NCBI RefSeq assembly: GCF_054482595.1
Contig: NZ_CM137008.1
Strand: one strand, 5' to 3'
Length of the DNA stretch: 64,000 nucleotides
In this document: one piece after another, positions 1 to 64,000 of the stretch
Numbering within the stretch: the stretch's first letter is position 1
Layout of the letters: each line of letters starts with the position of its first letter
Notes under the pieces: generated by a model
Seen by the model: only the letters and a program-made list of their open reading frames with translations
Database searches by the model: none
What the model was told of the DNA's origin: nothing
Made by a program: the position numbers and the translations under genes

Positions 1-254
1 TTTTTATGCTGTCGTCGGAGCTGCGCGGCGTCCCCTTTATCAATCTGAAGTCCGATCCACAAAAATCCCTGTTAAATCAGCAGATATACCCGAGCATTAA
101 GCCAGGGTATCACATGAATAAAAAGCACTGGATTTCGGTGTATCCCGGCGAGGCAATCTCCGAAGCGTTACTTCGCGATCTGATCAACGATTCGTGGAAT
201 CTGGTGGTTGATGGTCTGGCTAAACGCGATCAAAAAAGAGTGCGTCCAGGCTAA
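1..254 (+). CDS. ybdF: YbdF (MmcQ/YjbR-family protein), C-terminal part; 5-prime end lies outside the window
   Basis: The ORF is open from the window edge to TAA 252-254. The product ...[19 protein letters not shown]...[10 protein letters not shown] matches the C-terminal part of E. coli YbdF as I recall it, and it lies next to nfsB as in K-12. Confidence 0.8.
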
Positions 255-347
255 AGCGGAAATCTATAGCGCATTTTTCTCGCTTACCATTTCTCGTTGA
301 ACCTTGTAATCTGCTGGCACGCAAAATTACTTTCACATGGAGTCTTT

Positions 348-1001
348 ATGGATATCATTTCTGTCGCCTTAAAGCGTCATTCCACTAAGGCATTTGATGC
401 CAGTAAAAAACTTACCCCGGAACAGGCCGAGCAGATCAAAACTCTCCTGCAATACAGCCCATCCAGCACCAACTCCCAGCCGTGGCATTTTATTGTTGCC
501 AGCACGGAAGAAGGTAAAGCGCGTGTTGCCAAATCCGCTGCCGGTAATTATGTGTTCAACGAACGTAAAATACTTGATGCCTCGCACGTCGTGGTGTTCT
601 GTGCAAAAACCGCGATGGACGATGCCTGGCTGAAGCTGGTTGTTGACCAGGAAGATGCTGATGGCCGCTTTGCCACGCCGGAAGCGAAAGCCGCGAACGA
701 TAAAGGTCGCAAGTTCTTCGCTGATATGCACCGTAAAGATCTGCATGATGATGCAGAGTGGATGGCAAAACAGGTTTATCTCAACGTCGGTAACTTCCTG
801 CTCGGCGTGGCGGCGCTGGGTCTGGACGCGGTACCCATCGAAGGTTTTGACGCCGCCATCCTCGATGCAGAATTTGGTCTGAAAGAGAAAGGCTACACCA
901 GTCTGGTGGTTGTTCCGGTAGGTCATCACAGCGTTGAAGATTTTAACGCTACGCTGCCGAAATCTCGTCTGCCGCAAAACATAACCTTAACCGAAGTGTA
1001 A
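348..1001 (+). CDS. nfsB: oxygen-insensitive NAD(P)H nitroreductase
   Basis: ATG at 348 lies inside the longer track ORF 297..1001. The 217-aa product [17 protein letters not shown]...[10 protein letters not shown] is recognised as NfsB (nitroreductase family). Confidence 0.95.
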
Positions 1002-1010
1002 TTCTCTCTT

Positions 1011-1035
1011 GCCGGGCATCTGCCCGGCTATTTCC
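1011..1035 (+). terminator. rho-independent terminator after nfsB
   Basis: Hairpin gccgggc-atct-gcccggc (1011-1028) 10 nt after the nfsB stop, followed by a T-rich run. Confidence 0.6.
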
Positions 1036-1060
1036 CCTCAGATTCTCCTGATTTGCATAA

Positions 1061-2356
<1,296 letters not shown>

Positions 2357-2365
2357 TTAAAAAAA

Positions 2366-2392
2366 CCGCTCTCATCGAATGGATGAGAGCGG
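2366..2392. terminator. bidirectional hairpin terminator between convergent ybdG and pheP
   Basis: Perfect 11-bp stem ccgctctcatc/gatgagagcgg with loop gaatg. It is flanked by an A-run on one side and T-rich sequence on the other. Confidence 0.75.
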
Positions 2393-2423
2393 ACATCGTT
2401 TTGTCGGATGTAGCGTGAATGCC

Positions 2424-3800
2424 TTATTTCCGACGCAGCGTTTTAAATGCCACAAACAGGAATACAATCCACACCGGCAGCAGGATCGCTGACAAGCGCA
2501 TATCATCCATCGTGCACATCAGCAGCAAAATCATGCCGAGGAAGGCAATGCAAAGATAGTTGCCGAACGGATAGAGCAGCGCCTTAAACTGTGTTTCACG
2601 CCCCTGACGTCGCATCGCTGCACGAAAACGCAGATGCGCCAGACAGATCATAATCCAGTTCAACAGCAGCGTTGCTACCACCAGCGCCATCAGCAGACCA
2701 AACGCTTTTTGCGGCAGCAGATAGTTGATTAATACCACCAGCGAAGTGATCGCTCCGGAAAGCATCAGCGAGTTAATCGGCACACCGCGACGGCTGACGC
2801 GAGTCAAAAACTTCGGCGCATTACCCTGCACAGAAAGGCCAAACAGCATGCGGCTGTTAGAGTAAACCCCGCTGTTATACACTGACAGCGATGCTACCAG
2901 AATGACGAAGTTCAGCGCAGAAGCTACCACGTTGCTGTCGAGATTATGGAAAATCATCACAAACGGGCTACTGTTGGATTTCACTTCCACCCACGGATAG
3001 AGCGCCAGTAAAACCACCAGTGAACCGATGTAAAACAGCAGGATGCGATACACCACCTGATTTACCGCTTTTGGAATGCTTTTTTCCGGATCGCGCGCTT
3101 CAGCGGCAGTAATCCCAATCAGCTCCAGACCGCCGAAGGAGAACATAATTACCGCCAGCGACAAAATCAGCCCATTCCAGCCGGTGGCAAAGAAACCACC
3201 GTAGCGCCAGAGGTTGTCGATACTGGCTTTCTCGCCGCCGTGACCAGAAAACAGCAGCCACAGGCCAAAGCCGATCATACCGATGATCGCCAGCACTTTA
3301 ATCAACGCAAACCAGAACTCGGTTTCGCCATATAAGCGCACGTTCACCAGGTTAACGGCGTTGATGATAATAAAGAAGGCGGCAGCCCAAATCCACGTTG
3401 GAACATCCGGGAACCAGTACTGCATATAGATGCCCGCAGCGGTCAGCTCTGCCATCCCCACCAGCACGAACATCACCCAGTAGTTCCAGCCAGAGAGGAA
3501 GCCCGCGAACGGTCCCCAGTATTTATAGGCAAAGTGGGCAAACGAACCGGATACCGGCTCTTCGACCACCATCTCGCCGAGCTGGCGCATAATCAGGAAA
3601 GCGATGATCCCGGCGACGCCGTAGCCCAGCAATACAGCCGGACCCGCCATCTGAATCGCCGGGCCAATGCCAAGAAACAGACCAGTACCAATTGCGCCAC
3701 CCAGCGCAATCAGTTGAATATGACGGTTATGTAATCCGCGATGAAGCGTCGGCTCTTGATTCGACGCAGTATCTTCCGATACGGTTGACGCGTTTTTCAC
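2424..3800 (-). CDS. pheP: phenylalanine-specific APC-family permease
   Basis: The track ORF is 2424..3836. I place the start at GTG 3800 (VKNASTVSEDTASNQ...), giving 458 aa as in K-12 PheP. It has 12 TM segments typical of amino-acid permeases. Confidence 0.92.
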   Translation of the reverse strand: MKNASTVSEDTASNQEPTLHRGLHNRHIQLIALGGAIGTGLFLGIGPAIQMAGPAVLLGYGVAGIIAFLIMRQLGEMVVEEPVSGSFAHFAYKYWGPFAGFLSGWNYWVMFVLVGMAELTAAGIYMQYWFPDVPTWIWAAAFFIIINAVNLVNVRLYGETEFWFALIKVLAIIGMIGFGLWLLFSGHGGEKASIDNLWRYGGFFATGWNGLILSLAVIMFSFGGLELIGITAAEARDPEKSIPKAVNQVVYRILLFYIGSLVVLLALYPWVEVKSNSSPFVMIFHNLDSNVVASALNFVILVASLSVYNSGVYSNSRMLFGLSVQGNAPKFLTRVSRRGVPINSLMLSGAITSLVVLINYLLPQKAFGLLMALVVATLLLNWIMICLAHLRFRAAMRRQGRETQFKALLYPFGNYLCIAFLGMILLLMCTMDDMRLSAILLPVWIVFLFVAFKTLRRK

Positions 3801-3901
3801 GCCTTTCCCCTGTGTGTCTTTTTTGTTGAGGGGCACCTTTTAACATTTAGTGCCCATCGTCGCAAGACACAATCCACACGGTTAAACGGGGTATCCTGCT
3901 T

Positions 3902-6900
3902 TTATTTCCGTACCCGATGTCGGTGCAGCCACATCAGCTTATACGCCGCCGGGATAATAAACAGCGACAGCAAAGGTGCGGTGATCATGCCGCCAATCAT
4001 CGGTGCGGCGATCCGGCTCATCACCTCTGACCCTGCTCCTGTTCCCCACAGAATCGGCAGCAGACCAGCGATAATCACCGCCACCGTCATCGCTTTCGGG
4101 CGCACGCGCAGTACCGCGCCGTGATACAACGCCTCATCCAGCTTCTGCTCACTGAATGTTTGCGGATTATTCAACGACGGCTCGGCCTCTATGGCGTGAC
4201 GTAAATACATCAGCATCACCACGCCAAATTCGGCGGCGACCCCGGCAAGGGCAATAAAGCCAGTACCCGTCGCCACGGAAAGATGAAAGCCCATCCACCA
4301 CAGCAACCAGATGCCGCCCACCAGCGCAAACGGTACGCTGCTGATAATCAGCAACGCTTCGCCCACCCGACGGAATGCCAGATACAACAGCACGAAGATG
4401 ATCATCAGTGTCATCGGCACCATGAGTTTCAGCTTATGGTTGGCGCGCTCCAGTAGCTCGAACTGCCCGGAGAATGCCACGCTGGTGCCCGGTTTTAACT
4501 GCACTTTTTCAGCTATCGCTTTTTGCAAATCGTGAACCACCGACACCATGTCACGATCGCGGGCATCGATATAAATCCAGCTCGTCGGGCGCGCATTCTC
4601 GGTTTTCAGCATCGACGGTCCGGTAGAGACTTTAACGTCGGCCACGTCTGCCAGGGTGATTTGCTGCTTCATCGGCGTCAGGATCGGCAACTGGCGCAGT
4701 GCCTGCGGACTATCGCGCCAGCTTTGCGGATAACGCAGATTAATGGGATAACGGGCAATCCCTTCCACCGTTTCGCCAACCATCGCCCCGCCCACCGCAG
4801 AAGTCACAAACAACTGCACATCCGCCACCGTCATACCGTAACGCGCGGCTTTTTCACGGTTAATCTCAACGTTGATATAGCGCCCACCTTCCAGACGCTC
4901 GGCAAGCGCAGAAGCCACGCCTGGTACCGTTCGTGCCACCTCTTCAATTTGCTCCGCCATCGCGTCGATATCCGCCAGCACAGTGCCGGAAACTTTAATG
5001 CCGATGGGGCTTTTAATGCCAGTCGAGAGCATATCGATACGGTTACGAATTGGCGGCACCCACAGATTCGCCAGCCCCGGCAGCCGCACGGTGTTATCCA
5101 GTTCCTCAATGATTTTGTCCATCGTCATGCCAGGCCGCCACTGATCCTGCGGCTTAAGCTGGATGGTCGTTTCTACCATCTCCAGCGGAGCAGAATCGGT
5201 GGCGGTTTCCGCTTTCCCGGTTTTGCCAAATACCCGCGCCACTTCAGGTACGCTCATAATTAGCTTGTCGGTTTTTTGCAGCATACTCGCCGCCTCTGCT
5301 GCGGAAATCCCCGGCAGCGTCGATGGCATATACAACAGGTCGCCTTCATTGATCTGCGGTAAAAATTCCCCGCCAACTTTATTGAGCGGCCAGAGAACCG
5401 TCAGCACCGAAAGCGCTGCCACCAACAGCGTGGTTTTCGGCCAGTGCAGTACTTTCAGCAACAGCGGATGATAAACACGAATCAAAAAGCGATTGAGCGG
5501 GTTACTGCTTTCCGGCGGAATTTTGCCACGGATCCAGTAACCCATCAGGATAGGGATCACTACGATCGCCAGCAGCGCCGCACCCGCCATCGCATAGGTT
5601 TTAGTGAACGCCAGCGGGCCAAACAGACGCCCTTCCTGCCCTTCCAGGGTGAAGATCGGGATAAACGACAACGTGATAATCAGCAGACTGATAAACAGCG
5701 CCGGCCCCACTTCAACAGACGCATCGGTGATCACCTGCCAGCGCGTTTTATTATCCAGCGTGGCGTCAGGATGCTGGTGCTGCCACTCTTCCAGCCGTTT
5801 ATGTGCATTTTCGATCATGACGATAGCGGCATCGACCATCGCCCCGACGGCAATCGCAATGCCGCCCAACGACATAATATTGGCATTCAGTCCCTGGAAG
5901 TGCATGACAATAAAAGCAATACACAACCCCAGCGGCAACGAAATAATCGCCACCAGCGCCGAGCGCACATGCCAGAGAAACAGCGCACAGACTACCGCCA
6001 CCACAATAAACTCTTCCAGCAACTTGCCGCTGAGGTTGTCGATGGCGCGGTCAATGAGCTGGCTGCGATCGTATGTTGTAACTATCTCCACGCCTTCCGG
6101 CAGACTACTTTTCAGCGTTTCCAGTTTGTCCTTCACGGCGGCGATCACTTCTCGGGCGTTTTTGCCGGATCGCAGGATCACCACCCCGCCCGCCACTTCA
6201 CCTTCGCCATTCAGTTCGGCAATGCCCCGGCGCATCTCCGGGCCAATCTGGACCTTCGCAACATCACGCAGATAAACGGGCACGCCATTTTCACTGGCTT
6301 TTAAAACGATGTGATTAAAGTCGTCGAGCGTTTGCAGATAGCCGCTGGCGCGCACCATATATTCCGCTTCCGCCAGTTCGATCGACGAACCGCCCGCTTC
6401 CTGGTTTGAAGCATCCAGCGCGCTTTTTACTTCGGCTAGACTGATGCCATATTGCGCCAGGCGCTGGGGATCGATAACCACCTGATACTCTTTCACCACG
6501 CCGCCCACCGACGCCACTTCCGCAACGTCAGGGATGGTTTTTAGCTCATATTTGAGAAACCAGTCCTGCAATGAGCGTAAATCGGCCAGATCGTGCTTAC
6601 CGCTGCGATCCACCAGTGCATATTCATAGATCCAGCCAACACCCGTGGCATCTGGTCCCAGCTCGGCGCTGACTCCCGCAGGCAGCTTACCCTGTACCTG
6701 GTTGAGGTACTCCAGCACCCGCGAACGCGCCCAGTACGGATCGGTACCATCTTCGAAAATGACATACACATAAGAGTCTCCAAACTGCGAGAAACCGCGC
6801 ACAGTCTTCGCGCCAGGCACCGACAACATGGTGGTGGTTAGCGGATAAGTCACCTGATTTTCAACGATTTGCGGTGCCTGACCGGGATAGCTGGTTTTAA

Positions 6901-7045
6901 TAATCACCTGCACATCGGAGAGATCCGGCAGCGCATCCACTGGCGTGTTAATGATGGTCCAGGTGCCCCAGATGCTCAGAAACAACGCGCCCATCAGCAC
7001 CAAAAAACGGTTCGCCACCGAGCGACGAATAATCCATTCAATCAT
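3902..7045 (-). CDS. cusA: Cu(I)/Ag(I) efflux RND (HME) inner-membrane pump
   Basis: 1047-aa ORF recognised as CusA. It is last in the cusCFBA gene order. Confidence 0.97.
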
Positions 7046-7056
7046 TGGTTATTCCC

Positions 7057-8280
7057 TCAATGCGCATTGGTAGCACTTTCAGAGCGCATCCGCTCCAGTG
7101 CGCCAGAAATATTGGCTTCGGAATCAATCAGGAACAGGCCGCTGGAAACCACCTTTTCACCTTCCGCCAGACCAGAGTGTAACGCGGTGACGCCTTGCGA
7201 TGCCTGGAAAACGGCAACGCGTTTCGGTACAAAGCGTCCGTCGGCATCAACGGTAATCACCCGCTGTTCGTTGCCGGTATCAATCAGCGCCTGTGACGGA
7301 ATGAGCAGCATCGGTTCGCTGGCGGTATTGAGTTGCAACCAGGCGTTCATGCCCGGTTTTAGCGCCTCGTCGGCGTTGTCGACTTCCAGACGCAGCTGCA
7401 GCGTGCGGGTCGCGGCATCCACGCCAGGTAGCAGCGTCCATTTGCGGATGGTGAGTGTTTTATCCGGTCGCGCCGGAACGGTGAGGGTAAACTGCGAGGC
7501 ATCTTTCACCAGCCAGGCGATGGACTCCGGGATCGCAGCAGTGACCCACACCGGGTCCATACCCTGAATTTTCGCGACCACGTTATCTTTGGCGATATTC
7601 ATTCCCGCGCGCAGATCAAACGCGGTGATCACGCCATCAATGGGCGCTTTGAGCGTAAAGCGAGTCTGGATTTTTTGCGTGGCGATCAGGCGGCGAATAT
7701 CCGCCTCCGGCATTCCCGCCAGTCGCAGCCGCTCAAGAATGCCTTCAGTCTGGGTCGCCGTACCGCCGGTTTCGCGCAGCAGTAAATACTCAGTCTGCGC
7801 TTCCACCCAGTCAGGAATGGTCAGGTCGAGAAGCGGTGTGCCCTTTTGTACTTTATCGCCCACGGTAAGCGGATACACCTTGTCGATAAACCCGGCAGCG
7901 CGAGCCTGCACAATGGCATACTGATACTCGTTGTAACTGACATTCGCCGGGAAACTCTGGGCAAAAGTCAGCGGTCCGCGCGTGACGGTAGCCGTTTTCA
8001 CCCCCAGATTCTGCGTCTGAGTCGGGTCAATGCGCACACCAGACGCAGAACTCTCTTCATCGGCATATTTCGGCACCAGATCCATATCCATAAACGGCGA
8101 TTTACCTGGTTTATCGAACCGCATATTGGGATACATCGGGTCGTACCAGAATAAGATTTTACGTTCTGCGGTCGACGTTTTTTCTGCAGGCGGTTCCGCC
8201 TTTGCAACCCAGGTAAAACCTGCCGCAGAAATAATACCGCCCGCGATCATGCTGCCGATAATAAGCGCGATTTTTTTCAT
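7057..8280 (-). CDS. cusB: Cu(I)/Ag(I) efflux membrane-fusion (periplasmic adaptor) protein
   Basis: 407-aa ORF with a signal/anchor N-terminus, recognised as CusB. There is an 11-nt gap to cusA. Confidence 0.96.
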   Translation of the reverse strand: MKKIALIIGSMIAGGIISAAGFTWVAKAEPPAEKTSTAERKILFWYDPMYPNMRFDKPGKSPFMDMDLVPKYADEESSASGVRIDPTQTQNLGVKTATVTRGPLTFAQSFPANVSYNEYQYAIVQARAAGFIDKVYPLTVGDKVQKGTPLLDLTIPDWVEAQTEYLLLRETGGTATQTEGILERLRLAGMPEADIRRLIATQKIQTRFTLKAPIDGVITAFDLRAGMNIAKDNVVAKIQGMDPVWVTAAIPESIAWLVKDASQFTLTVPARPDKTLTIRKWTLLPGVDAATRTLQLRLEVDNADEALKPGMNAWLQLNTASEPMLLIPSQALIDTGNEQRVITVDADGRFVPKRVAVFQASQGVTALHSGLAEGEKVVSSGLFLIDSEANISGALERMRSESATNAH

Positions 8281-8295
8281 CTCATTAAACCTGGG

Positions 8296-8628
8296 TTACT
8301 GGCTGACTTTAATATCCTGTAATAAAGAAAGGTTGCCCTGCTGGACAAAATTAAACGCCACTTTGTCGCCGGTTTTAATTTCACTCATTTTCGTCTGCGG
8401 GGTGATGGTAAAGCGCATGGTCATCTCCGGCCAGTTCACAGCAGCAATCGGATCGTGATGGATGGTGATTTTTTTGCTTTCCAGATCAATACCCTTTACC
8501 TCGCCAGTGGCACTAATAACCTGTGGTTGTGCTTCGCTCATGGTTTCATGATGATGTTCGTTAGCCTGGGCATTAAAGCCAATAACGGTAAACAGACTGA
8601 ACATTGCGACTTGCAGTGCTTTTTTCAT
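8296..8628 (-). CDS. cusF: periplasmic Cu(I)/Ag(I) metallochaperone
   Basis: 110-aa ORF with a signal peptide and a His/Met-rich segment (NEHHHETMSEA), recognised as CusF. Confidence 0.96.
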   Translation of the reverse strand: MKKALQVAMFSLFTVIGFNAQANEHHHETMSEAQPQVISATGEVKGIDLESKKITIHHDPIAAVNWPEMTMRFTITPQTKMSEIKTGDKVAFNFVQQGNLSLLQDIKVSQ

Positions 8629-8651
8629 TTATTCTCTCCTGGAGTTAAAAG

Positions 8652-10034
8652 TTATTGCTGCCAACCGCCACCAAGTGCGGTATATAAAGAAATTTCGTTA
8701 ACCTGACGGGCATAATTCAGGTCAAGTAAAGTTTGTCGGGTTGCAAATAACGAACGTTCGGCATCCAGCACTTCCAGATAACTTACTGCGCCGTGCTGAT
8801 ATAATGCCCGCGCCCGTTGCAAAGTAATTTGCAGCGATGCCAGATAACGCTGCTGGGCGCTAATTTGATCGTTCAGGCTTTGACGTAATGCCAGCGCATC
8901 TGCCACTTCTTTAAAGGCGTTCTGGATTTTCTGTTCATAATTCACTACCGACTGCTGCTGGCGAATTTCGGCGATATCCAGATTGGCCTGGTTGCGTCCG
9001 GCATTAAAAATGGGGATCTCAATTTTAGGAATAAAATTCCACATCCCGCTGCTGGCGTTAAATAATGACGACAGATCGCTGCTGGCGGTTGATATTCCGC
9101 TGGTCAGGCTTATAGATGGGAAAAATGCCGCGCGTGCGGCCCCAATATTGGCATTAGCCGCCATTAACGCGTGTTCAGCTTCCATAATATCCGGGCGCTG
9201 CAATAAGATTTGCGACGACAAGCCCGCCGGTAATTTAACGCTTTGCAGGCTGTCGCTGTTTACTGTCTGCGCTTGCGGCAGCTTGCCGTAGCTTCCCAGC
9301 AACAGTTGCAATGCATTATTCGCCTGCGCCAGTTCCCCCTGACGTTTAGCGATGTCGCTGCGGGTACTTTCTATCACCCCGCGAGCCTGTTCCAGCGCCA
9401 GAACATTACTGCTACCTGTCAACAGTTGTTTTTCGACAAACGCATATGACTGCTGATAATTACGCAGCGTTTCTTCAGCTATTTGCAATTGCGCATACGC
9501 CAGTTGCTGATTGAAATAGCTTTGCGCGACATTAGAAACCAGCAGAATATGCACCGCGCGCTGAGCTTCCTCAGTGGCTAAATAATTTTGGCGCTCGGCT
9601 TCGCTCATGTTCTTTAAGCGACCGAAAAAATCGAGGTCAAAGCTGGCGTTAAGGCCGGTCGAAAACTCCCGTGTCGTGGCGGTATTCCCTTTAAGATTAC
9701 CGCTCCAGCTGCCGCTGCCCTCGCCATTGAGCTGTGGGTAGCGGTCGGAATCGGTCAGACGATATTGCGCCCGTGCCTCCTGCACTTTCAGCGTCGCCAT
9801 GCGCAAATCCCGGTTATTCACCAGCGCCTCGCTAATCAGCGTCTTCACCTGATTATCAACAAAAAAGGTGCGCCAGCCCGCGTTCTGATAGTTATCTGCT
9901 GCGTTAACGAGGCCGTTCTGGCTGAGTGAGAACTGCTGCGGTACGGGCATTGCCGGGCGCTGATAATCCGGTGCCAGTGAACAACCGGTTAGCGCAAGGG
10001 CCACACAAAATGGCAGAAGTTTACAAGGAGACAT
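8652..10034 (-). CDS. cusC: outer-membrane factor lipoprotein of the Cus efflux system
   Basis: 460-aa ORF with lipobox LTGC, a TolC/OprM-family sequence recognised as CusC. The exact start may differ by a few codons. Confidence 0.95.
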   Translation of the reverse strand: MSPCKLLPFCVALALTGCSLAPDYQRPAMPVPQQFSLSQNGLVNAADNYQNAGWRTFFVDNQVKTLISEALVNNRDLRMATLKVQEARAQYRLTDSDRYPQLNGEGSGSWSGNLKGNTATTREFSTGLNASFDLDFFGRLKNMSEAERQNYLATEEAQRAVHILLVSNVAQSYFNQQLAYAQLQIAEETLRNYQQSYAFVEKQLLTGSSNVLALEQARGVIESTRSDIAKRQGELAQANNALQLLLGSYGKLPQAQTVNSDSLQSVKLPAGLSSQILLQRPDIMEAEHALMAANANIGAARAAFFPSISLTSGISTASSDLSSLFNASSGMWNFIPKIEIPIFNAGRNQANLDIAEIRQQQSVVNYEQKIQNAFKEVADALALRQSLNDQISAQQRYLASLQITLQRARALYQHGAVSYLEVLDAERSLFATRQTLLDLNYARQVNEISLYTALGGGWQQ

Positions 10035-10103
10035 AGGCTCATAATTTCTGGTGATTTTATACCGCCAACTTTACTCGCCAGGCTCTGATATTCCGGTGAC
10101 AGG

Positions 10104-10125
10104 AAAATGACAAAATTGTCATTTT
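10104..10125. promoter_or_regulatory. CusR box (palindromic response-regulator operator) in the cusC-cusR divergent promoter region
   Basis: Perfect 22-bp palindrome aaaatgacaaaattgtcatttt, matching the published CusR-box form AAAATGACAANNTTGTCATTTT as I recall it. Confidence 0.85.
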
Positions 10126-10190
10126 GCCAATAAGCGATTGCCATCTGATCCCGCTACTCTAGAATTGCCCGGGCAACATGCGGAGGAAAT

Positions 10191-10874
10191 ATGAAACTGT
10201 TGATTGTCGAAGATGAAAAGAAAACCGGAGAATACTTGACCAAAGGGTTAACCGAAGCCGGTTTTGTGGTCGATTTGGCCGACAACGGGCTGAATGGCTA
10301 CCATCTGGCGATGACCGGTGATTATGATCTGATAATCCTCGATATTATGCTGCCGGACGTGAACGGCTGGGATATCGTGCGCATGTTACGCTCCGCCAAT
10401 AAAGGGATGCCGATTCTGTTGCTTACCGCGCTTGGCACCATTGAACATCGCGTCAAGGGGCTGGAGTTGGGGGCAGATGACTACCTGATGAAACCATTCG
10501 CTTTTGCTGAACTGCTGGCGCGGGTGCGCACTCTCCTGCGGCGCGGGGCGGCGGTGATTATCGAAAGTCAGTTTCAGGTTGCCGATCTGATGGTCGATCT
10601 CGTCAGCCGCAAAGTCACCCGCAGCGGCACGCGCATCACTTTGACCAGTAAAGAGTTTACTCTACTGGAGTTTTTTCTCCGCCATCAGGGTGAAGTGCTG
10701 CCCCGCTCGCTTATCGCCTCGCAGGTATGGGACATGAATTTCGACAGCGATACCAACGCTATTGATGTGGCGGTGAAGCGGCTACGCGGCAAAATCGACA
10801 ACGACTTTGAGCCAAAGCTGATTCAAACCGTGCGCGGCGTGGGTTACATGCTTGAGGTGCCGGATGGTCAGTAA
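10191..10874 (+). CDS. cusR: OmpR-family copper/silver response regulator
   Basis: 227-aa [19 protein letters not shown]... with receiver plus winged-helix domains, recognised as CusR. Confidence 0.97.
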
Positions 10875-12306
10875 GCCATTTCAGCGCCCGTTTTCGCTGG
10901 CAACCCGCCTGACCTTTTTTATCAGCCTGGCCACCATCGCGGCGTTTTTCGCCTTTGCATGGATCATGATCCACTCAGTAAAAGTGCATTTTGCCGAGCA
11001 GGATATTAATGATTTAAAAGAAATTAGCGCCACCCTTGAACGGGTACTTAATCATCCTGACGAGACGCAAGCCCGACGCTTAATGACGCTGGAAGATATC
11101 GTCAGTGGTTATTCCAATGTGTTGATTTCCCTGGCAGATAGCCACGGCAAAACGGTGTATCACTCCCCCGGTGCGCCCGATATCCGCGAGTTTACGCGTG
11201 ACGCCATACCCGATAAAGACGCGCGGGGCGGCGAGGTGTATCTCCTTTCCGGCCCGACGATTATGATGCCAGGGCACGGTCACGGGCATATGGAACACAG
11301 CAACTGGCGGATGATTAACTTACCGGTTGGCCCGCTGGTTGACGGCAAACCGATTTATACGCTCTACATCGCGCTTTCGATCGATTTTCATCTTCATTAC
11401 ATAAATGATTTGATGAATAAACTTATTATGACCGCATCGGTAATCAGCATCCTGATTGTCTTTATCGTGCTGTTGGCGGTACATAAAGGTCACGCGCCGA
11501 TCCGCAGCGTCAGCCGTCAAATCCAGAATATCACCTCGAAAGATCTCGACGTTCGCCTTGACCCGCAGACCGTGCCGATTGAGCTGGAGCAGCTGGTACT
11601 GTCGTTCAACCATATGATCGAGCGTATTGAGGATGTCTTTACCCGCCAGTCCAATTTCTCAGCGGATATCGCTCACGAAATTCGCACGCCGATTACCAAT
11701 CTCATCACGCAAACGGAAATCGCCCTCAGCCAGTCTCGCAGCCAGAAGGAGCTGGAAGATGTGCTCTACTCTAATCTCGAAGAGCTGACGCGAATGGCGA
11801 AAATGGTCAGCGATATGCTGTTTCTCGCCCAGGCCGATAACAACCAGTTAATCCCCGAAAAGAAAATGCTCAACCTGGCGGATGAAGTCGGCAAAGTGTT
11901 CGATTTTTTCGAGGCGTTAGCGGAAGATCGCTGCGTGGAGTTGCGATTTGTTGGCGACGAATGTCAGGTTGCGGGCGATCCGCTGATGCTGCGTCGGGCG
12001 TTAAGCAACCTGCTTTCTAATGCCCTACGTTATACGCCACCCAGTGAGGCTATTGTAGTGCGCTGCCAGACGGTCGAGCATCAGGTGCAAGTTATCGTCG
12101 AAAACCCCGGTACTCCCATTGCGCCCGAGCACTTACCGCGTTTGTTTGACCGTTTCTACCGCGTTGATCCTTCCCGCCAACGAAAAGGCGAAGGTAGCGG
12201 CATTGGGCTGGCGATAGTGAAATCGATTGTTGTCGCGCATAAAGGCACGGTTGCGGTTACGTCAAATGCGCGGAGGACAAGGTTTGTTATCACATTACCC
12301 GCTTAA
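10864..12306 (+). CDS. cusS: copper/silver sensor histidine kinase
   Basis: ATG 10864 ([10 protein letters not shown]...) gives 480 aa and overlaps the cusR 3-prime end by 11 nt. It has an H-box [11 protein letters not shown] and a periplasmic His/Met-rich loop. The track ORF starts 4 codons earlier. Confidence 0.95.
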
Positions 12307-12455
12307 TTATTCAGCAAACGGCAACTTTTATAACCAGTGTAAAAATAACGTGCCGCAATAGTCATACCTATTAATGGTAAAAAGCTGTCACAATTCATAA
12401 AAAACCTTAATATACGCCACCCTAAACATAACCAGCGTTAATGTAAGGTTTTTGT

Positions 12456-14693
12456 GTGGACTGGCTTCTTGATGTTTTTGCTACCTGGCTCTACGGCTTA
12501 AAAGTAATCGCGATAACGTTAGCGGTCATCATGTTCATCAGCGGGCTGGACGATTTTTTTATTGATGTCGTCTACTGGGTACGCCGCATTAAACGCAAGT
12601 TGAGTGTTTATCGCCGCTACCCGCGAATGAGTTACCGCGAACTGTATAAACCAGATGAAAAACCGTTAGCGATTATGGTTCCGGCGTGGAATGAAACGGG
12701 CGTCATCGGCAATATGGCCGAGCTGGCGGCGACCACGCTCGACTACGAAAACTATCATATCTTTGTTGGCACCTACCCCAACGACCCGGACACTCAGCGT
12801 GATGTTGACGAAGTGTGCGCTCGCTTCCCGAATGTGCATAAGGTAGTCTGCGCGCGTCCTGGCCCCACCAGCAAAGCTGACTGTCTGAACAACGTGCTGG
12901 ACGCCATCACCCAATTTGAGCGTAGCGCCAATTTCGCTTTTGCTGGTTTTATTCTGCATGACGCCGAAGACGTAATTTCACCGATGGAGTTGCGTCTGTT
13001 CAACTATCTGGTCGAGCGTAAAGATCTGATTCAGATCCCGGTGTATCCGTTTGAACGCGAATGGACGCACTTCACCAGCATGACTTACATTGATGAGTTT
13101 TCAGAGCTGCATGGCAAAGATGTTCCGGTGCGTGAAGCCCTCGCCGGACAAGTGCCCAGCGCAGGCGTCGGCACCTGTTTCAGCCGCCGCGCCGTGACCG
13201 CACTGTTAGCTGACGGTGACGGTATTGCTTTCGACGTGCAGAGTCTTACTGAAGATTACGACATTGGCTTCCGCCTGAAAGAAAAAGGTATGACGGAAAT
13301 TTTTGTCCGTTTTCCGGTGGTGGACGAAGCCAAAGAACGCGAACAGCGTAAATTTTTACAGCACGCACGGACATCAAACATGATCTGCGTGCGCGAATAT
13401 TTCCCCGATACCTTTTCGACTGCGGTTCGACAAAAATCCCGCTGGATCATCGGCATTGTTTTCCAGGGCTTTAAAACCCATAAATGGACCTCCAGCCTGA
13501 CGCTGAACTACTTTCTCTGGCGCGACCGCAAAGGGGCAATCAGTAACTTTGTCAGCTTCCTCGCGATGCTGGTGATGATCCAGCTTTTGCTATTGCTGGC
13601 GTATGAAAGTTTGTGACCCGATGCCTGGCATTTCCTTTCTATTTTTAGCGGCAGCGCATGGTTAATGACCCTGCTGTGGCTAAACTTTGGCTTGATGGTT
13701 AACCGCATTGTGCAGCGGGTGATTTTTGTCACTGGCTACTACGGCCTCACGCAGGGCCTGCTTTCCGTCCTGCGTCTTTTCTGGGGCAACCTGATTAACT
13801 TTATGGCTAACTGGCGCGCGCTGAAACAGGTTCTTCAGCACGGCGATCCGCGTCGCGTGGCGTGGGATAAAACAACGCATGACTTCCCCAGCGTGACTGG
13901 CGATACCCGCTCGTTGCGCCCGTTAGGTCAAATTCTGCTGGAAAATCAGGTCATCACTGAAGAACAACTCGATACAGCATTGCGTAATCGCGTCGAAGGT
14001 CTACGCCTGGGCGGTTCAATGCTGATGCAGGGGCTGATTAGCGCCGAGCAACTGGCACAGGCGCTGACAGAGCAAAACAGCGTGGCGTGGGAGTCGATCG
14101 ATGCCTGGCAGATCCCTGCCTCGCTGATTGCCGAAATGCCAGCCTCCGTAGCGCTGCATTATGCAGTACTGCCGCTGCGTCTGGAAAATGATGAGTTAAT
14201 TGTCGGCAGTGAAGATGGTATTGACCCGGTTTCGCTGGCGGCCCTGACGCGTAAAGTCGGACGCAAAGTGCGTTACGTCATTGTTCTGCGGGGACAAATT
14301 GTCACGGGGTTACGTCACTGGTATGCACGCCGACGCGGTCACGATCCGCGGGCAATGTTGTACAATGCGGTTCAGCATCAGTGGCTCACGGAACAGCAGG
14401 CCGGTGAAATCTGGCGGCAATATGTGCCGCATCAGTTCCTGTTCGCCGAAATACTGACCACGCTCGGTCATATTAATCGTTCAGCAATTAACGTGTTGTT
14501 ATTGCGCCATGAACGCAGTTCTCTGCCGCTCGGCAAGTTTTTGGTCACCGAAGGCGTTATCAGCCAGGAAACGTTGGATCGCGTCCTGACAATTCAACGC
14601 GAATTACAAGTTTCGATGCAATCACTATTACTCAAAGCAGGTTTAAACACAGAACAGGTTGCGCAACTGGAGTCCGAAAATGAAGGAGAATAA
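12456..14693 (+). pseudogene. nfrB: nfrB (c-di-GMP-dependent GT2 exopolysaccharide synthase / phage N4 receptor component) interrupted by one in-frame TGA at 13614-13616
   Basis: Track ORFs 12456..13616 and 13665..14693 are in the same frame (the offset of 1209 is 3x403). The 16 intervening codons (PDAWHFLSIFSGSAWL) are open. The N-terminal part has GT2 motifs (HDAED, QKSRW); the C-terminal part has MshEN-type motifs. Confidence 0.9.
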
Positions 14694-17652
14694 CCTTAAT
14701 CGCGTCATCGGATGGTCTGGTTTACTGCTGACGTCTTTATTGAGTACCAGCGCACTCGCAGACAATATCGGCACCAGCGCAGAAGAGCTGGGGCTGAGCG
14801 ATTATCGCCATTTTGTTATTTATCCCCGTCTCGATAAGGCGCTGAAGGCACAGAAAAATAACGACGAAGCAACCGCCATCCGCGAATTTGAATATATACA
14901 CCAGCAGGTGCCGGATAATATTCCGCTGACTTTATACCTTGCGGAAGCCTATCGCCATTTTGGTCATGATGACCGGGCGCGGCTGTTGCTTGAGGATCAA
15001 CTGAAACGTCACCCAGGAGATGCCCGACTTGAGCGCAGTCTGGCGGCTATTCCAGTTGAAGTGAAAAGCGTTACGACAGTTGAAGAACTGCTTGCCCAGC
15101 AAAAAGCGTGCGATGCTGCGCCGACCCTGCGTTGTCGCAGTGAAGTCGGGCAGAATGCCCTGCGGCTGGCACAGTTACCTGTCGCCAGAGCGCAACTGAA
15201 CGATGCGACGTTTGCTGCATCGCCGGAAGGAAAAACGCTGCGAACCGATCTGCTGCAACGGGCAATCTACCTGAAACAATGGTCCCAGGCAGATACGCTA
15301 TACAATGAAGCACGCCAGCAGAACACATTAAGCGCGGCAGAACGCCGTCAGTGGTTTGACGTGCTTCTTGCCGGGCAGCTGGACGATCGGATCCTGGCAC
15401 TGCAATCACAGGGGATCTTCACCGATCCTCAGTCATATATTACTTACGCGACCGCGCTGGCTTATCGTGGCGAAAAAGCATGCCTCCAGCATTATCTCAT
15501 TGAAAATAAGCCGCTGTTTACCACGGACGCACAAGAGAAAAGTTGGCTCTATCTGTTATCTAAATACAGCGCCAACCCCGTTCAGGCATTGGCGAATTAT
15601 ACGGTGCAGTTTGCCGATAACCGCCAGTATGTTGTTGGCGCGACGCTACCGGTGCTGTTAAAAGAAGGTCAGTACGACGCAGCGCAAAAACTGCTCGCCA
15701 CCCTCCCCGCCAATGAAATGCTTGAGGAGCGTTATGCTGTCAGCGTGGCGACCCGTAACAAGGCTGAAGCTCTGCGTCTGGCACGCTTGCTGTATCAGCA
15801 AGAACCGGCAAATCTTACCCGCCTGGATCAACTAACCTGGCAACTGATGCAGAACGAGCAGTCACGGGAAGCTGCCGATTTATTGCTGCAACGCTATCCT
15901 TTCCAGGGCGATGCGCGTATCAGCCAGACTTTAATGGCGCGACTGGCGTCTCTGCTGGAAAGTCATCCTTACCTGGCAACGCCGGCGAAGGTGGCGATTT
16001 TATCGAAACCCTTACCGCTGGCGGAGCAACGTCAGTGGCAAAGTCAGTTGCCGGGTATTGCAGATAATTGCCCGGCAATAGTTCGCTTGCTGGGCGATAT
16101 GTCGCCTTCCTACGATGCCGCCGCCTGGAACCGTCTGGCAAAGTGTTATCGGGACACGCTACCCGGTGTGGCGTTGTATGCATGGCTTCAGGCCGAACAA
16201 CGACAACCGAACGCCTGGCAACATCGTGCGGTAGCCTATCAGGCGTATCAGGTTGAGGACTACGCCACCGCACTGGCGGCCTGGCAGAAAATCAGTCTTC
16301 ACGACATGAGCAATGAGGATCTGCTTGCTGCTGCCAATACCGCCCAGGCGGCAGGAAATGGTGCGGCTCGCGATCGCTGGCTACAACAGGCAGAACAACG
16401 TGGACTGGGAAGCAATGCCCTCTACTGGTGGCTGCATGCGCAACGTTACATTCCTGGTCAGCCGGAACTCGCACTGAACGATCTCACGCGCTCAATCAAT
16501 ATTGCGCCTTCTGCCAACGCTTACGTTGCGCGGGCGACAATTTATCGCCAACGTCATAATGTCCCGGCCGCGGTGAGTGATTTGCGCGCCGCGCTGGAAC
16601 TGGAACCGAATAATAGCAACACCCAGGCAGCGCTTGGTTACGCCTTGTGGGATAGCGGTGATATCGCACAGTCGCGGGAAATGCTCGAACAGGCGCATAA
16701 AGGGCTTCCGGACGATCCGGCACTGATCCGACAACTGGCCTATGTGAACCAGCGTCTGGATGACATGCCTGCGACGCAGCACTACGCCCGGCTGGTGATT
16801 GATGACATTGATAATCAGGCGCTAATAACCCCATTGACGCCAGAGCAAAATCAACAACGCTTCAATTTCCGCCGTTTGCATGAGGAGGTCGGTCGCCGCT
16901 GGACGTTCAGTTTCGATTCTTCTATCGGCTTGCGTTCCGGCGCAATGAGTACCGCTAACAATAATGTCGGCGGCGCAGCGCCAGGGAAAAGCTATCGTAG
17001 CTACGGGCAACTGGAAGCCGAATACCGCATCGGACGCAATATGCTGCTGGAAGGCGACCTGCTCTCAGTTTATAGCCGCGTCTTTGCCGATACCGGAGAA
17101 AACGGGGTGATGATGCCGGTGAAAAATCCGATGTCCGGCACCGGTCTACGCTGGAAGCCGCTGCGCGATCAGATCTTTTTCCTCGCCGTCGAACAGCAGT
17201 TGCCGCTGAACGGGCAAAATGGCGCATCCGATACCATGCTGCGCGCCAGCGCCTCATTCTTTAATGGCGGCAAATACAGCGACGAATGGCACCCGAACGG
17301 TTCAGGCTGGTTTGCCCAAAACCTGTACCTCGATGCGGCGCAATATATCCGCCAGGATATTCAGGCGTGGACGGCAGATTATCGCGTCAGCTGGCATCAG
17401 AAGGTAGCTAACGGACAGACTATTGAGCCTTACGCTCACGTTCAGGACAACGGCTATCGTGATAAAGGCACTCAGGGCGCGCAGCTTGGCGGTGTCGGGG
17501 TCCGCTGGAATATTTGGACCGGCGAGACGCACTACGACGCCTGGCCGCACAAAGTCAGTCTCGGCGTCGAGTATCAACATACCTTTAAGGCGATTAATCA
17601 ACGTAACGGAGAGCGCAACAACGCGTTTCTCACCATTGGAGTGCACTGGTAA
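14680..17652 (+). CDS. nfrA: outer-membrane TPR-containing protein, phage N4 adsorption protein A
   Basis: ATG 14680 (MKENNLNRVIGWSGLLL..., with a signal peptide) gives 990 aa and overlaps the nfrB end by 14 nt. Recognised as NfrA. Confidence 0.94.
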   Translation: MKENNLNRVIGWSGLLLTSLLSTSALADNIGTSAEELGLSDYRHFVIYPRLDKALKAQKNNDEATAIREFEYIHQQVPDNIPLTLYLAEAYRHFGHDDRARLLLEDQLKRHPGDARLERSLAAIPVEVKSVTTVEELLAQQKACDAAPTLRCRSEVGQNALRLAQLPVARAQLNDATFAASPEGKTLRTDLLQRAIYLKQWSQADTLYNEARQQNTLSAAERRQWFDVLLAGQLDDRILALQSQGIFTDPQSYITYATALAYRGEKACLQHYLIENKPLFTTDAQEKSWLYLLSKYSANPVQALANYTVQFADNRQYVVGATLPVLLKEGQYDAAQKLLATLPANEMLEERYAVSVATRNKAEALRLARLLYQQEPANLTRLDQLTWQLMQNEQSREAADLLLQRYPFQGDARISQTLMARLASLLESHPYLATPAKVAILSKPLPLAEQRQWQSQLPGIADNCPAIVRLLGDMSPSYDAAAWNRLAKCYRDTLPGVALYAWLQAEQRQPNAWQHRAVAYQAYQVEDYATALAAWQKISLHDMSNEDLLAAANTAQAAGNGAARDRWLQQAEQRGLGSNALYWWLHAQRYIPGQPELALNDLTRSINIAPSANAYVARATIYRQRHNVPAAVSDLRAALELEPNNSNTQAALGYALWDSGDIAQSREMLEQAHKGLPDDPALIRQLAYVNQRLDDMPATQHYARLVIDDIDNQALITPLTPEQNQQRFNFRRLHEEVGRRWTFSFDSSIGLRSGAMSTANNNVGGAAPGKSYRSYGQLEAEYRIGRNMLLEGDLLSVYSRVFADTGENGVMMPVKNPMSGTGLRWKPLRDQIFFLAVEQQLPLNGQNGASDTMLRASASFFNGGKYSDEWHPNGSGWFAQNLYLDAAQYIRQDIQAWTADYRVSWHQKVANGQTIEPYAHVQDNGYRDKGTQGAQLGGVGVRWNIWTGETHYDAWPHKVSLGVEYQHTFKAINQRNGERNNAFLTIGVHW

Positions 17653-18543
17653 ATGCGTAAGTTCATTTTCGTATTGCTGACACTGCTTTTGGTCAGCCCT
17701 TTTTCCTTTGCGATGAAAGGTATTATCTGGCAACCACAAAACCGAGATAGTCAGGTTACCGATACCCAGTGGCAGGGGCTGATGAGTCAGTTACGTTTGC
17801 AAGGCTTCGATACCCTGGTTTTGCAATGGACCCGTTACGGCGATGCATTTACCCAGCCAGAACAGCGCACGTTATTGTTTAAGCGTGCCGCAGCTGCGCA
17901 ACAGGCTGGCCTGAAGCTGATTGTCGGGCTGAACGCCGATCCGGAATTTTTTATGCACCAGAAACAGTCGTCCGCAGCGCTGGAAAGCTATCTTAATCGC
18001 CTGCTGGCTGCCGATCTCCAGCAAGCCAGATTATGGAGCGCCGCGCCTGGCATAACGCCGGATGGCTGGTACATCAGCGCGGAAATTGACGACCTGAACT
18101 GGCGCAGCGAAGCCGCCCGTCAGCCTTTGCTAACATGGTTAAACAACGCGCAGCGGCTGATTAGCGATGTTTCAGCAAAACCGGTTTATATCAGTAGTTT
18201 TTTCGCCGGAAACATGTCGCCCGATGGCTATCGCCAACTGCTGGAACACGTTAAAGCAACCGGCGTTAATGTCTGGGTACAGGATGGCAGCGGCGTGGAT
18301 AAACTGACCGCTGAACAGCGTGAACGTTATCTACAGGCCAGCGCCGATTGCCAAAGATCCGCCCCAGCAAGCGGCATTGTTTATGAACTGTTTGTCGCCG
18401 GCAAAGGCAAAACCTTTACAGCGAAACCGAAACCGGACGCAGAAATTGCCTCGCTGTTAGCGAAACGTTCCTCTTGCGGTAAAGACACTCTCTATTTCTC
18501 TCTGCGCTATTTGCCCGTCGCGCACGGCATTCTCGAGTATTAA
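17653..18543 (+). CDS. ybcH: periplasmic protein YbcH (third gene of the nfrBA-ybcH operon)
   Basis: The ATG immediately follows the nfrA TAA. The product is 296 aa with a signal peptide, MRKFIFVLLTLLLVSPFSFA. Confidence 0.9.
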   Translation: MRKFIFVLLTLLLVSPFSFAMKGIIWQPQNRDSQVTDTQWQGLMSQLRLQGFDTLVLQWTRYGDAFTQPEQRTLLFKRAAAAQQAGLKLIVGLNADPEFFMHQKQSSAALESYLNRLLAADLQQARLWSAAPGITPDGWYISAEIDDLNWRSEAARQPLLTWLNNAQRLISDVSAKPVYISSFFAGNMSPDGYRQLLEHVKATGVNVWVQDGSGVDKLTAEQRERYLQASADCQRSAPASGIVYELFVAGKGKTFTAKPKPDAEIASLLAKRSSCGKDTLYFSLRYLPVAHGILEY

Positions 18544-18725
18544 ATCTCCTCCAGGTAAGTCGGGTACGACCTGGCTTACCTCTTTCGCTCTCGTCAGAAT
18601 TCCATCAAGATTAATTGCTAAAAAGCGTGCTAAAGAAAGAAGATCGTTATCGGCGAACGGGCCGATCACTCATGCAGGAAGCATAGATCCTTTGAGCGGA
18701 GTTTCTGATATCTGAGGAGTGCGAA

Positions 18726-19487
18726 ATGCAATTGAGCAGCAGTGAACCTTGCGTGGTGATCCTGACCGAAAAAGAGGTAGAGGTAAGCGTCAATAACCAT
18801 GCTACGTTTACCCTTCCGAAAAACTACCTGGCCGCCTTCGCGTGCAACAATAACGTCATTGAACTCTCAACGTTAAATCACGTATTAATCACCCACATCA
18901 ACCGTAACATCATCAACGATTATCTGTTGTTTTTAAATAAGAACTTAACCTGTGTAAAGCCCTGGTCGCGGCTGGCTACCCCGGTTATCGCTTGTCATAG
19001 CCGTACACCGGAAGTGTTCCGGCTAGCCGCCAACCACAGCAAGCAGCAACCCAGCAAACCCTGCGAAGCGGAGTTGACGCGCGCATTGCTTTTTACCGTA
19101 TTGTCTAACTTTCTTGAGCAATCGCGGTTTATTGCCCTACTGATGTATATCTTACGCAGCAGCGTCCGCGACAGCGTCTGCCGCATTATTCAAAGCGATA
19201 TTCAGCATTACTGGAATCTGCGAATTGTCGCCAGTTCGCTATGTTTAAGCCCCAGCCTGCTCAAAAAGAAATTAAAAAACGAAAATACCAGCTATAGCCA
19301 GATTGTCACAGAGTGTCGTATGCGTTACGCCGTACAGATGTTATTGATGGATAACAAAAATATCACTCAGGTGGCGCAATTATGTGGCTATAGCAGCACG
19401 TCGTACTTTATCTCTGTTTTTAAGGCGTTTTACGGCCTGACACCGTTGAATTATCTCGCCAAACAGCGACAAAAAGTGATGTGGTGA
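18726..19487 (+). CDS. envY: AraC-family transcriptional regulator (porin thermoregulation)
   Basis: 253-aa ORF with a C-terminal AraC HTH (…QVAQLCGYSSTSYFISVFKAFYGLTP…), recognised as EnvY. Confidence 0.93.
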   Translation: MQLSSSEPCVVILTEKEVEVSVNNHATFTLPKNYLAAFACNNNVIELSTLNHVLITHINRNIINDYLLFLNKNLTCVKPWSRLATPVIACHSRTPEVFRLAANHSKQQPSKPCEAELTRALLFTVLSNFLEQSRFIALLMYILRSSVRDSVCRIIQSDIQHYWNLRIVASSLCLSPSLLKKKLKNENTSYSQIVTECRMRYAVQMLLMDNKNITQVAQLCGYSSTSYFISVFKAFYGLTPLNYLAKQRQKVMW

Positions 19488-19532
19488 AGGGCAAAGCGGA
19501 AACGGATAAGACGGGCATAAATGAAGAAGAAA

Positions 19533-19609
19533 TGGCGCGCCCTGCAGGATTCGAACCTGCGGCCCACGACTTAGAAGGTCGTTGCTCTATCCAACTGAGC
19601 TAAGGGCGC
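19533..19609 (-). tRNA. argU: tRNA-Arg (anticodon UCU)
   Basis: The reverse complement reads GCGCCCTTAGCTCAGTTGGATAGAGCAACGACCTTCTAAGTCGTGGGCCGCAGGTTCGAATCCTGCAGGGCGCGCCA. This is 77 nt with a cloverleaf-compatible acceptor stem, GTTCGAATC T-loop, CT-TCT-AA anticodon loop and encoded CCA. Confidence 0.97.
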
Positions 19610-19640
19610 GTTGATACCGCAATGCGGTGTAATCGCGTGA

Positions 19641-19668
19641 ATTATACGGTCAACCCTTGCTGAGTCAA
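19641..19668 (-). promoter_or_regulatory. near-consensus sigma70 promoter for argU
   Basis: On the minus strand: TTGACT (19668-19663), 16-nt spacer, TATAAT (19646-19641). The -10 element ends 31 nt upstream of the mature tRNA 5-prime end. Confidence 0.6.
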
Positions 19669-19851
19669 TGGCTTTTGATCTGGTTGCTGAACAAGTGAAC
19701 GACCGCGTCTGATTTTCTGATTTATTTCGCTATAGCGGCAAACAAACGCACACCGCTGCGCGTCTGAATCAAGAAAACCCGTATTTTCATGTATCAAAGT
19801 ACAATTTCCCGCCCTAACGGAAAATTGTCCGCTCCTATGAGACTGGTAACT

Positions 19852-20484
19852 ATGAAACCAACGTCGGTGATCATTATGGATACTCATCCTATCATCAGAA
19901 TGTCTATTGAAGTTCTGTTGCAAAAAAACAGTGAATTGCAGATTGTCCTGAAAACGGATGATTATCGCATAACCATCGATTATCTCCGAACCCGTCCTGT
20001 TGATTTAATCATTATGGATATAGACTTGCCCGGAACAGACGGTTTTACCTTCCTGAAAAGGATCAAACAAATCCAGAGCACAGTGAAAGTATTATTTTTA
20101 TCATCGAAATCAGAATGCTTTTATGCTGGCAGAGCGATACAAGCTGGTGCTAACGGTTTTGTCAGTAAATGCAATGATCAGAATGATATTTTTCATGCCG
20201 TTCAGATGATCCTCTCCGGATACACTTTTTTTCCCAGCGAAACGCTCAACTATATAAAAAGCAATAAATGTAGTACGAATAGTTCAACGATCACTGTGCT
20301 ATCTAATCGTGAAGTGACGATATTACGTTATCTGGTCAGCGGATTATCTAATAAAGAAATTGCCGATAAGTTATTACTTAGCAATAAAACAGTTAGCGCG
20401 CATAAATCTAATATTTATGGCAAGCTAGGTTTGCATTCAATTGTAGAGCTCATCGACTACGCCAAATTATATGAATTAATATAA
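19852..20484 (+). CDS. fimZ: LuxR/NarL-family response regulator of fimbrial expression
   Basis: ATG 19852 (MKPTSVIIMDTHPIIR...) gives 210 aa. The track ORF extends 21 codons upstream. It has a receiver domain plus a LuxR HTH (SNKEIADKLLLSNKTVSAHK). Confidence 0.93.
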   Translation: MKPTSVIIMDTHPIIRMSIEVLLQKNSELQIVLKTDDYRITIDYLRTRPVDLIIMDIDLPGTDGFTFLKRIKQIQSTVKVLFLSSKSECFYAGRAIQAGANGFVSKCNDQNDIFHAVQMILSGYTFFPSETLNYIKSNKCSTNSSTITVLSNREVTILRYLVSGLSNKEIADKLLLSNKTVSAHKSNIYGKLGLHSIVELIDYAKLYELI

Positions 20485-20486
20485 TA

Positions 20487-21002
20487 TTAATTATAATTGA
20501 TCATAAATATCGCATCCGCTTTCGCCACACCTGGCCGAACACCGCTGGCTAACGCTCGATAATTGGCAAAAAAGTTTAGTGTGACATTGCCATTTGCATC
20601 AACTTCCTCAGTCGGGCTCGCCTCCCCCAGTGCAAGCCGGGAGCGATCGCTATTACGTAATTCGATGGCGACGGTTTGTGCCATTGCGGGATCATCCAGA
20701 GCCAGCAGGTTGGCATCAGATGCCGGCGTTCCCGTAAATAAAATCGCAACTGAACCCGGAGGACATCCCTCCAGCCGCAGGCTAAAAGGGACGAGTGCCG
20801 TGGTATCGCCAGCGTTCAGTAGTTGTGTCGTAGGCCATCTGCCTAAATCTACCGTCTTATCAATATCCGCTGTGTTTACGGTACAGGAGAAATCAACAAC
20901 GTTACCGTGCAAATTGATATTAATCGTTCCTAAAGGGTCAGCTGCCCATCCACTGGAACTCCACAGTAACCCGCAGAAACAGCTAAAGAATACTCTTCTC
21001 AT
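20487..21002 (-). CDS. sfmF: minor fimbrial subunit (FimG-like)
   Basis: ATG 21002 (MRRVFFSCFCGLLWSSSGWA...) gives 171 aa. The track ORF continues 65 codons upstream into sfmH and was rejected. The product is a fimbrial subunit fold ending ...FMINYN. Confidence 0.9.
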   Translation of the reverse strand: MRRVFFSCFCGLLWSSSGWAADPLGTININLHGNVVDFSCTVNTADIDKTVDLGRWPTTQLLNAGDTTALVPFSLRLEGCPPGSVAILFTGTPASDANLLALDDPAMAQTVAIELRNSDRSRLALGEASPTEEVDANGNVTLNFFANYRALASGVRPGVAKADAIFMINYN

Positions 21003-21012
21003 TCTCCGTACC

Positions 21013-22020
21013 TCATTGATAATCGACGCGTAAATACCCCAGCGCGCTAAACGGCCCTTCGGTCGGTTTTTGACCGGTAATACTGATAGGCCAGGCGCGA
21101 AGTGTGACATTGGCTGCCGCAGCTGCATCCAGACGGAAAGGAATAACGCTATTGAGATCGTTAGGCGTGATCGGCGTATCGTTCTGATCGGCGACAATAA
21201 AACCTAAATCCTGATTGTCCGACACCATCGCCTGACCAGAAACGGCACTGGCTTCCAGACGCATTGTTAAATAAGCCTGCGCAGCAACATTCGTACATTT
21301 GACCGCAATGCTCTTGGTTTGCGGCATGACACCAGCAGGTCGATTACCCGGCCCTGCCGCACTAAATAACGATGCGCCGATATCACCAAAATCAAATTCA
21401 ACAATCTGCCCGGCATTTAATTCGCAGTTTTGCGGTACTTCAACCCGGCCACCAAAACTAATGGTATAAACAGGTGTAACCAACGGATCGTAAGGCGTTG
21501 ATGTCACATACACGGTAAACATCACCTGTCTGGGGATCTCCACCATGTTAATAAAGGGCCGAATAACCTTTAAACGAAATATCAAACGAGAATCCATCAC
21601 CCCGAACGGAAGGTTTTGCGAAACGTTAGGATCTGTTCCCATACGAATATAATTTTGCGGGGGAAATTGAATATCCATCACGCTATCAACCAGACTCATC
21701 GCACCTAATAGATAATCATTTAATTGCATATATTTATAATTATCGATAGTTTCCTGAACAATAAAGTTGGTGACATAACTACGGTATGTATAATTCACCA
21801 GCGTGCCGGGTGGACAAATTGCTGACACACCTACCCAGCCGGATTTTTCCGGTAAAACAACAATCTGCCCTGGCTGGTTATTGGTGCTATTAAAGACATT
21901 TGAGAGATCATAGTGTTCATCTTCTGCTACGCCAGTACTATTTGCACAAACAGTAGCCCAGGATATGTTTGCCAGACACAAACATGCCATCGCCAATAAT
22001 AATCTGCAGATTATCTTCAT
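21013..22020 (-). CDS. sfmH: fimbrial adhesin-like tip protein (FimH-like)
   Basis: 335-aa ORF with signal peptide MKIICRLLLAMACLCLANISWA. An internal Met 10 codons downstream is an alternative start. Confidence 0.88.
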   Translation of the reverse strand: MKIICRLLLAMACLCLANISWATVCANSTGVAEDEHYDLSNVFNSTNNQPGQIVVLPEKSGWVGVSAICPPGTLVNYTYRSYVTNFIVQETIDNYKYMQLNDYLLGAMSLVDSVMDIQFPPQNYIRMGTDPNVSQNLPFGVMDSRLIFRLKVIRPFINMVEIPRQVMFTVYVTSTPYDPLVTPVYTISFGGRVEVPQNCELNAGQIVEFDFGDIGASLFSAAGPGNRPAGVMPQTKSIAVKCTNVAAQAYLTMRLEASAVSGQAMVSDNQDLGFIVADQNDTPITPNDLNSVIPFRLDAAAAANVTLRAWPISITGQKPTEGPFSALGYLRVDYQ

Positions 22021-22032
22021 TGATAATTTCCT

Positions 22033-24642
22033 TTATGAGCCAGAATGTGTGCAAACTGCCGAAATAACAGTGACGGCTTGCTGTAAGCTTTGCTTCGGCA
22101 ATACATAGTGCGCAATGCAGCGTGAGTTCGCGCCGTCTCCCCACTGAACCAGTAATTCACCAGACAATGGCGCACCACTTAAATAAACTTGCCCGTCATC
22201 ACCCACCATACTGGTTATTCCGGTACTGTTTTCCCGTACCAGTGATCCAAACGGCACCGGTTTTCCGCCCTGGGTAACGGTAATGAGCGCCCGCACGCCT
22301 ATGCGGGTATCAAAATTGGCACGAACCAACGCGCCTTGCGTCGGCACAACGCTGCTAATATTTTTTTCAACATCGATGGAATTCCCCATCGTATTGGTAT
22401 CAAGCGCGATACGGTTATACCGATAAACCGTGGCATACGGCATCACCGCATAGCCGCGCCAGTCGGTTAAAATGCCAGTTTGATTTTCAATGCGTACACC
22501 GCCTGCGCCAGGCGCTTTAATCAAAACATTGGTATCCCCTAAAGGCTGGCTCAGCGTTATGCCATTTTCATGCCCGACCACACCGCCAGACAGCTGCCAG
22601 TTAACGTCATGTTGATCGCGGTCGTAGTTATACCCGACCCCCAGCGTACCGTAAGCGGCCTGCCAGTTTGCCGTGGCGCTGCCCGTATACCCATTATTCG
22701 AGGTATCACCCTGGCTTACGTGATAACTCAGGTTGTGGCCTTCCAGTAAGGTCCCACCTACACCTGCCAGCCAGCTATTTTGCCCGTTGCTGTTACGGTT
22801 GGCGTTAAAGGAGGCATAAGCGCGGTCGAGCGCATTTTCCCGGGTGTAGCGACGTTTGGTCAGAACATTGAAAGGCACTGAAACATTAAGTCCGACAATA
22901 CGTTCGTTATCGGGGATCCCTACAGATTCATTCCACGAAAATGAGAGCGAATAACTGATGCCAACCCAGCTGCTGGTATACCCCACCTGATACCACGTAT
23001 CTGAATCCGAAGTATTCCAGTATTTTTGATGGGTACCAGAAATATAAAGCGAGCCAAAGTCATTAAGTGATTGTGAAATATTTAACTGCAAACGGTCTTT
23101 ACGGCTAAAGCGTAAATTGTGGTAATTCACGATTATCGGTTCATCGCGATGCTCACCGTCGTAATCGTAATCATATTCGTACCCCTCCATTCGACGATAC
23201 GCAACATCATCAAGGGTATAAAAACCTTGTGTCGAATAGCGGTAACCCATTAACTGAAAATTGGTGCCGAAGGTGTTCATCGATTTCGCATAGAGGAAGC
23301 GAATAGAATCCCCCTCATGACGACTATCGTCGGCTAACTGACTGCGCGCATGGGTCACATCCAGCGACACTGCCCCCCAGTTCCCGAGGTTGCGCCCCAG
23401 TCCTAATAAAAAGGCGGTGTAATTGGCAGATAATTGCGTCCCGCCGTAGGCAGTAAATTCCTGTGGTAAACCACCGAGTGCCGTGCCCTGAAAAAAGAAA
23501 GGTGATGATTGCTGACTATTACCGCTACGAAAATCGCCCGCCGTCAGGTCAAATTTGAAACGCCCTTCGCGTTGTAAAATCGGCACTGTTGAATACGGAA
23601 TTGTGTAATTCTGCTGATTGCCATCGCGCTCGTCGATGGTGACATCCAGATCGCCATTTGAAGATGTCGGGTGCAAATCTGTAATTTCAAAAGCACCGGG
23701 GGAAACATAGCTTTGATAGATAATAAAACCATTTTGCCGAATCGTTAGCTGGGCCGCCGTACGGGCAATCCCACGTACCGTTGGGGCAAACCCTTGCTGG
23801 CTATCAGGATACATATTATCGGAAGAATAAAGCCGTACACCACGAAATCCAACACCATCGAAAATATCACTTCCTGTATTGCCGTCTCCCATTACCAGTT
23901 CACTTTTCAGCGGAATAATGGCGCGCTGTACCCAGGTGCCAATATTATTCCACTGTTCTGAATGATATCCATTTCCGCGAAAATAGTTCCAGGAACCATT
24001 GTTGCGTAAACGCCACGGGCCAATATTAATCCCGCTGAGCTCACTAAAAAAATAGCTATCGTTACCATTACCTCTGTTACCAGTGAAATTATAATTCAGG
24101 AGTAAAGCAGGAATACCTTCATCCCACTATTCAGGCGGAATGTAACCGTGAGCACTACTCAACAACGCTATCTGAGGAATAGTGATGTTCAGGCGCATCG
24201 CTGCAAAATCAAAGTTAATTGTGGCATCAGGTACAGCTTTCAGTAAATTGATGCATTTATTGTTTTGCTGCTGGGCTAACTCGGGAAATGCACTGCTATT
24301 AAGGCCAATTCGTTCAAGGAGTACCTGGTTAAAACAGGGCATTAACCCACCTGATTTATCACCTGTATTTTCTGTTGTCGATTCAAATACGATATCCTGT
24401 GAACCAATGAACTCATCATTACGCCAGAGATCCACCCGATACACGCCCGCAGGTTGATGATTACCTCTCTCAAAGCGCGATAAATCAGCAACGGATGTGC
24501 CATTCTCTAATAAAAATGCCGGGTTGAAATAACTTTCCGCATAGCTTAAAAAGGAGGGTAAAATGGCAAGAGATGAATAACAAATTCCGGCCAGACACCA
24601 GGTATACCTCTGCGGAATATCCGTAGTAGTGGGTATTTTCAT
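22033..24642 (-). pseudogene. sfmD: sfmD fimbrial outer-membrane usher interrupted by one in-frame TAG at 24127-24129
   Basis: Track ORFs 24127..24642 and 22033..23892 are in the same frame (the offset of 750 is 3x250). My translation of 23893..24126 is open ([27 protein letters not shown]...KSELV). The total is about 868 codons, the size of a FimD-family usher. Confidence 0.9.
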
Positions 24643-24672
24643 AATTAGCTCTGATATTGTCAGATGATTCGG

Positions 24673-25365
24673 TTAGTTTAAGTTCACTTCTCTGACCGGG
24701 GTTACTGAACCATAATCATTAACGGTCTGAAATTTCAGTTTTCCCTGCACTCCTGAGGGTAAGGGAATTTGTGAATTAACTCTGGGTGCAGCCATAGCAT
24801 TCCCCAACTTTTGGCTGCCCACTTGTAAGTTAACCAGGGTGACATAAAAAGGTGATGGATTATGAACATTGATATAGTTACCGGATCGCGAAAACTTGAG
24901 TGTATCCGGCGCTTCTGCGGGTAATTCTTGTAGTTGAATTGGACGGAGAAATAACTTCATGCGCGATAAAATCGCCAGTTGCAAAACATTCCTGCCGTTC
25001 AATGCATTTTTATCTACCGAAGGGATCGTCTTAACATTCATCCAGAACAGAGACTCACGATCTGCTGCCAGCGGTGGACCGGTGTAAATAATACGCAATG
25101 TATTTTCGCTTTTGGGTTCACTAACAAACAGTGGCGGTGTAATGATGAATGACTTTTCTTTTACACCGCTGCTGTTTTCAATCCACGAATTGACCAGAAA
25201 ACGCTCATTGGTATGGCTATTTCTAATCCATACCGCAGTCTGTTTAGCATCAGCGGGATAAATAATACGCGTGGCACCTAATGCGATCCCTCCGGCAGCA
25301 TGGGCGCTGGCCGAAATGATTAAATAAAATATAATGAGCATCAATAACTTTATTTTAGTCATCAT
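24673..25365 (-). CDS. sfmC: periplasmic fimbrial chaperone (PapD/FimC family)
   Basis: 230-aa ORF with a signal peptide and chaperone motifs (…RIIYPA…, …[10 protein letters not shown]…). Confidence 0.93.
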
Positions 25366-25584
25366 AGTTAATACGCCTTGTGTATTCCTGACGGCAAAAA
25401 TAAGAAATATAAAGAAATGATTGCTTTGGTTTCTTACAACACATCATTCCCTTTTCATTTAATAAAGCGGCATGATACAAAGTGAACATGATTTCGATTT
25501 ACATTGCCACCATACCGCTTCAGACAACCGGTACATTACTTTGTTATAAGACGTGGTATATAATTCAAAACAACGTGGTTTTGA

Positions 25585-26127
25585 TTATTCGTATCTCATA
25601 ATAAAAGTCGCGTCAGCATTTGCTTGCCCTGCTGATGCACTTGTACCGGTGCCTTTATAACGTGCAGAAAAATGAAGAACGTTGGTCCCGGGGATCAAGT
25701 TCTGGTTGGTTGAGAAGCTATTCCCATCAGGTTTGAGAATTGCGGATGTATTATCAAGTATTTCAATACCGACACCCGTTGCTGTTGTAGTGTTGGTACT
25801 GGATGCAATGGCCAATAAATTATCATTGATTGCATCAGCCTGACCAGAAAATGCAACGGCAGCATTAGCGGCAACAACAGGATCGCAGTCGTTCAACTGT
25901 ATAGTGAATGGAATTAATGCAGAGGTATTACCAACAGCATTGAAAATATCGGTACGATATTGACCGAGTGTGACAACCTGGTCTGCCGAGTCAGTATTCA
26001 CTGAACAGGCAGCATTCACCAGTTCGCCTTCAAAGTGAATTGTACCGCCATCTACAACGGCAGCATAACTACCCGTAGCGGCGAATAGTGCGGCAGCCAG
26101 CGCAGACGAAATAAATCTTAATTTCAT
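25585..26127 (-). CDS. sfmA: major type-1-like fimbrial subunit
   Basis: ATG 26127 ([22 protein letters not shown]...) gives 180 aa, with an SD-like aaggaat upstream. The track ORF is 11 codons longer. Confidence 0.9.
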
Positions 26128-26597
26128 ATATATTCCTTCAATCTCATTTATCGACTCCACATCCGTATATAACCGATTACTTTATTTAAGACACTGATAG
26201 TAGTAAATTCCTTTTTATCCTCTAAGAATGTCTTAATTGAAAATATGCACTCTATTCTAAAAAATAGAGAGCCCCGTTAGATGAATACTTCCGCGCAAAA
26301 TATATTCAACACAAATATAGACCTGAAGCGGTAAATTACCAGGCTGAAAATTCTTTTTATATTGTCAGGTATTTCTTAAATTATCTTAATCCTTTGACAA
26401 GGAAATAAGTCAGTTCCAGATTTACAACGCCATCATGGACGAAAAATGAAGCTTTCAATCTCAGCGACGGTGCGCCTAACCTTCGCAAGAGGTCGCTTCA
26501 CGCGATAAATCTGAAACGAAACCTGACAGCGCGCCCCGCTTCTGACAAAATAGGCGCATCCCCTTCGACCTACGTAACAGATGGAATCCTCTCTCTG

Positions 26598-27464
26598 ATG
26601 GCAGCAAAGATTATTGACGGTAAAACGATTGCGCAGCAGGTGCGCTCTGAAGTTGCTCAAAAAGTTCAGGCGCGTATTGCAGCCGGACTGCGGGCACCAG
26701 GACTGGCCGTTGTGCTGGTGGGTAGTAACCCTGCATCGCAAATTTATGTCGCAAGCAAACGCAAGGCTTGTGAAGAAGTCGGGTTCGTCTCCCGCTCTTA
26801 CGACCTCCCGGAAACCACCAGCGAAGCGGAGCTGCTGGAGCTTATCGATACGCTGAATGCCGATAACACCATCGATGGCATTCTGGTTCAACTGCCGTTA
26901 CCGGCGGGTATTGATAACGTCAAAGTGCTGGAACGTATTCATCCGGACAAAGACGTGGACGGTTTCCATCCTTATAACGTCGGTCGTCTGTGCCAGCGTG
27001 CGCCGCGTCTGCGTCCCTGCACCCCGCGCGGTATTGTCACGCTGCTTGAGCGTTACAACATTGATACCTTCGGCCTCAACGCCGTGGTGATTGGCGCATC
27101 GAATATCGTCGGTCGCCCAATGAGCATGGAACTGTTGCTGGCAGGTTGCACCACCACCGTGACTCACCGTTTCACTAAAAATCTGCGTCACCACGTAGAA
27201 AATGCCGATCTACTGATCGTTGCCGTCGGCAAGCCGGGCTTTATTCCTGGTGACTGGATCAAAGAAGGCGCAATTGTGATTGATGTCGGCATCAACCGTC
27301 TGGAAAATGGCAAAGTTGTGGGCGACGTCGTGTTTGAAGACGCGGCTAAACGCGCCTCATACATTACGCCTGTTCCGGGCGGCGTTGGCCCGATGACGGT
27401 TGCCACGCTGATTGAAAACACGCTACAGGCGTGCGTTGAATATCATGATCCACAGGGTGAGTAA
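26598..27464 (+). CDS. folD: bifunctional 5,10-methylene-THF dehydrogenase/cyclohydrolase
   Basis: 288-aa [22 protein letters not shown]..., recognised as FolD. Confidence 0.97.
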
Positions 27465-27465
27465 C

Positions 27466-27678
27466 ATGGCGACATTTTCTTTAGGTAAACATCCGCACGT
27501 TGAGCTGTGCGACTTGCTGAAACTGGAAGGCTGGAGCGAAAGCGGCGCGCAGGCGAAAATCGCGATTGCCGAAGGCCAGGTGAAAGTCGACGGTGCGGTT
27601 GAAACGCGCAAACGCTGCAAAATCGTCGCCGGGCAGACAGTGAGTTTTGCAGGTCACAGCGTACAGGTTGTTGCCTGA
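27466..27678 (+). CDS. ybcJ: S4-domain RNA-binding protein
   Basis: ATG 27466, 1 nt after the folD stop, gives the 70-aa product MATFSLGKHPHVELCDLLK... The track ORF extends upstream into folD. Confidence 0.9.
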   Translation: MATFSLGKHPHVELCDLLKLEGWSESGAQAKIAIAEGQVKVDGAVETRKRCKIVAGQTVSFAGHSVQVVA

Positions 27679-27686
27679 TCCCTTTC

Positions 27687-27718
27687 CCGGCCTGTATCAA
27701 CAGGCCGGTTCTCTTTTC
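27687..27718 (+). terminator. rho-independent terminator after ybcJ
   Basis: Stem ccggcctg / caggccgg with loop tatcaa, followed by ttctcttttc. Confidence 0.75.
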
Positions 27719-27785
27719 AGACTTTTGCCCTCTACGCCCCGTTCATCCATGCTGATAGCATCGACATTTTGCCGAAGCGACCATC

Positions 27786-28307
27786 ATGCCAACCGTTATT
27801 ACGCACGCCGCCGTTCCCCTATGCATTGGTTTAGGGTTGGGTTCGAAAGTCATCCCTCCGCGTCTGTTATTTGCCGGAATCATCCTGGCGATGCTGCCCG
27901 ACGCAGACGTATTGTCGTTTAAATTTGGCCTTGCTTACGGCAATGTTTTTGGTCATCGCGGGTTTACCCATTCGCTGGTGTTTGCGTTTGTTGTCCCGCT
28001 GTTATGTGTGCTGATTGGACGCCGATGGTTCAGGGCTGGGCTGATTCGCTGCTGGCTGTTTTTAACCGTCTCGTTGCTATCGCACAGCTTGCTGGATTCG
28101 GTAACCACTGGCGGTAAGGGTGTTGGCTGGCTGTGGCCGTGGTCAGATGAACGCTTTTTCGCTCCCTGGCAGGTGATTAAAGTCGCGCCGTTTGCATTGT
28201 CTCGTTACACCACAGCGTACGGGCATCAGGTGATTATTTCTGAATTGATGTGGGTGTGGTTGCCGGGGATGCTACTGATGGGAATGTTGTGGTGGCGCAG
28301 ACGATAA
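27786..28307 (+). CDS. ybcI: inner-membrane metal-dependent hydrolase family protein (YdjM-like)
   Basis: 173-aa polytopic membrane ORF MPTVITHAAVPLCIGLGLG..., recognised as YbcI. Confidence 0.9.
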   Translation: MPTVITHAAVPLCIGLGLGSKVIPPRLLFAGIILAMLPDADVLSFKFGLAYGNVFGHRGFTHSLVFAFVVPLLCVLIGRRWFRAGLIRCWLFLTVSLLSHSLLDSVTTGGKGVGWLWPWSDERFFAPWQVIKVAPFALSRYTTAYGHQVIISELMWVWLPGMLLMGMLWWRRR

Positions 28308-28331
28308 CCGGATGCGAAAACTCGCATCCGG
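28308..28331. terminator. hairpin between convergent ybcI and cysS
   Basis: 10-bp stem ccggatgcga / tcgcatccgg with loop aaac, located directly between the two stop codons. Confidence 0.6.
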
Positions 28332-28342
28332 CAATAGCGCAA

Positions 28343-29728
28343 TTACTTACGACGCCAGGTGGTCCCTTGCGGGCCATCTTCCAGCACGATCCCCATCTCG
28401 TTAAGACGGTCACGCGCCGCATCTGCCGCCGCCCAGTCTTTCGCTTTACGGGCATCCAGACGCTGTTGAATTAACGCTTCAATCTCAGCCACTTCGCTGT
28501 CATCTGCCTGCGCGCCGCTTTGCAGGAACGCTTCCGGTTCTTGCTCCAGCAGGCCCAATACAGCGGAAAGTTTACGCAGGTGAGATGCCATTGCATTCGC
28601 CGCTGCCATATCTTCTGCTTTCAGACGGTTCACTTCACGCGCCATATCAAACAGCACGGAATAGGCTTCCGGGGTGTTGAAATCGTCGTCCATCGCTTCA
28701 ATAAAGCGCGCTTCAAACGCTTCGCCACCGGCAGGCGCAACGGTTTTATCTGTGCCGCGCAGCGCAGTGTAGAGACGCTCCAGCGCCGCACGCGCCTGCT
28801 TCAGGTTCTCTTCGCTATAGTTCAGCTGGCTGCGATAGTGGCCCGACATCAGGAAGTAACGCACGGTTTCCGCGTCGTAGTATTTCAGCACATCGCGCAC
28901 GGTAAAGAAGTTACCCAGCGATTTGGACATCTTCTCGCGGTCAACCATCACCATCCCCGAGTGCATCCAGTAGTTAACATACTGACCATCATGGGCACAG
29001 GTGGACTGCGCGATTTCGTTCTCGTGGTGCGGGAACATCAGGTCTGAACCACCGCCGTGGATATCAAAGTGGTTACCCAGCTGCTTGCAGTTCATTGCCG
29101 AACATTCAATGTGCCAGCCAGGACGGCCCGCGCCCCACGGAGACGGCCAGCTCGGTTCGCCCTCTTTCGACATCTTCCACAGAACGAAGTCCATCGGGTT
29201 GCGTTTGTCGTCGACCACGTCAACGCGCGCGCCTGCCTGCAGCTGGTCGAGATCCTGACGCGACAGCACGCCATAAGTCGGATCGGTCGGGACGTCGAAC
29301 ATCACGTCGCCGTTGTCCGCCACATAAGCGTGACCTTTGGCGATCAGTTGTTCAGTGAGTTCAATAATTTCTGCGATATGGTGCGTCGCGCGCGGCTCCA
29401 TATCCGGGCGCAGAATGTTCAACGCATCAAAATCTTTGTGCATTTCGGCGATCATGCGATCCACCAGCGCCACAAAGCTTTCGCCATTTTCATTGGCGCG
29501 TTTGATGATTTTGTCGTCGATATCGGTAATGTTGCGCACATACTTCAGCTTATAGCCGAGGAAACGCAGATAGCGCGCAACCACGTCAAAAGCAACAAAG
29601 GTACGCCCGTGACCGATATGACAGAGATCGTAAACGGTGATTCCACACACGTACATGCCGACTTCCCCGGCGTGAATAGGCTTAAATTCCTCTTTTTGGC
29701 GTGTCAGAGTATTGAAGATTTTTAGCAT
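28343..29728 (-). CDS. cysS: cysteinyl-tRNA synthetase
   Basis: 461-aa ORF with HIGH (CHIGHGR) and KMSKS motifs. Confidence 0.98.
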
Positions 29729-29901
29729 CGAAGATTCCGTTTAGACATGTGTGGGTAATTGAGTTGCGTATAATACCCATATTTCCCGCGCGAATCAGCA
29801 TACATTGCGTGATGATCCGATCGTGCGGTTATGCTATAACACCACCCTATATATGACCCGAACTGGGTTGAAGCACCAATCAAACGGAACAGGATGCAAA
29901 A

Positions 29902-30396
29902 ATGGTTACTTTCCACACCAATCACGGCGATATTGTCATCAAAACTTTTGACGATAAAGCACCTGAAACAGTTAAAAACTTCCTGGACTACTGCCGCGAA
30001 GGTTTTTACAACAACACCATTTTCCACCGTGTTATCAACGGCTTTATGATTCAGGGCGGCGGTTTTGAACCGGGCATGAAACAAAAAGCCACCAAAGAAC
30101 CGATCAAAAACGAAGCCAACAACGGCCTGAAAAATACCCGTGGTACGCTGGCAATGGCCCGTACTCAGGCTCCGCACTCTGCAACTGCACAGTTCTTCAT
30201 CAACGTGGTTGATAACGACTTCCTGAACTTCTCTGGCGAAAGCCTGCAAGGTTGGGGCTACTGCGTGTTTGCTGAAGTGGTTGAAGGCATGGACGTGGTA
30301 GACAAAATCAAAGGTGTTGCAACCGGTCGTAGCGGTATGCACCAGGACGTGCCAAAAGAAGACGTTATCATTGAAAGCGTGACCGTTAGCGAGTAA
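29902..30396 (+). CDS. ppiB: cytoplasmic peptidyl-prolyl cis-trans isomerase B (cyclophilin)
   Basis: 164-aa [24 protein letters not shown]..., recognised as PpiB. Confidence 0.97.
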
Positions 30397-30398
30397 TC

Positions 30399-31121
30399 GT
30401 GGCGACACTCTTTATTGCAGATCTTCATCTCTGCGTGGAAGAACCGGCGATCACCGCCGGTTTTCTGCGTTTTTTAGCGAGGGAAGCTCGCAAGGCCGAC
30501 GCGCTGTATATTCTTGGCGATCTGTTTGAAGCGTGGATTGGCGACGACGATCCCAACCCACTCCATCGCCAGATGGCGGCAGCGATCAAAGCGGTGTCCG
30601 ATTCCGGCGTTCCCTGTTATTTCATTCATGGCAACCGTGATTTTCTGCTCGGCAAACGCTTTGCCCGTGAAAGTGGCATGACGTTATTGCCGGAAGAAAA
30701 AGTGCTCGAACTTTATGGTCGTCGGGTGCTGATTATGCATGGCGACACGCTGTGCACCGATGACGCGGGTTATCAGGCTTTTCGCGCCAAGGTCCACAAA
30801 CCCTGGCTGCAGACGCTATTCCTCGCCCTGCCGTTGTTTGTGCGCAAACGCATTGCCGCGCGAATGCGCGCGAACAGTAAAGAAGCCAACAGCAGTAAAT
30901 CGCTGGCGATCATGGACGTTAACCAAAACGCGGTGGTCAGTGCGATGGAAAAACATCAGGTGCAATGGCTGATCCACGGGCATACCCATCGCCCGGCGGT
31001 ACATGAACTTATCGCCAATCAGCAACCTGCTTTTCGCGTGGTACTGGGTGCCTGGCATACGGAAGGTTCAATGGTGAAAGTCACGGCGGATGACGTTGAG
31101 TTAATTCATTTTCCGTTTTAA
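30399..31121 (+). CDS. lpxH: UDP-2,3-diacylglucosamine pyrophosphohydrolase
   Basis: 240-aa ORF starting at GTG, 2 nt after the ppiB stop. It has the calcineurin-like metallophosphoesterase motifs DLHL and GNRD. Confidence 0.95.
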
Positions 31122-31151
31122 AAAACCCGCAACTTTGCTGATTTCACAGCC

Positions 31152-31167
31152 ACGCAACCGTTTTCCT
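31152..31167. promoter_or_regulatory. candidate PurR operator upstream of purEK
   Basis: acgcaaccgttttcct resembles the PUR box ACGCAAACGTTTGCGT and lies 72 nt upstream of the purE ATG. Confidence 0.55.
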
Positions 31168-31238
31168 TGCTCTCTTTCCGTGCTATTCTCTGTGCCCTCT
31201 AAAGCCGAGAGTTGTGCACCACAGGAGTTTTAAGACGC

Positions 31239-31748
31239 ATGTCTTCCCGCAATAATCCGGCGCGTGTCGCCATCGTGATGGGGTCCAAAAGCGACTGGGC
31301 TACCATGCAGTTCGCCGCCGAAATCTTCGAAATCCTGAATGTCCCGCACCACGTTGAAGTGGTTTCTGCTCACCGCACCCCCGATAAACTATTCAGCTTC
31401 GCCGAAAGTGCCGAAGAGAACGGTTATCAGGTGATTATTGCGGGCGCAGGCGGCGCAGCGCACCTGCCAGGCATGATTGCCGCCAAAACGCTGGTGCCAG
31501 TGCTGGGCGTGCCAGTACAGAGCGCCGCACTGAGCGGTGTCGATAGCCTCTACTCCATCGTACAAATGCCGCGCGGCATTCCGGTGGGTACGCTGGCGAT
31601 TGGTAAAGCTGGCGCGGCAAACGCGGCGTTACTGGCAGCACAAATTCTTGCGACTCATGATAAAGAGCTGCACCAGCGTCTGAATGACTGGCGCAAAGCC
31701 CAGACCGACGAAGTGCTGGAAAACCCGGACCCGCGAGGTGCGGCATGA
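31239..31748 (+). CDS. purE: N5-carboxyaminoimidazole ribonucleotide mutase
   Basis: ATG 31239 ([20 protein letters not shown]...) gives 169 aa. The track ORF is 9 codons longer. Confidence 0.96.
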
Positions 31749-32812
31749 AACAGGTTTGCGTCCTCGGTAACGGGCAGTTAGGCCGTATGCTGCGTCAGGC
31801 AGGCGAACCGTTAGGCATTGCTGTCTGGCCGGTCGGGCTGGACGCTGAACCGGCGGCGGTGCCTTTTCAACAAAGCGTGATTACCGCTGAGATCGAACGC
31901 TGGCCGGAAACCGCATTAACCCGCGAGCTGGCGCGCCATCCGGCCTTTGTGAACCGCGATGTGTTCCCGATTATTGCTGACCGTCTGACTCAGAAGCAGC
32001 TTTTCGATAAGCTCCACCTGCCGACCGCACCGTGGCAGTTACTTGCCGATCGCAGCGAGTGGCCTGCGGTGTTTGATCGTTTAGGTGAGCTGGCGATTGT
32101 TAAGCGTCGCACTGGTGGCTATGACGGACGCGGTCAATGGCGTTTACGCGCCGATGAAACCGAACAGTTACCGGCTGAATGCTACGGCGAATGTATAGTC
32201 GAGCAGGGCATAAACTTCTCTGGTGAAGTGTCGCTGGTTGGCGCGCGCGGTTTTGATGGCAGCACCGTGTTTTATCCGCTGACGCATAACCTGCATCAGG
32301 ACGGTATTTTGCGCACCAGCGTCGCTTTTCCGCAGGCCAATGCGCAGCAGCAAGCGCAAGCCGAAGAGATGCTGTCGGCGATTATGCAGGAGCTGGGCTA
32401 TGTGGGCGTGATGGCGATGGAGTGTTTTGTCACCCCGCAAGGTCTGCTGATCAACGAACTGGCACCGCGTGTGCATAACAGCGGTCACTGGACACAAAAC
32501 GGTGCCAGCATCAGCCAGTTTGAGCTACATCTGCGGGCGATTACCGATCTGCCGTTACCGCAACCAGTGGTGAATAATCCGTCGGTGATGATCAATCTGA
32601 TTGGTAGCGATGTGAATTATGACTGGCTGAAACTGCCGCTGGTGCATCTGCACTGGTACGACAAAGAAGTCCGTCCGGGCCGTAAAGTGGGGCATCTGAA
32701 TTTGACCGACAGCGACACATCGCGTCTGTCCGCGACGCTGGAAGCCTTGATCCCGCTGCTGCCGCCGGAATATGCCAGCGGCGTGATGTGGGCGCAGAGT
32801 AAGTTCAGTTAA
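31745..32812 (+). CDS. purK: N5-carboxyaminoimidazole ribonucleotide synthase
   Basis: 355-aa ATP-grasp ORF with an ATGA overlap onto the purE stop. Confidence 0.96.
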
Positions 32813-32830
32813 CCTGGTGCTCATTTGATT

Positions 32831-32942
32831 GCCGGATGCGGCGTGAACGCCTTATCCGGCCTACACCGATCCGGTACCCATTGTAGGCCTGATAAGACGC
32901 GTCAAGCGTCGCATCAGGCATGGTACGCCGATTGCCGGATGC
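32831..32942. repeat. REP/BIME cluster (two full inverted REP units plus a partial third)
   Basis: gccggatgcggcgtgaacgccttatccggcctac (32831-32864), inverted copy gtaggcctgataagacgcgtcaagcgtcgcatcaggca (32883-32920), and partial tgccggatgc (32933-32942). It lies between convergent purK and ybcF. Confidence 0.85.
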
Positions 32943-32950
32943 TCTCATCA

Positions 32951-33844
32951 CTACAGCGAAATACAGGTCCCCGCTTCGCCCGCCAGCGTCTCTTCAATTC
33001 GCGATAACGCCCCAATCCACGCGGGTTTACCACGGCTTCTGACATAACCACTCACCGCCGTTACCTTCGGCCCCATCGAACCATCGGCTTTGGCAAATGG
33101 CGCTAACTCATCCGGTGTGGCATGGCGAATGGCACGTTGCTGCGGCGTTCCCCAGTTTTCATATACCGCATCAGCATCGGTGAGGATCACCAGTCCATCG
33201 GCATTAATCTGCTCGGCGAGCAACGCAGCAGCGAGATCTTTATCAATCACCGCTTCACTCCCTGCCCCGTCTTCCGTCACAGGCACACCGCCGCCGCCAC
33301 TGCAAATCACCACATGCCCCTCTTTGAGCAACAACTCGATGGCTTCGCTGTCGAGAATTTTACGCGGTTGCGGAGACGCCACCACCCGGCGTAAATATTT
33401 ACCATCACGTTTCATCTGCCAGCCGTAAGCCGCTTCCAGTGCCTCTTGTTCTTCTGGCTGATAAACCGGACCAATAAATTTCTCTGGCTGCAAAAACGCC
33501 GGATCATCAGGCGAAACCTCAATGCGCGTCAGCACCGTCGTGACAGGCGGCATCTGCGGCTGTGCGCTCAAACTTTGCGCCAGCATATAGCCAATCATCC
33601 CCTGACTTTCCGCCACCAGCACATCCAGCGGATACGGTTCTACCTCTTTCCACGCCAGATTCTGCAATGCCAGCAGCCCCACCTGCGGCCCGTTGCCGTG
33701 AACAATCGCCAGCCGATAAGAACGGGCCAGCCGTGCCAGCGCGGGTACAGCACTGGCGATATTGCGATATTGATTTTCTGCCGTCAGCGCCTCACCGCGC
33801 TGAAGCAAGGCATTGCCCCCAAGAGCTACAACCAGTGTTTTCAT
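32951..33844 (-). CDS. ybcF: carbamate kinase-like protein
   Basis: 297-aa [21 protein letters not shown]..., amino-acid-kinase fold. It is the last gene of the fdrA cluster. Confidence 0.92.
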
Positions 33845-34656
33845 GGTTTTCCTTGTAATAATTGTTGGCCAAGCCAGAACCCCAGCAGCGTATCTGCCCC
33901 TGACGTATGCCCCAGCGCCAGCAGCGAATCAATCGCAACAGCGGTACGTTTCGGGCAACTCAGAGCATGAGCAAAGTGCAGGAGTGGCGAGGCGAAATAT
34001 CCTTGCGCGGCATAACGTAAATAACTGACGCTCACCGCTGTGGTAACGAGTTGAAGATTGTCGGAACAGGCAAAAAACGGGCGACCGGCGCGCGCATGTA
34101 AAGCACCATAATACCAGGCCGCCAGCAGCATTCCGCTCAACGTGTCATCATGACTTGGCGTTAATCCGGGGCCTTTACCCAGCCAGTGCCGCCAGTCGGT
34201 CTTAACGCCATTGAGCGCGGCCTGAAAACAGTGACGAAACTGGCGTAATTCAGCGGGCAGCGGATCGCTTGCCGCCATCGCCAGTGGCCCGAAAAGTCCG
34301 GTTTCCTCCGCGCGTTGCATCCATGCAGCTGCAAGCGGTTGAGGATGCGAAGGCGGCGTAATACGCAGCAAACAATAACGCTGTGGCTGTGTAACCGTGA
34401 AACGCCCGAGGCGAATCCCTTGAGCCACAACCTGTGGTCGTTCATTGCCGCATAATCCACCGCATAACGCATCGAATTGCGCACGGCGAAGCACCCATCC
34501 TCCGGGGCCGAAACCACTACCCTGACGATGCAGCGTTAACAGTTCGCCGCTTTCCGTCATCAGGTTAATCGCCCGCCGCCACACTCCCGCTAACCGCCAG
34601 GACTGGCGATAATTCGGTGCGCTACTACTGGCAAGCAGAGGATGGATGATCGTCAT
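33841..34656 (-). CDS. ylbF: DUF2877-family protein
   Basis: ATG 34656 ([17 protein letters not shown]...) gives 271 aa, with a 4-nt overlap onto the ybcF start. The track ORF extends 41 codons upstream into ylbE. Confidence 0.85.
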
Positions 34657-34666
34657 TGCGCGTTCC

Positions 34667-35926
34667 TCAACCAATCCCCATGCTTTCAGCCAGTGCTTCC
34701 AGCGCCTGTTCAAAACACGCCAGCGGTGCCCGCACGGTGCCTGCGCCAATCTGCCCGATCCCCGCCTCTTTATGGGCAATACCGGTATTGATGAGTGGCG
34801 TAATGCCGGTTTCTACCACGCGACGAATGTCCAGCCCCAGGCACGCGCCCTGAAAATCCCAGCTTGGGATCTGCAACTGCATATTGCGTTCAAGGTAAAT
34901 TTCCGCCATCTCTTCAGATACCGCCCTGGCCGCTTCCATGCCACCCGCACCGACAAAGCGCGTTACGCCAGGCGCTGCGATCATTGCCGCACCTCCGATA
35001 CCAAAGGTTTCGGTAATCGCGCTATCGCCCATATCCGGGTTCGCCTGCTCCTGCGAGAAGCCGGTGAAAAACAGACCTTGCGGAGTGTTTACAGGCGCAG
35101 TAAACCAGCGTTCGCCCAGCCCGCTTACCCGAATCCCGAACATATTACCGTTGCGGGTCATTGCCGTGACGATGCTGCCTGCGCGGATCATCGCGCCAGC
35201 ATCCATCGCCGCCTTGCAGTAAGCCATCGCGAGGTTGAGGAAGAACTGATCGGTCACGCTGAGGAAATCCATCACTTCCGCGATGTGCTGTTTATCATGA
35301 TCGAGGCGAGCAATTTGTGGGGCCAGCGCACGCATTAACAGTGCTGAGGAAGCAATATTGCGTTGATGGAACTCATCGCCCATCGTAATGCCCTGCGCCA
35401 TCATCGCGGTAAGATCGATACCGCGCTCCATGCGCCCCAGCGCCGCGCTTAATACTGGCATTAACACATCGCGCATCCAGCGATGGCGAGTCAGGACATC
35501 TTCGCCGTAAGCGCCAAAACGCATCACTTTGCCGATACCTTCGTTGAGGTTGCAGTACGCCCGGTTGCCGTCGGTCACGTTCTCGACCACCAGCATCGGC
35601 ATACTGGCAGAAGTAATACCGCCCATTGGCCCGACGGCATTCACATGGTGACAAGGAATGAAGTTCACTTCCCCCTGCTCCAGTATTGCCAGCGCCTGCG
35701 CTTCATCTTTCGCCCAACCTTCGAACAGACATGCGCCCACGCACGCCCCTTTCATGGGTCCGGTCATCTCCTGCCAGCGCATTGGCGGCCCGGCGTGAAG
35801 CAGTGTTTTGCCCTGGTTTAGTTCGCTGATAAGTGAAGAAGCCGGTTGCACATCCAGCCAGTGTGGACGAGCGCGACGAATTTGTTCGATAACCGCAGCA
35901 TTGGCTTGCGCCACTGATGTAAACAT
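34667..35926 (-). CDS. ylbE: DUF1116-family protein, intact
   Basis: Uninterrupted 419-aa ORF. It lies 9 nt after the fdrA stop and 10 nt before the ylbF start. Confidence 0.88.
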
Positions 35927-35935
35927 GGGAACCCC

Positions 35936-37603
35936 TTATTGCAAACGTTCTAATAAACGAGCCAGTTTTTTATTGCCGCCGGCGACTGGCGACCATTGGT
36001 AATGCACAACCGGTTTGCTGGCGCTTTGTAGCTCCAGCGCAAAACTGCGTAATCCGATGTTAATCACGGCGACGTTTTCCAGTAATGACGGTGTGTGTTG
36101 CTGTGCGGCAGGCGAGAGCGGATGAATTAACGCTGCCGCCAGCAAGGTGGCTTCCGGTAGCGAACTCACGACCGCAATCCCCGCATCTTCCAGCGTGGCG
36201 ATTTGCTGCGAGCGGCATTGCGGGTCACGTTCGGTACCTGTCACCGTGGCAATGGCGTACAGCGGTTGGCTGTCTGAACGCGCGGCACAGGCTTTTTGCC
36301 AGGCGCTCACCAGCGAGGCGGCAGGATCGGCGGTCGCGCCGAAGCCAATCACGACATCAAGTAGCAATACGCGCACTGACAGTTTAGCGCCGAGATCGGC
36401 AATTAACTGGTTGCGTAAGGTTGGGTCGATCATCGGATGGGGACGCCCGACGGTGTAGAAATCATCGCCAAGGTCAATAATCTGGTGACCATCGGCGTCG
36501 AGCATCATGCCGTGATGATGGGCATCATCGGCTTCCACGCCAAGGTGTCCGGCAAGTAATCCCGCCGCTTCGGCAGCCAGCGTACCGCCGGTATACAAAC
36601 CGCAAATAAATCCGCTGCTGACAGGTGCTATTGCGTTACGTCGCGCCGTGACGCGTGAAAGCAGGCAAGCCAGGCGTGCGGCCTCATCCAGCGAGGAGGC
36701 AAACCAGACATTCTCGTCGCGGGCCACCGCCGGGGTATAACCTAAAAACAGCGCCACCGTCGGTTTGCCGGTTGCTTTCATGGCATTAACAATTTTCAGA
36801 CGCACCGCTTCGGCAGGTGGTTTTGAAACAAATGCCAGCACTTCGCTTTTCTCGTCTGCACTGAGCATTTCCAGCGCCGTCAGCGCACTGATGCCGCCCA
36901 CTTCACGGCTGAGGTCGCGGCCGCCAAGGCCAATCGCGTGAGTAATTCCCTCCCCTGCCAGCGCAATCTGCGAGCACAGCTCCTGAATCCCGGTACCGGA
37001 AGCGCCAATGACGCCAATATTGCCTTCCGGCATCACGTTAGCAAAAGCCAGCGGCGTGGCGGCAATCATCGACGTACCGCAGTCCGGCCCCATCACCAGC
37101 AAGCCTTTTTCTCGCGCGCGGGTTTTAAGTTGGATTTCATCTTCCAGCGTGACGTTATCGGAGAACATCATCACGTTGAGGTTGCGATCCAGCGCCTGAT
37201 TCGCCAGCTCCGCCGCATACTCGCCAGCCACTGAAATCAGCGCCAGATTGGCATCGGGTAATTTCTGACAGGCACTGTCCCAGCGACGCACCTGCGTCAA
37301 GGACTGGCTGCTGCCTGCCCCCTGCGCCAGTTGTTTTAGCGCCTCTTCAAGCTGCTGCATAATCGCCTGCGCGATCCCCGCATCCGCCGCTTCGCTACGA
37401 ATTGCCACGCAAATATCGTTCGGCGTGGCGTTATTAAAATCGTCATGCCAGAAACCTGTGGTATCTAATAACGCTTTATTGGCGGGCGTACCCATCATTA
37501 CGGAAACATCATCAACATTTTCTGATTCGCTGAGTTTTCGTGAAATAATCATTAAACTGACCGAATCCTGAAAACACCCTTTTTTAATAAAGGCGTGGAT
37601 CAT
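35936..37603 (-). CDS. fdrA: acyl-CoA synthetase / succinyl-CoA ligase alpha-like protein FdrA
   Basis: 555-aa ORF MIHAFIKKGCFQDSVSLM... with CoA-ligase-like Gly-rich segments, recognised as FdrA. Confidence 0.92.
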   Translation of the reverse strand: MIHAFIKKGCFQDSVSLMIISRKLSESENVDDVSVMMGTPANKALLDTTGFWHDDFNNATPNDICVAIRSEAADAGIAQAIMQQLEEALKQLAQGAGSSQSLTQVRRWDSACQKLPDANLALISVAGEYAAELANQALDRNLNVMMFSDNVTLEDEIQLKTRAREKGLLVMGPDCGTSMIAATPLAFANVMPEGNIGVIGASGTGIQELCSQIALAGEGITHAIGLGGRDLSREVGGISALTALEMLSADEKSEVLAFVSKPPAEAVRLKIVNAMKATGKPTVALFLGYTPAVARDENVWFASSLDEAARLACLLSRVTARRNAIAPVSSGFICGLYTGGTLAAEAAGLLAGHLGVEADDAHHHGMMLDADGHQIIDLGDDFYTVGRPHPMIDPTLRNQLIADLGAKLSVRVLLLDVVIGFGATADPAASLVSAWQKACAARSDSQPLYAIATVTGTERDPQCRSQQIATLEDAGIAVVSSLPEATLLAAALIHPLSPAAQQHTPSLLENVAVINIGLRSFALELQSASKPVVHYQWSPVAGGNKKLARLLERLQ

Positions 37604-37919
37604 AACAACTCCTTAAAAATTGCACCCATGGCAATTGCACGAGCAGTGTTAATGTGGCGATTACGGTATCGATGACAACGGGTAAATAAGGTGATGAATA
37701 TCACACAGGGATTATTAACAAAAGAATTCAAATAACCGCCATGCTATTACGTGTTATTTTTTAATAAGCGTGGTTGTTTTAAAAACCAGGTTAAAAGCGA
37801 GCGGATTATCAAATAAATTCTAACTATATTTTTTTGCCTGTCTGGATCACATAATCCAGATATTTTCCCTGTATGTTAATTGCAGTCATGCTTCACACCG
37901 TCGTTAAAAAGGAAGACAG

Positions 37920-38969
37920 ATGAAAATCAGTCGGGAAACACTCCACCAGCTAATTGAGAATAAACTCTGCCAGGCTGGGTTAAAACGTGAGCACGCTGCA
38001 ACCGTGGCTGAAGTATTGGTTTACGCCGATGCCAGAGGGATCCACTCTCATGGCGCGGTGCGCGTGGAATACTACGCGGAACGCATTTCAAAAGGCGGCA
38101 CCAACCGCGAACCGGAGTTTCGTCTTGAGGAAACCGGGCCGTGCTCGGCAATTTTACATGCCGACAATGCCGCCGGACAGGTCGCGGCGAAAATGGGTAT
38201 GGAACATGCCATCAAAACCGCCCAGCAAAATGGCGTTGCGGTGGTCGGTATCAGCCGGATGGGTCACAGCGGCGCAATCTCTTATTTTGTGCAGCAGGCA
38301 GCCCGCGCCGGATTAATTGGCATTTCGATGTGTCAGTCCGATCCAATGGTGGTGCCGTTTGGCGGCGCGGAAATTTACTACGGTACTAACCCACTGGCCT
38401 TTGCCGCGCCGGGAGAAGGCGACGAGATCCTTACCTTTGATATGGCGACTACCGTACAGGCATGGGGAAAAGTGCTCGACGCCCGCTCGCGTAATATGTC
38501 TATCCCGGATACCTGGGCGGTCGATAAAAACGGTGCACCAACAACCGATCCGTTCGCGGTACATGCTCTGCTCCCCGCAGCCGGGCCGAAAGGGTATGGC
38601 CTGATGATGATGATTGACGTCCTCTCAGGCGTCTTACTCGGCTTACCGTTCGGGCGACAGGTTAGTTCGATGTATGACGATTTACACGCCGGGCGTAATT
38701 TGGGGCAATTACATGTAGTTATTAACCCGAACTTTTTCTCCTCCAGCGAATTATTCCGTCAACATCTTAGCCAGACCATGCGCGAATTAAATGCCATTAC
38801 CCCCGCGCCCGGTTTTAATCAGGTTTATTATCCCGGACAGGATCAGGATATTAAACAACGCCAAGCCGCCGTCGAAGGCATCGAAATTGTTGATGATATT
38901 TACCAGTATTTAATTTCCGACGCGCTTTATAACACGTCATACGAAACGAAAAATCCCTTTGCGCAATAA
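37920..38969 (+). CDS. allD: ureidoglycolate dehydrogenase
   Basis: 349-aa ORF of the Ldh_2 (malate/L-lactate dehydrogenase type 2) family, recognised as AllD. Confidence 0.95.
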   Translation: MKISRETLHQLIENKLCQAGLKREHAATVAEVLVYADARGIHSHGAVRVEYYAERISKGGTNREPEFRLEETGPCSAILHADNAAGQVAAKMGMEHAIKTAQQNGVAVVGISRMGHSGAISYFVQQAARAGLIGISMCQSDPMVVPFGGAEIYYGTNPLAFAAPGEGDEILTFDMATTVQAWGKVLDARSRNMSIPDTWAVDKNGAPTTDPFAVHALLPAAGPKGYGLMMMIDVLSGVLLGLPFGRQVSSMYDDLHAGRNLGQLHVVINPNFFSSSELFRQHLSQTMRELNAITPAPGFNQVYYPGQDQDIKQRQAAVEGIEIVDDIYQYLISDALYNTSYETKNPFAQ

Positions 38970-38990
38970 TTATTGAGACAGGACTTTCTT

Positions 38991-40226
38991 ATGATTACAC
39001 ATTTTCGTCAAGCCATAGAAGAAGCGCTGCCCTGGCTTTCCTCTTTTGGCGCTGACCCAGCGGGTGGGATGACCCGTTTACTTTATTCGCCGGAATGGCT
39101 GGAAACCCAGCAGCAATTTAAAAAAAGAATGGCCGCAAGTGGGCTGGAAACACGTTTCGATGAAGTGGGGAATTTATACGGTCGCCTGAGTGGCACCGAA
39201 TATCCACAGGAAGTGATTCTGAGCGGTTCGCATATCGATACCGTGGTTAACGGCGGTAACCTCGACGGGCAATTCGGCGCGCTGGCGGCGTGGCTGGCAA
39301 TTGACTGGCTGAAAACTCAATACGGCGCACCGCTGCGTACGGTTGAAGTGGTGGCGATGGCGGAAGAAGAAGGCAGCCGCTTCCCGTATGTTTTCTGGGG
39401 CAGTAAAAATATCTTTGGGCTGGCGAATCCTGACGACGTGCGGAATATCTGTGATGCCAAAGGAAATAGTTTTGTCGATGCGATGAAGGCTTGCGGATTT
39501 ACTCTGCCGGACGCCCCGCTAACTCCGCGTCAGGATATTAAAGCCTTTGTCGAACTGCATATCGAACAGGGCTGTGTGCTGGAAAGTAATGGGCAATCAA
39601 TTGGCGTGGTGAATGCAATTGTCGGGCAACGTCGCTATACGGTGACGCTGAACGGCGAATCAAACCATGCAGGCACCACGCCGATGGGTTATCGTCGTGA
39701 TACGGTTTACGCTTTCAGTCGCATTTGCCATCAGTCGATCGAAAAAGCGAAAAAGATGGGCGACCCGCTGGTGCTGACCTTTGGTAAGGTGGAGCCGCGC
39801 CCGAATACGGTGAATGTGGTGCCGGGTAAAACCACATTCACCATTGATTGTCGTCATACCGACGCCGCCGTGCTGCGCGATTTCACTCAGCAGTTAGAAA
39901 ACGACATGCGGGCGATTTGCGATGAAATGGACATTGGTATTGATATCAATTTATGGATGGACGAAGAACCCGTGCCGATGAATAAGGACCTGGTCGCCAC
40001 CCTGACAGAATTGTGTGAAAGTGAAAAACTGAATTACCGGGTGATGCACAGTGGTGCCGGGCACGACGCGCAGATTTTCGCGCCTCACGTGCCGACCTGC
40101 ATGATTTTCATTCCCAGCATCAACGGGATCAGCCATAACCCGGCGGAACGCACCAATATTACCGACCTTGCCGAAGGGGTCAAAACGTTGGCACTCATGC
40201 TTTATCAACTTGCCTGGCAGAAATAA
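38991..40226 (+). CDS. allC: allantoate amidohydrolase (M20 peptidase family)
   Basis: ATG 38991 (MITHFRQAIEE...) gives 411 aa. The track ORF begins 6 codons earlier at TTG. Confidence 0.95.
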   Translation: MITHFRQAIEEALPWLSSFGADPAGGMTRLLYSPEWLETQQQFKKRMAASGLETRFDEVGNLYGRLSGTEYPQEVILSGSHIDTVVNGGNLDGQFGALAAWLAIDWLKTQYGAPLRTVEVVAMAEEEGSRFPYVFWGSKNIFGLANPDDVRNICDAKGNSFVDAMKACGFTLPDAPLTPRQDIKAFVELHIEQGCVLESNGQSIGVVNAIVGQRRYTVTLNGESNHAGTTPMGYRRDTVYAFSRICHQSIEKAKKMGDPLVLTFGKVEPRPNTVNVVPGKTTFTIDCRHTDAAVLRDFTQQLENDMRAICDEMDIGIDINLWMDEEPVPMNKDLVATLTELCESEKLNYRVMHSGAGHDAQIFAPHVPTCMIFIPSINGISHNPAERTNITDLAEGVKTLALMLYQLAWQK

Positions 40227-40236
40227 GGAGTCATAA

Positions 40237-41022
40237 ATGGGATATTTAAATAACGTCACCGGTTACCGCGATGATTTACTGGCTAACCGTGCGATTGTGA
40301 AACACGGTAATTTCGCACTGTTAACACCAGACGGTCTGGTAAAAAATATTATTCCGGGCTTTGAAAATTGTGACGCGACAATCCTCTCTACGCCAAAGCT
40401 GGGTGCCTCTTTTGTTGATTATCTGGTCACACTGCATCAAAACGGTGGCAACCAACAGGGCTTCGGTGGCGAAGGCATTGAAACGTTCCTGTATGTGATC
40501 TCTGGAAATATCACTGCCAAAGCCGAAGGCAAAACATTTGCCTTAAGCGAAGGTGGCTATCTTTATTGCCCGCCAGGCTCCTTAATGACGTTTGTTAACG
40601 CCCAGGCCAAAGACAGCCAAATCTTTTTATATAAGCGCCGCTATGTTCCGGTAGAAGGCCATGCACCGTGGCTGGTTTCTGGCAATGCCAGCGAACTGGA
40701 ACGCATTCATTATGAAGGCATGGATGATGTGATCCTGCTGGATTTTCTGCCCAAAGAGTTAGGTTTTGATATGAACATGCATATCCTCTCTTTTGCACCA
40801 GGTGCCAGCCATGGTTATATCGAAACACACGTTCAGGAACACGGTGCCTATATTCTTTCCGGTCAGGGGGTTTATAACCTCGACAATAACTGGATCCCGG
40901 TGAAAAAAGGCGATTACATCTTTATGGGCGCTTATTCTTTACAGGCTGGTTATGGCGTAGGGCGTGGTGAAGCGTTCAGCTATATTTACTCGAAAGATTG
41001 CAACCGCGACGTAGAGATTTAA
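40237..41022 (+). CDS. allE: (S)-ureidoglycine aminohydrolase (bicupin)
   Basis: 261-aa ORF MGYLNNVTGYRDDLLANR..., recognised as YlbA/AllE. Confidence 0.93.
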   Translation: MGYLNNVTGYRDDLLANRAIVKHGNFALLTPDGLVKNIIPGFENCDATILSTPKLGASFVDYLVTLHQNGGNQQGFGGEGIETFLYVISGNITAKAEGKTFALSEGGYLYCPPGSLMTFVNAQAKDSQIFLYKRRYVPVEGHAPWLVSGNASELERIHYEGMDDVILLDFLPKELGFDMNMHILSFAPGASHGYIETHVQEHGAYILSGQGVYNLDNNWIPVKKGDYIFMGAYSLQAGYGVGRGEAFSYIYSKDCNRDVEI

Positions 41023-41064
41023 GTCATACCACTCGCCTGATTATTTTTAGCTATGTTGGATTTT

Positions 41065-41091
41065 GCCACGGTTTATACCGTGGCTTTTTTT
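41065..41091 (+). terminator. rho-independent terminator after allE
   Basis: Stem gccacgg / ccgtggc with loop tttata, followed by a run of 7 T. Confidence 0.8.
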
Positions 41092-41099
41092 GTAACATT

Positions 41100-41205
41100 G
41101 CCTGATGCGCTTCGCTTATCAGGCCTACATGATCTCTGCAATATATAGAATTTGCGCGATTTTCAGGAAGGATATAGTGCTCATGCAGCATCCGGCATGA
41201 GCACT
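41100..41205. repeat. REP-like palindromic units between convergent allE and glxK
   Basis: gcctgatgcgcttcgcttatcaggcctac (41100-41128) plus a second 11-bp-stem hairpin agtgctcatgc/gcatgagcact (41176-41205). Confidence 0.65.
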
Positions 41206-41249
41206 GCGCTCTTATACGAAATAAATCGCATCCGCTTTAAAGGTAAGGG

Positions 41250-42395
41250 TCAGTTTTTAATTCCCTGACCTATTTTAATGGCGCAGGCAATATTTCGCGC
41301 GCTGTTGAAGAGATTGGTTTCACCGCTGGCGAGCACTTCGGCTAAAGGTGCCAGACGAGGCAAAATGCTGAATACCGCGTCAATGCCGTACTGGTGCACC
41401 ACTTCCACGCCATCACCCAATACGCCAGCAATCCCAATCACCGGTACATTAAACTGCTTCGCCACCGACGCAACGCCCAGCGGCGCTTTACCGCCTGCCG
41501 TTTGCGAGTCAATGCGCCCTTCCCCGGTGATCACCAGTGCTGCCCCCTGCACCGCCTGCTCCAGGTTGACCGCACGCAGTACAATCTCAATACCCGGTTT
41601 AATATCCGCATTGAGAAATACCGCCGCCGCAATACCCATACCGCCCGCAGCGCCGCCGCCCGCCATCTGACAGACATTAATTTCAGTTTGCTGTTGTAAA
41701 ACACGGGCGTAATTTTGCAGCCCCTGTTCCAGCTCTTCGACCATTTCCGGCGTTGCCCCTTTTTGCGGGCCAAACACCGCCGCCGCGCCGCGTGCCCCTA
41801 CCAGCGGGTTATCAACGTCACATGCTACTTCAATATGGCAATTCGCCAGACGCGGATCGCATTCATCCATCTCAATGCTTGCCACGCGCGCTAAATTACC
41901 ACCGTTTGCCGCCAGCGCCTGACCGTCGGCATCAAGGAAACGCACACCGAGCGCCTGCGCCATGCCCATACCGCCGTCGACCGTCGCACTGCCGCCAATG
42001 CCGAGAATAATATGGCGAATGCCGTTATCCAGCGCATGACGAATTAACTCCCCCGTACCAAAACTGGAGGCCAGCAACGGATTACGCTTTTCAGGCGCGA
42101 CCAGCATCAGGCCACTTGCTGCCGCCATCTCAATCACCGCCGTTTTCCCGTCGCCGGTAAGGCCATAAAAAGCATTCACTTTTTCGCCCATCGGCCCGCA
42201 GACTTCAAGCGTCACGATGTTGCCGCCCGTCGCGGCGACCATCGCATCCACCGTCCCTTCGCCGCCATCCGCTATCGGCAAACAGATATAGTTCACATCG
42301 GGAAAGAGGGTCGAAAACCCGGCTTTAATTGCCTGACAACATTTTTCTGCACTTAAGCTCTCTTTAAAAGAGTCTGGCGCAATGACAATCTTCAT
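41250..42395 (-). CDS. glxK: glycerate 2-kinase
   Basis: ATG 42395 ([16 protein letters not shown]...) gives 381 aa. The track ORF starts 2 codons earlier at TTG. Confidence 0.95.
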
Positions 42396-42416
42396 TATCA
42401 ATCCTTTTTCAACAAA

Positions 42417-43724
42417 TTATTCGATGCGTTCCCACGGAATAAGGTTATCCATAAGAACAGCCAGTAAAATCCCGACCAATAAGCCGTTACTGAGCAGAGG
42501 ACGAAGCGTTAATGGAAGGTCTTGCAGATACACAGGCGGTAATGCCATTAAAAATATGCCGACAAATAACGGCAATGCGAGTCGATAAATGTTGCGAGCG
42601 GTAAACGTTATTTGCTGGCTAAACACCAGCGCGGAAAAGAGTAAAGGCAGATAAGAAACCAGCATGACCGCACTACTCACGGGTAAAGGGATACTGCAAA
42701 ACAGTCGCGTGAGTGCAGGAACCAGCGCCACCAGCAGGCAAATAACGCTGCCATAAATAAACGAACGCCGCGTGTAATCGCCAGTCTGGGTTAATAAACC
42801 AATGGATGAAACAAACGGTGAAAATGGAATTACCGCCAGCGGTACGGTTATCAGCGTCATAAATCCGGTCGCCACAAAGCTACGACGATAACGCGTATTC
42901 CCCGCGCCCTGCTGCGGATAAAAAACATCCGTGCCCCGAATCGCACCGTAGGTATTGCTGATATTCACCAGACCTGTAATCACCGCCGTCAGAATAATCC
43001 CCGGAGACAAAGCACCGCCACTGCCGAGCGGGAACCACTGCCAGTACAACTCACCGGAGAGCGAATGCGAAGAAGGAAAGCAAAAGTACCACAACAACCA
43101 GCCGGTTATCGTACCGACCAGCAGGCCATAACGGGCAAAACGTTGCGGCAGAAAGATAATCATCGCCAGTACCAGGCACATCACCGCCACCGAGAGCGCG
43201 AACGGCGGTAACTGAATTTTAAAATTTGGGTCGGCTATGCCAAACGGCAGCCCGAGCATACCTTTGAAAAAGATAGTGGTCAGCTGCGCGCCCAGCATCA
43301 ACATAAACAAGACCATCACCGACGGCGTAAATAACCGCGCCAGGCGATGACCTAATCCGCTAAAACCAATCAACATCGTCAGCACGCCGGAGAGTGCAAT
43401 CCCCACCGCCAGGCTGGTGGCGATATCGTTGATCGGTGTCCCGCGCGATGCTTCGCCAAGGGTGATAGTTAGGATGGTTCCCCACCACAGGCCCCCCGGC
43501 CCTTCCATAATAGCGCGACGATGGCCACAGAACGCCTGAGCGAAGCAGGCCAGTGCGGTAGCAAGAAAAGCATATTGCGTGAGCGTAAGCAGGCTACTTT
43601 GCGGCAACTGAAAAGCAGAAAGTAGCGTAGGAGGAACCACAACCGTGTTGCAAAAAATAAAGAAAAACCACTGAAATCCTGATAACAGGCTTTCGCGGCT
43701 GACTGCAAAATTGAACATAAACAC
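42417..43724 (-). CDS. ybbY: putative purine/uracil-family permease (NCS2)
   Basis: 435-aa polytopic membrane ORF. The second Met at 43718 would give the 433-aa form. Confidence 0.88.
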   Translation of the reverse strand: MFMFNFAVSRESLLSGFQWFFFIFCNTVVVPPTLLSAFQLPQSSLLTLTQYAFLATALACFAQAFCGHRRAIMEGPGGLWWGTILTITLGEASRGTPINDIATSLAVGIALSGVLTMLIGFSGLGHRLARLFTPSVMVLFMLMLGAQLTTIFFKGMLGLPFGIADPNFKIQLPPFALSVAVMCLVLAMIIFLPQRFARYGLLVGTITGWLLWYFCFPSSHSLSGELYWQWFPLGSGGALSPGIILTAVITGLVNISNTYGAIRGTDVFYPQQGAGNTRYRRSFVATGFMTLITVPLAVIPFSPFVSSIGLLTQTGDYTRRSFIYGSVICLLVALVPALTRLFCSIPLPVSSAVMLVSYLPLLFSALVFSQQITFTARNIYRLALPLFVGIFLMALPPVYLQDLPLTLRPLLSNGLLVGILLAVLMDNLIPWERIE

Positions 43725-43774
43725 ACCTTAACCGGAGAATGCCCGCCGCAAGGACGGGCATTGCAGGGGCCAGA

Positions 43775-45136
43775 TTACTGCTGATGTTTAAGGATAAATT
43801 GACCTTTCGGCGCAACAGGGAAGCCCTGTTCAATGTCGTAAATCACATCACCACGTAAGATGGTTTTCGTGATACGCGCGCCAATGGTACGGCCAACATA
43901 CGGGCTGACTTTGTGGCGATATTCCAGATCGTCATTGGTAAGAACATAGCTGCTATTCGGCTGAATGAAGACGAAGTCGGCATCTTTTCCTGGGGCGATA
44001 CGGCCTTTTTGCTGCAGACCGAAAATATCTGCTGCGTTAGTCGCCATTAATTTGCCGAACATTGGCAGAGACATTCCGCGTTTCTGTACCGCTTCATCGA
44101 ACATCACGTCCATACAGTTTTGCAGACCGGCAATACCGCCCCATGCTTCCATGATGTTGCCGGCTTTCATTTCCGGAGGGCATGGTGAGTGGTCGGAAAC
44201 CAGGCAGTCGATTTCACCGTTAAACAGTTTTTCCCACATGCCTTTCTGGTTTTCCAGATCGCGGATCGGCGGTGAACACTTCGCCAGAGTACCGATTTCT
44301 TCGAACTGATCGGTATCCAGTACAAAGTAATGCGGGCAGGATTCACAAGTAACGTCCTGACCTTCCTGACGTGCACGAGTCACTTCTTCAACGCCTTCCG
44401 GGCTGCTGATATGGCAAACGTGCAGACGGCAACCGGCAACTTTCGCCAGATACAGCACGCGGCGAATCGCTTCCACTTCGGTAAATACCGGACGCGAAGC
44501 CACATAGTCATGGGCAGTTACGCGACCTTCACGTTTCGCTTCTTCGCCCAGTGCGTCACAGATCAGCGCGTTTTCGCAGTGCACCAGCACCGGCTGCCCC
44601 AGTTCGCCCAGCTTCTGCGCACCTTTGAAGAACTGCCAGTCGTTTACATCACGGAAGTCGTTGTCGATACCGCGATCGCCACAGGTCGCAACGAAGCATT
44701 TGAAGCCGACAACGCCCACTTCATCCAGCTCATGCAGACGGTCGATGTTGTAAGACACCAGGCCACCGAGTTGTGCCGCATCGATAGTCAGCTTGCCTTT
44801 AGCGGCATCGAACTTCAGTTCAATTGAAGCGCGGTCAACCGTTGCAGGCAGCTGGTTGAGCGGCATTTCGATCATGGTGGTGATACCACCTTTTGCCGCT
44901 GCGCGAGTACCGGTTTCATAACCTTCCCAGTGGCTACGACCCGGTTCAGAAATATGGGTGTGCGCATCAACCATGCCCGGCGAAACCACCAGACCAGACG
45001 CATCCATAACTTCTTTTGCATCGCCCAGATCCTGACCGATAGCAGCAATTTTGCCGCCTTTAACGGCGATATCTACAACGCGAGCTTCGTTTTCTAAAAT
45101 AACGGTGCCGTTTTTAATGATTAAATCAAAAGACAT
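43775..45136 (-). CDS. allB: allantoinase
   Basis: 453-aa amidohydrolase [20 protein letters not shown]... with a DAHTH metal motif. Confidence 0.96.
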
Positions 45137-45195
45137 AACAAACTCCTTGTAAAATACAGATTGGTTTTTAACTCAATGTTCAATATCGGGATTAA

Positions 45196-46650
45196 TTAAC
45201 CTATGGTTTTTTGCTCTCCTGTTTTTTCTGCTGTTGTACGTTTCTTTAATAAGGCGTAGGCCGCAAAGGCGACGATGACGCCGACAAACCATGAAACACG
45301 CGATAACGGTTCCATTAAGGGAATAAACTTACCGCCAAGAGATAAAATAACGGCCACCAGAGTTACTGAAAACGCGGTGAGGTTAAAACCGTTATCGTAA
45401 TATTTATAATCGCCAGGTGCGGTGTACAGTTCATCAAGATTAATTTGCCCACGCATCACCACAAAATAATGCGCCATCATGACACCAATTACCGGCCCCA
45501 GCATTCCGCCGATAATATCGAGGAACAGATAAATACTGTCCTGATTTTCCATTAATTTCCACGGGCAGATCAGCAGACTGATAATACTGGCAATCAGTAC
45601 GCCGTTTTTATAGGTCAGTTTTGTCGGTGCAATGGCAGCAATCTGATAACCGGCCGGAATAATATTACCGGTGGCGTTAGTGGAGATAGTCGTCATCAGA
45701 ATAACCAGTACCGCAAAGAACGAGGCGAACAAGCTGTCCCAACGCTGAACAATATCCAGCACGTTCCAGGTGTCAGCGCCGTAATGAATACTGGCTCCGG
45801 CAATAATACATACCCCCGCGACCGCAAACAGAATATAGGCCACAACTAAACCCAGCGTTTGCCCCAGCGCTTGCTCACGAAACGAGTGGGCGTTTTGCGT
45901 AAAGTCGGATGCGCTCACCGCCGGTGCCGCCCAGACCGCAACTACCGCGTTAATCACCACCAGGAACAAGAATCCACTGTTTTCTGCTTTCTGAATACCG
46001 CTCGGAATGTAGTCAAAGATTGGACCGAGCCCGACCAGCGAAATCGCCCAAATCGCCATACCGCCGAAAACGATATAGATGCACGGGTTAAGAATGGCAG
46101 TGAATTTATTTAAAACTTTGCCACCGCCAAAACCTATACCAACGTTGACCAGCCAGAAGAGTAAGAAAGTAATTAAGCCCGGTAGAGAAAGGCCTAACAG
46201 AGTGAAATCACCACCGAGAGTCAAAAATCCCGGCCAGATTTTGCCAATCAGAATCAAGCAGGCCAGTGACCCTGCGTAACATTGCAGGCCAAACCACATA
46301 ATGGCAGCAATACCGCCTCTTAATAATCCGGGAAACAGTGCGCCACGTACGCCGTAAGAAGCACGCAGGATCATGGCAAACGGTACGCCGTATTTACTGC
46401 CCGCAGCACCGTTTAATACCATTACCGCGGCAATGAAAAAGGCGCTGAGGATAATTGCCAGCATAATACTAAAGGTAGACAAGCCGAGAATAAAAAAGCC
46501 GCCGACCATCACATAATTGGGAACGTTATGAACCGAACCCATCCATAAGGTAAAATAGTTAAATGTTTTCCAGGTCCGCTGGCTTTGCGTTTTCGGCAAT
46601 AGATCTTCGCTATAGCCGCGTTGCTGGAATAGTTTTCTCTGATGTTCCAT
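45196..46650 (-). CDS. ybbW: putative allantoin permease (NCS1 family)
   Basis: 484-aa, 12-TM ORF recognised as YbbW. Confidence 0.92.
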   Translation of the reverse strand: MEHQRKLFQQRGYSEDLLPKTQSQRTWKTFNYFTLWMGSVHNVPNYVMVGGFFILGLSTFSIMLAIILSAFFIAAVMVLNGAAGSKYGVPFAMILRASYGVRGALFPGLLRGGIAAIMWFGLQCYAGSLACLILIGKIWPGFLTLGGDFTLLGLSLPGLITFLLFWLVNVGIGFGGGKVLNKFTAILNPCIYIVFGGMAIWAISLVGLGPIFDYIPSGIQKAENSGFLFLVVINAVVAVWAAPAVSASDFTQNAHSFREQALGQTLGLVVAYILFAVAGVCIIAGASIHYGADTWNVLDIVQRWDSLFASFFAVLVILMTTISTNATGNIIPAGYQIAAIAPTKLTYKNGVLIASIISLLICPWKLMENQDSIYLFLDIIGGMLGPVIGVMMAHYFVVMRGQINLDELYTAPGDYKYYDNGFNLTAFSVTLVAVILSLGGKFIPLMEPLSRVSWFVGVIVAFAAYALLKKRTTAEKTGEQKTIG

Positions 46651-46818
46651 AAATCCCTCTTAATTTCACGTATCGAATAACGTTGTTTTAATCTAGCTAT
46701 GAGGAACAAATAAAATAAAAATATTATTTTTAATACTGAAGCAACATCTTTGGCTGCTTTCTTTTTTAATATTGCTGGCCGATTCATTTTCTGATATCGG
46801 CCATTTTTATTGCGGGTA

Positions 46819-47697
46819 TCAGGCCAGTTTATGATTCGCCATTAATTCCAGCGCCTGCACTAACGCAGAGTGATCCAACTGGCTGCCACCGTTTGCCGCA
46901 CAGGTATTAAATAACTCCTGGCAGGTCGCGGTGTTTGGCAGGTTCAGCGCCAGTGCCTTCGCACTTTGCAGTGCCAGGTTGAGATCTTTCTGGTGCAGCG
47001 CAATTTTGAAACCTGGATTAAAGGTGCGTTTAATCATACGCTCGCCATGAACTTCCAGAATACGTGAGGAAGCAAAGCCGCCCATCAGCGCCTGGCGCAC
47101 ACGTACCGGGTCCGCACCGGCTTTTGAAGCAAATAGCAGGGCTTCAGAAACCGCTTCAATATTGAGCGCCACGATAATCTGATTTGCCACTTTGCAGGTT
47201 TGACCGTCGCCGTTACCGCCCACGAGGGTGATATTTTTACCGAGCAATTCAAACAGCGGTTTAACACGTTCAAATACCGCTTCGTCGCCGCCAACCATAA
47301 TCGACAACGTCCCTTCACGCGCGCCGATTTCACCGCCGGAGACTGGCGCATCGAGATAATCACCACCCAGTTCATTCACCTGACGAGCGAAACGTTTAGT
47401 TTCAATCGGTGAAATGGAGCTCATATCAACAATGGTTTTGCCCTTCAGCGAGGCTTTGGTACAACCATTTTCACCAAACAGAACTTCTTCAACCTGAGGT
47501 GTGTCCGGCACCATAATAAAAATGATGTCCGCTGCTTCCGTTACCTGGCGCGCGGTGTCGACATTAACAGCACCGAGTGACAGTAATTCATCAGCAACCG
47601 GTCCAATGGTCGTGACATGCAGTTGATGACCGGCACGCGCCAGATTAATGGCCATCGGTGTACCCATAATGCCTAAGCCAATAAATCCCAGTTTCAT
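46819..47697 (-). CDS. glxR: tartronate semialdehyde reductase
   Basis: 292-aa ORF MKLGFIGLGIMGTPMA... (3-hydroxyisobutyrate dehydrogenase family). Confidence 0.96.
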   Translation of the reverse strand: MKLGFIGLGIMGTPMAINLARAGHQLHVTTIGPVADELLSLGAVNVDTARQVTEAADIIFIMVPDTPQVEEVLFGENGCTKASLKGKTIVDMSSISPIETKRFARQVNELGGDYLDAPVSGGEIGAREGTLSIMVGGDEAVFERVKPLFELLGKNITLVGGNGDGQTCKVANQIIVALNIEAVSEALLFASKAGADPVRVRQALMGGFASSRILEVHGERMIKRTFNPGFKIALHQKDLNLALQSAKALALNLPNTATCQELFNTCAANGGSQLDHSALVQALELMANHKLA

Positions 47698-47796
47698 AAT
47701 TAACCTCTTTTAAATTTTGCTTTTCCTGGATTCAGACAACACGATCCCCTGCCAACTTAGCGGCCTAAAAAAGCATTGCCTGAACAGCGTTACGTT

Positions 47797-48573
47797 TTAA
47801 CGGTACGGATCCATCCAGCGTAAACCGGCTTCCGTGGTGGTTTGGGGTTTATATTCACAACCAACCCAACCGTTGTAGTCAGAATTTTCGATTACCTTAA
47901 AGAGATAATCATAATTAATTTCTCCGGTCCCCGGTTCGCCGCGATGCGGATTATCGGCAATTTGCAGGTGACCAATTTTATCGGCCCACTGAGTCATGGT
48001 GTTGGTTAATTCACCTTCCATCCGCTGCATGTGATAAATGTCATACTGAATTTTCAAATTGCAGCAACCAACATCATCAATCAATTTCAGCGCCTGCCGA
48101 GTTCCGGTGAGATGGAAACCAGGAATATCAAAATGGTTAATAGGTTCAATCAGTAATAAAATATCTTCTTTCATCAGCATATTCGCGGCATAACGCAGGT
48201 TTTCTACAAGCGTTGCGTGAATCTGTTCACTGCTGAAACCAGTCGGCGTTTTACCGACCAGACAGTTAATTTTTTTATTACCCAGCGCACGAGCATAACG
48301 AATCGCTGCTGCTACGCCATCCCGAAACTCTTCTTCACGGCCAGGAATACAGGCAATACCCCGCTCGCCCGCCGCCCAGTCACCTGCCGGTAAATTGTGC
48401 AGCGTATGTTCGAGTTTATTACTCGCCAGTACCTGTTTTAATTCTTCAATGTCGTAGTCATAAGGAAACATAAATTCAACGCCGCGAAAACCACACTGCG
48501 CAGCTTTCTCAAAACGGGCGAGAAAATCATATTCACCAAATAACATCGATAAATTAGCAGAGAAACGTAACAT
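47797..48573 (-). CDS. hyi: hydroxypyruvate isomerase
   Basis: 258-aa TIM-barrel ORF MLRFSANLSMLFGEYDF... Confidence 0.95.
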   Translation of the reverse strand: MLRFSANLSMLFGEYDFLARFEKAAQCGFRGVEFMFPYDYDIEELKQVLASNKLEHTLHNLPAGDWAAGERGIACIPGREEEFRDGVAAAIRYARALGNKKINCLVGKTPTGFSSEQIHATLVENLRYAANMLMKEDILLLIEPINHFDIPGFHLTGTRQALKLIDDVGCCNLKIQYDIYHMQRMEGELTNTMTQWADKIGHLQIADNPHRGEPGTGEINYDYLFKVIENSDYNGWVGCEYKPQTTTEAGLRWMDPYR

Positions 48574-48585
48574 TATTTATCTCCC

Positions 48586-50367
48586 TTATTCATAGTGCAT
48601 GAAGCAGGTTTCAGTCGGTGCATCCGCTGCGTTATCGGCGATATCTTCAAATTCCATGACGTTATCCAGTTCGCTGCCCATCGAAATATTTGTCACACGC
48701 TCGAGAATAACTTCCACGACTACCGGTACCCGATATTGCGCCATTAAGGCTTTCGCCTGTTCAAAGGCCGGTGCAATATCTTCCGGTTTGAAGACGCGAA
48801 TAGCTTTACAACCTAAACCTTCCGCTACTTTTACGTGGTCGACGCCGTAACCGTTCACTTCGCTGGAGTTGATATTCTCGAAAGCGAGTTGCACGCAGTA
48901 GTCCATGTCAAAGGCGCGTTGTGACTGACGAATCAGACCGAGATAGGCGTTGTTAACCAGCACATGGATGTACGGAATGTTGAACTGCGCGCCAACGGCT
49001 AACTCTTCAATCAGGAACTGGAAGTCGAAGTCACCGGAAATCGCCACCACATTGCGTTTCGGATCAGCGGCACAAACCCCCAGCGCCGCCGGAATCGTCC
49101 AGCCTAACGGACCAGCCTGACCACAGTTGATCCAGTGGCGGTCTTTAAAGACATGCAGCATTTGTGCCGCAGCGATTTGTGACAGACCAATGGTGGTGAC
49201 ATAACAAACATCGCGACCAAAGGCTTTGTTCATCTCTTCATACACGCGCTGCGGTTTCACCGGCACGTTGTCGAAGTGGGTTTTGCGCAGCAAAGTGCGT
49301 TTGCGCTGCTGGCAGTCGGCGACCCATTCTTTACGACACGGCAGACGACCCGCTTTTTGCATCTCCTGCGCCACTTCAACCAGCAGTGTCAGCGCCGCTT
49401 TAGCATCAGAGACAATGCCGAGATCCGGACACAGCACGCGGCCAATTTGCGTCGGCTCAATATCGATATGAACGATTTTGCGCCCTTCGGTGTATTTCTC
49501 TACCGAACCGGTATGACGGTTAGCAAAACGGTTACCGATACCAAACACCATGTCGGACGCCAGCAGCGTTGCGTTACCGTAACGATGCGCGGTTTGCAGA
49601 CCGACCATCCCGGCCATCAGTTCATGATCGTCCGGGATACAGCCCCAGCCCATCAGCGTTGGGATCACCGGAACGCTGGTCAGTTCAGCAAACTGTTGTA
49701 ACAGTGCAGCTGCGTCAGCATTGATTACCCCGCCCCCGGCAACAATCACCGGACGTTCGGCCTGGATTAACATTTCTACAGCTTTTTCGATCTGCATACG
49801 GCTGGCAGCAGGTTTGTAGACCGGCAGCGGTTCGTACATGTCAGGATCAAACTCGATTTCCGCAACCTGAACGTCGAACGGTAAATCCACCAGTACCGGA
49901 CCCGGACGACCAGAACGCATCAGGTGAAATGCCTGTTGCAGCACGCGAGGCACCAGCGCCGCTTCACGAACTGTAACCGCCATTTTGCTGACCGGTTTAG
50001 CAATTGCTTCAATATCTACGGCCTGAAAATCTTCTTTATGCAGACGGGCGCGCGGAGCCTGGCCGGTAATGCACAGAATAGGAATGGAATCAGCAGAAGC
50101 AGAATAGAGCGCGGTGATCATGTCCGTGCCCGCAGGACCGGAAGTCCCCAGACATACGCCGATATTCCCTGCCGTTGCGCGGGTATAACCTTCCGCCATG
50201 TGCGAAGCACCTTCCACATGACGCGCCAGAATGTGACGAATACCGCCGTGCTTACGCATCGCTGAGTAGAACGGATTGATTGCAGCTCCCGGAACACCGA
50301 AGGCGGTGGTGATACCTTCTTTCTCCAGCACATACATTGCCGCGTCAACGGCTCTCATTTTTGCCAT
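48586..50367 (-). CDS. gcl: glyoxylate carboligase (ThDP enzyme)
   Basis: ATG 50367 ([18 protein letters not shown]...) gives 593 aa. The 30 extra N-terminal codons of the track ORF run through the promoter/operator and were rejected. Confidence 0.96.
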
Positions 50368-50387
50368 TTTATTCCTACCTCTATTTA

Positions 50388-50404
50388 TTGGAAAATTTTT
50401 CCAA
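50388..50404. promoter_or_regulatory. AllR operator in the gcl promoter
   Basis: 17-bp palindrome ttggaaaatttttccaa, 21-37 nt upstream of the gcl ATG. It is the same motif as at 51938-51954. Confidence 0.8.
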
Positions 50405-50419
50405 CTTTCAAATTTTGTC

Positions 50420-50444
50420 AAAAAAACCCGCTCCGCAGAGCGGG
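50420..50444 (-). terminator. rho-independent terminator after allR
   Basis: On the minus strand: cccgctc-tgcg-gagcggg followed by a run of 7 T, 12 nt after the allR stop. Confidence 0.8.
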
Positions 50445-50456
50445 ATGCGACAGACA

Positions 50457-51272
50457 TTATGGATGTGCTTTCAGTCCCAACGCCGTGCTGATATCGCGGG
50501 CGGTGTCTCTGACCAGCTCACCCTGACTGACAAAACGGTCTTCTGTCAGTCTTGATGAAGGCCCGGAGATGGAGATAGCGGCAACAACGCTACCTACATC
50601 ATCGTAAATTGCTGAAGCTATGCAATTCAGACCTACAACATGCTCTTCTTTATCTACGGTATAGCCCAGTTCACGCGCTTGTTCCAGGTCCTTCAGCAAG
50701 GTGGGCATATCCACAAACGTAGTTGGCGTAAACTGCTGCAAACCGGTTTGCAGAATGATGCTCATCAACTCCTCTTCCGCCAGCGGATAAAGCAGCGCTT
50801 TGCCCGCACCGGAAGCATGCAGTGGCAGACGACTGCCCAGTGGCGCACACATCCTGACCATCGATTTACACTCTAACTGACCAATTAATACCGCTTCATT
50901 GCCGTTACGGATCGCGACATTGACCGTTTCGCCGGAAAGTAACATCAGGCGGCGCATAAACGGCCCGGCGACGGAGAGGACATCGCGGTTATGGATGTAC
51001 GCTGCACCGACGTTAAAGACACCTAATCCTATATGCCACCAGCCTAACTGACTGTCCTGATAGACAAAATCCGCTGCCTGTAAAACCTTCAGCAAGCGAA
51101 AGGTCGTGGAGAGCGGCAAATCCAGATTGAGAGAAATATCGCTAACCGACGAACTTCCCCCACTTTTTTCCAGATATTGCAGAATCGCAATTCCCCGCTC
51201 TAATGCCTGTGCGCCCTTCTGTGCCACAGGCTCCGCCTGTCCTGGCCTGCCGCGCCGTCTAACTTCCGTCAT
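50457..51272 (-). CDS. allR: IclR-family repressor of the allantoin regulon
   Basis: 271-aa [30 protein letters not shown]..., recognised as AllR. Confidence 0.96.
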
Positions 51273-51349
51273 ACCTACGTTAACTCCGACCTACAAGTGA
51301 GCATAAACAATGAACAATTAGTTTATCTTATGCAAGTCGGTTGCAGGCG

Positions 51350-51832
51350 TCACGCAAAACAGAGTTCCTGTTCAGGAATACTTTCAACATCACAGTTGTC
51401 ACTGCCGCCGCGATCGATGGTCAGAAAATCGGTGACGCGCTGCCAGGCGAAAAGTGGGTGATGCCAGACGTTACGATGGTAATTCACTCCCTGTTCGCCG
51501 TTGGTAATAAACGCCCGCAGGGTTGACAGGTCTGGTTTGTCGTCACCTAACGCCACGACCACCACAAACACCTCACCTTTCATCGGGATAAAGGCCTGAG
51601 TACCCAGCGGATGACGTTCGAGTTCGTGAATGGTCAGCGGCAGATTCGCCGGTTGCGCGCGGTTAATGCTGATAAGCGTACGGTCTTGCTCAAGAATCTC
51701 AACCAGCGCCAAATCGTGGTAACGCTCCACCAGGCCATTGTTAATATGGAAAAAATCCCGTTGCTGCGTTTCGATTACGTCGCCATAAGCACTAAAGGCT
51801 TCCTGACTTAACGGTAATACCTGAAGTTTCAT
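51350..51832 (-). CDS. allA: ureidoglycolate lyase
   Basis: 160-aa [24 protein letters not shown]... Confidence 0.95.
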
Positions 51833-51937
51833 CTTTTTGTCCTTGTAACATAATTCCGTTCAACCAGCGCCGACCGGTCAGCTTGGTTTCAATAACAGGC
51901 AATCTAAAACCTTAAGAGAACAACATCAATACAAAAG

Positions 51938-51954
51938 TTGGAATATTTTTCCAA
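51938..51954. promoter_or_regulatory. AllR operator in the allS-allA divergent region
   Basis: ttggaatatttttccaa, identical at 16 of 17 positions to the gcl-proximal site. Confidence 0.8.
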
Positions 51955-52061
51955 AACTAGATTTAGTCCACAAATTGAACAGGGTTATCATGTAAAAATA
52001 CTGATAAATCAGAGGATAAGAAAATCACGCAACTTGCGGATTTAAAAGGGGATACCTGAAG

Positions 52062-52988
52062 ATGTTCGATCCAGAAACCTTGCGGACTTTCATTGCGGTT
52101 GCTGAAACAGGAAGTTTTTCAAAAGCGGCAGAACGATTATGTAAAACCACGGCGACGATCAGTTATCGCATTAAACTTCTGGAAGAGAATACCGGAGTAG
52201 CGCTGTTTTTCCGTACGACTCGCAGCGTGACGTTGACAGCGGCTGGCGAGCATCTACTTTCCCAGGCCAGAGACTGGCTGAGCTGGCTGGAAAGTATGCC
52301 AAGCGAGCTGCAACAGGTGAATGATGGCGTGGAACGCCAGGTGAATATTGTCATCAACAACCTGCTCTACACCCCCCAGGCCGTCGCCCAGTTGCTGGCG
52401 TGGCTGAATGAACGTTACCCCTTTACCCAGTTTCACATCTCCCGACAAATCTATATGGGCGTCTGGGACTCGCTATTGTACGAAGGTTTTGCGCTGGCTA
52501 TCGGCGTCACGGGAACTGAGGCGCTGGCAAATACCTTTAGTCTTGATCCCTTAGGATCGGTGCAATGGCGATTTGTCATGGCGGCGGATCATCCGCTGGC
52601 GAACGTTGAAGAGCCGCTAACAGAAGCGCAGTTGCGGCGCTTTCCGGCGGTCAATATTGAAGACAGCGCCCGCACCTTAACCAAACGCGTCGCCTGGCGA
52701 TTGCCAGGGCAAAAAGAGATTATTGTTCCCGATATGGAAACGAAAATCGCCGCCCATCTGGCGGGCGTTGGCATTGGTTTTTTGCCAAAATCACTTTGCC
52801 AGTCAATGATCGATAATCAACAACTGGTCAGCCGGGTAATCCCAACGATGCGCCCTCCTTCGCCATTGAGTCTGGCATGGCGCAAATTTGGCAGCGGCAA
52901 AGCGGTAGAAGATATTGTGACCTTGTTTACCCAGCGCAGGCCGGAAATCAGCGGATTTTTAGAAATTTTCGGCAACCCACGCAGTTAA
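52062..52988 (+). CDS. allS: LysR-family activator of allD
   Basis: 308-aa ORF with an N-terminal LTTR HTH ([33 protein letters not shown]). Confidence 0.95.
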
Positions 52989-53041
52989 AAATCAAGTTTC
53001 CTTGCGCGTTGGCGCGTAAAATAGCGCGCAAGCTGATTTGA

Positions 53042-54151
<1,110 letters not shown>

Positions 54152-54266
54152 TGAGGGACGTATTTGTATTAGTCGCGACTTGATCTGACACATGGCCTTG
54201 AAAGGTTGAGAGTTACCGGTTTTGATATGAGTGTCGAATCCTTATCCAAAACAAGAGGTAACTCTC

Positions 54267-54690
54267 ATGCTTCATACTGCCAATCCCGTCATCAAACACA
54301 AAGCCGGTTTGCTCAATCTGGCTGAAGAACTCAGCAACGTATCAAAAGCCTGTAAAATCATGGGCGTTTCGCGTGATACGTTTTATCGTTACCGCGAACT
54401 GGTCGCTGAAGGCGGTGTGGATGCGCAGATTAATCGTAGTCGCCGCGCTCCTAACCTTAAGAACCGTACCGATGAGGCAACTGAACAGGCTGTTGTTGAT
54501 TACGCCGTCGCTTTCCCGACACATGGTCAGCACCGGGCCAGCAACGAGCTGCGTAAACAGGGGGTTTTTATCTCCGACAGTGGTGTCCGTTCTGTCTGGT
54601 TACTCCATAACCTTGAGAATCTCAAAAGACGATACTGAACAAATTTTATCAGGTGACGTTCCGTAAAAAGTTGTATGGAGTTCTCGATGC
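54267..54690 (+). mobile_element. decayed DDE (integrase-core) transposase gene remnant, IS481/IS3-superfamily-like, with an internal deletion
   Basis: ATG 54267 MLHTANPVIKHKAGLLNLAEELSNVSKACKIMGVSRDTFYRYRELV... is an HTH N-terminal domain ending at TGA 54636-54638. A different frame continues LNKFYQVTFRKKLYGV (54635 onward), which is typical of the extreme C-terminus of rve-domain transposases. The catalytic core is missing and I recognised no inverted repeats. Confidence 0.55.
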
Positions 54691-54786
54691 AGTCGGCGCG
54701 ACTATCAGTACCCCCGCTGAACCCTGGACTATCGGGCCGCCGTACTGGGGCATGTCACCCTGGCGTGCCGCTGGTTTTCCGCTAAT
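54691..54786 (-). pseudogene. orphan rhs 5-prime fragment (32 codons of the PAAR-like N-terminus) with ATT in place of ATG
   Basis: The minus strand reads [34 protein letters not shown]. The intact rhs at 59827 reads [32 protein letters not shown]. It is preceded by an SD-like agagga. Similarity ends where the transposase remnant begins. Confidence 0.8.
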
Positions 54787-55152
54787 GGTTTATTTCCTCT
54801 TTCTTTCCCGGCAAGAATTTATTTTAATCCGGAAGGATTATTTATTTTCAGATAGGGACTCACATTAAACACGTAACATTTTAATTAATGCATGGCTGAA
54901 TATGTATTACACAATGTCAGATATCGTAAAAGACCAGTGCAATTCTATGTAAACTCTCTGACTGTTCATTTTATTTGTTGCTTCAGGGTCGGAACTCACC
55001 CTCAATAAACAACTGAATACGAGTAGATATTCATCGTCTGAGCTATATGGCTTTACACAATAGCCGACATGTCTTTTCTCAGTCAGGATTTTTACTTTTC
55101 CTCACTACGAAGTTGACGACTTCGATATGGGATAGACTCTTAATTCAAGCAA

Positions 55153-55644
55153 TTACTCTGCACAAGCATCAGGCAATCCAGCTCCAATATTTGTTATAAA
55201 ATAATGCGTAACATTAATTTCACCAACAAAAAAAAGATTTACGCTATCCCCTTGCCCTGGTATTTTACCATATTTACACCACACTTTTTTTGTATCTGGA
55301 TCATTCTTTGATACGATTTTCGCCACTTGTTCCCTGGCCCTCACCGTCAATGTTTTCTTAAACCTCCCCCCATCATCGATTGTTAGGGAAAAATAAGAAA
55401 AAAAATAATCATCTTCTACATTTGTGGATATTGATATATCCACCGCTACGTGCGGAAAAAAATCTGGGAGCCATGTAAAAACTCCATCATTTTCTGGTAT
55501 TGCCATATAGTTTATGTAATGCTTACTTACAAGAGATTCATCTTTGTGTAAATAAAGATAAGTAGTCACGCATAAAAAAACAACGATTATAATAGCAAAA
55601 ATAAATATTACCATCTTTGAGATGTTACTTGAGATAGCCACCAT
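55153..55644 (-). CDS. putative Rhs-toxin immunity protein, N-terminally membrane-anchored
   Basis: 163-aa ORF overlapping the rhs 3-prime end by 20 nt (alternative ATG at 55614). It has a hydrophobic N-terminus [22 protein letters not shown] and shares the AT-rich composition of the rhs tip. I recognise no family. Confidence 0.7.
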
Positions 55645-58600
55645 CTTGTAAAGCCTTTATCGTTTTTTTATGCTCTGGATTAATATAATCAATACATCTA
55701 TTTGAGCAATCTTGTGTTAATGGACATGTCAACCCATGTTCATTTACAGCCAAGTCTTTTTTATTATCTTCAATCATCTCAGAATGGGATAACTTTACTT
55801 TTCTGCCGTACATACCGAACATATTTAACCCGTAATCTCTAATCTCTTTTTCATAACCCAGCCCTTTCGCCGATCGGCTAACACCAGCGTCATTTAATTT
55901 AGACACTCGACAAAATGCCATACAATGGAAAAATTGATCAGTCCCACCTAAATTTAATCTCTTCATATCATCATAAGTATCAGATAATATATCCCATGCT
56001 CTTTGATGGTTTAGTTGTTCTTTTTTTCGCATTAACGCTACATCTGCAGGACTTAACCCTAATGGATCAATACCATTCACCGGATACGCATACAGACTCC
56101 ATCCCCCCGCCAGCCCAATCGGGTCCTGAGTAATATATCGTCCCAGCAACGGATTGTAGTACCGGTTCCGGTTATAATACAGCCCCGACTCCTCATCATA
56201 CTGCTGCCCTGGCAGACGGTACGGCTGATACACATGATGCGGGTTCTCCTCATTAAGCTGGTTGCCCCATTCATCATATTCCGCGCTCCACGCCGTATTG
56301 CCGTCTTCGCTGATAAGCGCCAGCGGCAGTCCCCGGTGGTCGCAGTGATAAAGATGAGCTTTTCGCGCCGGTGTGTATTCCGGCTCCACCTGTCTGGCCA
56401 GTTGCTCCACCGTCAGCCCGCACTGCGCAAGCCACGCCCGGCTTTCACTGCTCACGCGGTCTGCCCGGATTTCTTCCTCCAGTCTGTCCAGCAGCCGCAC
56501 CAGTTCAGCCGGAAATACCACGCCGTGCCCGTCCTCGCTCCCTTCCTGCTGCAGCTTCTCCGCCAGGCTGCGGCGCTGCGCTTTCTCCCGCTCGCCGTTG
56601 TCTGTTTCGATGCGGATGAGCGGCGCGAAGCTCCCCGGCTGATATACCGTCTGGATACGCGTGGTGTCGGTCTGTACCGTCGTCAGCCGGTCGCCGTCCC
56701 ACCCGTACCACGTCACCTCCGGTTTCCGCGACAGCGACATCCATCCCGTCAGGTCACGCTCGCGACGCCACACCCGTTTCCCTGTCCGGCGACCCAGCGG
56801 GTCGTAAAGGTATCGGCTCTCGACCAGCGGCTCCTCATATTGGATACGGATGTAATGGACCAGGCGGTGCAGGCTGTCGTAATGGTAGTGATGGGTGCGC
56901 TCGTCGTCCGTCCGTATCACACCCGCCGGGATGCGGTCCGTCTTCTCCGTCAGTCTGCCGTATTCATCGTAGTGGTAAACATAGTGCGCATCCTTCGCGA
57001 TGCGGTTATCCGGCCACACTGTGAGGGTACTGTCCGGGTGCAGCTCCGGGTCCGGCAGGCGGTTTCCCGCCGGGTCGGTGGCATACGGGATGCGGATGTC
57101 CAGGTCCGGTGCGAGGGTACGCACGCTCTCCAGCCTGCCCGTGGCGCTGTAGCCGTATTCCCGCGTCTGTCGCGGGCCGCTGATGCGCACCAGGTCGCCG
57201 TTGTCATTCCACCCGTAGTCACGGTCATACACCAGGCTGTTCAGGTGCTGGCTCTGTAACTGGCCTGCGGGGGTGTATGTGCTGGTCAGTTTATATGCGG
57301 CATTACTGCCTGCCATGCTGCCAAAGCTGCGCACCGTCTCCCGGTGCATGCGGTCGCGCGTGTACTCCAGCAGCGGCGTGTCGCCAAGCTTCATGCCCGC
57401 CAGATAACCGCTGCCGTAGGTCAGCCACTCCACCGGCGGCAGGCTGTCCGGCGTGACGCGGTTTGCCAGCCCCTGTTCGTTGTAGGCGTGTGTTGTCTCA
57501 TGCTGCCACAGCAGTTCCCCCGTCTCCGGGTTCTCCACCGTCTGCCGTTCGCCGGTCAGGCGGCCCTTATCGTCGTAGCCGTAGTGGACAGCGACACGGT
57601 GGCCTTCGCTCAGGTGGCTGATGTCTGTCAGCCAGCCGTGGTCATCATACTGCCACTGCTCTGCCGGTTCGCCGTTCACCGTGCGGTGAGTGATACGGTC
57701 CGATTCATCGTAGTACCAGAGGGTGACAAGCCCCTCATCTTCACTCTGCGTGAGTTTTCCGGTCAGGTCATAATGATAACGCTGCGTCCGCCCGTCAAAG
57801 CCGCCCTGCTGTACCAACCGGTCCAGCGCATCGTAGCTGAAGTCGCTGTGGCTGCCGTTCTCGTTAGTCAGACTGATGACACGTCCGGCAGCATCGTACT
57901 CCATACTGCGCGTCAGCCCGCCCTGCGTGGTGCTGACCGCCTTTCCCCACGCATCGTACTGTGTCTCGCTCCGGTTGCCGTCCGGGGTGATAACGGCAGT
58001 CAGGTCGCCTGCGGCGTTGTACTCATACTGCGTTTCACGGCCCTGTGCGTCTTTCACCGAGGTTAACCGGCCACGGTTGTCATAGTGGCGGTAAAGGCTG
58101 ATACCTTCCTCGCGGTGAACCGCCGTCATCTGGCCGAAGCGGTCGTATTCATAGCGGGTCTGGTAGCCCGAGCAGTCGGTGAACGCCAGCAACTGACCGT
58201 AGCGGCTCCACGTCATCTGCCGGGTGCTGCCCGTCGCATCTGTTGTCGTGGCCGGTAATTCACTGTGCGCATCATCATAGCGGTAGCGTACTGTCTCCCC
58301 GCTGCGCGATGTCTCCGTTACCAGCCTGTCCAGTTCATCATATGCCCGGCGGCTCTCCAGCCCGTCCGGGGACACCACCGCCGTCAGCTGGTTCCCGTCG
58401 TTATAGTAAAATTTCGTCTCCCGCCCGTCCGGTGTGGTGATGTCCGTGATATCGCCGGACACCACATTCAGACCGTACTCTGTCCGCCGTCCCGCCGCGT
58501 CCGTCTGCGCCGTGAGCCTTCCTGCCGCGTCATACCCGCTGTGCGTGACGCTGCCATCCGCCAGTTCTTTTTTCACCACCCGTTTCAGCCCGCCTTCACC

Positions 58601-59827
58601 TTCTGTATGCAGCACCTCACGCCGGTTCAGGCTGTCGGTGACGGTGATGCGGTCCTGCTCATACTGGTAGCGGTAACTCAGGCCTGCCGGGTTAAGCTGC
58701 TCCACCACCCGCCCGGTATCGTCGTAGCGGTAGCGCATCTCCGGCCTTCCCGCATAACGGTGCCCCACCATCCGGCCCGGGTGCTGCGCGTCATACGTGA
58801 AAGCGCGCACCTGTGTCCCGCTGCGGTCATATACCGCCAGCAGTTCACCGGCTTCCGTATACGTGTACCGCGCCAGTGGCGCTCCGGGCAGGCTCTCCGG
58901 GTATGCCGGGTCGTGCATCAGCCACACCGCCAAAAGGCGGATACCCCTGTCGGGGCCGTATTCGGTACCGGGCAGTGTGTCGGGGAACGCTGAGGCTGAG
59001 AGAGGGCGGGGTGTGTCAGGGGAAGATAAGGAAGCGGTGCGCTGTTTACGGGCCTCTTCCGCACGCTGCGCCTGCGTGGTCAGCACCAGACGGAACTCCC
59101 GCCCGGCACCGTCCGTCACGCCGGTGATTTCCCCGGCCAGGTCACCGGCGGCCTCACGCCGGTACGTCAGCGTCCGCCCGAAGCGGTCTGCCAGCCCGGT
59201 AAGCACCCGGTACGGCGGCAGCGGCGCTGGCAGTACGTCCTCAGCACCCGGCACCAGCTCTGACCACCCCAGTATCCACCACGGCCCCTGTGCGCTGTTG
59301 GTCGCCAGGTAAAGATGCGGGCTTAACCGGATATCCGGCGGCAGCGACGCCCACAGCCGTGCCAGCGTATGGCCGTCCGGCTGCGTTGCCTTACCGCCAC
59401 GCACCAGCCACAGGGACTCGCTGCGGCTGTACACCGCCTCACCCGGCAGCAGCGGCTCAAAGTGAATGCTCCGTCCGCCGTTGTCGTTGAGTACCAGTGC
59501 ATCATCGCGTATCTGTAAGCGGATATCAGAAGGCGCTTTCCAGCCGGGGCCAAAAATCCCCACCGGTGCAGGCGTCTTCGTCCGGTAGCTGCTGTAGGTG
59601 CGGGAGAGAATGAACGGCAGCGGGCCGGGCAGCGCAAGGTCCGTCTCGCCGGGCAGCACCTTCGCCCCCAGCAGCGGATTTACCGGGTTGCCCGAAGTCA
59701 TCCCGCCCGGACACACCGAGCACGCCACGCCAGTTGGCGCGCCAATTCTTACACCTGCCGAACCCTGGACAATGGGACCGCCATACTGAGTCATATCTCC
59801 CTGACGCGCCGCTGGTTTTCCGCTCAT
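55625..59827 (-). CDS. rhsD: Rhs-family polymorphic toxin (PAAR-like N-terminus, YD-repeat shell, DPLGL cleavage motif, variable C-terminal toxin domain)
   Basis: 1400-aa ORF with N-terminus [11 protein letters not shown]..., many YD repeats and core end ...[13 protein letters not shown] (56054-56068), followed by a 142-aa AT-rich tip. It lies between ybbP and mnmH, the K-12 rhsD position, so the symbol is positional only. Confidence 0.93.
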
Positions 59828-60210
59828 ATAAAGTGCCCTTTTAGTTATTGTTCATATCCCTGTGTTAGCAACAAAAAAAATAAAATGACACACAAGACCA
59901 GCTAATGTATTTATATATTTTTCACATAAACTTATTTGTTCTCAATCAACAACAACTGTTATTACAGGTCACTTTCAATATTTTATTAAACTAACATTTT
60001 TAGCACAGATGAATTCATCATCAACAAATTCACTATATGGATAATATCCATTCAACGCATATGATTTATGATTTTATTAGTCTGAGTTATTTTTGTAGGG
60101 CTATATTTAAAATCAATAAACTCCACCGATTCAGATTAATATCAGCAATAGAAAGATAGGAAATCACCAATTCAATAACATCATCAATGAAACATATTGT
60201 AGAATTAATT

Positions 60211-60240
60211 TAAACAAGGCGTTCCATTCAACCAGAACGC
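60211..60240 (-). terminator. rho-independent terminator after ybbP
   Basis: On the minus strand: ggcgttc-tggttgaatg-gaacgcc followed by ttgttt, 16 nt after the ybbP TGA. Confidence 0.65.
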
Positions 60241-60256
60241 CCCTTATTTACTCTCA

Positions 60257-62671
60257 TCACCCCGCAAACTGCCTGAACAGCGCCTTACCCTTAACCAGTC
60301 GCGCACCCAGCCAGCCGCCGAAAAGCGACAGCAGCAGCGCTCCGCTGCACGGCAGAACAATCCACAATCGCCAGTCTGGCTCCCACGGAAAATCAAACAC
60401 TTTCGCCTGCAACACTGCCAGCGCCGTTTCCGCACCAATTGCGGCCACCAGGCCGGAAACAAACCCAAGCATGGCGAACTCACACCACAACGTGGTACGC
60501 AGCAGTTTTTTCCCCGCACCGAGTGTGCGCCACACCACCAGCTCCTGGTGGCGCTGACGCATACCCACCTGCACCTGTGCCAGCAACAGCAACATACCGC
60601 AGGCGGTGACCAGCACCACCATCACCTCCAGCGCCCGACTTACCTGCTCCAGCACCTGACCGACCTGTTTTAAAATCGCGCCAATGTCTAACAGGCTAAT
60701 GGTCGGGAACTGGCGGTTGAGTTGCGTCAACATGCCGTTGCCATTCTCCCAGCGGAAACTGGTAAGCCAGCTCTGCGGTTGCCCGTCTAATGCCCCTTCC
60801 GGGAAAATAAAATAGAAATTAGGCCGCAGACTTTCCCAGTCCACTTTGCGCAGGCTGGTCACTTTAGCGCGGAACTCCTGGGTATCGCCCATAAAAGTCA
60901 CGGTATCACCGAGGGCAACCTTTAAGCGTTTCGCCAGCCCCTCTTCCATCGACACTTCATCGGCTTTTGGCGGCCAGTTACCGGCGACAATCGGATTATG
61001 ATCGGGCCGCGTATTTTGCCAGGTAAGATTGAGTTCGCGGTTAAGCGCCTCATCTTCATTACCTTCTGTCGGCTTATCGTTAATCGCCGTCAGCCGCGCC
61101 CGCACCACCGGATAAAACGATTCCGGGACTATCTGATGTTCCGCGAGGAACGCTTTTAGCGGTGCTACCTGTTCTGTGGCGATGTTAATTAAAAAGTAGT
61201 TCGGGCTTTCTGGAGGTAGCTGCTGCTGCCAGCGGTCGAGCAGATCACCACGCAACACCAGCAGCAGTGCCAGCAGCATAAAGGAGAGCGAAAATGCCGA
61301 AAGCTGGCTTAACGTTGACCACGGCTGACGTAACAGGCGGCTGACCGCCAGGCGCAGAGGCAGCGATTTCAGCGTCATGCGGCGAAGTACATTCAGCAGC
61401 ATCCAGCCCAGCACACCGCACAGCAAAGCCAGTACTACCGCGCCCGCCAGCACCGCCCAGAGCAGCATACTGCCCCCCATTAATCCGGCGAGCAGCAGCA
61501 CAACCACTACACTGACAATCGGCAGATAAAACTTCAGCGGCCAGACGTTCGCTACCACATCATTACGTAATACGCGTAAAGGCTGCGTTGCCAGCAACAA
61601 GCGGTATGGTCGTAGCCCCACCAGCAGCGAGATGACCGTCATGGTGCCCAGCGCCCATAGCCACGGCCAGAGGCTGGCTGGCGGTAGTGCAGCAGGCAGA
61701 ACGGGCTTGAGCAGCACCATCAACACGTTTTCGAACAACAGGCCTATCGCCCCACCGGTAACGGCTGAAAGCGTCAGCACCATCAACCACTGACCGACGA
61801 TTAGCTTACGCAGTTGCGCTCGCCCTGCCCCCAGCGTTTTGAGGATCGCCACCAGATCGTAGCGACTGCGACAGTAATGATTCATCGCTACCGCCACTGC
61901 TGCCACTGCCAGCAGCAAGGTCAGAAGCGCCGAAAGCAGCAGGAACTGTTGCGAGCGTTCCATCGATCGCCCCAGCGCGCCTTCGTCCTGTTCCAGACCG
62001 TACCAGCGTTGTTCGGGTTTAAGCTGGGGTAACAACCATTTCTCATAGCCGTCGAGCTGGTTCTCGTTGCCGCCGAATTTATAACGCCAGGTGACCCGAC
62101 TCCCCGGCTGCACGGCTCCGGTTTTATCGACATCCGCCAGATTCATCATCAGACGCGGAGCCATCTGGAAGGGGTTAAAACCGGAATCCGGTTCCTGAAT
62201 CACTTCTCCGGCAATCCGCAAGGTGGCATCGCCCACGTCAATGGTGTCGCCCGTTTTCAGGTTAAGCAGCGCCATCAGGCGTGGGGCCAGCAATACGCTG
62301 CCCGCCTGCGGTTTCAGGCCAGGGGGATTAGTTTGCAGATCGCCATACATCGGGTAGATATCATCCACCGCTTTGACGTTCGCCAGCTGCGGTGTGTCGC
62401 CTGCAAATGTCATGGTGGCGAAAGTCAGCTGCTTGCCGACTTTCAGGCCGCGCTTTTGCGCTTCCTCCAGCCATGCTTGCGGCACTTCGCGCGAACTGCG
62501 CAACGCCCGATCGCCCGCCATAAACTCCCGGCTTTGTTGGCTTAAGCCCTTCTCCATGCGATCGCTGATATTGCCCAGCGCCAGCACGCAGGCCACCGCC
62601 AGGCTTAGCGCCAGCCAGACAATTAATAGCGACGGCGAACGCCATTCGCGCCAGAACCAACGTGCAATCAT
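60257..62671 (-). CDS. ybbP: FtsX-like ABC transporter permease
   Basis: 804-aa ORF with two FtsX-type TM bundles, recognised as YbbP. It has a 4-nt overlap with the ybbA stop. Confidence 0.94.
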   Translation of the reverse strand: MIARWFWREWRSPSLLIVWLALSLAVACVLALGNISDRMEKGLSQQSREFMAGDRALRSSREVPQAWLEEAQKRGLKVGKQLTFATMTFAGDTPQLANVKAVDDIYPMYGDLQTNPPGLKPQAGSVLLAPRLMALLNLKTGDTIDVGDATLRIAGEVIQEPDSGFNPFQMAPRLMMNLADVDKTGAVQPGSRVTWRYKFGGNENQLDGYEKWLLPQLKPEQRWYGLEQDEGALGRSMERSQQFLLLSALLTLLLAVAAVAVAMNHYCRSRYDLVAILKTLGAGRAQLRKLIVGQWLMVLTLSAVTGGAIGLLFENVLMVLLKPVLPAALPPASLWPWLWALGTMTVISLLVGLRPYRLLLATQPLRVLRNDVVANVWPLKFYLPIVSVVVVLLLAGLMGGSMLLWAVLAGAVVLALLCGVLGWMLLNVLRRMTLKSLPLRLAVSRLLRQPWSTLSQLSAFSLSFMLLALLLVLRGDLLDRWQQQLPPESPNYFLINIATEQVAPLKAFLAEHQIVPESFYPVVRARLTAINDKPTEGNEDEALNRELNLTWQNTRPDHNPIVAGNWPPKADEVSMEEGLAKRLKVALGDTVTFMGDTQEFRAKVTSLRKVDWESLRPNFYFIFPEGALDGQPQSWLTSFRWENGNGMLTQLNRQFPTISLLDIGAILKQVGQVLEQVSRALEVMVVLVTACGMLLLLAQVQVGMRQRHQELVVWRTLGAGKKLLRTTLWCEFAMLGFVSGLVAAIGAETALAVLQAKVFDFPWEPDWRLWIVLPCSGALLLSLFGGWLGARLVKGKALFRQFAG

Positions 62672-63354
62672 GCTTCCTCCTGCAACTGCCCGTTCACCAG
62701 CCGTAAGCAGCGGTCGCAGCGTGCCGCCAGTTGCAGGTCGTGGGTCACCATAATCAACGTGGTGCCATGTTCACGGTTGAGGGAAAACAGCAGGTCGGCA
62801 ATTTTATCGCCCGTCTGGCGGTCAAGGTTGCCGGTGGGTTCGTCGGCAAACAGCACATCAGGTCGACCATTAAAGGCTCGTGCCAGCGCCACTCGTTGCT
62901 GTTCACCGCCGGAAAGCTGTGCCGGAAGATGATCCAGACGTTTACCCAGCCCTAACTGTTCGAGCAACGCTTTCGCCCCGTTACGACTTTCCGCGCTACT
63001 CTCACCGCGCAGCAGAGCCGGAAGCTCGACGTTTTCCAGCGCGTTAAGGGTAGGAATTAACATAAATGACTGAAAAACAAAGCCGACGTGCTTCGCGCGC
63101 AACTTTGCCCGCGCTTCTTCGTCCATATTATGTAGCGGTTGTCCCACCAGACTCACTTCGCCACTGCTGCCGTCATCAAGCCCGGCGAGGATCGCCAGCA
63201 AGGTTGACTTACCCGATCCCGACTCGCCCACCAGTGCGATGGTCTCGCCACGTTTGACAACCAGCTCAACTCCGGTGAGGATGGAGAGTTCATGCTCCCC
63301 CTGACCGACGGACTTCTTAAGATGATGAACTTCAACAATGTTTTCCGCTGGCAT
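62668..63354 (-). CDS. ybbA: ABC transporter ATP-binding protein
   Basis: 228-aa ORF with Walker A GESGSGKST, signature LSGGEQQR and Walker B LFADEP. Confidence 0.96.
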   Translation of the reverse strand: MPAENIVEVHHLKKSVGQGEHELSILTGVELVVKRGETIALVGESGSGKSTLLAILAGLDDGSSGEVSLVGQPLHNMDEEARAKLRAKHVGFVFQSFMLIPTLNALENVELPALLRGESSAESRNGAKALLEQLGLGKRLDHLPAQLSGGEQQRVALARAFNGRPDVLFADEPTGNLDRQTGDKIADLLFSLNREHGTTLIMVTHDLQLAARCDRCLRLVNGQLQEEA

Positions 63355-63948
63355 TTGCCCTTCCTGTTCCTGGTCCTGTTAACCTTCCGTGCCGCCGCAG
63401 CGGACACGTTATTGATTCTGGGTGATAGCCTGAGCGCCGGGTATCGAATGTCTGCCAGCGCGGCCTGGCCTGCCTTGTTGAATGATAAGTGGCAGAGTAA
63501 AACGTCGGTAGTTAATGCCAGCATCAGCGGCGACACCTCGCAACAAGGACTGGCACGCCTTCCGGCTCTGCTGAAACAGCATCAGCCGCGTTGGGTGCTG
63601 GTTGAACTGGGCGGCAATGACGGTTTGCGTGGTTTTCAGCCACAGCAAACCGAGCAAACGCTGCGCCAGATTTTGCAGGATGTCAAAGCCGCCAACGCTG
63701 AACCATTGTTAATGCAAATACGTCTGCCTGCAAACTATGGTCGCCGTTATAATGAAGCCTTTAGCGCCATTTACCCCAAACTCGCCAAAGAGTTTGATGT
63801 TCCGCTGCTGCCCTTTTTTATGGAAGAGGTCTACCTCAAGCCACAATGGATGCAGGATGACGGTATTCATCCCAACCGCGACGCCCAGCCGTTTATTGCC
63901 GACTGGATGGCGAAGCAGTTGCAGCCTTTAGTAAATCATGACTCATAA
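63322..63948 (+). CDS. tesA: periplasmic multifunctional acyl-CoA thioesterase I / protease I / lysophospholipase L1 (SGNH hydrolase)
   Basis: ATG 63322 (MMNFNNVFRWHLPFLFLVLLTFRAAA/ADTLLILGDSLSAGY...) gives 208 aa with a GDSL motif. The track ORF starts 10 codons earlier. Confidence 0.95.
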   Translation: MMNFNNVFRWHLPFLFLVLLTFRAAAADTLLILGDSLSAGYRMSASAAWPALLNDKWQSKTSVVNASISGDTSQQGLARLPALLKQHQPRWVLVELGGNDGLRGFQPQQTEQTLRQILQDVKAANAEPLLMQIRLPANYGRRYNEAFSAIYPKLAKEFDVPLLPFFMEEVYLKPQWMQDDGIHPNRDAQPFIADWMAKQLQPLVNHDS

Positions 63949-64000
63949 AGCAACGGAGATCCTGACAGGTAAAGTTATGCAAAAATCGGTCTTAATTACC
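63938..64000 (+). CDS. ybbO: short-chain dehydrogenase/reductase YbbO, N-terminal 21 codons (continues beyond the window)
   Basis: ATG 63938 gives MTHKATEILTGKVMQKSVLIT, open to the window end, overlapping the tesA 3-prime end by 11 nt. The alternative start is ATG 63977. Confidence 0.7.
   Translation, partial: MTHKATEILTGKVMQKSVLIT

Follow-up and report, generated by a model that had tools for sequence, protein, structure and literature searches.

Phage N4 depends on NfrB, the synthase of a sugar polymer. The activity of NfrB as a glycosyltransferase (GT) and its binding of c-di-GMP are both required for plating of phage N4 (PMC8669469, PMC8669472). In the 64,000-nucleotide stretch of E. 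coli DNA analyzed here (the window), the nfrB reading frame is interrupted by a stop codon, and an earlier note on this DNA proposed that the resulting allele may be leaky rather than null. The locus thus raises the question of whether the stop codon is genuine, where it falls in the protein, and whether any NfrB function is likely to remain.

A single in-frame stop codon interrupts nfrB

The interrupted gene has the following parts.

12456..14693, + strand: nfrB reading frame, interrupted; RefSeq records of near-identical strains list it as a pseudogene ('internal stop')
12456..13616, + strand: ORF of the truncated product, 386 aa, with the N-terminal transmembrane (TM) segment, the GT2 domain and the first linker TM helix
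13614..13616, + strand: the internal stop, TGA as codon 387 in place of the ancestral Trp codon TGG; the next base is C
13665..14693, + strand: residual downstream ORF, 342 aa, with its ATG at codon 404 inside the second TM helix and without a Shine-Dalgarno sequence

Upon retranslation, the frame consists of 745 codons and a terminal TAA, and codon 387 is its sole internal stop, as the earlier note had stated. The GTG start codon at 12456 and the end of the gene agree with those that RefSeq gives for nfrB in Santai, a near-identical genome. In the list of ORFs, the frame yields two pieces, 12456-13616 (386 aa) and 13665-14693 (342 aa). An unbroken polypeptide in which the GT domain, two TM helices and the MshEN region follow each other is not encoded by nfrB of the window, the frame being closed by the TGA at codon 387. 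This stop lies in-frame in an otherwise conserved ORF, close relatives have a sense codon at its position, and the lesion is repeated in independent assemblies. As judged from its sequence, the window locus is an nfrB pseudogene and not a functional member of the NfrB proteins. RefSeq labels nfrB in near-identical records 'pseudo, internal stop'; the lesion (W387*) is already flagged by public annotation, and premature stops in nfrB are already in the literature (PMC8669472).

The TGA is genuine and derived from a tryptophan codon

The nfrB stretch is matched in 5,092 of 5,426 complete E. coli genomes. The variant base was followed in the 5,426 genomes with a probe of 55 bases, in which each 28-mer seed covers the A. 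With this probe, the A at codon 387 was found in only nine genomes, of which four are near-identical to the window and five are divergent. The near-identical carriers are Santai O157:H16 (duck), SM107 (human), AHM21C2872I (indoor environment) and W619 (pig). The window and Santai differ at five positions in 64 kb, and the window is accordingly placed by its sequence in the Santai-like O157:H16 clade and not in K-12. The exact 386-aa product is present on 142 public contigs (NCBI, ENA, Logan). Moreover, the Logan assembly of the SRA run SRR23529590 has the TGA split together with a SNP that is otherwise private to the window.

These data bear on the trivial explanation that TGG is the true codon and that the TGA arose through faulty sequencing or assembly. 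Such an error could yield a single-base substitution like this one; no other support for it was found. By contrast, the same base is present in nine independently assembled complete genomes from two lineages, the TGA is on the 142 contigs from three sources, and the independent, read-derived SRR23529590 assembly shares even the private SNP. An error is extremely improbable, and we rejected it on these grounds.

The closest intact alleles, i.e. those of XH990 and APEC37, have only two nfrB differences from the window, one at nt 1161 (A versus G, i.e. TGA versus TGG) and one at nt 1612 (the private SNP). TGG is present at codon 387 in all six examined alleles that are intact at this codon and that come from four distinct backgrounds; among the more distant alleles, it is present in those of a Swiss calf isolate, of O157:H7 TR01 and of the backgrounds of loci L008 and L009. 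The alignment to other E. coli nfrB alleles, which had been proposed as a check, confirms TGG at this position, and the nearest intact alleles bear out the claim that the TGA is one transition away from TGG. The comparison identifies TGG (Trp) as the ancestral codon and TGA as derived. Among the 5,426 complete genomes, the stop was found in nine only.

The same stop codon in a second lineage

The other five carriers of the TGA are 19SZHZ713Rt, CUPS SST 5/1, CUPS05, XPF_3 and YDMW_2. In this lineage, ISAs1 is present upstream of nfrB where the window has cusS, and nfrB differs from that of the window at 37 positions; among these are SNPs that flank the TGA at a distance of 24 nt on its 5' side and 30 nt on its 3' side. 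Recombination that carried one TGA from one lineage to the other was ruled out, since the flanking SNPs at -24 and +30 nt leave a shared tract of <54 bp. For this reason, the TGA at codon 387 is best read as having arisen twice, independently. There are 259 single-base routes to a stop codon in nfrB, of which 78 are transitions, and with 10-20 independent nonsense events the probability of a coincidence at some site is 0.45-0.93. The recurrence, i.e. the homoplasy at codon 387, is therefore unremarkable. We also considered a mutational hotspot at W387 and rejected it because the codon is not a Dcm (CCWGG) site, unlike that of the nonsense allele W391* described below.

At two loci of the second lineage (L004 and L005; NZ_CP080070 and NZ_CP184992), nfrB lies at 368-2605 with the same TGA at codon 387.

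The stop falls in a loop between two transmembrane helices

The motifs and segments of NfrB map to the window as follows.

12957..12971, + strand: HDAED, residues 168-172; in K-12, N4 cannot plate without D169 (PMC8669469)
13248..13256, + strand: TED motif, residues 265-267; D267 is essential (PMC8669469)
13431..13445, + strand: QKSRW, the QxxRW motif of processive GT2 enzymes, residues 326-330; W330 is essential (PMC8669469)
13539..13610, + strand: first linker TM helix, about residues 362-385, from hydropathy and the two linker TM helices described in PMC8669469
13629..13694, + strand: second linker TM helix, about residues 392-413, lost by the truncation; approximate bounds from the sequence and the soluble construct 414-745 (PMC8669469)
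13920..13991, + strand: MshEN 24-residue motif 1, residues 489-512, PLGQILLENQVITEEQLDTALRNR, including L490 and G491 (PMC8669469, PMC8669472)
14004..14075, + strand: MshEN 24-residue motif 2, residues 517-540, RLGGSMLMQGLISAEQLAQALTEQ, including L518, G519 and L537 (PMC8669469, PMC8669472)
14067..14067, + strand: near-private SNP, A here and G in all compared alleles, A538T in MshEN motif 2
14526..14597, + strand: third MshEN-like 24-mer, residues 691-714, in the C-terminal domain of unknown function

In Pfam, the upstream piece matches Glyco_trans_2_3 (GT2) at 3e-41 and the downstream piece MshEN at 1.7e-14. The positions of HDAED, TED and QKSRW agree with the published K-12 numbering (PMC8669469). 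As had been noted before, the upstream 386 codons retain the signatures of a processive GT2 enzyme, i.e. HDAED at residues 168-172, QKSRW at residues 326-330 and the GT2 domain itself.

NfrB has two linker TM helices, and residues 414-745 have been purified as a soluble domain (Junkermeier and Hengge, PMC8669469); an AlphaFold model can be found in PMC8669472. By hydropathy, the strongest hydrophobic segment past the GT domain comprises residues 359-388. Based on this segment, the two published helices and the soluble 414-745 construct, codon 387 is assigned to the predicted 6-residue loop (LWPDAW) that joins the two linker helices. The truncated protein would therefore also lack one membrane helix. 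The stop is ~100 residues upstream of the tandem c-di-GMP-binding motifs, both of which are encoded in the window but 3' of the stop. Thus, the proposal that the TGA separates the GT from the c-di-GMP-sensing domain holds in so far as the GT2 signatures are upstream and the c-di-GMP-binding region is downstream; however, the stop does not mark a clean domain border but falls in the inter-helix loop. Similarly, of the two MshEN motifs that the earlier note had placed downstream, one is motif 2 (residues 517-540), whereas the other is the third repeat (residues 691-714), and motif 1 (residues 489-512) had been missed.

The substitution A538T adjoins L537, a residue that contacts c-di-GMP. Apart from the window, only one public contig (SRR23529590) has the identical downstream ORF with the SNP at 14067. 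This SNP fits relaxed constraint after the stop, or it is a plain strain marker.

Readthrough of the stop codon is unlikely to restore NfrB

If tRNA-Trp read UGA-C often enough, full-length NfrB with the wild-type sequence would be made, giving rise to some N4 glycan receptor (NGR) and some N4 infection; in that case, W387* would not be null but hypomorphic or heterogeneous. The claim that TGA followed by C is a weak termination context is documented in the literature (PMC5289835). In K-12 reporters, Trp-tRNA(Trp) reads through about 2% of UGA stops at 37 C and about 4% at 25 C (PMC10570021), and readthrough would bring back the ancestral Trp. However, high UGA leakiness has been tied to the weak RF2 with Thr246 that is specific to K-12. 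Residue 246 is Ala in the RF2 of other E. coli lineages, and with this variant the native products of UGA readthrough that are visible in K-12 could not be detected (PMC5373646). The window strain is of the Santai-like O157:H16 clade, not K-12. Furthermore, the nfr operon is lowly expressed (PMC8669469), and a share at the percent level would amount to very little protein. There is no stimulatory structure 3' of the stop, and the stop is not conserved (9/5,426 genomes). Taken together, a functionally relevant leak is unlikely; traces of NfrB with the wild-type sequence may still be made.

Programmed readthrough would show further hallmarks. The weak termination context is present, i.e. UGA followed by C (PMC5289835), but the stop is not conserved among orthologs, being found in 9/5,426 genomes, with TGG seen in other alleles. 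In the downstream 60 nt, neither a stimulatory RNA structure nor a SECIS was detected (fold z = -1.4): 14 of 200 shuffled sequences fold as well as this segment, and the only hairpin includes the UGA itself. Recoding of the UGA as selenocysteine would be favored by the identity of the codon and by nothing else; against it are the ancestral Trp codon TGG and the downstream 60 nt, which have no significant structure or SECIS-type hairpin after the UGA. The non-significant fold and the TGG ancestry led us to rule out selenocysteine as well as stimulated readthrough, and the probability of selenocysteine is close to nil.

A related reading is that the UGA-C at W387 is a selected, low-output and condition-dependent allele. 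Readthrough of UGA by tRNA-Trp varies with temperature and cAMP. In few cells or under few conditions, it would restore the wild-type protein, while most cells would be without the phage receptor and the polymer would be kept in reserve. On this view, the stop would have arisen independently in two lineages at exactly codon 387 because this leaky site was selected. We consider this reading very unlikely.

The two pieces are unlikely to form a split synthase

Because the 342-aa ORF with all MshEN motifs stays open downstream of the stop and gene callers predict it as a separate gene, the GT fragment (residues 1-386) could be imagined to combine with a C-terminal protein, translated on its own from Met404, into an active c-di-GMP-regulated synthase. 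However, neither the ATG at 13665 nor the other in-frame start codons are preceded by a Shine-Dalgarno sequence, and on this basis an internal restart was ruled out. A search for an internal promoter or terminator gave promoter-like and terminator-like hits at chance level. Met404 is inside the second linker TM helix, and the fragment would consequently be without a proper membrane anchor. Finally, the closest relatives carry the fused gene, one base apart from the interrupted one, and NfrB homologs in other bacteria have been described as fused GT-MshEN proteins (PMC8669469). A functional split is highly improbable.

Predicted loss of NfrB activity and of the N4 receptor

K-12 becomes resistant to N4 when nfrB is deleted. 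NfrB with D169A, D267A or W330A, which are substitutions in the GT active site, does not complement the deletion, and with G491L, which affects c-di-GMP binding, N4 infection is abolished or strongly reduced (PMC8669469, PMC8669472). Based on these data, we suggest the following model for the window allele. A G-to-A transition would have turned Trp387 (TGG) into TGA, and translation would stop past the first of the two linker TM helices. The 386-aa fragment would keep the catalytic GT2 motifs and be without the second helix, the tandem MshEN motifs and the C-terminal domain. Because NfrB needs c-di-GMP binding for activity, the fragment is expected to be inactive and to make no NGR. Cells with this allele should resist N4 and other NGR-dependent phages despite intact nfrA and ybcH. 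Loss of NfrB activity and of the polymer, as well as N4 resistance, are predicted here from K-12 genetics, and we conclude that the window very probably carries a recent, lineage-restricted loss-of-function allele of nfrB.

The remainder of the operon was described as intact in the earlier note, and both ORFs (990 aa and 296 aa) are indeed whole.

14680..17652, + strand: nfrA, 990 aa, intact; overlaps the end of nfrB by 14 nt; GGAG 7 nt upstream of the ATG; Pfam NfrA_C and TPR
17653..18543, + strand: ybcH, 296 aa, DUF4434, intact

The window has the nfrB-nfrA-ybcH operon with the 14-nt overlap between nfrB and nfrA (nfrA from 14680, nfrB to 14693; PMC8669469). With the stop at codon 387, translational coupling through this overlap is lost. 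Rho-dependent polarity on nfrA is possible; the untranslated stretch of 1,063 nt has a modest C-over-G bias, with a maximum of 1.58 in 78-nt windows and 274 C and 296 G overall. In this lineage, nfrA and ybcH are without decay, which fits a young lesion and would fit residual function too.

Strains of the clade are predicted to lack NGR and would resist N4-like, Vequintavirinae and phi92-like phages, which are NGR-dependent according to Sellner et al. The predicted loss of NGR is of relevance when typing or therapeutic phages are selected. W387* may have reached its present frequency through phage pressure, because a cost (e.g. on motility) was relieved, or by drift.

W387* in the context of other natural nfrB lesions

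Sellner et al. 2021 reported IS elements, deletions and premature stops in nfrB or dgcJ of E. coli, e.g. in all E. coli B strains (PMC8669472), and this remark was the only one found in the literature on nfrB together with pseudogenes or premature stops. Those natural disruptions resemble W387* in the affected gene, in the premature-stop lesion and in the expected loss of NGR and N4 resistance. However, Sellner et al. 2021 (PMC8669472) name no W387*, which is placed here in the O157:H16 Santai-like clade, with a second origin in an unrelated background. The K-12 laboratory nfrB null and point mutants (PMC8669469, PMC8669472), in which the GT domain or c-di-GMP binding is removed or inactivated, are the basis for the prediction of N4 resistance; they are engineered deletions and missense mutants, whereas W387* is a natural truncation at the TM linker.

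W387* is one of many natural nfrB knock-outs in E. coli. The nonsense allele Q376* (CAG to TAG) is present in 94 of 5,426 complete E. coli genomes, and the protein collection lists its downstream ORF in 2,353 index blocks. It is similar to W387* in that the nonsense mutation, 11 codons upstream, lies in the same linker TM region, the 342-aa ORF downstream is left over as well, and one gene name is used for both in the annotation; it differs in the codon, in the stop (TAG) and in the genomic background, and it is ~10x commoner. For W344*, a 343-aa product that ends directly before W344 is present on 123 contigs. W391* (TGG to TAG) sits exactly at a CCTGG Dcm site. Dcm methylation sites are classic deamination hotspots. 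In one assembly, nfrB has lost 1 bp at nt 98, ISVsa5 is inserted in nfrB of 88COLEC (NZ_CP070906), nfrA is frameshifted in APEC37 (NZ_CP127303), and 334 of the 5,426 complete E. coli genomes gave no nfrB match.

Among the loci that we compared, Q376* was seen at L008, L011 and L012 and W391* at L009. In strain 2824 (NZ_CM128562), a 'hypothetical protein' is annotated at the place expected for nfrA; 88COLEC, APEC37 and strain 2824 belong to the same ≥99.9% nfrB clade and have differing operon lesions. In the Q376* lineage (L010 and L011, nfrA region 4016-6989), nfrA is further split into two to three ORFs in some assemblies. This splitting may be secondary decay of the operon after loss of nfrB; L010 also has other frameshifts and may just be an error-rich assembly.

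A single nonsense SNP has also switched off another c-di-GMP-controlled exopolysaccharide system, in that the premature stop in bcsQ of E. coli K-12 silences cellulose synthesis. The bcsQ case differs from nfrB W387* in that the stop lies in another operon and does not truncate the synthase itself, its effect being mostly a polar one on the synthase gene that follows.

The W387* allele is an ordinary nonsense pseudogene, and the lesion on its own adds nothing new on mechanism. The additions made here are modest and consist of the placement of the stop in the TM linker, the correction of the motifs, the second origin, the allelic series and a reason to doubt leakiness outside K-12. The many independent nfrB knock-outs in natural E. 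coli (W344*, Q376*, W387* twice, W391*, IS insertions and gene absence) offer a broader perspective: if loss-of-function events were counted systematically and compared with what neutrality predicts, it could become apparent whether nfrB is lost under phage pressure or because the polymer is costly.

Other lesions and differences in the window

Within 10 kb of nfrB, a second gene for a surface structure is knocked out. The gene for the fimbrial usher SfmD (sfmD; 22033-24642, - strand) has an internal TAG at codon 172 (stop at 24127-24129, context ...GYIPPE*WDEG...) and is also flagged 'internal stop' in the near-identical Santai RefSeq record. The core protein of an RHS element is annotated in Santai at about 55625-59827 (- strand); a small ORF lies downstream of it, and there are gene remnants nearby (ylbG, partial). 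Beside this element are the SNPs at 55589 and 55641, which make up two of the five differences between the window and Santai.

Follow-up and report, generated by a model that had tools for sequence, protein, structure and literature searches.

The fdrA-ylbE-ylbF-ybcF module of an Escherichia coli allantoin regulon corresponds to the known allFGHK operon and carries a Lys260 allele of allK

Introduction

Do the four closely packed genes that face allDCE in the allantoin regulon enable cells to gain ATP from oxalurate, and how much of this is already established? We examined this question for a window of 64,000 nucleotides (RefSeq assembly GCF_054482595.1, contig NZ_CM137008.1), in which fdrA, ylbE, ylbF and ybcF occupy positions 32,951 to 37,603. 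A preliminary description had presented the module as a candidate for the missing ATP-yielding route from oxalurate, made up of an oxamate carbamoyltransferase and a carbamate kinase. Experiments on the K-12 orthologues have demonstrated this route, so that the status of a candidate has lapsed; co-expression with an assay, deletion mutants and AlphaFold-multimer prediction, the checks suggested at the time, have all been published. The function of the module is already known, and our finding adds nothing new on the locus.

Results

All four genes lie on the minus strand as full-length open reading frames (ORFs) that keep the invariant residues of their families. The allF gene (fdrA; 35936..37603) starts with ATG and encodes an oxamic transcarbamylase subunit of 555 amino acids (aa), and allG (ylbE; 34667..35926) encodes the DUF1116/AllG subunit of 419 aa, from an ATG and without internal stop. 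They are followed by allH (ylbF; 33841..34656), encoding the DUF2877/AllH subunit (271 aa counted from the ATG), and allK (ybcF; 32951..33844), encoding a catabolic carbamate kinase of 297 aa. For ylbF, a mechanical ORF list begins at a TTG at 34779; the ATG was adopted instead, since it agrees with RefSeq and with the N-termini of 22 homologues. Direct reading of the sequence showed the fdrA TAA followed by GGGGTTCCC (9 nt) and the ylbE ATG, the ylbE TGA followed by GGAACGCGCA (10 nt) and the ylbF ATG, and a 4-nt overlap in the ATGA common to the ylbF stop and the ybcF start. A Shine-Dalgarno-like AAGGAG, AAGGGG, GAGGAA or AAGGAA lies 5 to 8 nt upstream of each of the four starts. Because of the tight spacing and the separate ribosome-binding site of each start, the four genes would be expressed as one translationally coupled transcript.

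The allD-allC-allE operon (37920..41022, plus strand; ORFs and RefSeq annotation of the identical stretch of XH990) is divergent from allF, with allD starting at 37920, 316 bp from fdrA, and allC and allE coming after it. Beyond it, the ORFs that match glxK, ybbY, allB, allW, glxR, hyi, gcl, allR, allA and allS, at coordinates transferred from the annotation of XH990, show no interruption between 41250 and 52988, and allS is intact at 52062-52988. The gene order, gaps and overlap given in the preliminary description, the divergent position within the allantoin regulon, which is intact, and the domain content (CoA_binding plus Ligase_CoA, PF06545, PF11392 and AA_kinase/carbamate kinase) were thus confirmed.

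The source of the window is E. coli. Several complete E. coli genomes in which these genes are annotated as fdrA/ylbE/ylbF/ybcF match a 5.2-kb stretch of it with 100% identity; of 5426 genomes, 5407 contain 80% or more of this stretch. Compared with the K-12 proteins, all of equal length, identical residues number 545 of 555 in FdrA (AllF; 98%), 418 of 419 in YlbE (AllG; 99.8%), 265 of 271 in YlbF (AllH; 98%) and 295 of 297 in YbcF (AllK; 99%). The continuous ylbE frame of 419 codons had been set against a pseudogene in MG1655. The frame is indeed continuous, but the comparison is outdated, as NC_000913.3 annotates ylbE (b4572) as an intact coding sequence for 419 aa. The frameshift came from an earlier version of the MG1655 reference (547,694 A>G and 547,831 +G; PMC5460176) and was suspected as a sequencing error already in 2012 (PMC3364942). 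Since it is confined to the old reference, an intact ylbE is the norm and no distinguishing feature of this strain.

The function of the K-12 orthologues is well documented. Purified FdrA-YlbE-YlbF (AllFGH) is the oxamic transcarbamylase (Kim and Kim 2024; PMC11326118). Oxamate production was abolished by single deletions of fdrA or ylbE and by the triple deletion, and nearly abolished by deletion of ylbF (1.2 versus 17.7 mM in the wild type), while the wild-type level was regained only with all three genes together (PMC11326118). The purified proteins (His-AllF, AllG and AllH-His) formed oxalurate from oxamate and carbamoyl phosphate, as detected by LC-MS and NMR, in a Mg2+-dependent reaction that, in this assay, needed no CoA, ATP or nucleotide (PMC11326118). 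Because this preparation was co-purified via tags on two subunits (PMC11326118), a stable complex of the three proteins, and any stoichiometry assigned to it, is putative. A separate study found that deletion of fdrA abolishes oxamate and that FdrA D296Y speeds its production (PMC8550087). The ybcF (allK) product is a catabolic carbamate kinase whose gene is co-transcribed with fdrA-ylbE-ylbF (Kim and Kim 2022; PMC9843812); RT-PCR detected a single four-gene transcript in K-12, and purified YbcF formed ATP from carbamoyl phosphate and ADP, with measured kinetics (PMC9843812). Pfam now names DUF1116 AllG and DUF2877 AllH, each as "oxamate carbamoyltransferase subunit". The earlier remark that the DUF subunits are biochemically poorly defined still applies to mechanism and stoichiometry.

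In the window, the AllFGH genes are contiguous, co-directional and linked to a carbamate kinase gene and to allD. From the 98 to 99.8% identity to the K-12 proteins we infer the same activities, three-gene requirement, co-transcription and dependence on AllS and ArcA. The best explanation, which we hold to be very probable, is that the module of this strain is the known allFGHK oxalurate-to-ATP operon, as in K-12.

AllF matched NCBIfam NF004760 (FdrA) over residues 1-555 of 555 with 1039 bits (cut-off, 433), and residues 82-555 are covered by PDB 3DMY. Its Pfam domains, CoA_binding (193-287) and Ligase_CoA (336-491), together with the product name "acyl-CoA synthetase FdrA" used by NCBIfam and RefSeq, favor another reading, which was reasoned out in the CanOE proposal of 2012 (PMC3364942): FdrA would be a true acyl-CoA synthetase (e.g., an oxamate:CoA or oxalate:CoA ligase disposing of oxamate), and YlbF and/or YlbE alone would be the carbamoyltransferase. 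An hhalign comparison using the FdrA-family profile aligned AllF 116-293 with SucD 64-241 at 96.8% probability and ended immediately before the SucD GKRMGHAGA loop. The phosphohistidine loop (GHAG) is absent from AllF, with about 26 residues after SucD 241, including the His, missing; no invariant His was found in AllF columns 289-300 among 20 homologues. A201-S-G-T-G205 is invariant in these 20 homologues and aligns with SucD SRSGT, and D296, the gain-of-function site, lies at the junction of the missing loop. The FdrA-family profile did not match SucC, and no residue-level alignment with SucC was obtained for the C-terminal Ligase_CoA domain of FdrA; Pfam detected no ATP-grasp domain in any of the four products. 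AllF thus appears to be a succinyl-CoA-synthetase-alpha-like scaffold that kept the ASGTG "phosphate-helix" and lost the phosphohistidine loop. Since this loop is required by ligases of the succinyl-CoA synthetase (SCS) type and the operon offers no ATP-grasp partner, we regard a ligase function of FdrA as very improbable. Moreover, deletion of fdrA stops the production of oxamate, not its consumption; when allF is left out, allGH bring back just 16% of the oxamate, and the purified preparation of the three proteins is active without CoA or ATP (PMC11326118).

AllG matched PF06545 with 326.7 bits (gathering threshold, 27) and AllH matched PF11392 with 100.1 bits (gathering threshold, 25). The only close relative of AllG with a solved structure is the uncharacterized 3CLQ; for AllH, no close relative with a solved structure was found. 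The invariant motifs of AllH are GHTSGAD and one 12-residue motif, and none of its six differences from K-12 falls on an invariant column. The Pfam OTCase/ATCase domains (carbamoyl-phosphate-binding and Asp/Orn-binding) had no match in AllF, AllG or AllH.

A different doubt concerns the physiological substrate, which might be another N-carbamoyl compound; the enzyme would then be a ureido-phosphorylase of broader range, and its oxamate activity would be incidental. For want of oxalurate, AllFGH was assayed in the reverse direction alone, with a Km of 1.3 mM for carbamoyl phosphate and a high Km of 36.9 mM for oxamate (PMC11326118). Citrobacter and Enterobacter, in addition, carry a paralogous island of FdrA-YlbE-YlbF, carbamate kinase, an MFS transporter and LysR without all genes, so the module can function in other settings as well. 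However, the wild type in vivo turns about 90% of allantoin into oxamate and the mutants none or nearly none, and anaerobic allantoin induces the operon about 38-fold via AllS. Furthermore, 42 of 80 species loci, spread across phyla, combine the module with allD, allC and allE. We therefore judge a different true substrate to be no more probable than the ligase function. In 75 loci of the same set, which includes Vibrionaceae, Orbaceae and Paenibacillus, the gene directly upstream of ylbE is fdrA, and 75 loci contain a carbamate kinase; on these counts, the gene arrangement is far beyond chance. That the genes are non-functional remnants here, or that the role of fdrA is multicopy suppression of dominant-negative ftsH, as the historical gene name and the old pseudogene annotation of ylbE might suggest, can practically be dismissed in view of the four full-length ORFs with invariant family residues, the intact ylbE of the current MG1655 reference and the 5407 genomes that hold the module, the suppressor phenotype being an overexpression effect unconnected to the conserved gene context.

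AllK matched the NCBIfam equivalog NF006926 with 621 bits (cut-off, 416) and TIGR00746 with 427 bits (cut-off, 358). Its alignment with the solved carbamate kinases 8crv, 1e19 and 2e9y spans the full length, and that with 1b7b spans residues 2-284. Nucleotide/phosphate-binding residues of this family are a Lys-Asp pair (K209/D210 in efCK) and the Lys of GSMxPK (K271 in efCK; PMC3659122). In the alignment with the four solved enzymes, AllK of this strain has both IDKD (K202/D203) and GSMGPK (K260), the latter lysine aligning with efCK Lys271, P. furiosus Lys277 and Giardia Lys278. Codon 260 (33065..33067, minus strand) reads AAG (Lys) here versus AAT (Asn) in the K-12 lineage, whose N260 allele is without the second conserved binding residue; in solved carbamate kinases, the lysine at this position is salt-bridged to the ADP beta-phosphate. 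The sole biochemically characterized E. coli AllK is the K-12 protein (ASKA JW0510) with the lineage-specific K260N. As a side observation, the conserved nucleotide-binding Lys260 is kept in this strain, and the published kinetics come from the lineage with Asn260. For K-12 YbcF, a low Vmax of about 1.8 U/mg was reported, and a ybcF deletion strain showed unchanged carbamate kinase activity of lysates and no phenotype. We see an even chance that K260N cripples K-12 AllK, which would make it a laboratory hypomorph and the Lys260 allele the physiologically relevant, more active ATP-yielding enzyme. If so, the low Vmax, the unchanged lysate activity and the missing deletion phenotype would be effects of the hypomorph.

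The divergent control region between allD and allF (37604..37919, 316 bp) is marked by a fall of the GC content to 0.47. AllS and ArcA activate the allF promoter in K-12 and bind it in electrophoretic mobility shift assays (EMSAs) (Kim and Kim 2025; PMC12535856). An allF'-'lacZ fusion gave about 4000 MU only under anaerobic conditions with allantoin, and its expression was lost in allS and arcA deletions (PMC12535856). Mapped by means of the coordinates of that study (PMC12535856) and an alignment with MG1655, the AllS EMSA fragment (K-12, -203..-144) corresponds to 37747-37806 and the ArcA-P fragment (K-12, -142..-83) to 37686-37745. The control region is identical to MG1655 at 306 of 316 positions, with six differences in the AllS fragment and three in the ArcA fragment. 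Since nine of the ten differences thus fall inside these fragments, regulation could differ quantitatively from that in K-12. A sigma-70 promoter scan of the region gave nothing above chance. At the other end of the operon, the allK-purK spacer (32813..32950) holds REP/BIME-type palindromic units with the direct repeat GATTGCCGGATGC at 32827 and 32930; it measures 138 nt here versus 194 nt in MG1655, where one extra unit is found. No canonical intrinsic terminator was detected in this spacer, at which the operon probably ends on its 3' side.

Discussion

In the proposed pathway, the ureidoglycolate dehydrogenase AllD, encoded in the divergent allDCE operon, would oxidize ureidoglycolate to oxalurate, and AllFGH (EC 2.1.3.5) would interconvert oxalurate plus Pi and oxamate plus carbamoyl phosphate, with all three subunits needed, as judged from the K-12 orthologues. 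Oxamate would be a dead end and be excreted, while AllK (EC 2.7.2.2) would convert carbamoyl phosphate and ADP to ATP and carbamate, the latter decaying to NH3 and CO2. Acting from the allD-allF intergenic region, AllS would drive the four-gene transcript in response to the allantoin signal, and ArcA-P in response to anaerobiosis. For AllF itself, we propose an SCS-style mechanism, purely by analogy. Of the SCS reaction, AllF may carry out no more than the first half, the attack of phosphate on an acyl-X bond that yields an acyl phosphate, with the amide nitrogen of oxamate as X in place of the sulfur of CoA. AllG and AllH would complete the oxalurate site, and AllK would take the role of the SCS ATP-grasp domain.

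The anaerobic allantoin pathway is completed by this operon, to our knowledge the sole means that urease-negative enterobacteria have of recovering the last ureido nitrogen and deriving ATP from it. AllFGH constitutes a transcarbamylase of three proteins outside the ATCase/OTCase family, and a reading of the sequence alone recovered a function that was proven only by 2024. The intact wild-type allele set could serve work on AllFGH architecture and catalytic mechanism, and the wild-type allK could serve to ask whether the N260 allele of K-12 misled enzymology.

The closest known system is allFGHK of K-12 (b0518, b4572/b0519, b0520 and b0521), which agrees with it in gene order, gene lengths, both gaps (9 nt and 10 nt) and the overlap of 4 nt, and likewise lies divergent from allDCE. 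The present locus differs from it by 10, 1, 6 and 2 amino acids in AllF, AllG, AllH and AllK, respectively, among them Lys260 instead of Asn260 in AllK, as well as by 10 promoter-region SNPs and one REP unit fewer. Among Gram-positive bacteria, oxamic transcarbamylase activity is known from the biochemistry of Streptococcus allantoicus in the 1960s; we know of no genes that were ever assigned to it. The YlbE homologue of E. faecalis V583 was deposited as "uncharacterized protein" (3CLQ). The arginine deiminase genes arcB-arcC follow the same logic, in that phosphorolysis of a ureido compound yields the carbamoyl phosphate from which a co-operonic carbamate kinase gains ATP through substrate-level phosphorylation; however, their transcarbamylase is a single-gene trimer of the ATCase/OTCase fold, whereas AllFGH needs three unrelated proteins. 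With SucD and the superfamily of succinyl-CoA synthetase and NDP-forming acyl-CoA synthetases, AllF shares the SGT phosphate-helix motif, but it is without their phosphohistidine loop, their ATP-grasp subunit and, in the published assay, their requirement for CoA or nucleotide. Finally, YgeW, an E. coli transcarbamylase of unknown substrate, was once predicted as the OXTCase for the same reaction; it has a classical transcarbamylase fold, is inactive with oxamate-related compounds (PMC11326118) and shows no sequence relationship to AllF, AllG or AllH.

The window carries an intact allFGHK operon

Four genes were found on the minus strand in the same orientation: fdrA (allF; 37603..35936, an ORF of 555 aa), ylbE (allG; 35926..34667, 419 aa), ylbF (allH; 34656..33841, 271 aa counted from its ATG, the mechanical ORF list opening at a TTG upstream of this codon) and ybcF (allK; 33844..32951, 297 aa). 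Reading of the sequence placed 9 nt between the fdrA TAA and the ylbE ATG and 10 nt between the ylbE TGA and the ylbF ATG, while the stop of ylbF and the start of ybcF have an ATGA in common; an AAGGAG-like ribosome-binding site lies 5′ of each of the four starts. The allD gene starts at 37920 on the opposite strand, 316 bp away, and is followed by allC and allE, and the remaining allantoin regulon, from glxK to allS, consists of uninterrupted ORFs up to 52988. The ORFs and the sequence reading thus bore out the preliminary description of four co-directional, tightly spaced genes divergent from allDCE within the allantoin regulon.

Several complete E. coli chromosomes (XH990, over 32800-38000; Santai; and others) match the 5.2-kb stretch at 100% identity, and at least 80% of the stretch is present in 5407 of the 5426 complete E. 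coli genomes. RefSeq names the genes of the identical stretch fdrA, ylbE, ylbF and ybcF. Their products match the K-12 counterparts at 545/555, 418/419, 265/271 and 295/297 residues, respectively, with lengths unchanged. Pfam assigned CoA_binding and Ligase_CoA domains to FdrA and an AA_kinase domain to YbcF; the families found in YlbE and YlbF (PF06545 and PF11392) are currently named "Oxamate carbamoyltransferase subunit AllG" and "AllH." NCBIfam hits scored above their cutoffs for FdrA (FdrA subfamily, 1039 bits) as well as for YbcF (carbamate-kinase equivalog, 621 bits). The feature is therefore the allFGHK operon, intact and in its usual state, which has been characterised before.

The allK-purK spacer (32813-32950) is made up of REP/BIME-type palindromic units and is 138 nt long compared to 194 nt in MG1655, i.e., 56 nt shorter, with one unit fewer. 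A scan of 32700-38000 for sigma-70 promoters and terminators returned fewer sites than were obtained in shuffled sequences and was therefore uninformative on the promoter and the operon end; Rfam yielded no match in the same interval. Elsewhere in the window, the fimbrial usher gene sfmD (22033-24642, minus strand) is divided between two ORFs (619 aa and 171 aa), in agreement with its annotation as an "internal stop" pseudogene in the XH990 record.

The function of the K-12 orthologues has been demonstrated experimentally

The module had been proposed to encode an oxamate carbamoyltransferase together with a carbamate kinase. This interpretation is correct, since the function has been demonstrated for the K-12 orthologues. 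The genes fdrA-ylbE-ylbF-ybcF form a single transcript by RT-PCR, and purified YbcF converts carbamoyl phosphate and ADP to ATP with Km values of 0.47 and 0.43 mM, which led the authors to rename ybcF allK (PMC9843812, 2022). Deletion of fdrA abolished oxamate formation, and an evolved FdrA D296Y variant speeds it up (PMC8550087, 2021). Oxamate formation was lost upon deletion of allF, allG or all three genes and nearly lost without allH, and full restoration was achieved by allFGH together only (PMC11326118, 2024). In the same study, co-purified AllF-AllG-AllH formed oxalurate from oxamate and carbamoyl phosphate, as followed by HPLC, LC-MS and NMR, with a Km of 1.3 mM for carbamoyl phosphate and 36.9 mM for oxamate; the pH optimum was 9, 10 mM Mg2+ was needed, and the assay contained neither CoA nor nucleotide. 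Co-expression with an activity assay, mutant analysis and AlphaFold-multimer prediction, all of which had been suggested as checks, are already in print; the published AlphaFold-multimer attempt yielded no hetero-complex.

The intact 419-codon ylbE had been set against a frameshifted pseudogene in MG1655. The gene is intact in the window; the contrast, however, is outdated. In the current MG1655 reference (NC_000913.3), ylbE (b4572; 548357-549616) is an intact CDS of 1260 bp encoding 419 aa, and the two YlbE proteins differ by one residue. Resequenced MG1655 stocks carried 547,694 A>G and 547,831 +G, changes that "convert the pseudogene into an ORF" (PMC5460176), and an "intact ancestral gene" was reported at ylbE in another K-12 strain (PMC3045373). 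As early as 2012, the CanOE authors remarked that no other E. coli shows the frameshift and that a sequencing error probably explains it (PMC3364942). The MG1655 pseudogene is an artefact of the previous reference version, and an intact ylbE is consequently the rule in essentially all E. coli rather than a feature of the window.

The operon is thus already known, and our analysis goes beyond the literature only in a Lys/Asn contrast at AllK residue 260 (K260N) and in the absence of the succinyl-CoA synthetase (SCS) phosphohistidine loop from AllF. Both constitute leads for experiments, not discoveries about the window.

The control region differs from that of K-12

The allF promoter is upregulated approximately 38-fold with allantoin under anaerobiosis and is dependent on AllS and ArcA, which bound fragments at -203/-144 and -142/-83, respectively (PMC12535856, 2025). 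Compared with K-12, the allD-allF intergenic region of the window has 10 differences over 316 positions. Six of them fall within the fragment used in the AllS electrophoretic mobility shift assay (EMSA; 37747-37806), including a 3-nt block that reads CAC in the window versus TGA in K-12, and three fall within the ArcA-P EMSA fragment (37686-37745). Because 9 of the 10 differences are located in these two 60-bp binding fragments, regulation of the operon might, judging from the sequence, differ quantitatively from that in K-12. The terminator scan also reported a near-perfect palindrome, TGTCTGGATCACATAATCCAGATA, at 37839-37862. It lies about 60 to 80 bp upstream of where allD starts and resembles the binding site of a regulator acting on the allD promoter more than it does a terminator.

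The module is conserved across species, with unequal rates of subunit evolution

One genome per species was scanned for YlbE relatives, and the 80 best loci were compared with the window proteins by tblastn. FdrA was encoded directly upstream of YlbE in 75/80 loci, and a carbamate kinase was present within the locus in 75/80 and directly downstream in 50/80. YlbF was detectable in 66/80 loci, and AllD, AllC and AllE were all found within the locus in 42/80. The loci with these allantoin genes included those of Vibrio/Photobacterium, Gilliamella and Paenibacillus. The subunits evolved at very unequal rates across these loci (L003-L082). AllG retained 64 to 69% identity even in Firmicutes (Paenibacillus and Ornithinibacillus), and H93, K133, R258 and D301 are among its invariant residues; AllH is fast evolving (68% identity in Citrobacter versus 94% for AllG), falls to 30 to 40% within the Enterobacterales and, in the more distant loci beyond them, is too diverged to be detected by tblastn.

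A second, paralogous island was observed in Citrobacter amalonaticus (locus L047, 4842-12096) between fbaA and mscS, and the same layout was seen in loci L033-L035, L040, L043, L045, L050, L051, L059 and L061. It comprises a divergent carbamate kinase together with an MFS transporter, FdrA-, YlbE- and YlbF-like genes as well as a LysR regulator, and allantoin genes are lacking in its vicinity. Its FdrA, YlbE and YlbF share 61 to 65%, 74 to 77% and 32 to 39% identity with the window proteins, and its substrate may be an imported ureido compound. Some database proteins appear as fusions of AllG and AllH domains (P0089 and P0111) or of AllH and carbamate kinase (P0015 and P0020); the most likely source is a frameshift or read-through call spanning the 10-nt gap or the 4-nt overlap, not a real fusion.

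K-12 AllK deviates at a conserved lysine

Codon 260 of allK (33067..33065, minus strand) is AAG in the window, encoding Lys (GSMGPKV), versus AAT, encoding Asn, in MG1655. This Lys is kept in the four solved carbamate kinases with alignments shown, and its equivalent contacts the ADP beta-phosphate in solved structures, a role taken from the work on the Giardia carbamate kinase (PMC3659122). Among the carbamate kinases of the species loci, 75 of 76 have Lys, and the single Asn belongs to a K-12-like E. coli. An exact 30-mer with the Lys codon was present in at least 3783 of 5426 genomes and that with the Asn codon in at least 357 of 5426; these counts are lower bounds, not frequencies, and do not sum to the full genome set, since synonymous SNPs close by disrupt the 28-nt seed. 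In the Asn set, 40 of the 40 top-listed records and 60 of 60 from an evenly spread sample appear to be laboratory derivatives of K-12 by strain name, stated source and genome size. The window carries the ancestral AllK allele.

The published AllK kinetics come from the K-12 allele (ASKA clone JW0510 in MG1655), with a Vmax of about 1.8 U/mg, and deletion of ybcF caused neither reduced carbamate kinase activity in the lysate nor a phenotype (PMC9843812). These data are consistent with, but not proof of, the K-12 Asn260 allele being a hypomorph.

AllF lacks the phosphohistidine loop of succinyl-CoA synthetase

A profile built from 20 FdrA homologues was aligned to E. coli SucD, the SCS alpha subunit. 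FdrA residues 116 to 293 matched SucD residues 64 to 241 (probability, 96.8%), and A201-SGTG, which is invariant in the FdrA family, aligned with SRSGT of SucD. The alignment stops exactly before the SucD phosphohistidine loop, GKRMGHAGA. FdrA resumes with ...ARDENVWFASSLDEAARL, read by eye as the counterpart of ...AGVKTVRSLADIGEAL in SucD, so that AllF is missing some 26 residues, the catalytic His among them. No invariant His was found in the loop region (columns 289 to 300) of the 20-homologue family alignment. The deletion junction is the exact position of D296 (codon 36716-36718, minus strand), the residue altered in the published gain-of-function variant D296Y. Since AllF lacks this loop, it is, as judged from the sequence comparison, not an acyl-CoA synthetase, despite its RefSeq product name.

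The C-terminal half of FdrA, searched against solved structures (E values up to 10), gave 3DMY and chance matches only, with no residue-level alignment to an SCS beta subunit, and hhalign of the FdrA-family profile with SucC yielded no match (probability, 0.3%). Because the SucC alignment failed, the Pfam match is the sole basis for a putative beta-subunit phosphate helix in the second Ligase_CoA domain of AllF. The idea that AllH GHTSGAD forms a ribokinase-like "GxGD" anion hole found no support in the fold search and was dropped.

We infer, without claiming proof, that AllFGH would use the "site I" chemistry of SCS, with phosphate attacking an acyl-X bond to give an acyl phosphate. Oxamate would then take CoA's place as leaving group, and AllK would serve instead of the absent phosphohistidine/ATP-grasp relay. 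The phosphohistidine loop with its catalytic His is present in SucD, whereas it is absent from AllF; the SGT motif is a feature of both proteins.

What the first reader, a model, noticed from the sequence alone, without database searches (positions are those of the whole stretch)
55628..56068. The Rhs C-terminal toxin domain resembles the vertebrate serum amyloid A signature
After the core-terminating [10 protein letters not shown] motif, the composition switches from GC-rich to AT-rich and the last 142 aa form the variable tip. Within it, [25 protein letters not shown] (55925-55999) aligns with one gap to human SAA1 [24 protein letters not shown], which I quote from memory. Ten positions are identical, including the Y-x-DM, N-x-x-G-[ST]-D and FH elements, plus several conservative pairs. 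A later [13 protein letters not shown] echoes SAA ADQAANEWG. The tip also has paired Cys (FFHCMAFC and [11 protein letters not shown]) that SAA lacks. An SAA-like helical domain delivered as an Rhs payload has no experimentally defined toxic activity that I know of. SAA is lipid- and membrane-active, which would fit the membrane-anchored partner ORF downstream.
Basis: partly seen in the sequence, partly recalled or inferred. Interest (0 to 1): 0.75.

Follow-up and report, generated by a model that had tools for sequence, protein, structure and literature searches.

The report
SAA-like toxin tip on E. coli RhsD
The last 142 residues of this E. coli Rhs protein are a real bacterial relative of vertebrate serum amyloid A used as an interbacterial toxin with its own membrane-anchored antidote, but both the resemblance and the toxin family are already published and only the biochemical activity is still unknown.

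Summary
The 142-aa, AT-rich tip after [10 protein letters not shown] (55628-56053, minus strand) matches Pfam SAA (E 1.6e-4, below the gathering score). It belongs to a family of at least 117 clusters, and 65 of 97 members scanned hit Pfam SAA. A profile of that family hits solved SAA chains at 1e-15 to 1e-12. A confident AlphaFold model (pLDDT 96.6) finds only SAA1 and SAA3 as convincing Foldseek matches.

This is the 'prok-SAA' family of the Lipocone superfamily (Burroughs, Nicastro and Aravind, eLife 2025). That paper already describes prok-SAA as a polymorphic-toxin tip on RHS and T6SS proteins. The SAA likeness of the orthologous O157:H7 RhsD tip was reported in 2020 (PMC7216683). The tip is the K-12 ylbH type and occurs in about half of complete E. 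coli genomes.

New here:
- The downstream ORF (YbbD family) is the conserved partner in at least 8 genera. It always has an N-terminal TM helix or lipobox, which points to action in the periplasm.
- The closest solved non-SAA structure is BteO, a periplasm-acting B. fragilis T6SS effector that binds OmpA. Its experimentally essential residues have the same motif spacing as the tip's invariant H43, E70, D96 and D100.

The mechanism is unresolved: lipid head-group phosphoesterase or OmpA binder. Novelty: already known.

The parts
55625..59827 (-). Full-length Rhs polymorphic toxin gene at the rhsD locus (1400 aa plus stop)
   Evidence: ORF. Pfam hits: RHS_repeat 2.8e-73, DUF6531 1.5e-18, RHS core PF03527 1.8e-15. 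Same locus as K-12 rhsD and Sakai ECs_0560, between ybbP and mnmH.
59459..59827 (-). N-terminal PAAR-like segment plus DUF6531 'RHS header' (aa 1-123); presumed T6SS spike-loading module
   Evidence: Pfam DUF6531 covers aa 46-123. PAAR_motif is only a weak hit, E 0.043 at aa 3-20. T6SS loading is inferred, not shown.
56054..56083 (-). [10 protein letters not shown] core-terminating motif (aa 1249-1258), the expected autoproteolytic release site of the tip
   Evidence: Position. The same DPxGL precedes the domain in many relatives. Cleavage is inferred from established Rhs and Tc-toxin biochemistry.
55628..56053 (-). Prok-SAA (Lipocone, SAA-Wnt clade) toxin tip, 142 aa, 35% GC
   Evidence: Pfam SAA E 1.6e-4. 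117 relatives found, and 65 of 97 scanned hit Pfam SAA. The family profile hits SAA PDB chains at 1e-15 to 1e-12. AF2 pLDDT is 96.6, and the Foldseek top 7 are all SAA1 or SAA3.
55925..55927 (-). His43 of the tip (aa 1301, FFHC motif); the helix-2 His of the Lipocone pocket
   Evidence: Invariant in 42 relatives. Aligns to the His of SAA YFH and to the FRH His of Min-Wnt, which is BteO H144.
55844..55846 (-). Glu70 of the tip (aa 1328, KE motif); the helix-3 Glu. Asp73 follows three residues later.
   Evidence: The only column invariant across all 97 aligned relatives. Aligns to SAA ARE and to BteO E168.
55733..55768 (-). Helix-4 motif D96-N-K-K-D100-L-A-V-N104-E-H-G107 (the sNxxG motif of the SAA-Wnt clade)
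   Evidence: D100, N104 and G107 are invariant and D96 is at least 90% conserved. The D-x3-D-x3-N-x2-G spacing is the same as BteO D187/D191/N195/G198, by my residue counting on the alignment.
55153..55644 (-). YbbD-family immunity gene (163 aa plus stop). It overlaps the rhs stop by 20 nt and has an N-terminal TM anchor at about aa 11-31 (55552-55614).
   Evidence: ORF. NCBIfam NF011298 2.2e-112. Homologues sit directly downstream of tip homologues in 8 other genera, with a TM helix or lipobox.

Best explanation
**What it is.** The last 142 aa of this RhsD-type protein are a prok-SAA toxin domain. Prok-SAA belongs to the Lipocone superfamily, SAA-Wnt clade, and is a true bacterial homologue of vertebrate serum amyloid A.

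**Proposed sequence of events.**
1. The Rhs shell encloses the tip and releases it by autoproteolysis at DPLGL|S (inferred).
2. The PAAR-like N-terminus loads the protein on a T6SS spike (inferred).
3. The tip reaches the periplasm of a neighbouring cell. There C44/C48 and C116/C120 form disulfides that staple helix 2 to the short fifth helix (inferred).
4. The tip damages the cell envelope through a pocket lined by H43, E70, D73, D96, D100 and N104.
5. The YbbD-family protein encoded 20 nt into the end of rhs is the cognate immunity protein. It is anchored in the inner membrane with its domain in the periplasm.

**Most likely chemistry, by analogy only.** Cleavage or exchange of a phosphate-linked head group on a periplasm-facing lipid, such as lipid II or another undecaprenyl-(di)phosphate intermediate. 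This is what the lipocone toxin TelC does.

**Confidence by step.**
- Homology and toxin-immunity identity: about 0.9.
- Periplasmic site of action: about 0.75.
- Enzymatic lipid-head-group mechanism: about 0.4.
For: **Homology.**
- Pfam SAA is the best hit, and BLASTP to SAA1 gives E = 2e-5.
- A two-sequence profile found 117 clusters among 1.84 billion proteins.
- 65 of the 97 members scanned hit PF00277, the best at 2e-25.
- One of the hits, P0079 (E = 4.9e-9), contains the sequence MCC5846437.1 from the published Prok-SAA list.
- The family profile hits SAA chains 7zh7 at 1e-15 and 4ip8 at 1e-12.

**Fold.**
- The AF2 model has pLDDT 96.6 and six helices.
- The Foldseek top 7 are SAA1 or SAA3, at probability 1.00 and TM 0.69-0.72. 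Every other hit has probability 0.14 or lower.

**Pocket.** D39, H43, E70, D100, N104 and G107 are invariant, and D73 and D96 are at least 90% conserved, in sequences only 23-53% identical to the tip. These are the His(H2)/Glu(H3)/Asp(H4)/sNxxG positions that define the Lipocone active site (PMC12419801).

**Toxin context.**
- The tip follows an RHS core and a DPLGL motif, with a GC drop at the junction.
- Many relatives also follow a DPxGL motif or carry RHS domains.

**Immunity and periplasm.**
- In Azoarcus, Snodgrassella, Yokenella, Aggregatibacter, Halomonas, Neisseria, Rodentibacter and a Burkholderiales MAG, the ORF directly downstream is a YbbD homologue. It often overlaps the toxin gene by 4 nt.
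- Each homologue has an N-terminal TM helix or a lipobox (VLSC, LVSC). A Cys after W/Y is at least 90% conserved (C123), and most also have a C-terminal Cys.
- The literature reports TM+Imm-SAA downstream of Prok-SAA (75 loci) and RHS (17 loci), and argues for periplasmic action.
Against: - BteO is the only characterised toxin of the SAA-Wnt clade, and it was reported as non-enzymatic. It binds OmpA C-terminal domains.
- The tip scores below the Pfam gathering threshold.
- The clade motif sNxxGR reads VNEHGL here, so the Arg is missing.
- The PAAR hit is weak (E 0.043), and no vgrG or T6SS gene lies next to the locus.
- In K-12 and O157:H7 Sakai, ybbD is frameshifted to 86 aa although the tip is intact. 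In those lineages the toxin may not be deployed.
- Disulfide pairing and Rhs cleavage are inferred, not shown.
Confidence: 0.55

Rival explanations
1. The tip is a BteO-like, non-enzymatic binder. In the periplasm it uses the H/E/D/D groove to bind the peptidoglycan-binding C-terminal domain of OmpA-family proteins (OmpA, Pal, YiaD, MotB-like). This uncouples the outer membrane from the cell wall and causes blebbing and lysis. YbbD would neutralise the tip by occupying the same groove.
For: - BteO is a Min-Wnt lipocone by sequence (E = 1.9e-17).
- Its toxicity-essential and OmpA-binding residues are R143/H144, H167/E168, D187 and D191. In the alignment these fall on the FRH, AHE and DxxxDLxNN motifs, which have the same spacing as tip H43, E70, D96, D100 and N104.
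- hhalign pairs H43 with that His and E70 with that Glu.
- Human SAA is reported to bind E. coli OmpA (Hari-Dass 2005, as cited in PMC12419801).
Against: - hhalign probability between the prok-SAA and Min-Wnt profiles is only 5.6%.
- Strict invariance of His, Glu and Asp across very diverse hosts is more typical of catalysis or metal binding than of a protein interface.
- The BteO study excluded only glycosidase and amidase activity on peptidoglycan. It did not test lipid-linked substrates.
- The YbbD family has no detectable similarity to OmpA-C or to BtiO in PDB or Pfam, although its fold was not modelled.
Confidence: 0.25
2. The cassette is a decaying relic. The tip and ybbD are remnants of past recombination at the rhsD locus and confer no toxicity or competitive effect in present-day E. 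coli.
For: - In K-12 the same tip is a promoter-less orphan (the ylbH pseudogene) and ybbD is frameshifted.
- Sakai has an intact RhsD-SAA tip but an 86-aa ybbD.
- There are no adjacent T6SS genes.
- IS481-like and Rhs fragments lie just downstream.
Against: - In this window both genes are intact. The tip keeps every family-invariant residue, and the immunity ORF is full length, matching the 163-aa NCBIfam model end to end.
- The 163-aa immunity cluster has 1365 member sequences.
- The tip and immunity region is kept in 2727 of 5426 complete genomes.
Confidence: 0.1
3. The tip is a host-directed mimic of SAA. As suggested for EHEC RhsD in PMC7216683, it would be delivered to or sensed by animal cells and would modulate inflammation or chemotaxis through SAA receptors.
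For: There is real homology and a shared fold with SAA1 and SAA3. E. coli lives in vertebrate guts. PMC7216683 raises this idea.
Against: - The same tip plus a periplasmic immunity protein occurs in bacteria sequenced as environmental isolates or metagenome bins (Azoarcus, Halomonas, a Lysobacterales MAG) and in bee-gut Snodgrassella.
- An adjacent cognate immunity gene marks an antibacterial toxin.
- The tip has five cysteines and a different C-terminus, and lacks the SAA tail FRPAGLPEKY.
- The direction of descent inferred in the literature is from bacteria to metazoa.
Confidence: 0.05
4. The SAA resemblance is due to chance or convergence, and the tip is an unrelated helical toxin.
For: The direct Pfam score is below the gathering threshold (22.5 against 30.8 bits). 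phmmer of the single sequence against PDB SAA chains gives only E = 0.18 to 1.4.
Against: - There is an unbroken chain of intermediates, from the tip through its family (E 1e-42 to 1e-4) to members that hit PF00277 at 2e-25.
- The family profile hits PDB SAA at 1e-15.
- The fold search returns only SAA with confidence.
- None of 2000 shuffles reached the observed score.
Confidence: 0.02

Closest known systems
Prok-SAA family of the Lipocone superfamily (Burroughs, Nicastro and Aravind, eLife 2025, PMC12419801)
   Same: - C-terminal tip of a polymorphic toxin (RHS, PAAR/T6SS), followed by a membrane-anchored immunity gene.
- His(H2)/Glu(H3)/Asp(H4)/sNxxG constellation.
- Four-helix cone plus a short fifth helix.
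- A published family member (MCC5846437.1) is among the hits of the tip profile.
   Different: - The E. coli tip peptide itself was not found verbatim in the paper's supplementary sequence lists.
- The Arg of sNxxGR is Leu here.
- This subgroup has an extra C-terminal helix ending in GYLK.
- Whether YbbD is their 'Imm-SAA' could not be checked. They describe four conserved cysteines, and the YbbD family has two.
RhsD of E. coli O157:H7 (z0651 / ECs_0560), described in silico in PMC7216683 (2020)
   Same: Same locus (ybbP-rhs-ybbD-ylbG-mnmH) and same tip type, about 93% identical at the protein level. That paper reports a structural match to 4ip8A (TM 0.623) and PF00277 hits in 7 PAAR-Rhs proteins.
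   Different: Sakai's ybbD is truncated to 86 aa, while the window's is an intact 163 aa. That paper proposed a host-immunity role, whereas the evidence here points to an antibacterial toxin acting in the periplasm.
K-12 ylbH-ybbD orphan module
   Same: Same tip and same immunity family.
   Different: In K-12 the tip is a start-less orphan downstream of rhsD-ybbC, and ybbD is frameshifted. In the window the tip is fused to the full-length Rhs, and the rhsD-CT/ybbC module is absent.
Vertebrate serum amyloid A (SAA1, SAA3; PDB 4ip8, 4q5g, 6pxz)
   Same: Homologous four-helix bundle. Shared Y-x-DM, N-x-x-G-[ST]-D-x-[FY]-FH, RE and ED..D..ANExG motifs.
   Different: SAA is a secreted, HDL-associated acute-phase protein without cysteines and with the C-terminal tail FRPAGLPEKY. 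The tip has five cysteines, a loop insertion between helices 3 and 4, two extra C-terminal helices, an Rhs carrier and an immunity partner.
BteO-BtiO of Bacteroides fragilis (Min-Wnt lipocone; PDB 9uu0; PMC12541434)
   Different: It belongs to the sister family, Min-Wnt, with FRH/AHE/DLxNNxxGR motifs and no conserved cysteines. It is a stand-alone effector with its own TM helix, not an Rhs tip. Its immunity protein mimics the OmpA-C fold. It is reported to be non-enzymatic.
TelC-TipC of Streptococcus intermedius (prok-TelC lipocone)
   Same: Same superfamily according to PMC12419801. It is active only outside the cytoplasm, and it provides the biochemical template: a lipid II phosphatase that releases undecaprenol.

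Membership tests
Prok-SAA / Lipocone SAA-Wnt clade | Four-helix cone core plus a short fifth helix packing against H2 and H4 | tested here: met
   The AF2 model (pLDDT 96.6) has helices at 2-33, 39-51, 56-78, 90-108, 116-123 and 129-137. The Foldseek top 7 are SAA1 or SAA3, TM 0.69-0.72.
Prok-SAA / Lipocone SAA-Wnt clade | Conserved His in H2, Glu in H3 (plus an acidic residue at the end of H3) and Asp in H4 | tested here: met
   H43, E70 and D100 are invariant, and D73 and D96 are at least 90% conserved, in 42 relatives. E70 is invariant in all 97.
Prok-SAA / Lipocone SAA-Wnt clade | sNxxGR motif in H4 | tested here: inconclusive
   The tip reads A-V-N104-E-H-G107-L. N and G are invariant, but the Arg is Leu here and in the cysteine-rich subgroup. 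The more SAA-like members do have GR.
Prok-SAA / Lipocone SAA-Wnt clade | Sequence-profile connection to recognised family members | tested here: met
   The tip profile retrieves P0079 at E = 4.9e-9, and P0079 contains MCC5846437.1 from the published Prok-SAA list. 65 of 97 relatives hit PF00277.
Pfam PF00277 (SAA) strict membership | Score at or above the gathering threshold of 30.8 bits | tested here: not met
   22.5 bits, E = 1.6e-4. The tip is a divergent homologue, not a Pfam-threshold member.
Vertebrate SAA (Met-SAA) proper | Stand-alone secreted protein of about 104 aa with a signal peptide, cysteine-free, with a conserved C-terminal tail (FRPAGLPEKY) | tested here: not met
   The tip is the C-terminus of a 1400-aa Rhs protein, has five cysteines and ends in ...LQDGGYLK. 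Some distant bacterial relatives do keep YRPAGLPAEY (P0122).
Rhs/YD polymorphic toxin with cognate immunity | RHS repeats, RHS core domain, DPxGL boundary, a compositionally distinct variable tip, and an immunity gene immediately downstream | tested here: met
   Pfam RHS_repeat 2.8e-73 and PF03527 1.8e-15. DPLGL is at aa 1254-1258, and GC drops from 63% to 35%. A YbbD-family ORF overlaps the rhs stop by 20 nt, and this family sits directly downstream of tip homologues in 8 other genera.
Rhs/YD polymorphic toxin with cognate immunity | Toxicity of the tip and neutralisation by the downstream protein | not testable with these tools
   Requires expression experiments.
T6SS PAAR-Rhs effector | N-terminal PAAR domain and genetic linkage to, or dependence on, VgrG/T6SS | tested here: inconclusive
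   The PAAR_motif hit is only E 0.043 (aa 3-20), and DUF6531 is present. No vgrG lies next to the gene; the flanking genes are ybbP and mnmH.
Min-Wnt / BteO-like effectors | FRH, AHE and DLxNNxxGR sequence motifs; profile match | tested here: not met

The most novel reading that the evidence does not exclude
Binding of OmpA-family proteins is an ancestral, shared property of the SAA-Wnt clade. It would be common to the E. coli RhsD tip, Bacteroides BteO and vertebrate SAA, which is reported to bind E. coli OmpA. The groove residues H/E/D/D that BteO needs for OmpA binding would be the same ones the lipocone model calls catalytic. If so, the E. coli tip and YbbD pair would be a tractable system for two questions. 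First, are these proteins enzymes that use OmpA as a docking or entry site, or pure binders? Second, what does vertebrate SAA actually do to bacteria?
Probability: 0.2. Interest if true: 0.7.

Novelty: already known. Interest (0 to 1): 0.35.

Why it matters
The physiological activity of SAA has been debated for decades, and no prok-SAA toxin has been assayed. This E. coli allele has an intact toxin tip and an intact cognate immunity gene in a genetically easy organism. It is therefore a convenient handle for testing two published but conflicting models for the SAA-Wnt clade. One model is lipid head-group phosphoesterase activity (Burroughs et al. 2025). The other is non-enzymatic OmpA binding (the BteO study, He et al. 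2025). The same experiments would bear on whether vertebrate SAA keeps an antibacterial activity. As a genome-scan finding, though, the SAA likeness of this very tip and the toxin family are already in the literature.

Tried and rejected
- **Single-sequence AlphaFold of the tip.** It gave an unusable model (pLDDT 47.8). Only the model built on a 42-sequence alignment was used.
- **The search for related loci with the 42-sequence alignment.** It failed for lack of a conserved stretch and was repeated with 10 closer sequences.
- **AFDB50 fold search.** The library was not available.
- **Verbatim search for the E. coli tip peptide in the Lipocone paper's supplements.** No hit, so I cannot say the authors listed this exact protein.
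- **hhalign of the prok-SAA profile against the Min-Wnt profile.** The right residues pair up, but probability is only 5.6%. The BteO link therefore rests on structure and motif spacing.
- **YbbD-family profile against PDB and Pfam.** Nothing meaningful. A precomputed Pfam PF26610 is recorded for its relatives but is not in the Pfam copy I could scan.
- **A second SAA tip in the K-12 ybfO-ybfC orphan pair at rhsC.** No match to either profile.
- **Literature on ylbH and ybbD.** No functional study found.
- **Counting fused against orphan arrangements across E. coli.** The count was confounded because BLAST joined core and tip pieces across the K-12-type insertion. Only the presence of both arrangements is claimed.
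Full report
**Locus.** The window carries the E. coli rhsD locus on the minus strand. The gene order is ybbA-ybbP, then a 1400-aa Rhs gene (55625-59827), a 163-aa ORF (55153-55644), Rhs and IS fragments, and then mnmH-allS-allA-allR-gcl. The Rhs protein has 15 RHS-repeat matches (2.8e-73), DUF6531, the RHS core domain PF03527 and a weak PAAR-like N-terminus.

**Checking the observation.**
- [10 protein letters not shown] is at aa 1249-1258, and the tip is the last 142 aa (55628-56053).
- 55925-55999 encodes [25 protein letters not shown].
- GC falls from 63% in the core to 35% in the tip, and the downstream ORF is 34%.
- The SAA1 string quoted from memory agrees with PDB 4ip8.

The similarity is more than chance.
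- BLASTP against SAA1 gives E = 2e-5 and extends through ED..D..ANExG.
- None of 2000 shuffles reached the observed local score.
- Pfam SAA is the top hit, at E = 1.6e-4 and 22.5 bits over profile positions 9-84 of 102. This is below the 30.8-bit gathering score.

**Is it really an SAA homologue?**
- A word-indexed search found only close Enterobacterial copies.
- An exhaustive HMMER search of 1.84 billion cluster representatives, using a two-sequence profile, found 117 clusters. Of these, 48 had E at or below 1e-10.
- Many hits follow a DPxGL motif or carry RHS domains.
- The hits grade smoothly into sequences that look like SAA, for example P0122: ...[29 protein letters not shown]...ADMEANSWG...YRPAGLPAEY.
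- 65 of the 97 members scanned hit PF00277, the best at 2e-25.
- A 42-sequence domain profile hits solved SAA chains at 9.8e-16 (7zh7), 1e-12 (4ip8) and 3e-12 (mouse SAA3, 4q5g).
- With that alignment AlphaFold gives a six-helix model with pLDDT 96.6 and pTM 0.89. The single-sequence model had been useless.
- The seven best Foldseek PDB hits are all SAA1 or SAA3, at probability 1.00 and target-normalised TM 0.69-0.72. Every other hit has probability 0.14 or lower.

A caveat is that AlphaFold was trained on the PDB, which includes SAA. The fold match is therefore supportive rather than fully independent. Overall, homology is secure.

**Conserved features.**
- In relatives only 23-53% identical to the tip, D39, H43, C44, C48, E70, D100, N104, G107, C116 and C120 are invariant. 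M30, D73 and D96 are at least 90% conserved.
- E70 is the single invariant column across all 97 aligned proteins.
- H43 lies in model helix 2, E70 and D73 in helix 3, and D96, D100, N104 and G107 in helix 4.
- The CxxxC pairs lie on helix 2 and on the short fifth helix, which suggests two stapling disulfides. This is an inference, because I had no access to the model coordinates.

**What is already known.**
1. Burroughs, Nicastro and Aravind (eLife 2025, PMC12419801) define the Lipocone superfamily. They place animal SAA and a bacterial 'prok-SAA' family together with Wnt and Min-Wnt in a 'SAW' clade.
   - The family has a His(H2)/Glu(H3)/Asp(H4) pocket and an sNxxGR motif.
   - They report prok-SAA as a toxin tip of polymorphic toxins (T6SS/PAAR, RHS, MuF) with TM-anchored 'Imm-SAA' or lipoprotein Imm-BamE partners.
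   - They predict lipid head-group phosphoesterase or transesterase chemistry acting outside the cytoplasm, modelled on TelC and PTDSS.
   - One of my hits (P0079) contains a sequence from their Prok-SAA list.
2. An in-silico study of EHEC T6SS (PMC7216683, 2020) already stated that the RhsD (z0651) C-terminus is structurally similar to human SAA1 (4ip8A, TM 0.623). It also stated that seven O157:H7 PAAR-Rhs proteins carry PF00277.
3. I confirmed that Sakai RhsD (ECs_0560), at the same locus, carries the same tip type.
4. The tip is also the K-12 orphan ylbH, with ybbD as its frameshifted partner.
5. The tip-plus-immunity DNA occurs in 2727 of 5426 complete E. coli genomes. It is found both fused to a full-length Rhs, as here, and as a K-12-type orphan.

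No experimental study of a prok-SAA toxin, or of ylbH or ybbD, turned up.

**The partner ORF.**
- It matches NCBIfam NF011298 end to end (2.2e-112).
- It has an N-terminal hydrophobic anchor followed by a domain that looks beta-rich by eye.
- I fetched 13 genomic loci encoding tip relatives that are 44-92% identical.
- The ORF immediately downstream, often overlapping by 4 nt, is a homologue of it in Azoarcus, Snodgrassella, Yokenella (two loci), Aggregatibacter, Halomonas, Neisseria, Rodentibacter and a Burkholderiales MAG.
- These homologues are 15-32% identical. W58, P64, I70 and F85 are invariant, C123 is at least 90% conserved, and there is usually a C-terminal Cys.
- Their N-termini are either TM helices or lipoboxes (VLSC, LVSC).

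A lipoprotein version can only place the domain outside the cytoplasm. Together with the conserved cysteines in both toxin and partner, this argues that neutralisation, and hence toxicity, takes place in the periplasm. The family has no PDB hit and no hit in the Pfam copy I could scan. I also could not establish whether it is the published 'Imm-SAA'.

**A link I did not expect.**
- BteO is toxic only in the periplasm. It causes elongation, blebbing and lysis, and it binds the C-terminal domain of OmpA-family proteins.
- BteO was called non-enzymatic because it neither digests sacculi nor acts as an amidase. Lipid-linked substrates were not tested.
- A profile built from nine Min-Wnt sequences taken from the Lipocone paper's supplement hits 9uu0 at 1.9e-17, so BteO is a Min-Wnt lipocone.
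- Counting residues in that alignment, the substitutions that abolish BteO toxicity are R143/H144, H167/E168, D187 and D191. These fall on the FRH, AHE and DxxxDLxNNxxGR motifs.
- The D-x3-D-x3-N-x2-G spacing is identical to D96/D100/N104/G107 of the tip.
- hhalign pairs tip H43 and E70 with the BteO-type His and Glu, though with low confidence (probability 5.6%).

**Mechanism.**
- Shown here: homology to SAA, the Rhs tip architecture, the conserved polar pocket, and the conserved extracytoplasmic partner.
- Inferred: autoproteolytic release at DPLGL, T6SS delivery, disulfide formation, and toxicity in the periplasm.

Two molecular models remain open. I rank the lipid head-group phosphoesterase model first, at about 0.4. 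The reason is the strict invariance of His, Glu, Asp, Asp and Asn across phyla and the TelC precedent. The BteO-like OmpA-binding model comes second, at about 0.25. Its support is the closest characterised structure, together with the reported binding of SAA to OmpA. The two models need not exclude each other.

Other readings are less likely:
- A decayed relic is unlikely for this allele, because both genes are intact. It is plausible for K-12 and Sakai, where ybbD is cut to 86 aa.
- The host-mimicry idea of the 2020 paper is disfavoured by the dedicated immunity gene and by the family's presence in bacteria sequenced as environmental isolates or metagenome bins and in bee-gut Snodgrassella.
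- Chance resemblance is excluded.

**Verdict.** The novelty rating is 'already known'. Residual interest lies in this being an intact, tractable E. coli toxin-immunity pair. It could be used to decide between the two published models for SAA-Wnt-clade toxins and, by extension, to probe what SAA does.

Noticed in passing
PDB 9uu0 / PMC12541434 (outside the window): BteO is published as a 'non-enzymatic' OmpA-binding T6SS effector with no recognised homologues. By sequence it is a Min-Wnt lipocone (profile E = 1.9e-17). The residues shown to be essential for its toxicity (R143/H144, H167/E168, D187, D191) fall on the FRH, AHE and DxxxDLxNN motifs of that family, which include the His, Glu and Asp that the Lipocone paper predicts to be catalytic. 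The BteO paper tested only peptidoglycan glycosidase and amidase activity.
   Followed up: partly
L002:7641-8131 (K-12 ybbD); L003:36236-36496 (Sakai ybbD); L005 and L006: In K-12, O157:H7 Sakai and other K-12-like alleles, the immunity gene is frameshifted after about codon 83 to an 86-aa product, while the SAA-like tip stays intact. In Sakai the tip is on a full-length RhsD. The truncated product keeps the TM anchor and the invariant W58, P64, I70 and F85, but loses C123. NCBIfam has a separate 86-aa model for it (NF011297). Whether 86 aa still protect, or whether the toxin is simply not deployed, is unknown.
   Followed up: partly
window 54231-54638 (+) and L010:3642-4172: The ylbG-like helix-turn-helix / IS481-type transposase fragment just beyond the immunity gene is 49% identical (E = 2e-45) to a transposase ORF in Snodgrassella alvi. 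That ORF lies directly after a truncated YbbD homologue next to an SAA-like tip. The orientation differs between the two loci. This may be coincidence, or it may hint that the tip-immunity cassette travels with this IS type.
   Followed up: partly
window 54691-54786 (-), by coordinate transfer from L001:10415-10510: RefSeq annotates a short partial 'hypothetical protein' pseudogene here in the near-identical strain XH990. It corresponds in position to the K-12 pseudogene ylbI and lies between the immunity gene and ylbG. I did not check whether it is the remains of a further Rhs-tip or immunity module.
   Followed up: no
window 55625-55644: The immunity ORF starts at an ATG 20 nt inside the end of rhs (...CAAGATGGTGGCTATCTCAAGTAA). 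A second in-frame ATG (M11) lies just after the rhs stop, so the true start, and with it the length of the cytoplasmic N-terminus, is uncertain.
   Followed up: no
(relatives of the 55153-55644 product): Relatives of the immunity protein carry a precomputed Pfam accession PF26610.1. It is absent from the Pfam copy available for scanning, so its name and description could not be read.
   Followed up: no
L005 (CASFSC010000074.1, labelled 'uncultured Alistipes sp.'): A 4-kb contig binned as Alistipes carries the E. coli K-12-type ylbH and ybbD sequence (92% identical to the window tip, with the same frameshift). This is most likely a metagenome binning contaminant rather than a Bacteroidota copy.
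   Followed up: no

Follow-up and report, generated by a model that had tools for sequence, protein, structure and literature searches.

The window analysed here, a 64,000-nucleotide stretch of DNA, spans the E. coli rhsD locus, which is identified by its neighbours ybbP, mnmH and allS. The gene order is tesA-ybbA-ybbP, rhs (1400 aa, minus strand), ybbD, a 96-nt remnant of an Rhs N-terminus, an IS-derived ylbG fragment, mnmH and allS. The full-length rhs gene (positions 55,625–59,827, minus strand; ORF list and domain search) encodes a DUF6531 domain (residues 46–123), RHS repeats, an RHS core (residues 1158–1193) and, after a DPLGL cleavage motif, a C-terminal toxin tip of 142 aa (55,628–56,053, minus strand), which resembles serum amyloid A (SAA). 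Here, we describe the small gene that follows, ybbD (55,153–55,644, minus strand, with the stop codon inside the end coordinate), whose intact 163-aa product is WP_021556565.1, and consider its relation to the tip.

The ATG of ybbD at position 55,644 lies 20 nt inside rhs and in a different frame, giving an overlap at 55,625–55,644 on the minus strand (ORF coordinates). A first-pass annotation, made from the sequence alone, had taken this layout for an Rhs-CT/immunity pair acquired as one cassette, and both observations behind that reading hold: the ORF begins within the last 20 nt of rhs on the same strand (55,153–55,644 against 55,625–59,827), and it shares its low GC with the tip. G+C content is 34.3% for the ORF and 35.6% for the tip, compared with 63.3% for the rhs core and 51.8% for the whole window. 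The figures quoted earlier for single 60-nt lines were reproduced in kind, with 70% at 58,501–58,560 and 22–48% for the lines of the ORF. A small same-strand ORF, downstream of the tip and with the tip's atypical composition, is the arrangement expected of an Rhs-CT/RhsI cassette.

The first-pass annotation recognised no known immunity family in the ORF. This needs correction, since the ORF belongs to the YbbD family (NF011298, PF26610), which is catalogued without an assigned function. NCBIfam NF011298 (also PRK14710) matches the ORF over residues 1–163 of 163 with 372.8 bits, against a cut-off of 326, and Pfam PF26610 ("YbbD_head") is a precomputed assignment on the homologue clusters rather than a score of the ORF itself. 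RefSeq names the identical protein WP_021556565.1 either "YbbD family protein" or "hypothetical protein". These matches identify the ORF as ybbD of E. coli in its intact form. When 1.84 billion representative proteins were searched with a profile, 48 clusters fell into the family, which is thus small but real, with homologues reaching down to about 20% identity. The dN/dS of the ORF, measured against a 70%-identical homologue, is 0.35, and that of the tip is 0.21. This dN/dS, the full-length NCBIfam match and the range of homologues together argue against a chance reading frame; ybbD is a real gene under purifying selection. Two starts are candidates: ATG 55,644, which has AAGG 9 nt upstream and adds Lys10, the sole positive charge before the hydrophobic helix, and ATG 55,614 (Met11), the counterpart of the start of the Kluyvera homologue. 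The same anchored protein results from either. A PADLOC run returned no match, and no sigma-70-like promoter was found on the coding strand inside the tip.

In K-12, rhsD carries another tip with ybbC as its partner, and the pseudogenes ylbH and ybbD lie behind that pair. K-12 ylbH is the tip of the window in orphan form, and K-12 ybbD is the ORF of the window less 1 nt, with a few substitutions. Because tip and ORF sit on the main gene here and form a displaced orphan module, ylbH-ybbD, behind rhsD-ybbC in K-12, they move as one cassette, as the first-pass annotation had proposed. The cassette DNA is present in 2881 of 5426 complete E. coli genomes. K-12 ylbH-ybbD (b0499/b0501) and RhsD/RhsDI of EHEC strain EDL933 (z0651/z0654) are the same genes as the pair in the window, with the difference that in the window the tip is fused to a full-length Rhs and ybbD is intact, whereas the copies in K-12 and O157:H7 are frameshifted and annotated as 86-aa fragments or pseudogenes. 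For EHEC, the RhsD C-terminus has been modelled by threading as SAA1-like, and the downstream gene was named RhsDI as a putative immunity protein (PMC7216683); the K-12 and EHEC sources contain no mechanism, topology or co-occurrence test for the pair. Literature searches on "YbbD_head" and on "YdcD/double-wing" yielded nothing useful.

The Rhs toxin tip

Pfam SAA (PF00277) scores the tip at 22.0 bits, below its gathering score of 30.8, so that the tip falls short of membership by Pfam's own threshold. All nine tip homologues individually match SAA (best E-value 3.9e-5), and the six best PDB sequence matches of the tip are all SAA chains, with E-values of 0.2–0.7, none of them significant alone. 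Aligned by hhalign to human SAA1, the tip profile gave a probability of 89% (E 2e-6), pairing DQFFHC with DKYFHA and VNEHG with ANEWG. Across nine aligned tips, His59, Glu86, Asp89, Asn120, Gly123 (alignment numbering) and five cysteines are invariant, as are the motifs DQFFH59C, KE86IRD89 and VN120EHG123. The structural model of the tip is all-helical and of low confidence (pLDDT 53.6), and a fold search with that model returned nothing informative.

SAA-like domains of bacteria (prok-SAA) have been placed in the Lipocone superfamily, with predicted cleavage of lipid head groups outside the cytoplasm; the inferred active site consists of a His in helix 2, a Glu in helix 3 and an Asp or Asn in helix 4, and acts on phosphate-containing lipid head groups (Burroughs et al., eLife 2025; PMC12419801). 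The tip has the H2 His, the H3 acidic residue and the H4 motif, sNxxG(R), in which the final Arg is replaced by Leu. It is also connected to the published family through HAU8267270.1, a Kluyvera orphan tip (cluster P0030) that is 56% identical to the tip in the window and is itself an entry in the Prok-SAA set of that study (PMC12419801). Judged by these profile and motif matches, the Rhs tip is remotely related to serum amyloid A, keeps the putative catalytic residues and is probably lipid-targeting.

Among Rhs pairs of K-12, RhsE-YdcD is similar in layout: the Rhs tip is likewise followed by a gene that overlaps it and encodes ~160 aa, beginning with a hydrophobic helix. The RhsE tip also shows a motif resembling that of the tip here, D..HC / N..G (blastp E 0.004). 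Two partners of other Rhs tips in K-12, YdcD and YbfC, were compared with YbbD as possible relatives and are unrelated to it. NCBIfam NF007301 appeared as a weak match.

Membrane anchor and compartment of YbbD

YbbD is predicted from hydropathy, AlphaFold2 and its homologues to have one transmembrane helix at residues 11–32 (55,549–55,614, minus strand), acting as an uncleaved signal-anchor with N-in/C-out orientation. Residues 33–163 (55,156–55,548, minus strand) would form a periplasmic alpha/beta domain, with the motif IP..DG..WLPDFFP, Cys123 (55,276–55,278) and Cys161 (55,162–55,164). Kyte-Doolittle windows of 19 residues exceed 1.6 only within the N-terminal ~34 residues (peak 3.0), and AlphaFold2, given an alignment of 22 sequences, models a helix at residues 4–32 and, after it, a compact alpha/beta fold made up of seven strands and two helices (mean pLDDT 91.7). 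The single hydrophobic helix followed by a soluble remainder, described in the first-pass annotation, is thus borne out, with only one strongly hydrophobic stretch in the protein.

All full-length homologues begin with a hydrophobic segment, and in six relatives a lipobox (LSGC, LTAC, LCGC, LCAC, LYGC or ISC) takes the place of the transmembrane anchor. Five of the six have Asp at position +2 (e.g., LSGC-D, LTAC-D and LCGC-D). Under the Lol-sorting (Lol-avoidance) rule of E. coli, which applies to enterobacteria, a lipoprotein with Asp at +2 stays in the inner membrane, on its periplasmic face. A lipobox together with Asp+2 therefore indicates retention in the inner membrane with the domain facing the periplasm. 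For the E. coli allele itself, a lipoprotein reading was considered and rejected, as its candidate lipobox, VFLC, has an unfit Leu at -1 and a cleaved signal peptide would have a shorter hydrophobic stretch. Its N-in orientation is suggested by Lys10, the only charge before the helix. Cys123 and Cys161 of the soluble domain are nearly invariant, with both kept in most relatives, and the conserved cysteines of YbbD (two) and of the tip (five) would suit an oxidising compartment. Taken together, the soluble domain of YbbD very probably faces the periplasm from an inner-membrane anchor, a topology derived from sequence rules only.

The opposite orientation (N-out/C-in), in which YbbD would be an immunity protein with a cytoplasmic soluble domain against a toxin that acts inside the cell, draws on the weak charge bias of the E. 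coli allele, with one Lys before the helix and K, D, E and K after it, and on the Met11 start, which would leave no positive charge before the helix. It is nevertheless very improbable: homologues with lipoprotein signals cannot put their domain in the cytoplasm, the two conserved cysteines of YbbD and the five invariant ones of the tip would suit the oxidising side of the membrane, and Lipocone toxins are predicted to be active outside the cytoplasm; TelC, a lipid II phosphatase and the one toxin of the family that has been characterised, is neutralised by TipC in the periplasm (PMC12419801).

A periplasm-facing YbbD also agrees with what is described for related systems. All immunity proteins of Lipocone toxins are transmembrane proteins or lipoproteins that act in the periplasm (PMC12419801), and members of the YbbD family have either an N-terminal transmembrane helix or a lipobox. 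The Prok-SAA Lipocone toxins share the layout of the pair described here (an Rhs/T6SS-type delivery module, a tip and an anchored or lipoprotein immunity gene) and the same predicted periplasmic site of action (PMC12419801). The argument of the first-pass annotation, that a membrane-tethered immunity protein implies a toxin acting at the inner membrane or in the periplasm, is therefore supported on both sides, by the SAA-like Lipocone tip and by relatives of YbbD with a transmembrane anchor or a lipobox. In the TelC-TipC pair of Streptococcus intermedius, whose toxin TelC belongs to the same Lipocone superfamily, the target is a lipid carrier outside the cytoplasm and TipC, an immunity protein anchored in the membrane, blocks the toxin there (PMC12419801); we use it as the working model for the pair.

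YbbD differs from the immunity domains reported for prok-SAA toxins, of which one type (TM+Imm-SAA) comprises one helix and four strands with four absolutely conserved cysteines, and the other is the lipoprotein Imm-BamE (PMC12419801). With two conserved cysteines, seven strands and two helices, YbbD does not fit the described Imm-SAA domain, a comparison of descriptions that leaves room for the Imm-SAA label to include YbbD, and it has no BamE-like match that would place it with Imm-BamE (a two-helix hairpin and three strands). The name YbbD does not occur in the text of that paper or in the supplements covered here (PMC12419801).

Linkage, divergence and decay of the pair

The first-pass annotation had suggested searching for co-occurrence of the ORF family with the same tip in other genomes. 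A YbbD family gene lies directly downstream of a tip of this family in at least eight distinct lineages, among them five named genera: E. coli, Kluyvera, Yokenella, Phytobacter and Pragia, together with three metagenomic lineages (L005, L015 and L033). The loci linked in this way, in a survey that included a locus search with a 10-sequence alignment, are the three metagenomic ones and those of Kluyvera intermedia (L009-12), Yokenella regensburgei (L023), Phytobacter ursingii (L026) and Pragia fontium (L027). Hafnia alvei (L013) has a cut-down, 86-aa copy of YbbD 53 nt downstream of its tip. The 20-nt overlap of rhs and ybbD recurs in L005 and L015, and overlaps of 1–4 nt (ATGA, TAATG) are found in Kluyvera, Yokenella, Phytobacter, Pragia and L033. 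Since the coding regions overlap by 1–20 nt in seven intact pairs, translational coupling is suggested. The two genes also occur as orphan modules, as ylbH-ybbD in K-12 and in orphan arrays of Kluyvera and Hafnia. Among the loci examined, no YbbD homologue was seen behind an intact tip of another kind.

Identities of tip and immunity protein to the pair in the window are 88/70, 81/54, 62/35, 58/41, 58/40, 56/33 and 50/32%. Across the 28 pairwise comparisons among eight pairs, which lack phylogenetic independence, divergence of the tip correlates with that of the immunity protein (Pearson r=0.84), and in each of the 28 the immunity side has diverged further. Rhs-CT/RhsI cassettes are expected to show such linkage across taxa, together with an immunity gene that diverges in step with the tip and faster, and co-divergence of this kind, as seen in these alignments, usually marks a binding partner specific to the toxin.

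Not every family member has such a partner. Between four and seven loci hold a YbbD family gene without an adjacent tip: standalone members are found in Leminorella, Intestinirhabdus and Hafnia paralvei, an Achromobacter-type subgroup occupies a conserved position between EAL/GGDEF and TctC genes with no toxin nearby, and further copies lie in a degraded Rhs array of Buttiauxella and in an Rhs orphan array (L031). The standalone members could be immunity genes left as orphans, or could reflect a different role of the family. YbbD might thus be periplasmic, anchored and linked to the tip and still be no toxin-binding antidote, serving instead to alter or shield the lipid target, to block entry or to act as an accessory factor of the toxin. 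These standalone homologues, in the conserved non-toxin neighbourhood of the Achromobacter type and in three enterobacterial genera, would fit such a role, as would the fold of YbbD, which matches no solved immunity protein significantly, and the tolerance by O157:H7 of the toxin beside a broken ybbD (see below). We consider it unlikely, because an immunity gene that diverges in step with its tip, and faster, bears the signature of direct, partner-specific recognition, and because a protein acting on a conserved lipid target would be expected to be conserved rather than fast-evolving. An accessory role is further disfavoured by position and compartment, as Rhs toxins have their accessory or chaperone genes (EagR/DUF1795 type) upstream, with cytoplasmic products.

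The gene is prone to frameshifts at homopolymers. The first of two T8 tracts (55,398–55,405, minus strand; codon 80) is the site of an inactivating T8-to-T7 change in K-12 and O157:H7, and the second (55,228–55,235, minus strand; codon 137) that of a second frameshift in O157:H7 and in a cluster of 149-aa proteins (P0002); ybbD also holds three further runs of seven. A 46-nt probe over the first tract is present in 2759 complete E. coli genomes. In 955 of these it matches at ≥99% identity, which for a probe of only 46 nt means an exact match with T8 in frame. Another 1801 (~65%) fall in the 95–99% band, and all four records sampled from that band have a 45-nt span at 97.8% identity, the T7 frameshift allele. 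By extrapolation from those four records, about two-thirds of E. coli ybbD copies are frameshifted.

Strain TW14588 (O157:H7) has T7 at both tracts, alongside a 1398-aa Rhs with an apparently intact tip. An intact-looking tip beside a doubly frameshifted ybbD indicates that the producer survives without YbbD, and a broken ybbD beside an intact toxin would be hard to survive if the toxin were a nuclease. If the toxin is harmless in the cytoplasm and its secretion absent (K-12) or silenced (EHEC), immunity would be useful only against attacking neighbours and could decay. The decay pattern fits the immunity role proposed here, and it fits a non-essential gene or a gene without an immunity role equally well.

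Decay on this scale also raises the question of whether the module is a relic in most E. coli, such that even the intact allele would have no current function and toxin and ybbD would be unexpressed or unused. The size of the frameshift band at the first tract speaks for this, as do the K-12 copies, all of them pseudogenes, and the T6SS of EHEC, for which no bactericidal activity was observed even in an hns mutant (PMC7216683). We hold a relic to be distinctly improbable in view of the dN/dS of 0.35 between intact alleles at 70% identity, the 955 genomes in which the T8 tract is in frame, the uninterrupted 1400-aa Rhs and ybbD in the window, and the binding of RNA polymerase holoenzyme in vitro at the ylbH/ybbD boundary of K-12 (PMC3946193).

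Proposed mechanism and significance

The reading that we favour, at a probability of roughly three in four, is that YbbD confers immunity to an SAA-like (prok-SAA Lipocone) Rhs toxin from an anchor in the inner membrane, its soluble domain facing the periplasm, with binding and protection inferred. Confidence is not higher mainly because the decay pattern of ybbD also fits a non-immunity gene. Under this proposal, the Rhs shell would free the 142-aa tip at the DPLGL motif, and the tip would be delivered into a neighbouring cell, presumably by type VI secretion. There it would act as a soluble SAA-like Lipocone enzyme on a phosphate-containing lipid head group at the periplasmic face of the inner membrane, the substrate perhaps being an undecaprenyl-pyrophosphate-linked cell-wall precursor, by analogy with TelC, or a phospholipid. 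A single N-terminal helix would hold YbbD in the inner membrane, and its alpha/beta domain of 130 aa, probably containing a disulfide, would lie in the periplasm, where it would bind the tip on arrival and block it.

Systems of this kind are known, an in-silico proposal of the pair exists for EHEC, and the family is on record without a function. New here are the linkage across genera and co-divergence of the tip and YbbD, the lipoprotein variants with Asp+2 that would fix the compartment, the connection of E. coli ybbD/ylbH to the Lipocone framework, and the pattern of decay at the T tracts. More tentatively, and with a good deal of doubt, YbbD may represent a new immunity fold for SAA-like toxins, and the Rhs-tip/YbbD pair a tractable system in which to measure the activity of an SAA domain (predicted cleavage of lipid or undecaprenyl-pyrophosphate head groups), with YbbD as a specific inhibitor and the T8 tracts as natural on/off switches of immunity. 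The pair offers a simple bacterial assay for the chemistry of SAA-type domains, a question that is open for the human acute-phase protein. If the favoured reading is correct, the occurrence of an intact toxin next to an immunity gene in decay would illustrate from nature that immunity to a periplasmic toxin is needed against neighbours and not for production, and the recently defined Lipocone toxins would gain an additional immunity family. It would also give a function to a widespread "hypothetical" gene of E. coli, which about half of the complete genomes carry and which is a pseudogene in both K-12 and O157:H7.

T tracts and decay of ybbD

The 492-nt ybbD ORF, the candidate membrane-anchored immunity gene, contains two T8 runs on the minus strand, at codon 80 (tract 1, window 55398-55405) and codon 137 (window 55228-55235), along with three more runs of 7. 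At least two T8 runs are expected rarely, occurring in 0.05% of shuffles. T8-to-T7 changes at exactly these two tracts are the frameshifts of K-12 and O157:H7, and the tract-1 deletion is present in ~65% of E. coli genomes with ybbD (1801 of 2759 genomes in the 95-99% identity band of a 46-nt probe; the four sampled carry the T7 allele). The tracts could simply be places where Phe-Phe codons in AT-rich DNA are prone to mutation, or they could form an on/off switch that works by slippage. In O157:H7 TW14588 (NZ_CP111095.1, locus L035, 388-5060), a full-length 1398-aa Rhs with an apparently intact SAA-like tip adjoins a ybbD with two frameshifts, so the toxin gene has outlived its presumed immunity gene in that lineage.

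Boundaries of ybbD at the rhsD locus

Genomic SELEX has placed an RNA polymerase-sigma70 binding site between K-12 ylbH, the orphan copy of the tip, and ybbD (PMC3946193), a hint that the candidate immunity gene has an internal promoter. This boundary corresponds to window ~55600-55700, and a simple consensus scan inside the tip found no promoter on the ybbD strand. On the 3' side of ybbD lies a 96-nt Rhs N-terminus remnant (window 54691-54786, minus strand), equivalent to the K-12 pseudogene ylbI, adjoining ylbG, an IS-derived helix-turn-helix fragment (window 54231-54638, plus strand). Together, the remnant and ylbG look like the scar of a past rhs rearrangement at the locus.

Related modules and membrane tethering

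The rhsE-ydcD pair of K-12 (NC_000913.3, 1527890-1530404) resembles the rhs-ybbD pair, as the RhsE C-terminal tip carries D..HCxxxC and DL..N..G motifs similar to the SAA-like tip (blastp E 0.004), and ydcD, like ybbD, overlaps its rhs partner and encodes an N-terminal hydrophobic helix. Unlike YbbD, YdcD belongs to a separate family (NF050020; PDB 8wj5, 'double-wing domain'). RhsE is a possible second toxin of the Lipocone type in E. coli. A ylbH-ybbD module with 79-98% identity to that of E. coli is also found on a contig labelled 'uncultured Alistipes sp.' (CASFSC010000074.1), which is almost certainly Escherichia DNA mis-binned into a Bacteroidota metagenome-assembled genome.

Distant YbbD_head proteins (~22% identity) are encoded in three Achromobacter-type genomes (L028, 3501-4145; L029, 3501-3986; L030, 3501-3983), at a conserved chromosomal position with an EAL/GGDEF gene on one side and a TctC gene on the other; none of the three loci has an Rhs or toxin gene close by. 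Either they are orphan immunity genes that have become fixed, or they may serve another function.

In several YbbD relatives (loci L026 of Phytobacter, 3444-3878, and L027 of Pragia, 3438-3878; proteins P0071, P0072, P0077, P0078 and P0080), the N-terminal transmembrane anchor has given way to a lipoprotein signal peptide that is followed by Asp at +2. Asp at +2 of a lipoprotein is an inner-membrane retention signal; the YbbD family has thus changed between two tethers, both predicted to hold the same domain on the periplasmic side of the inner membrane.
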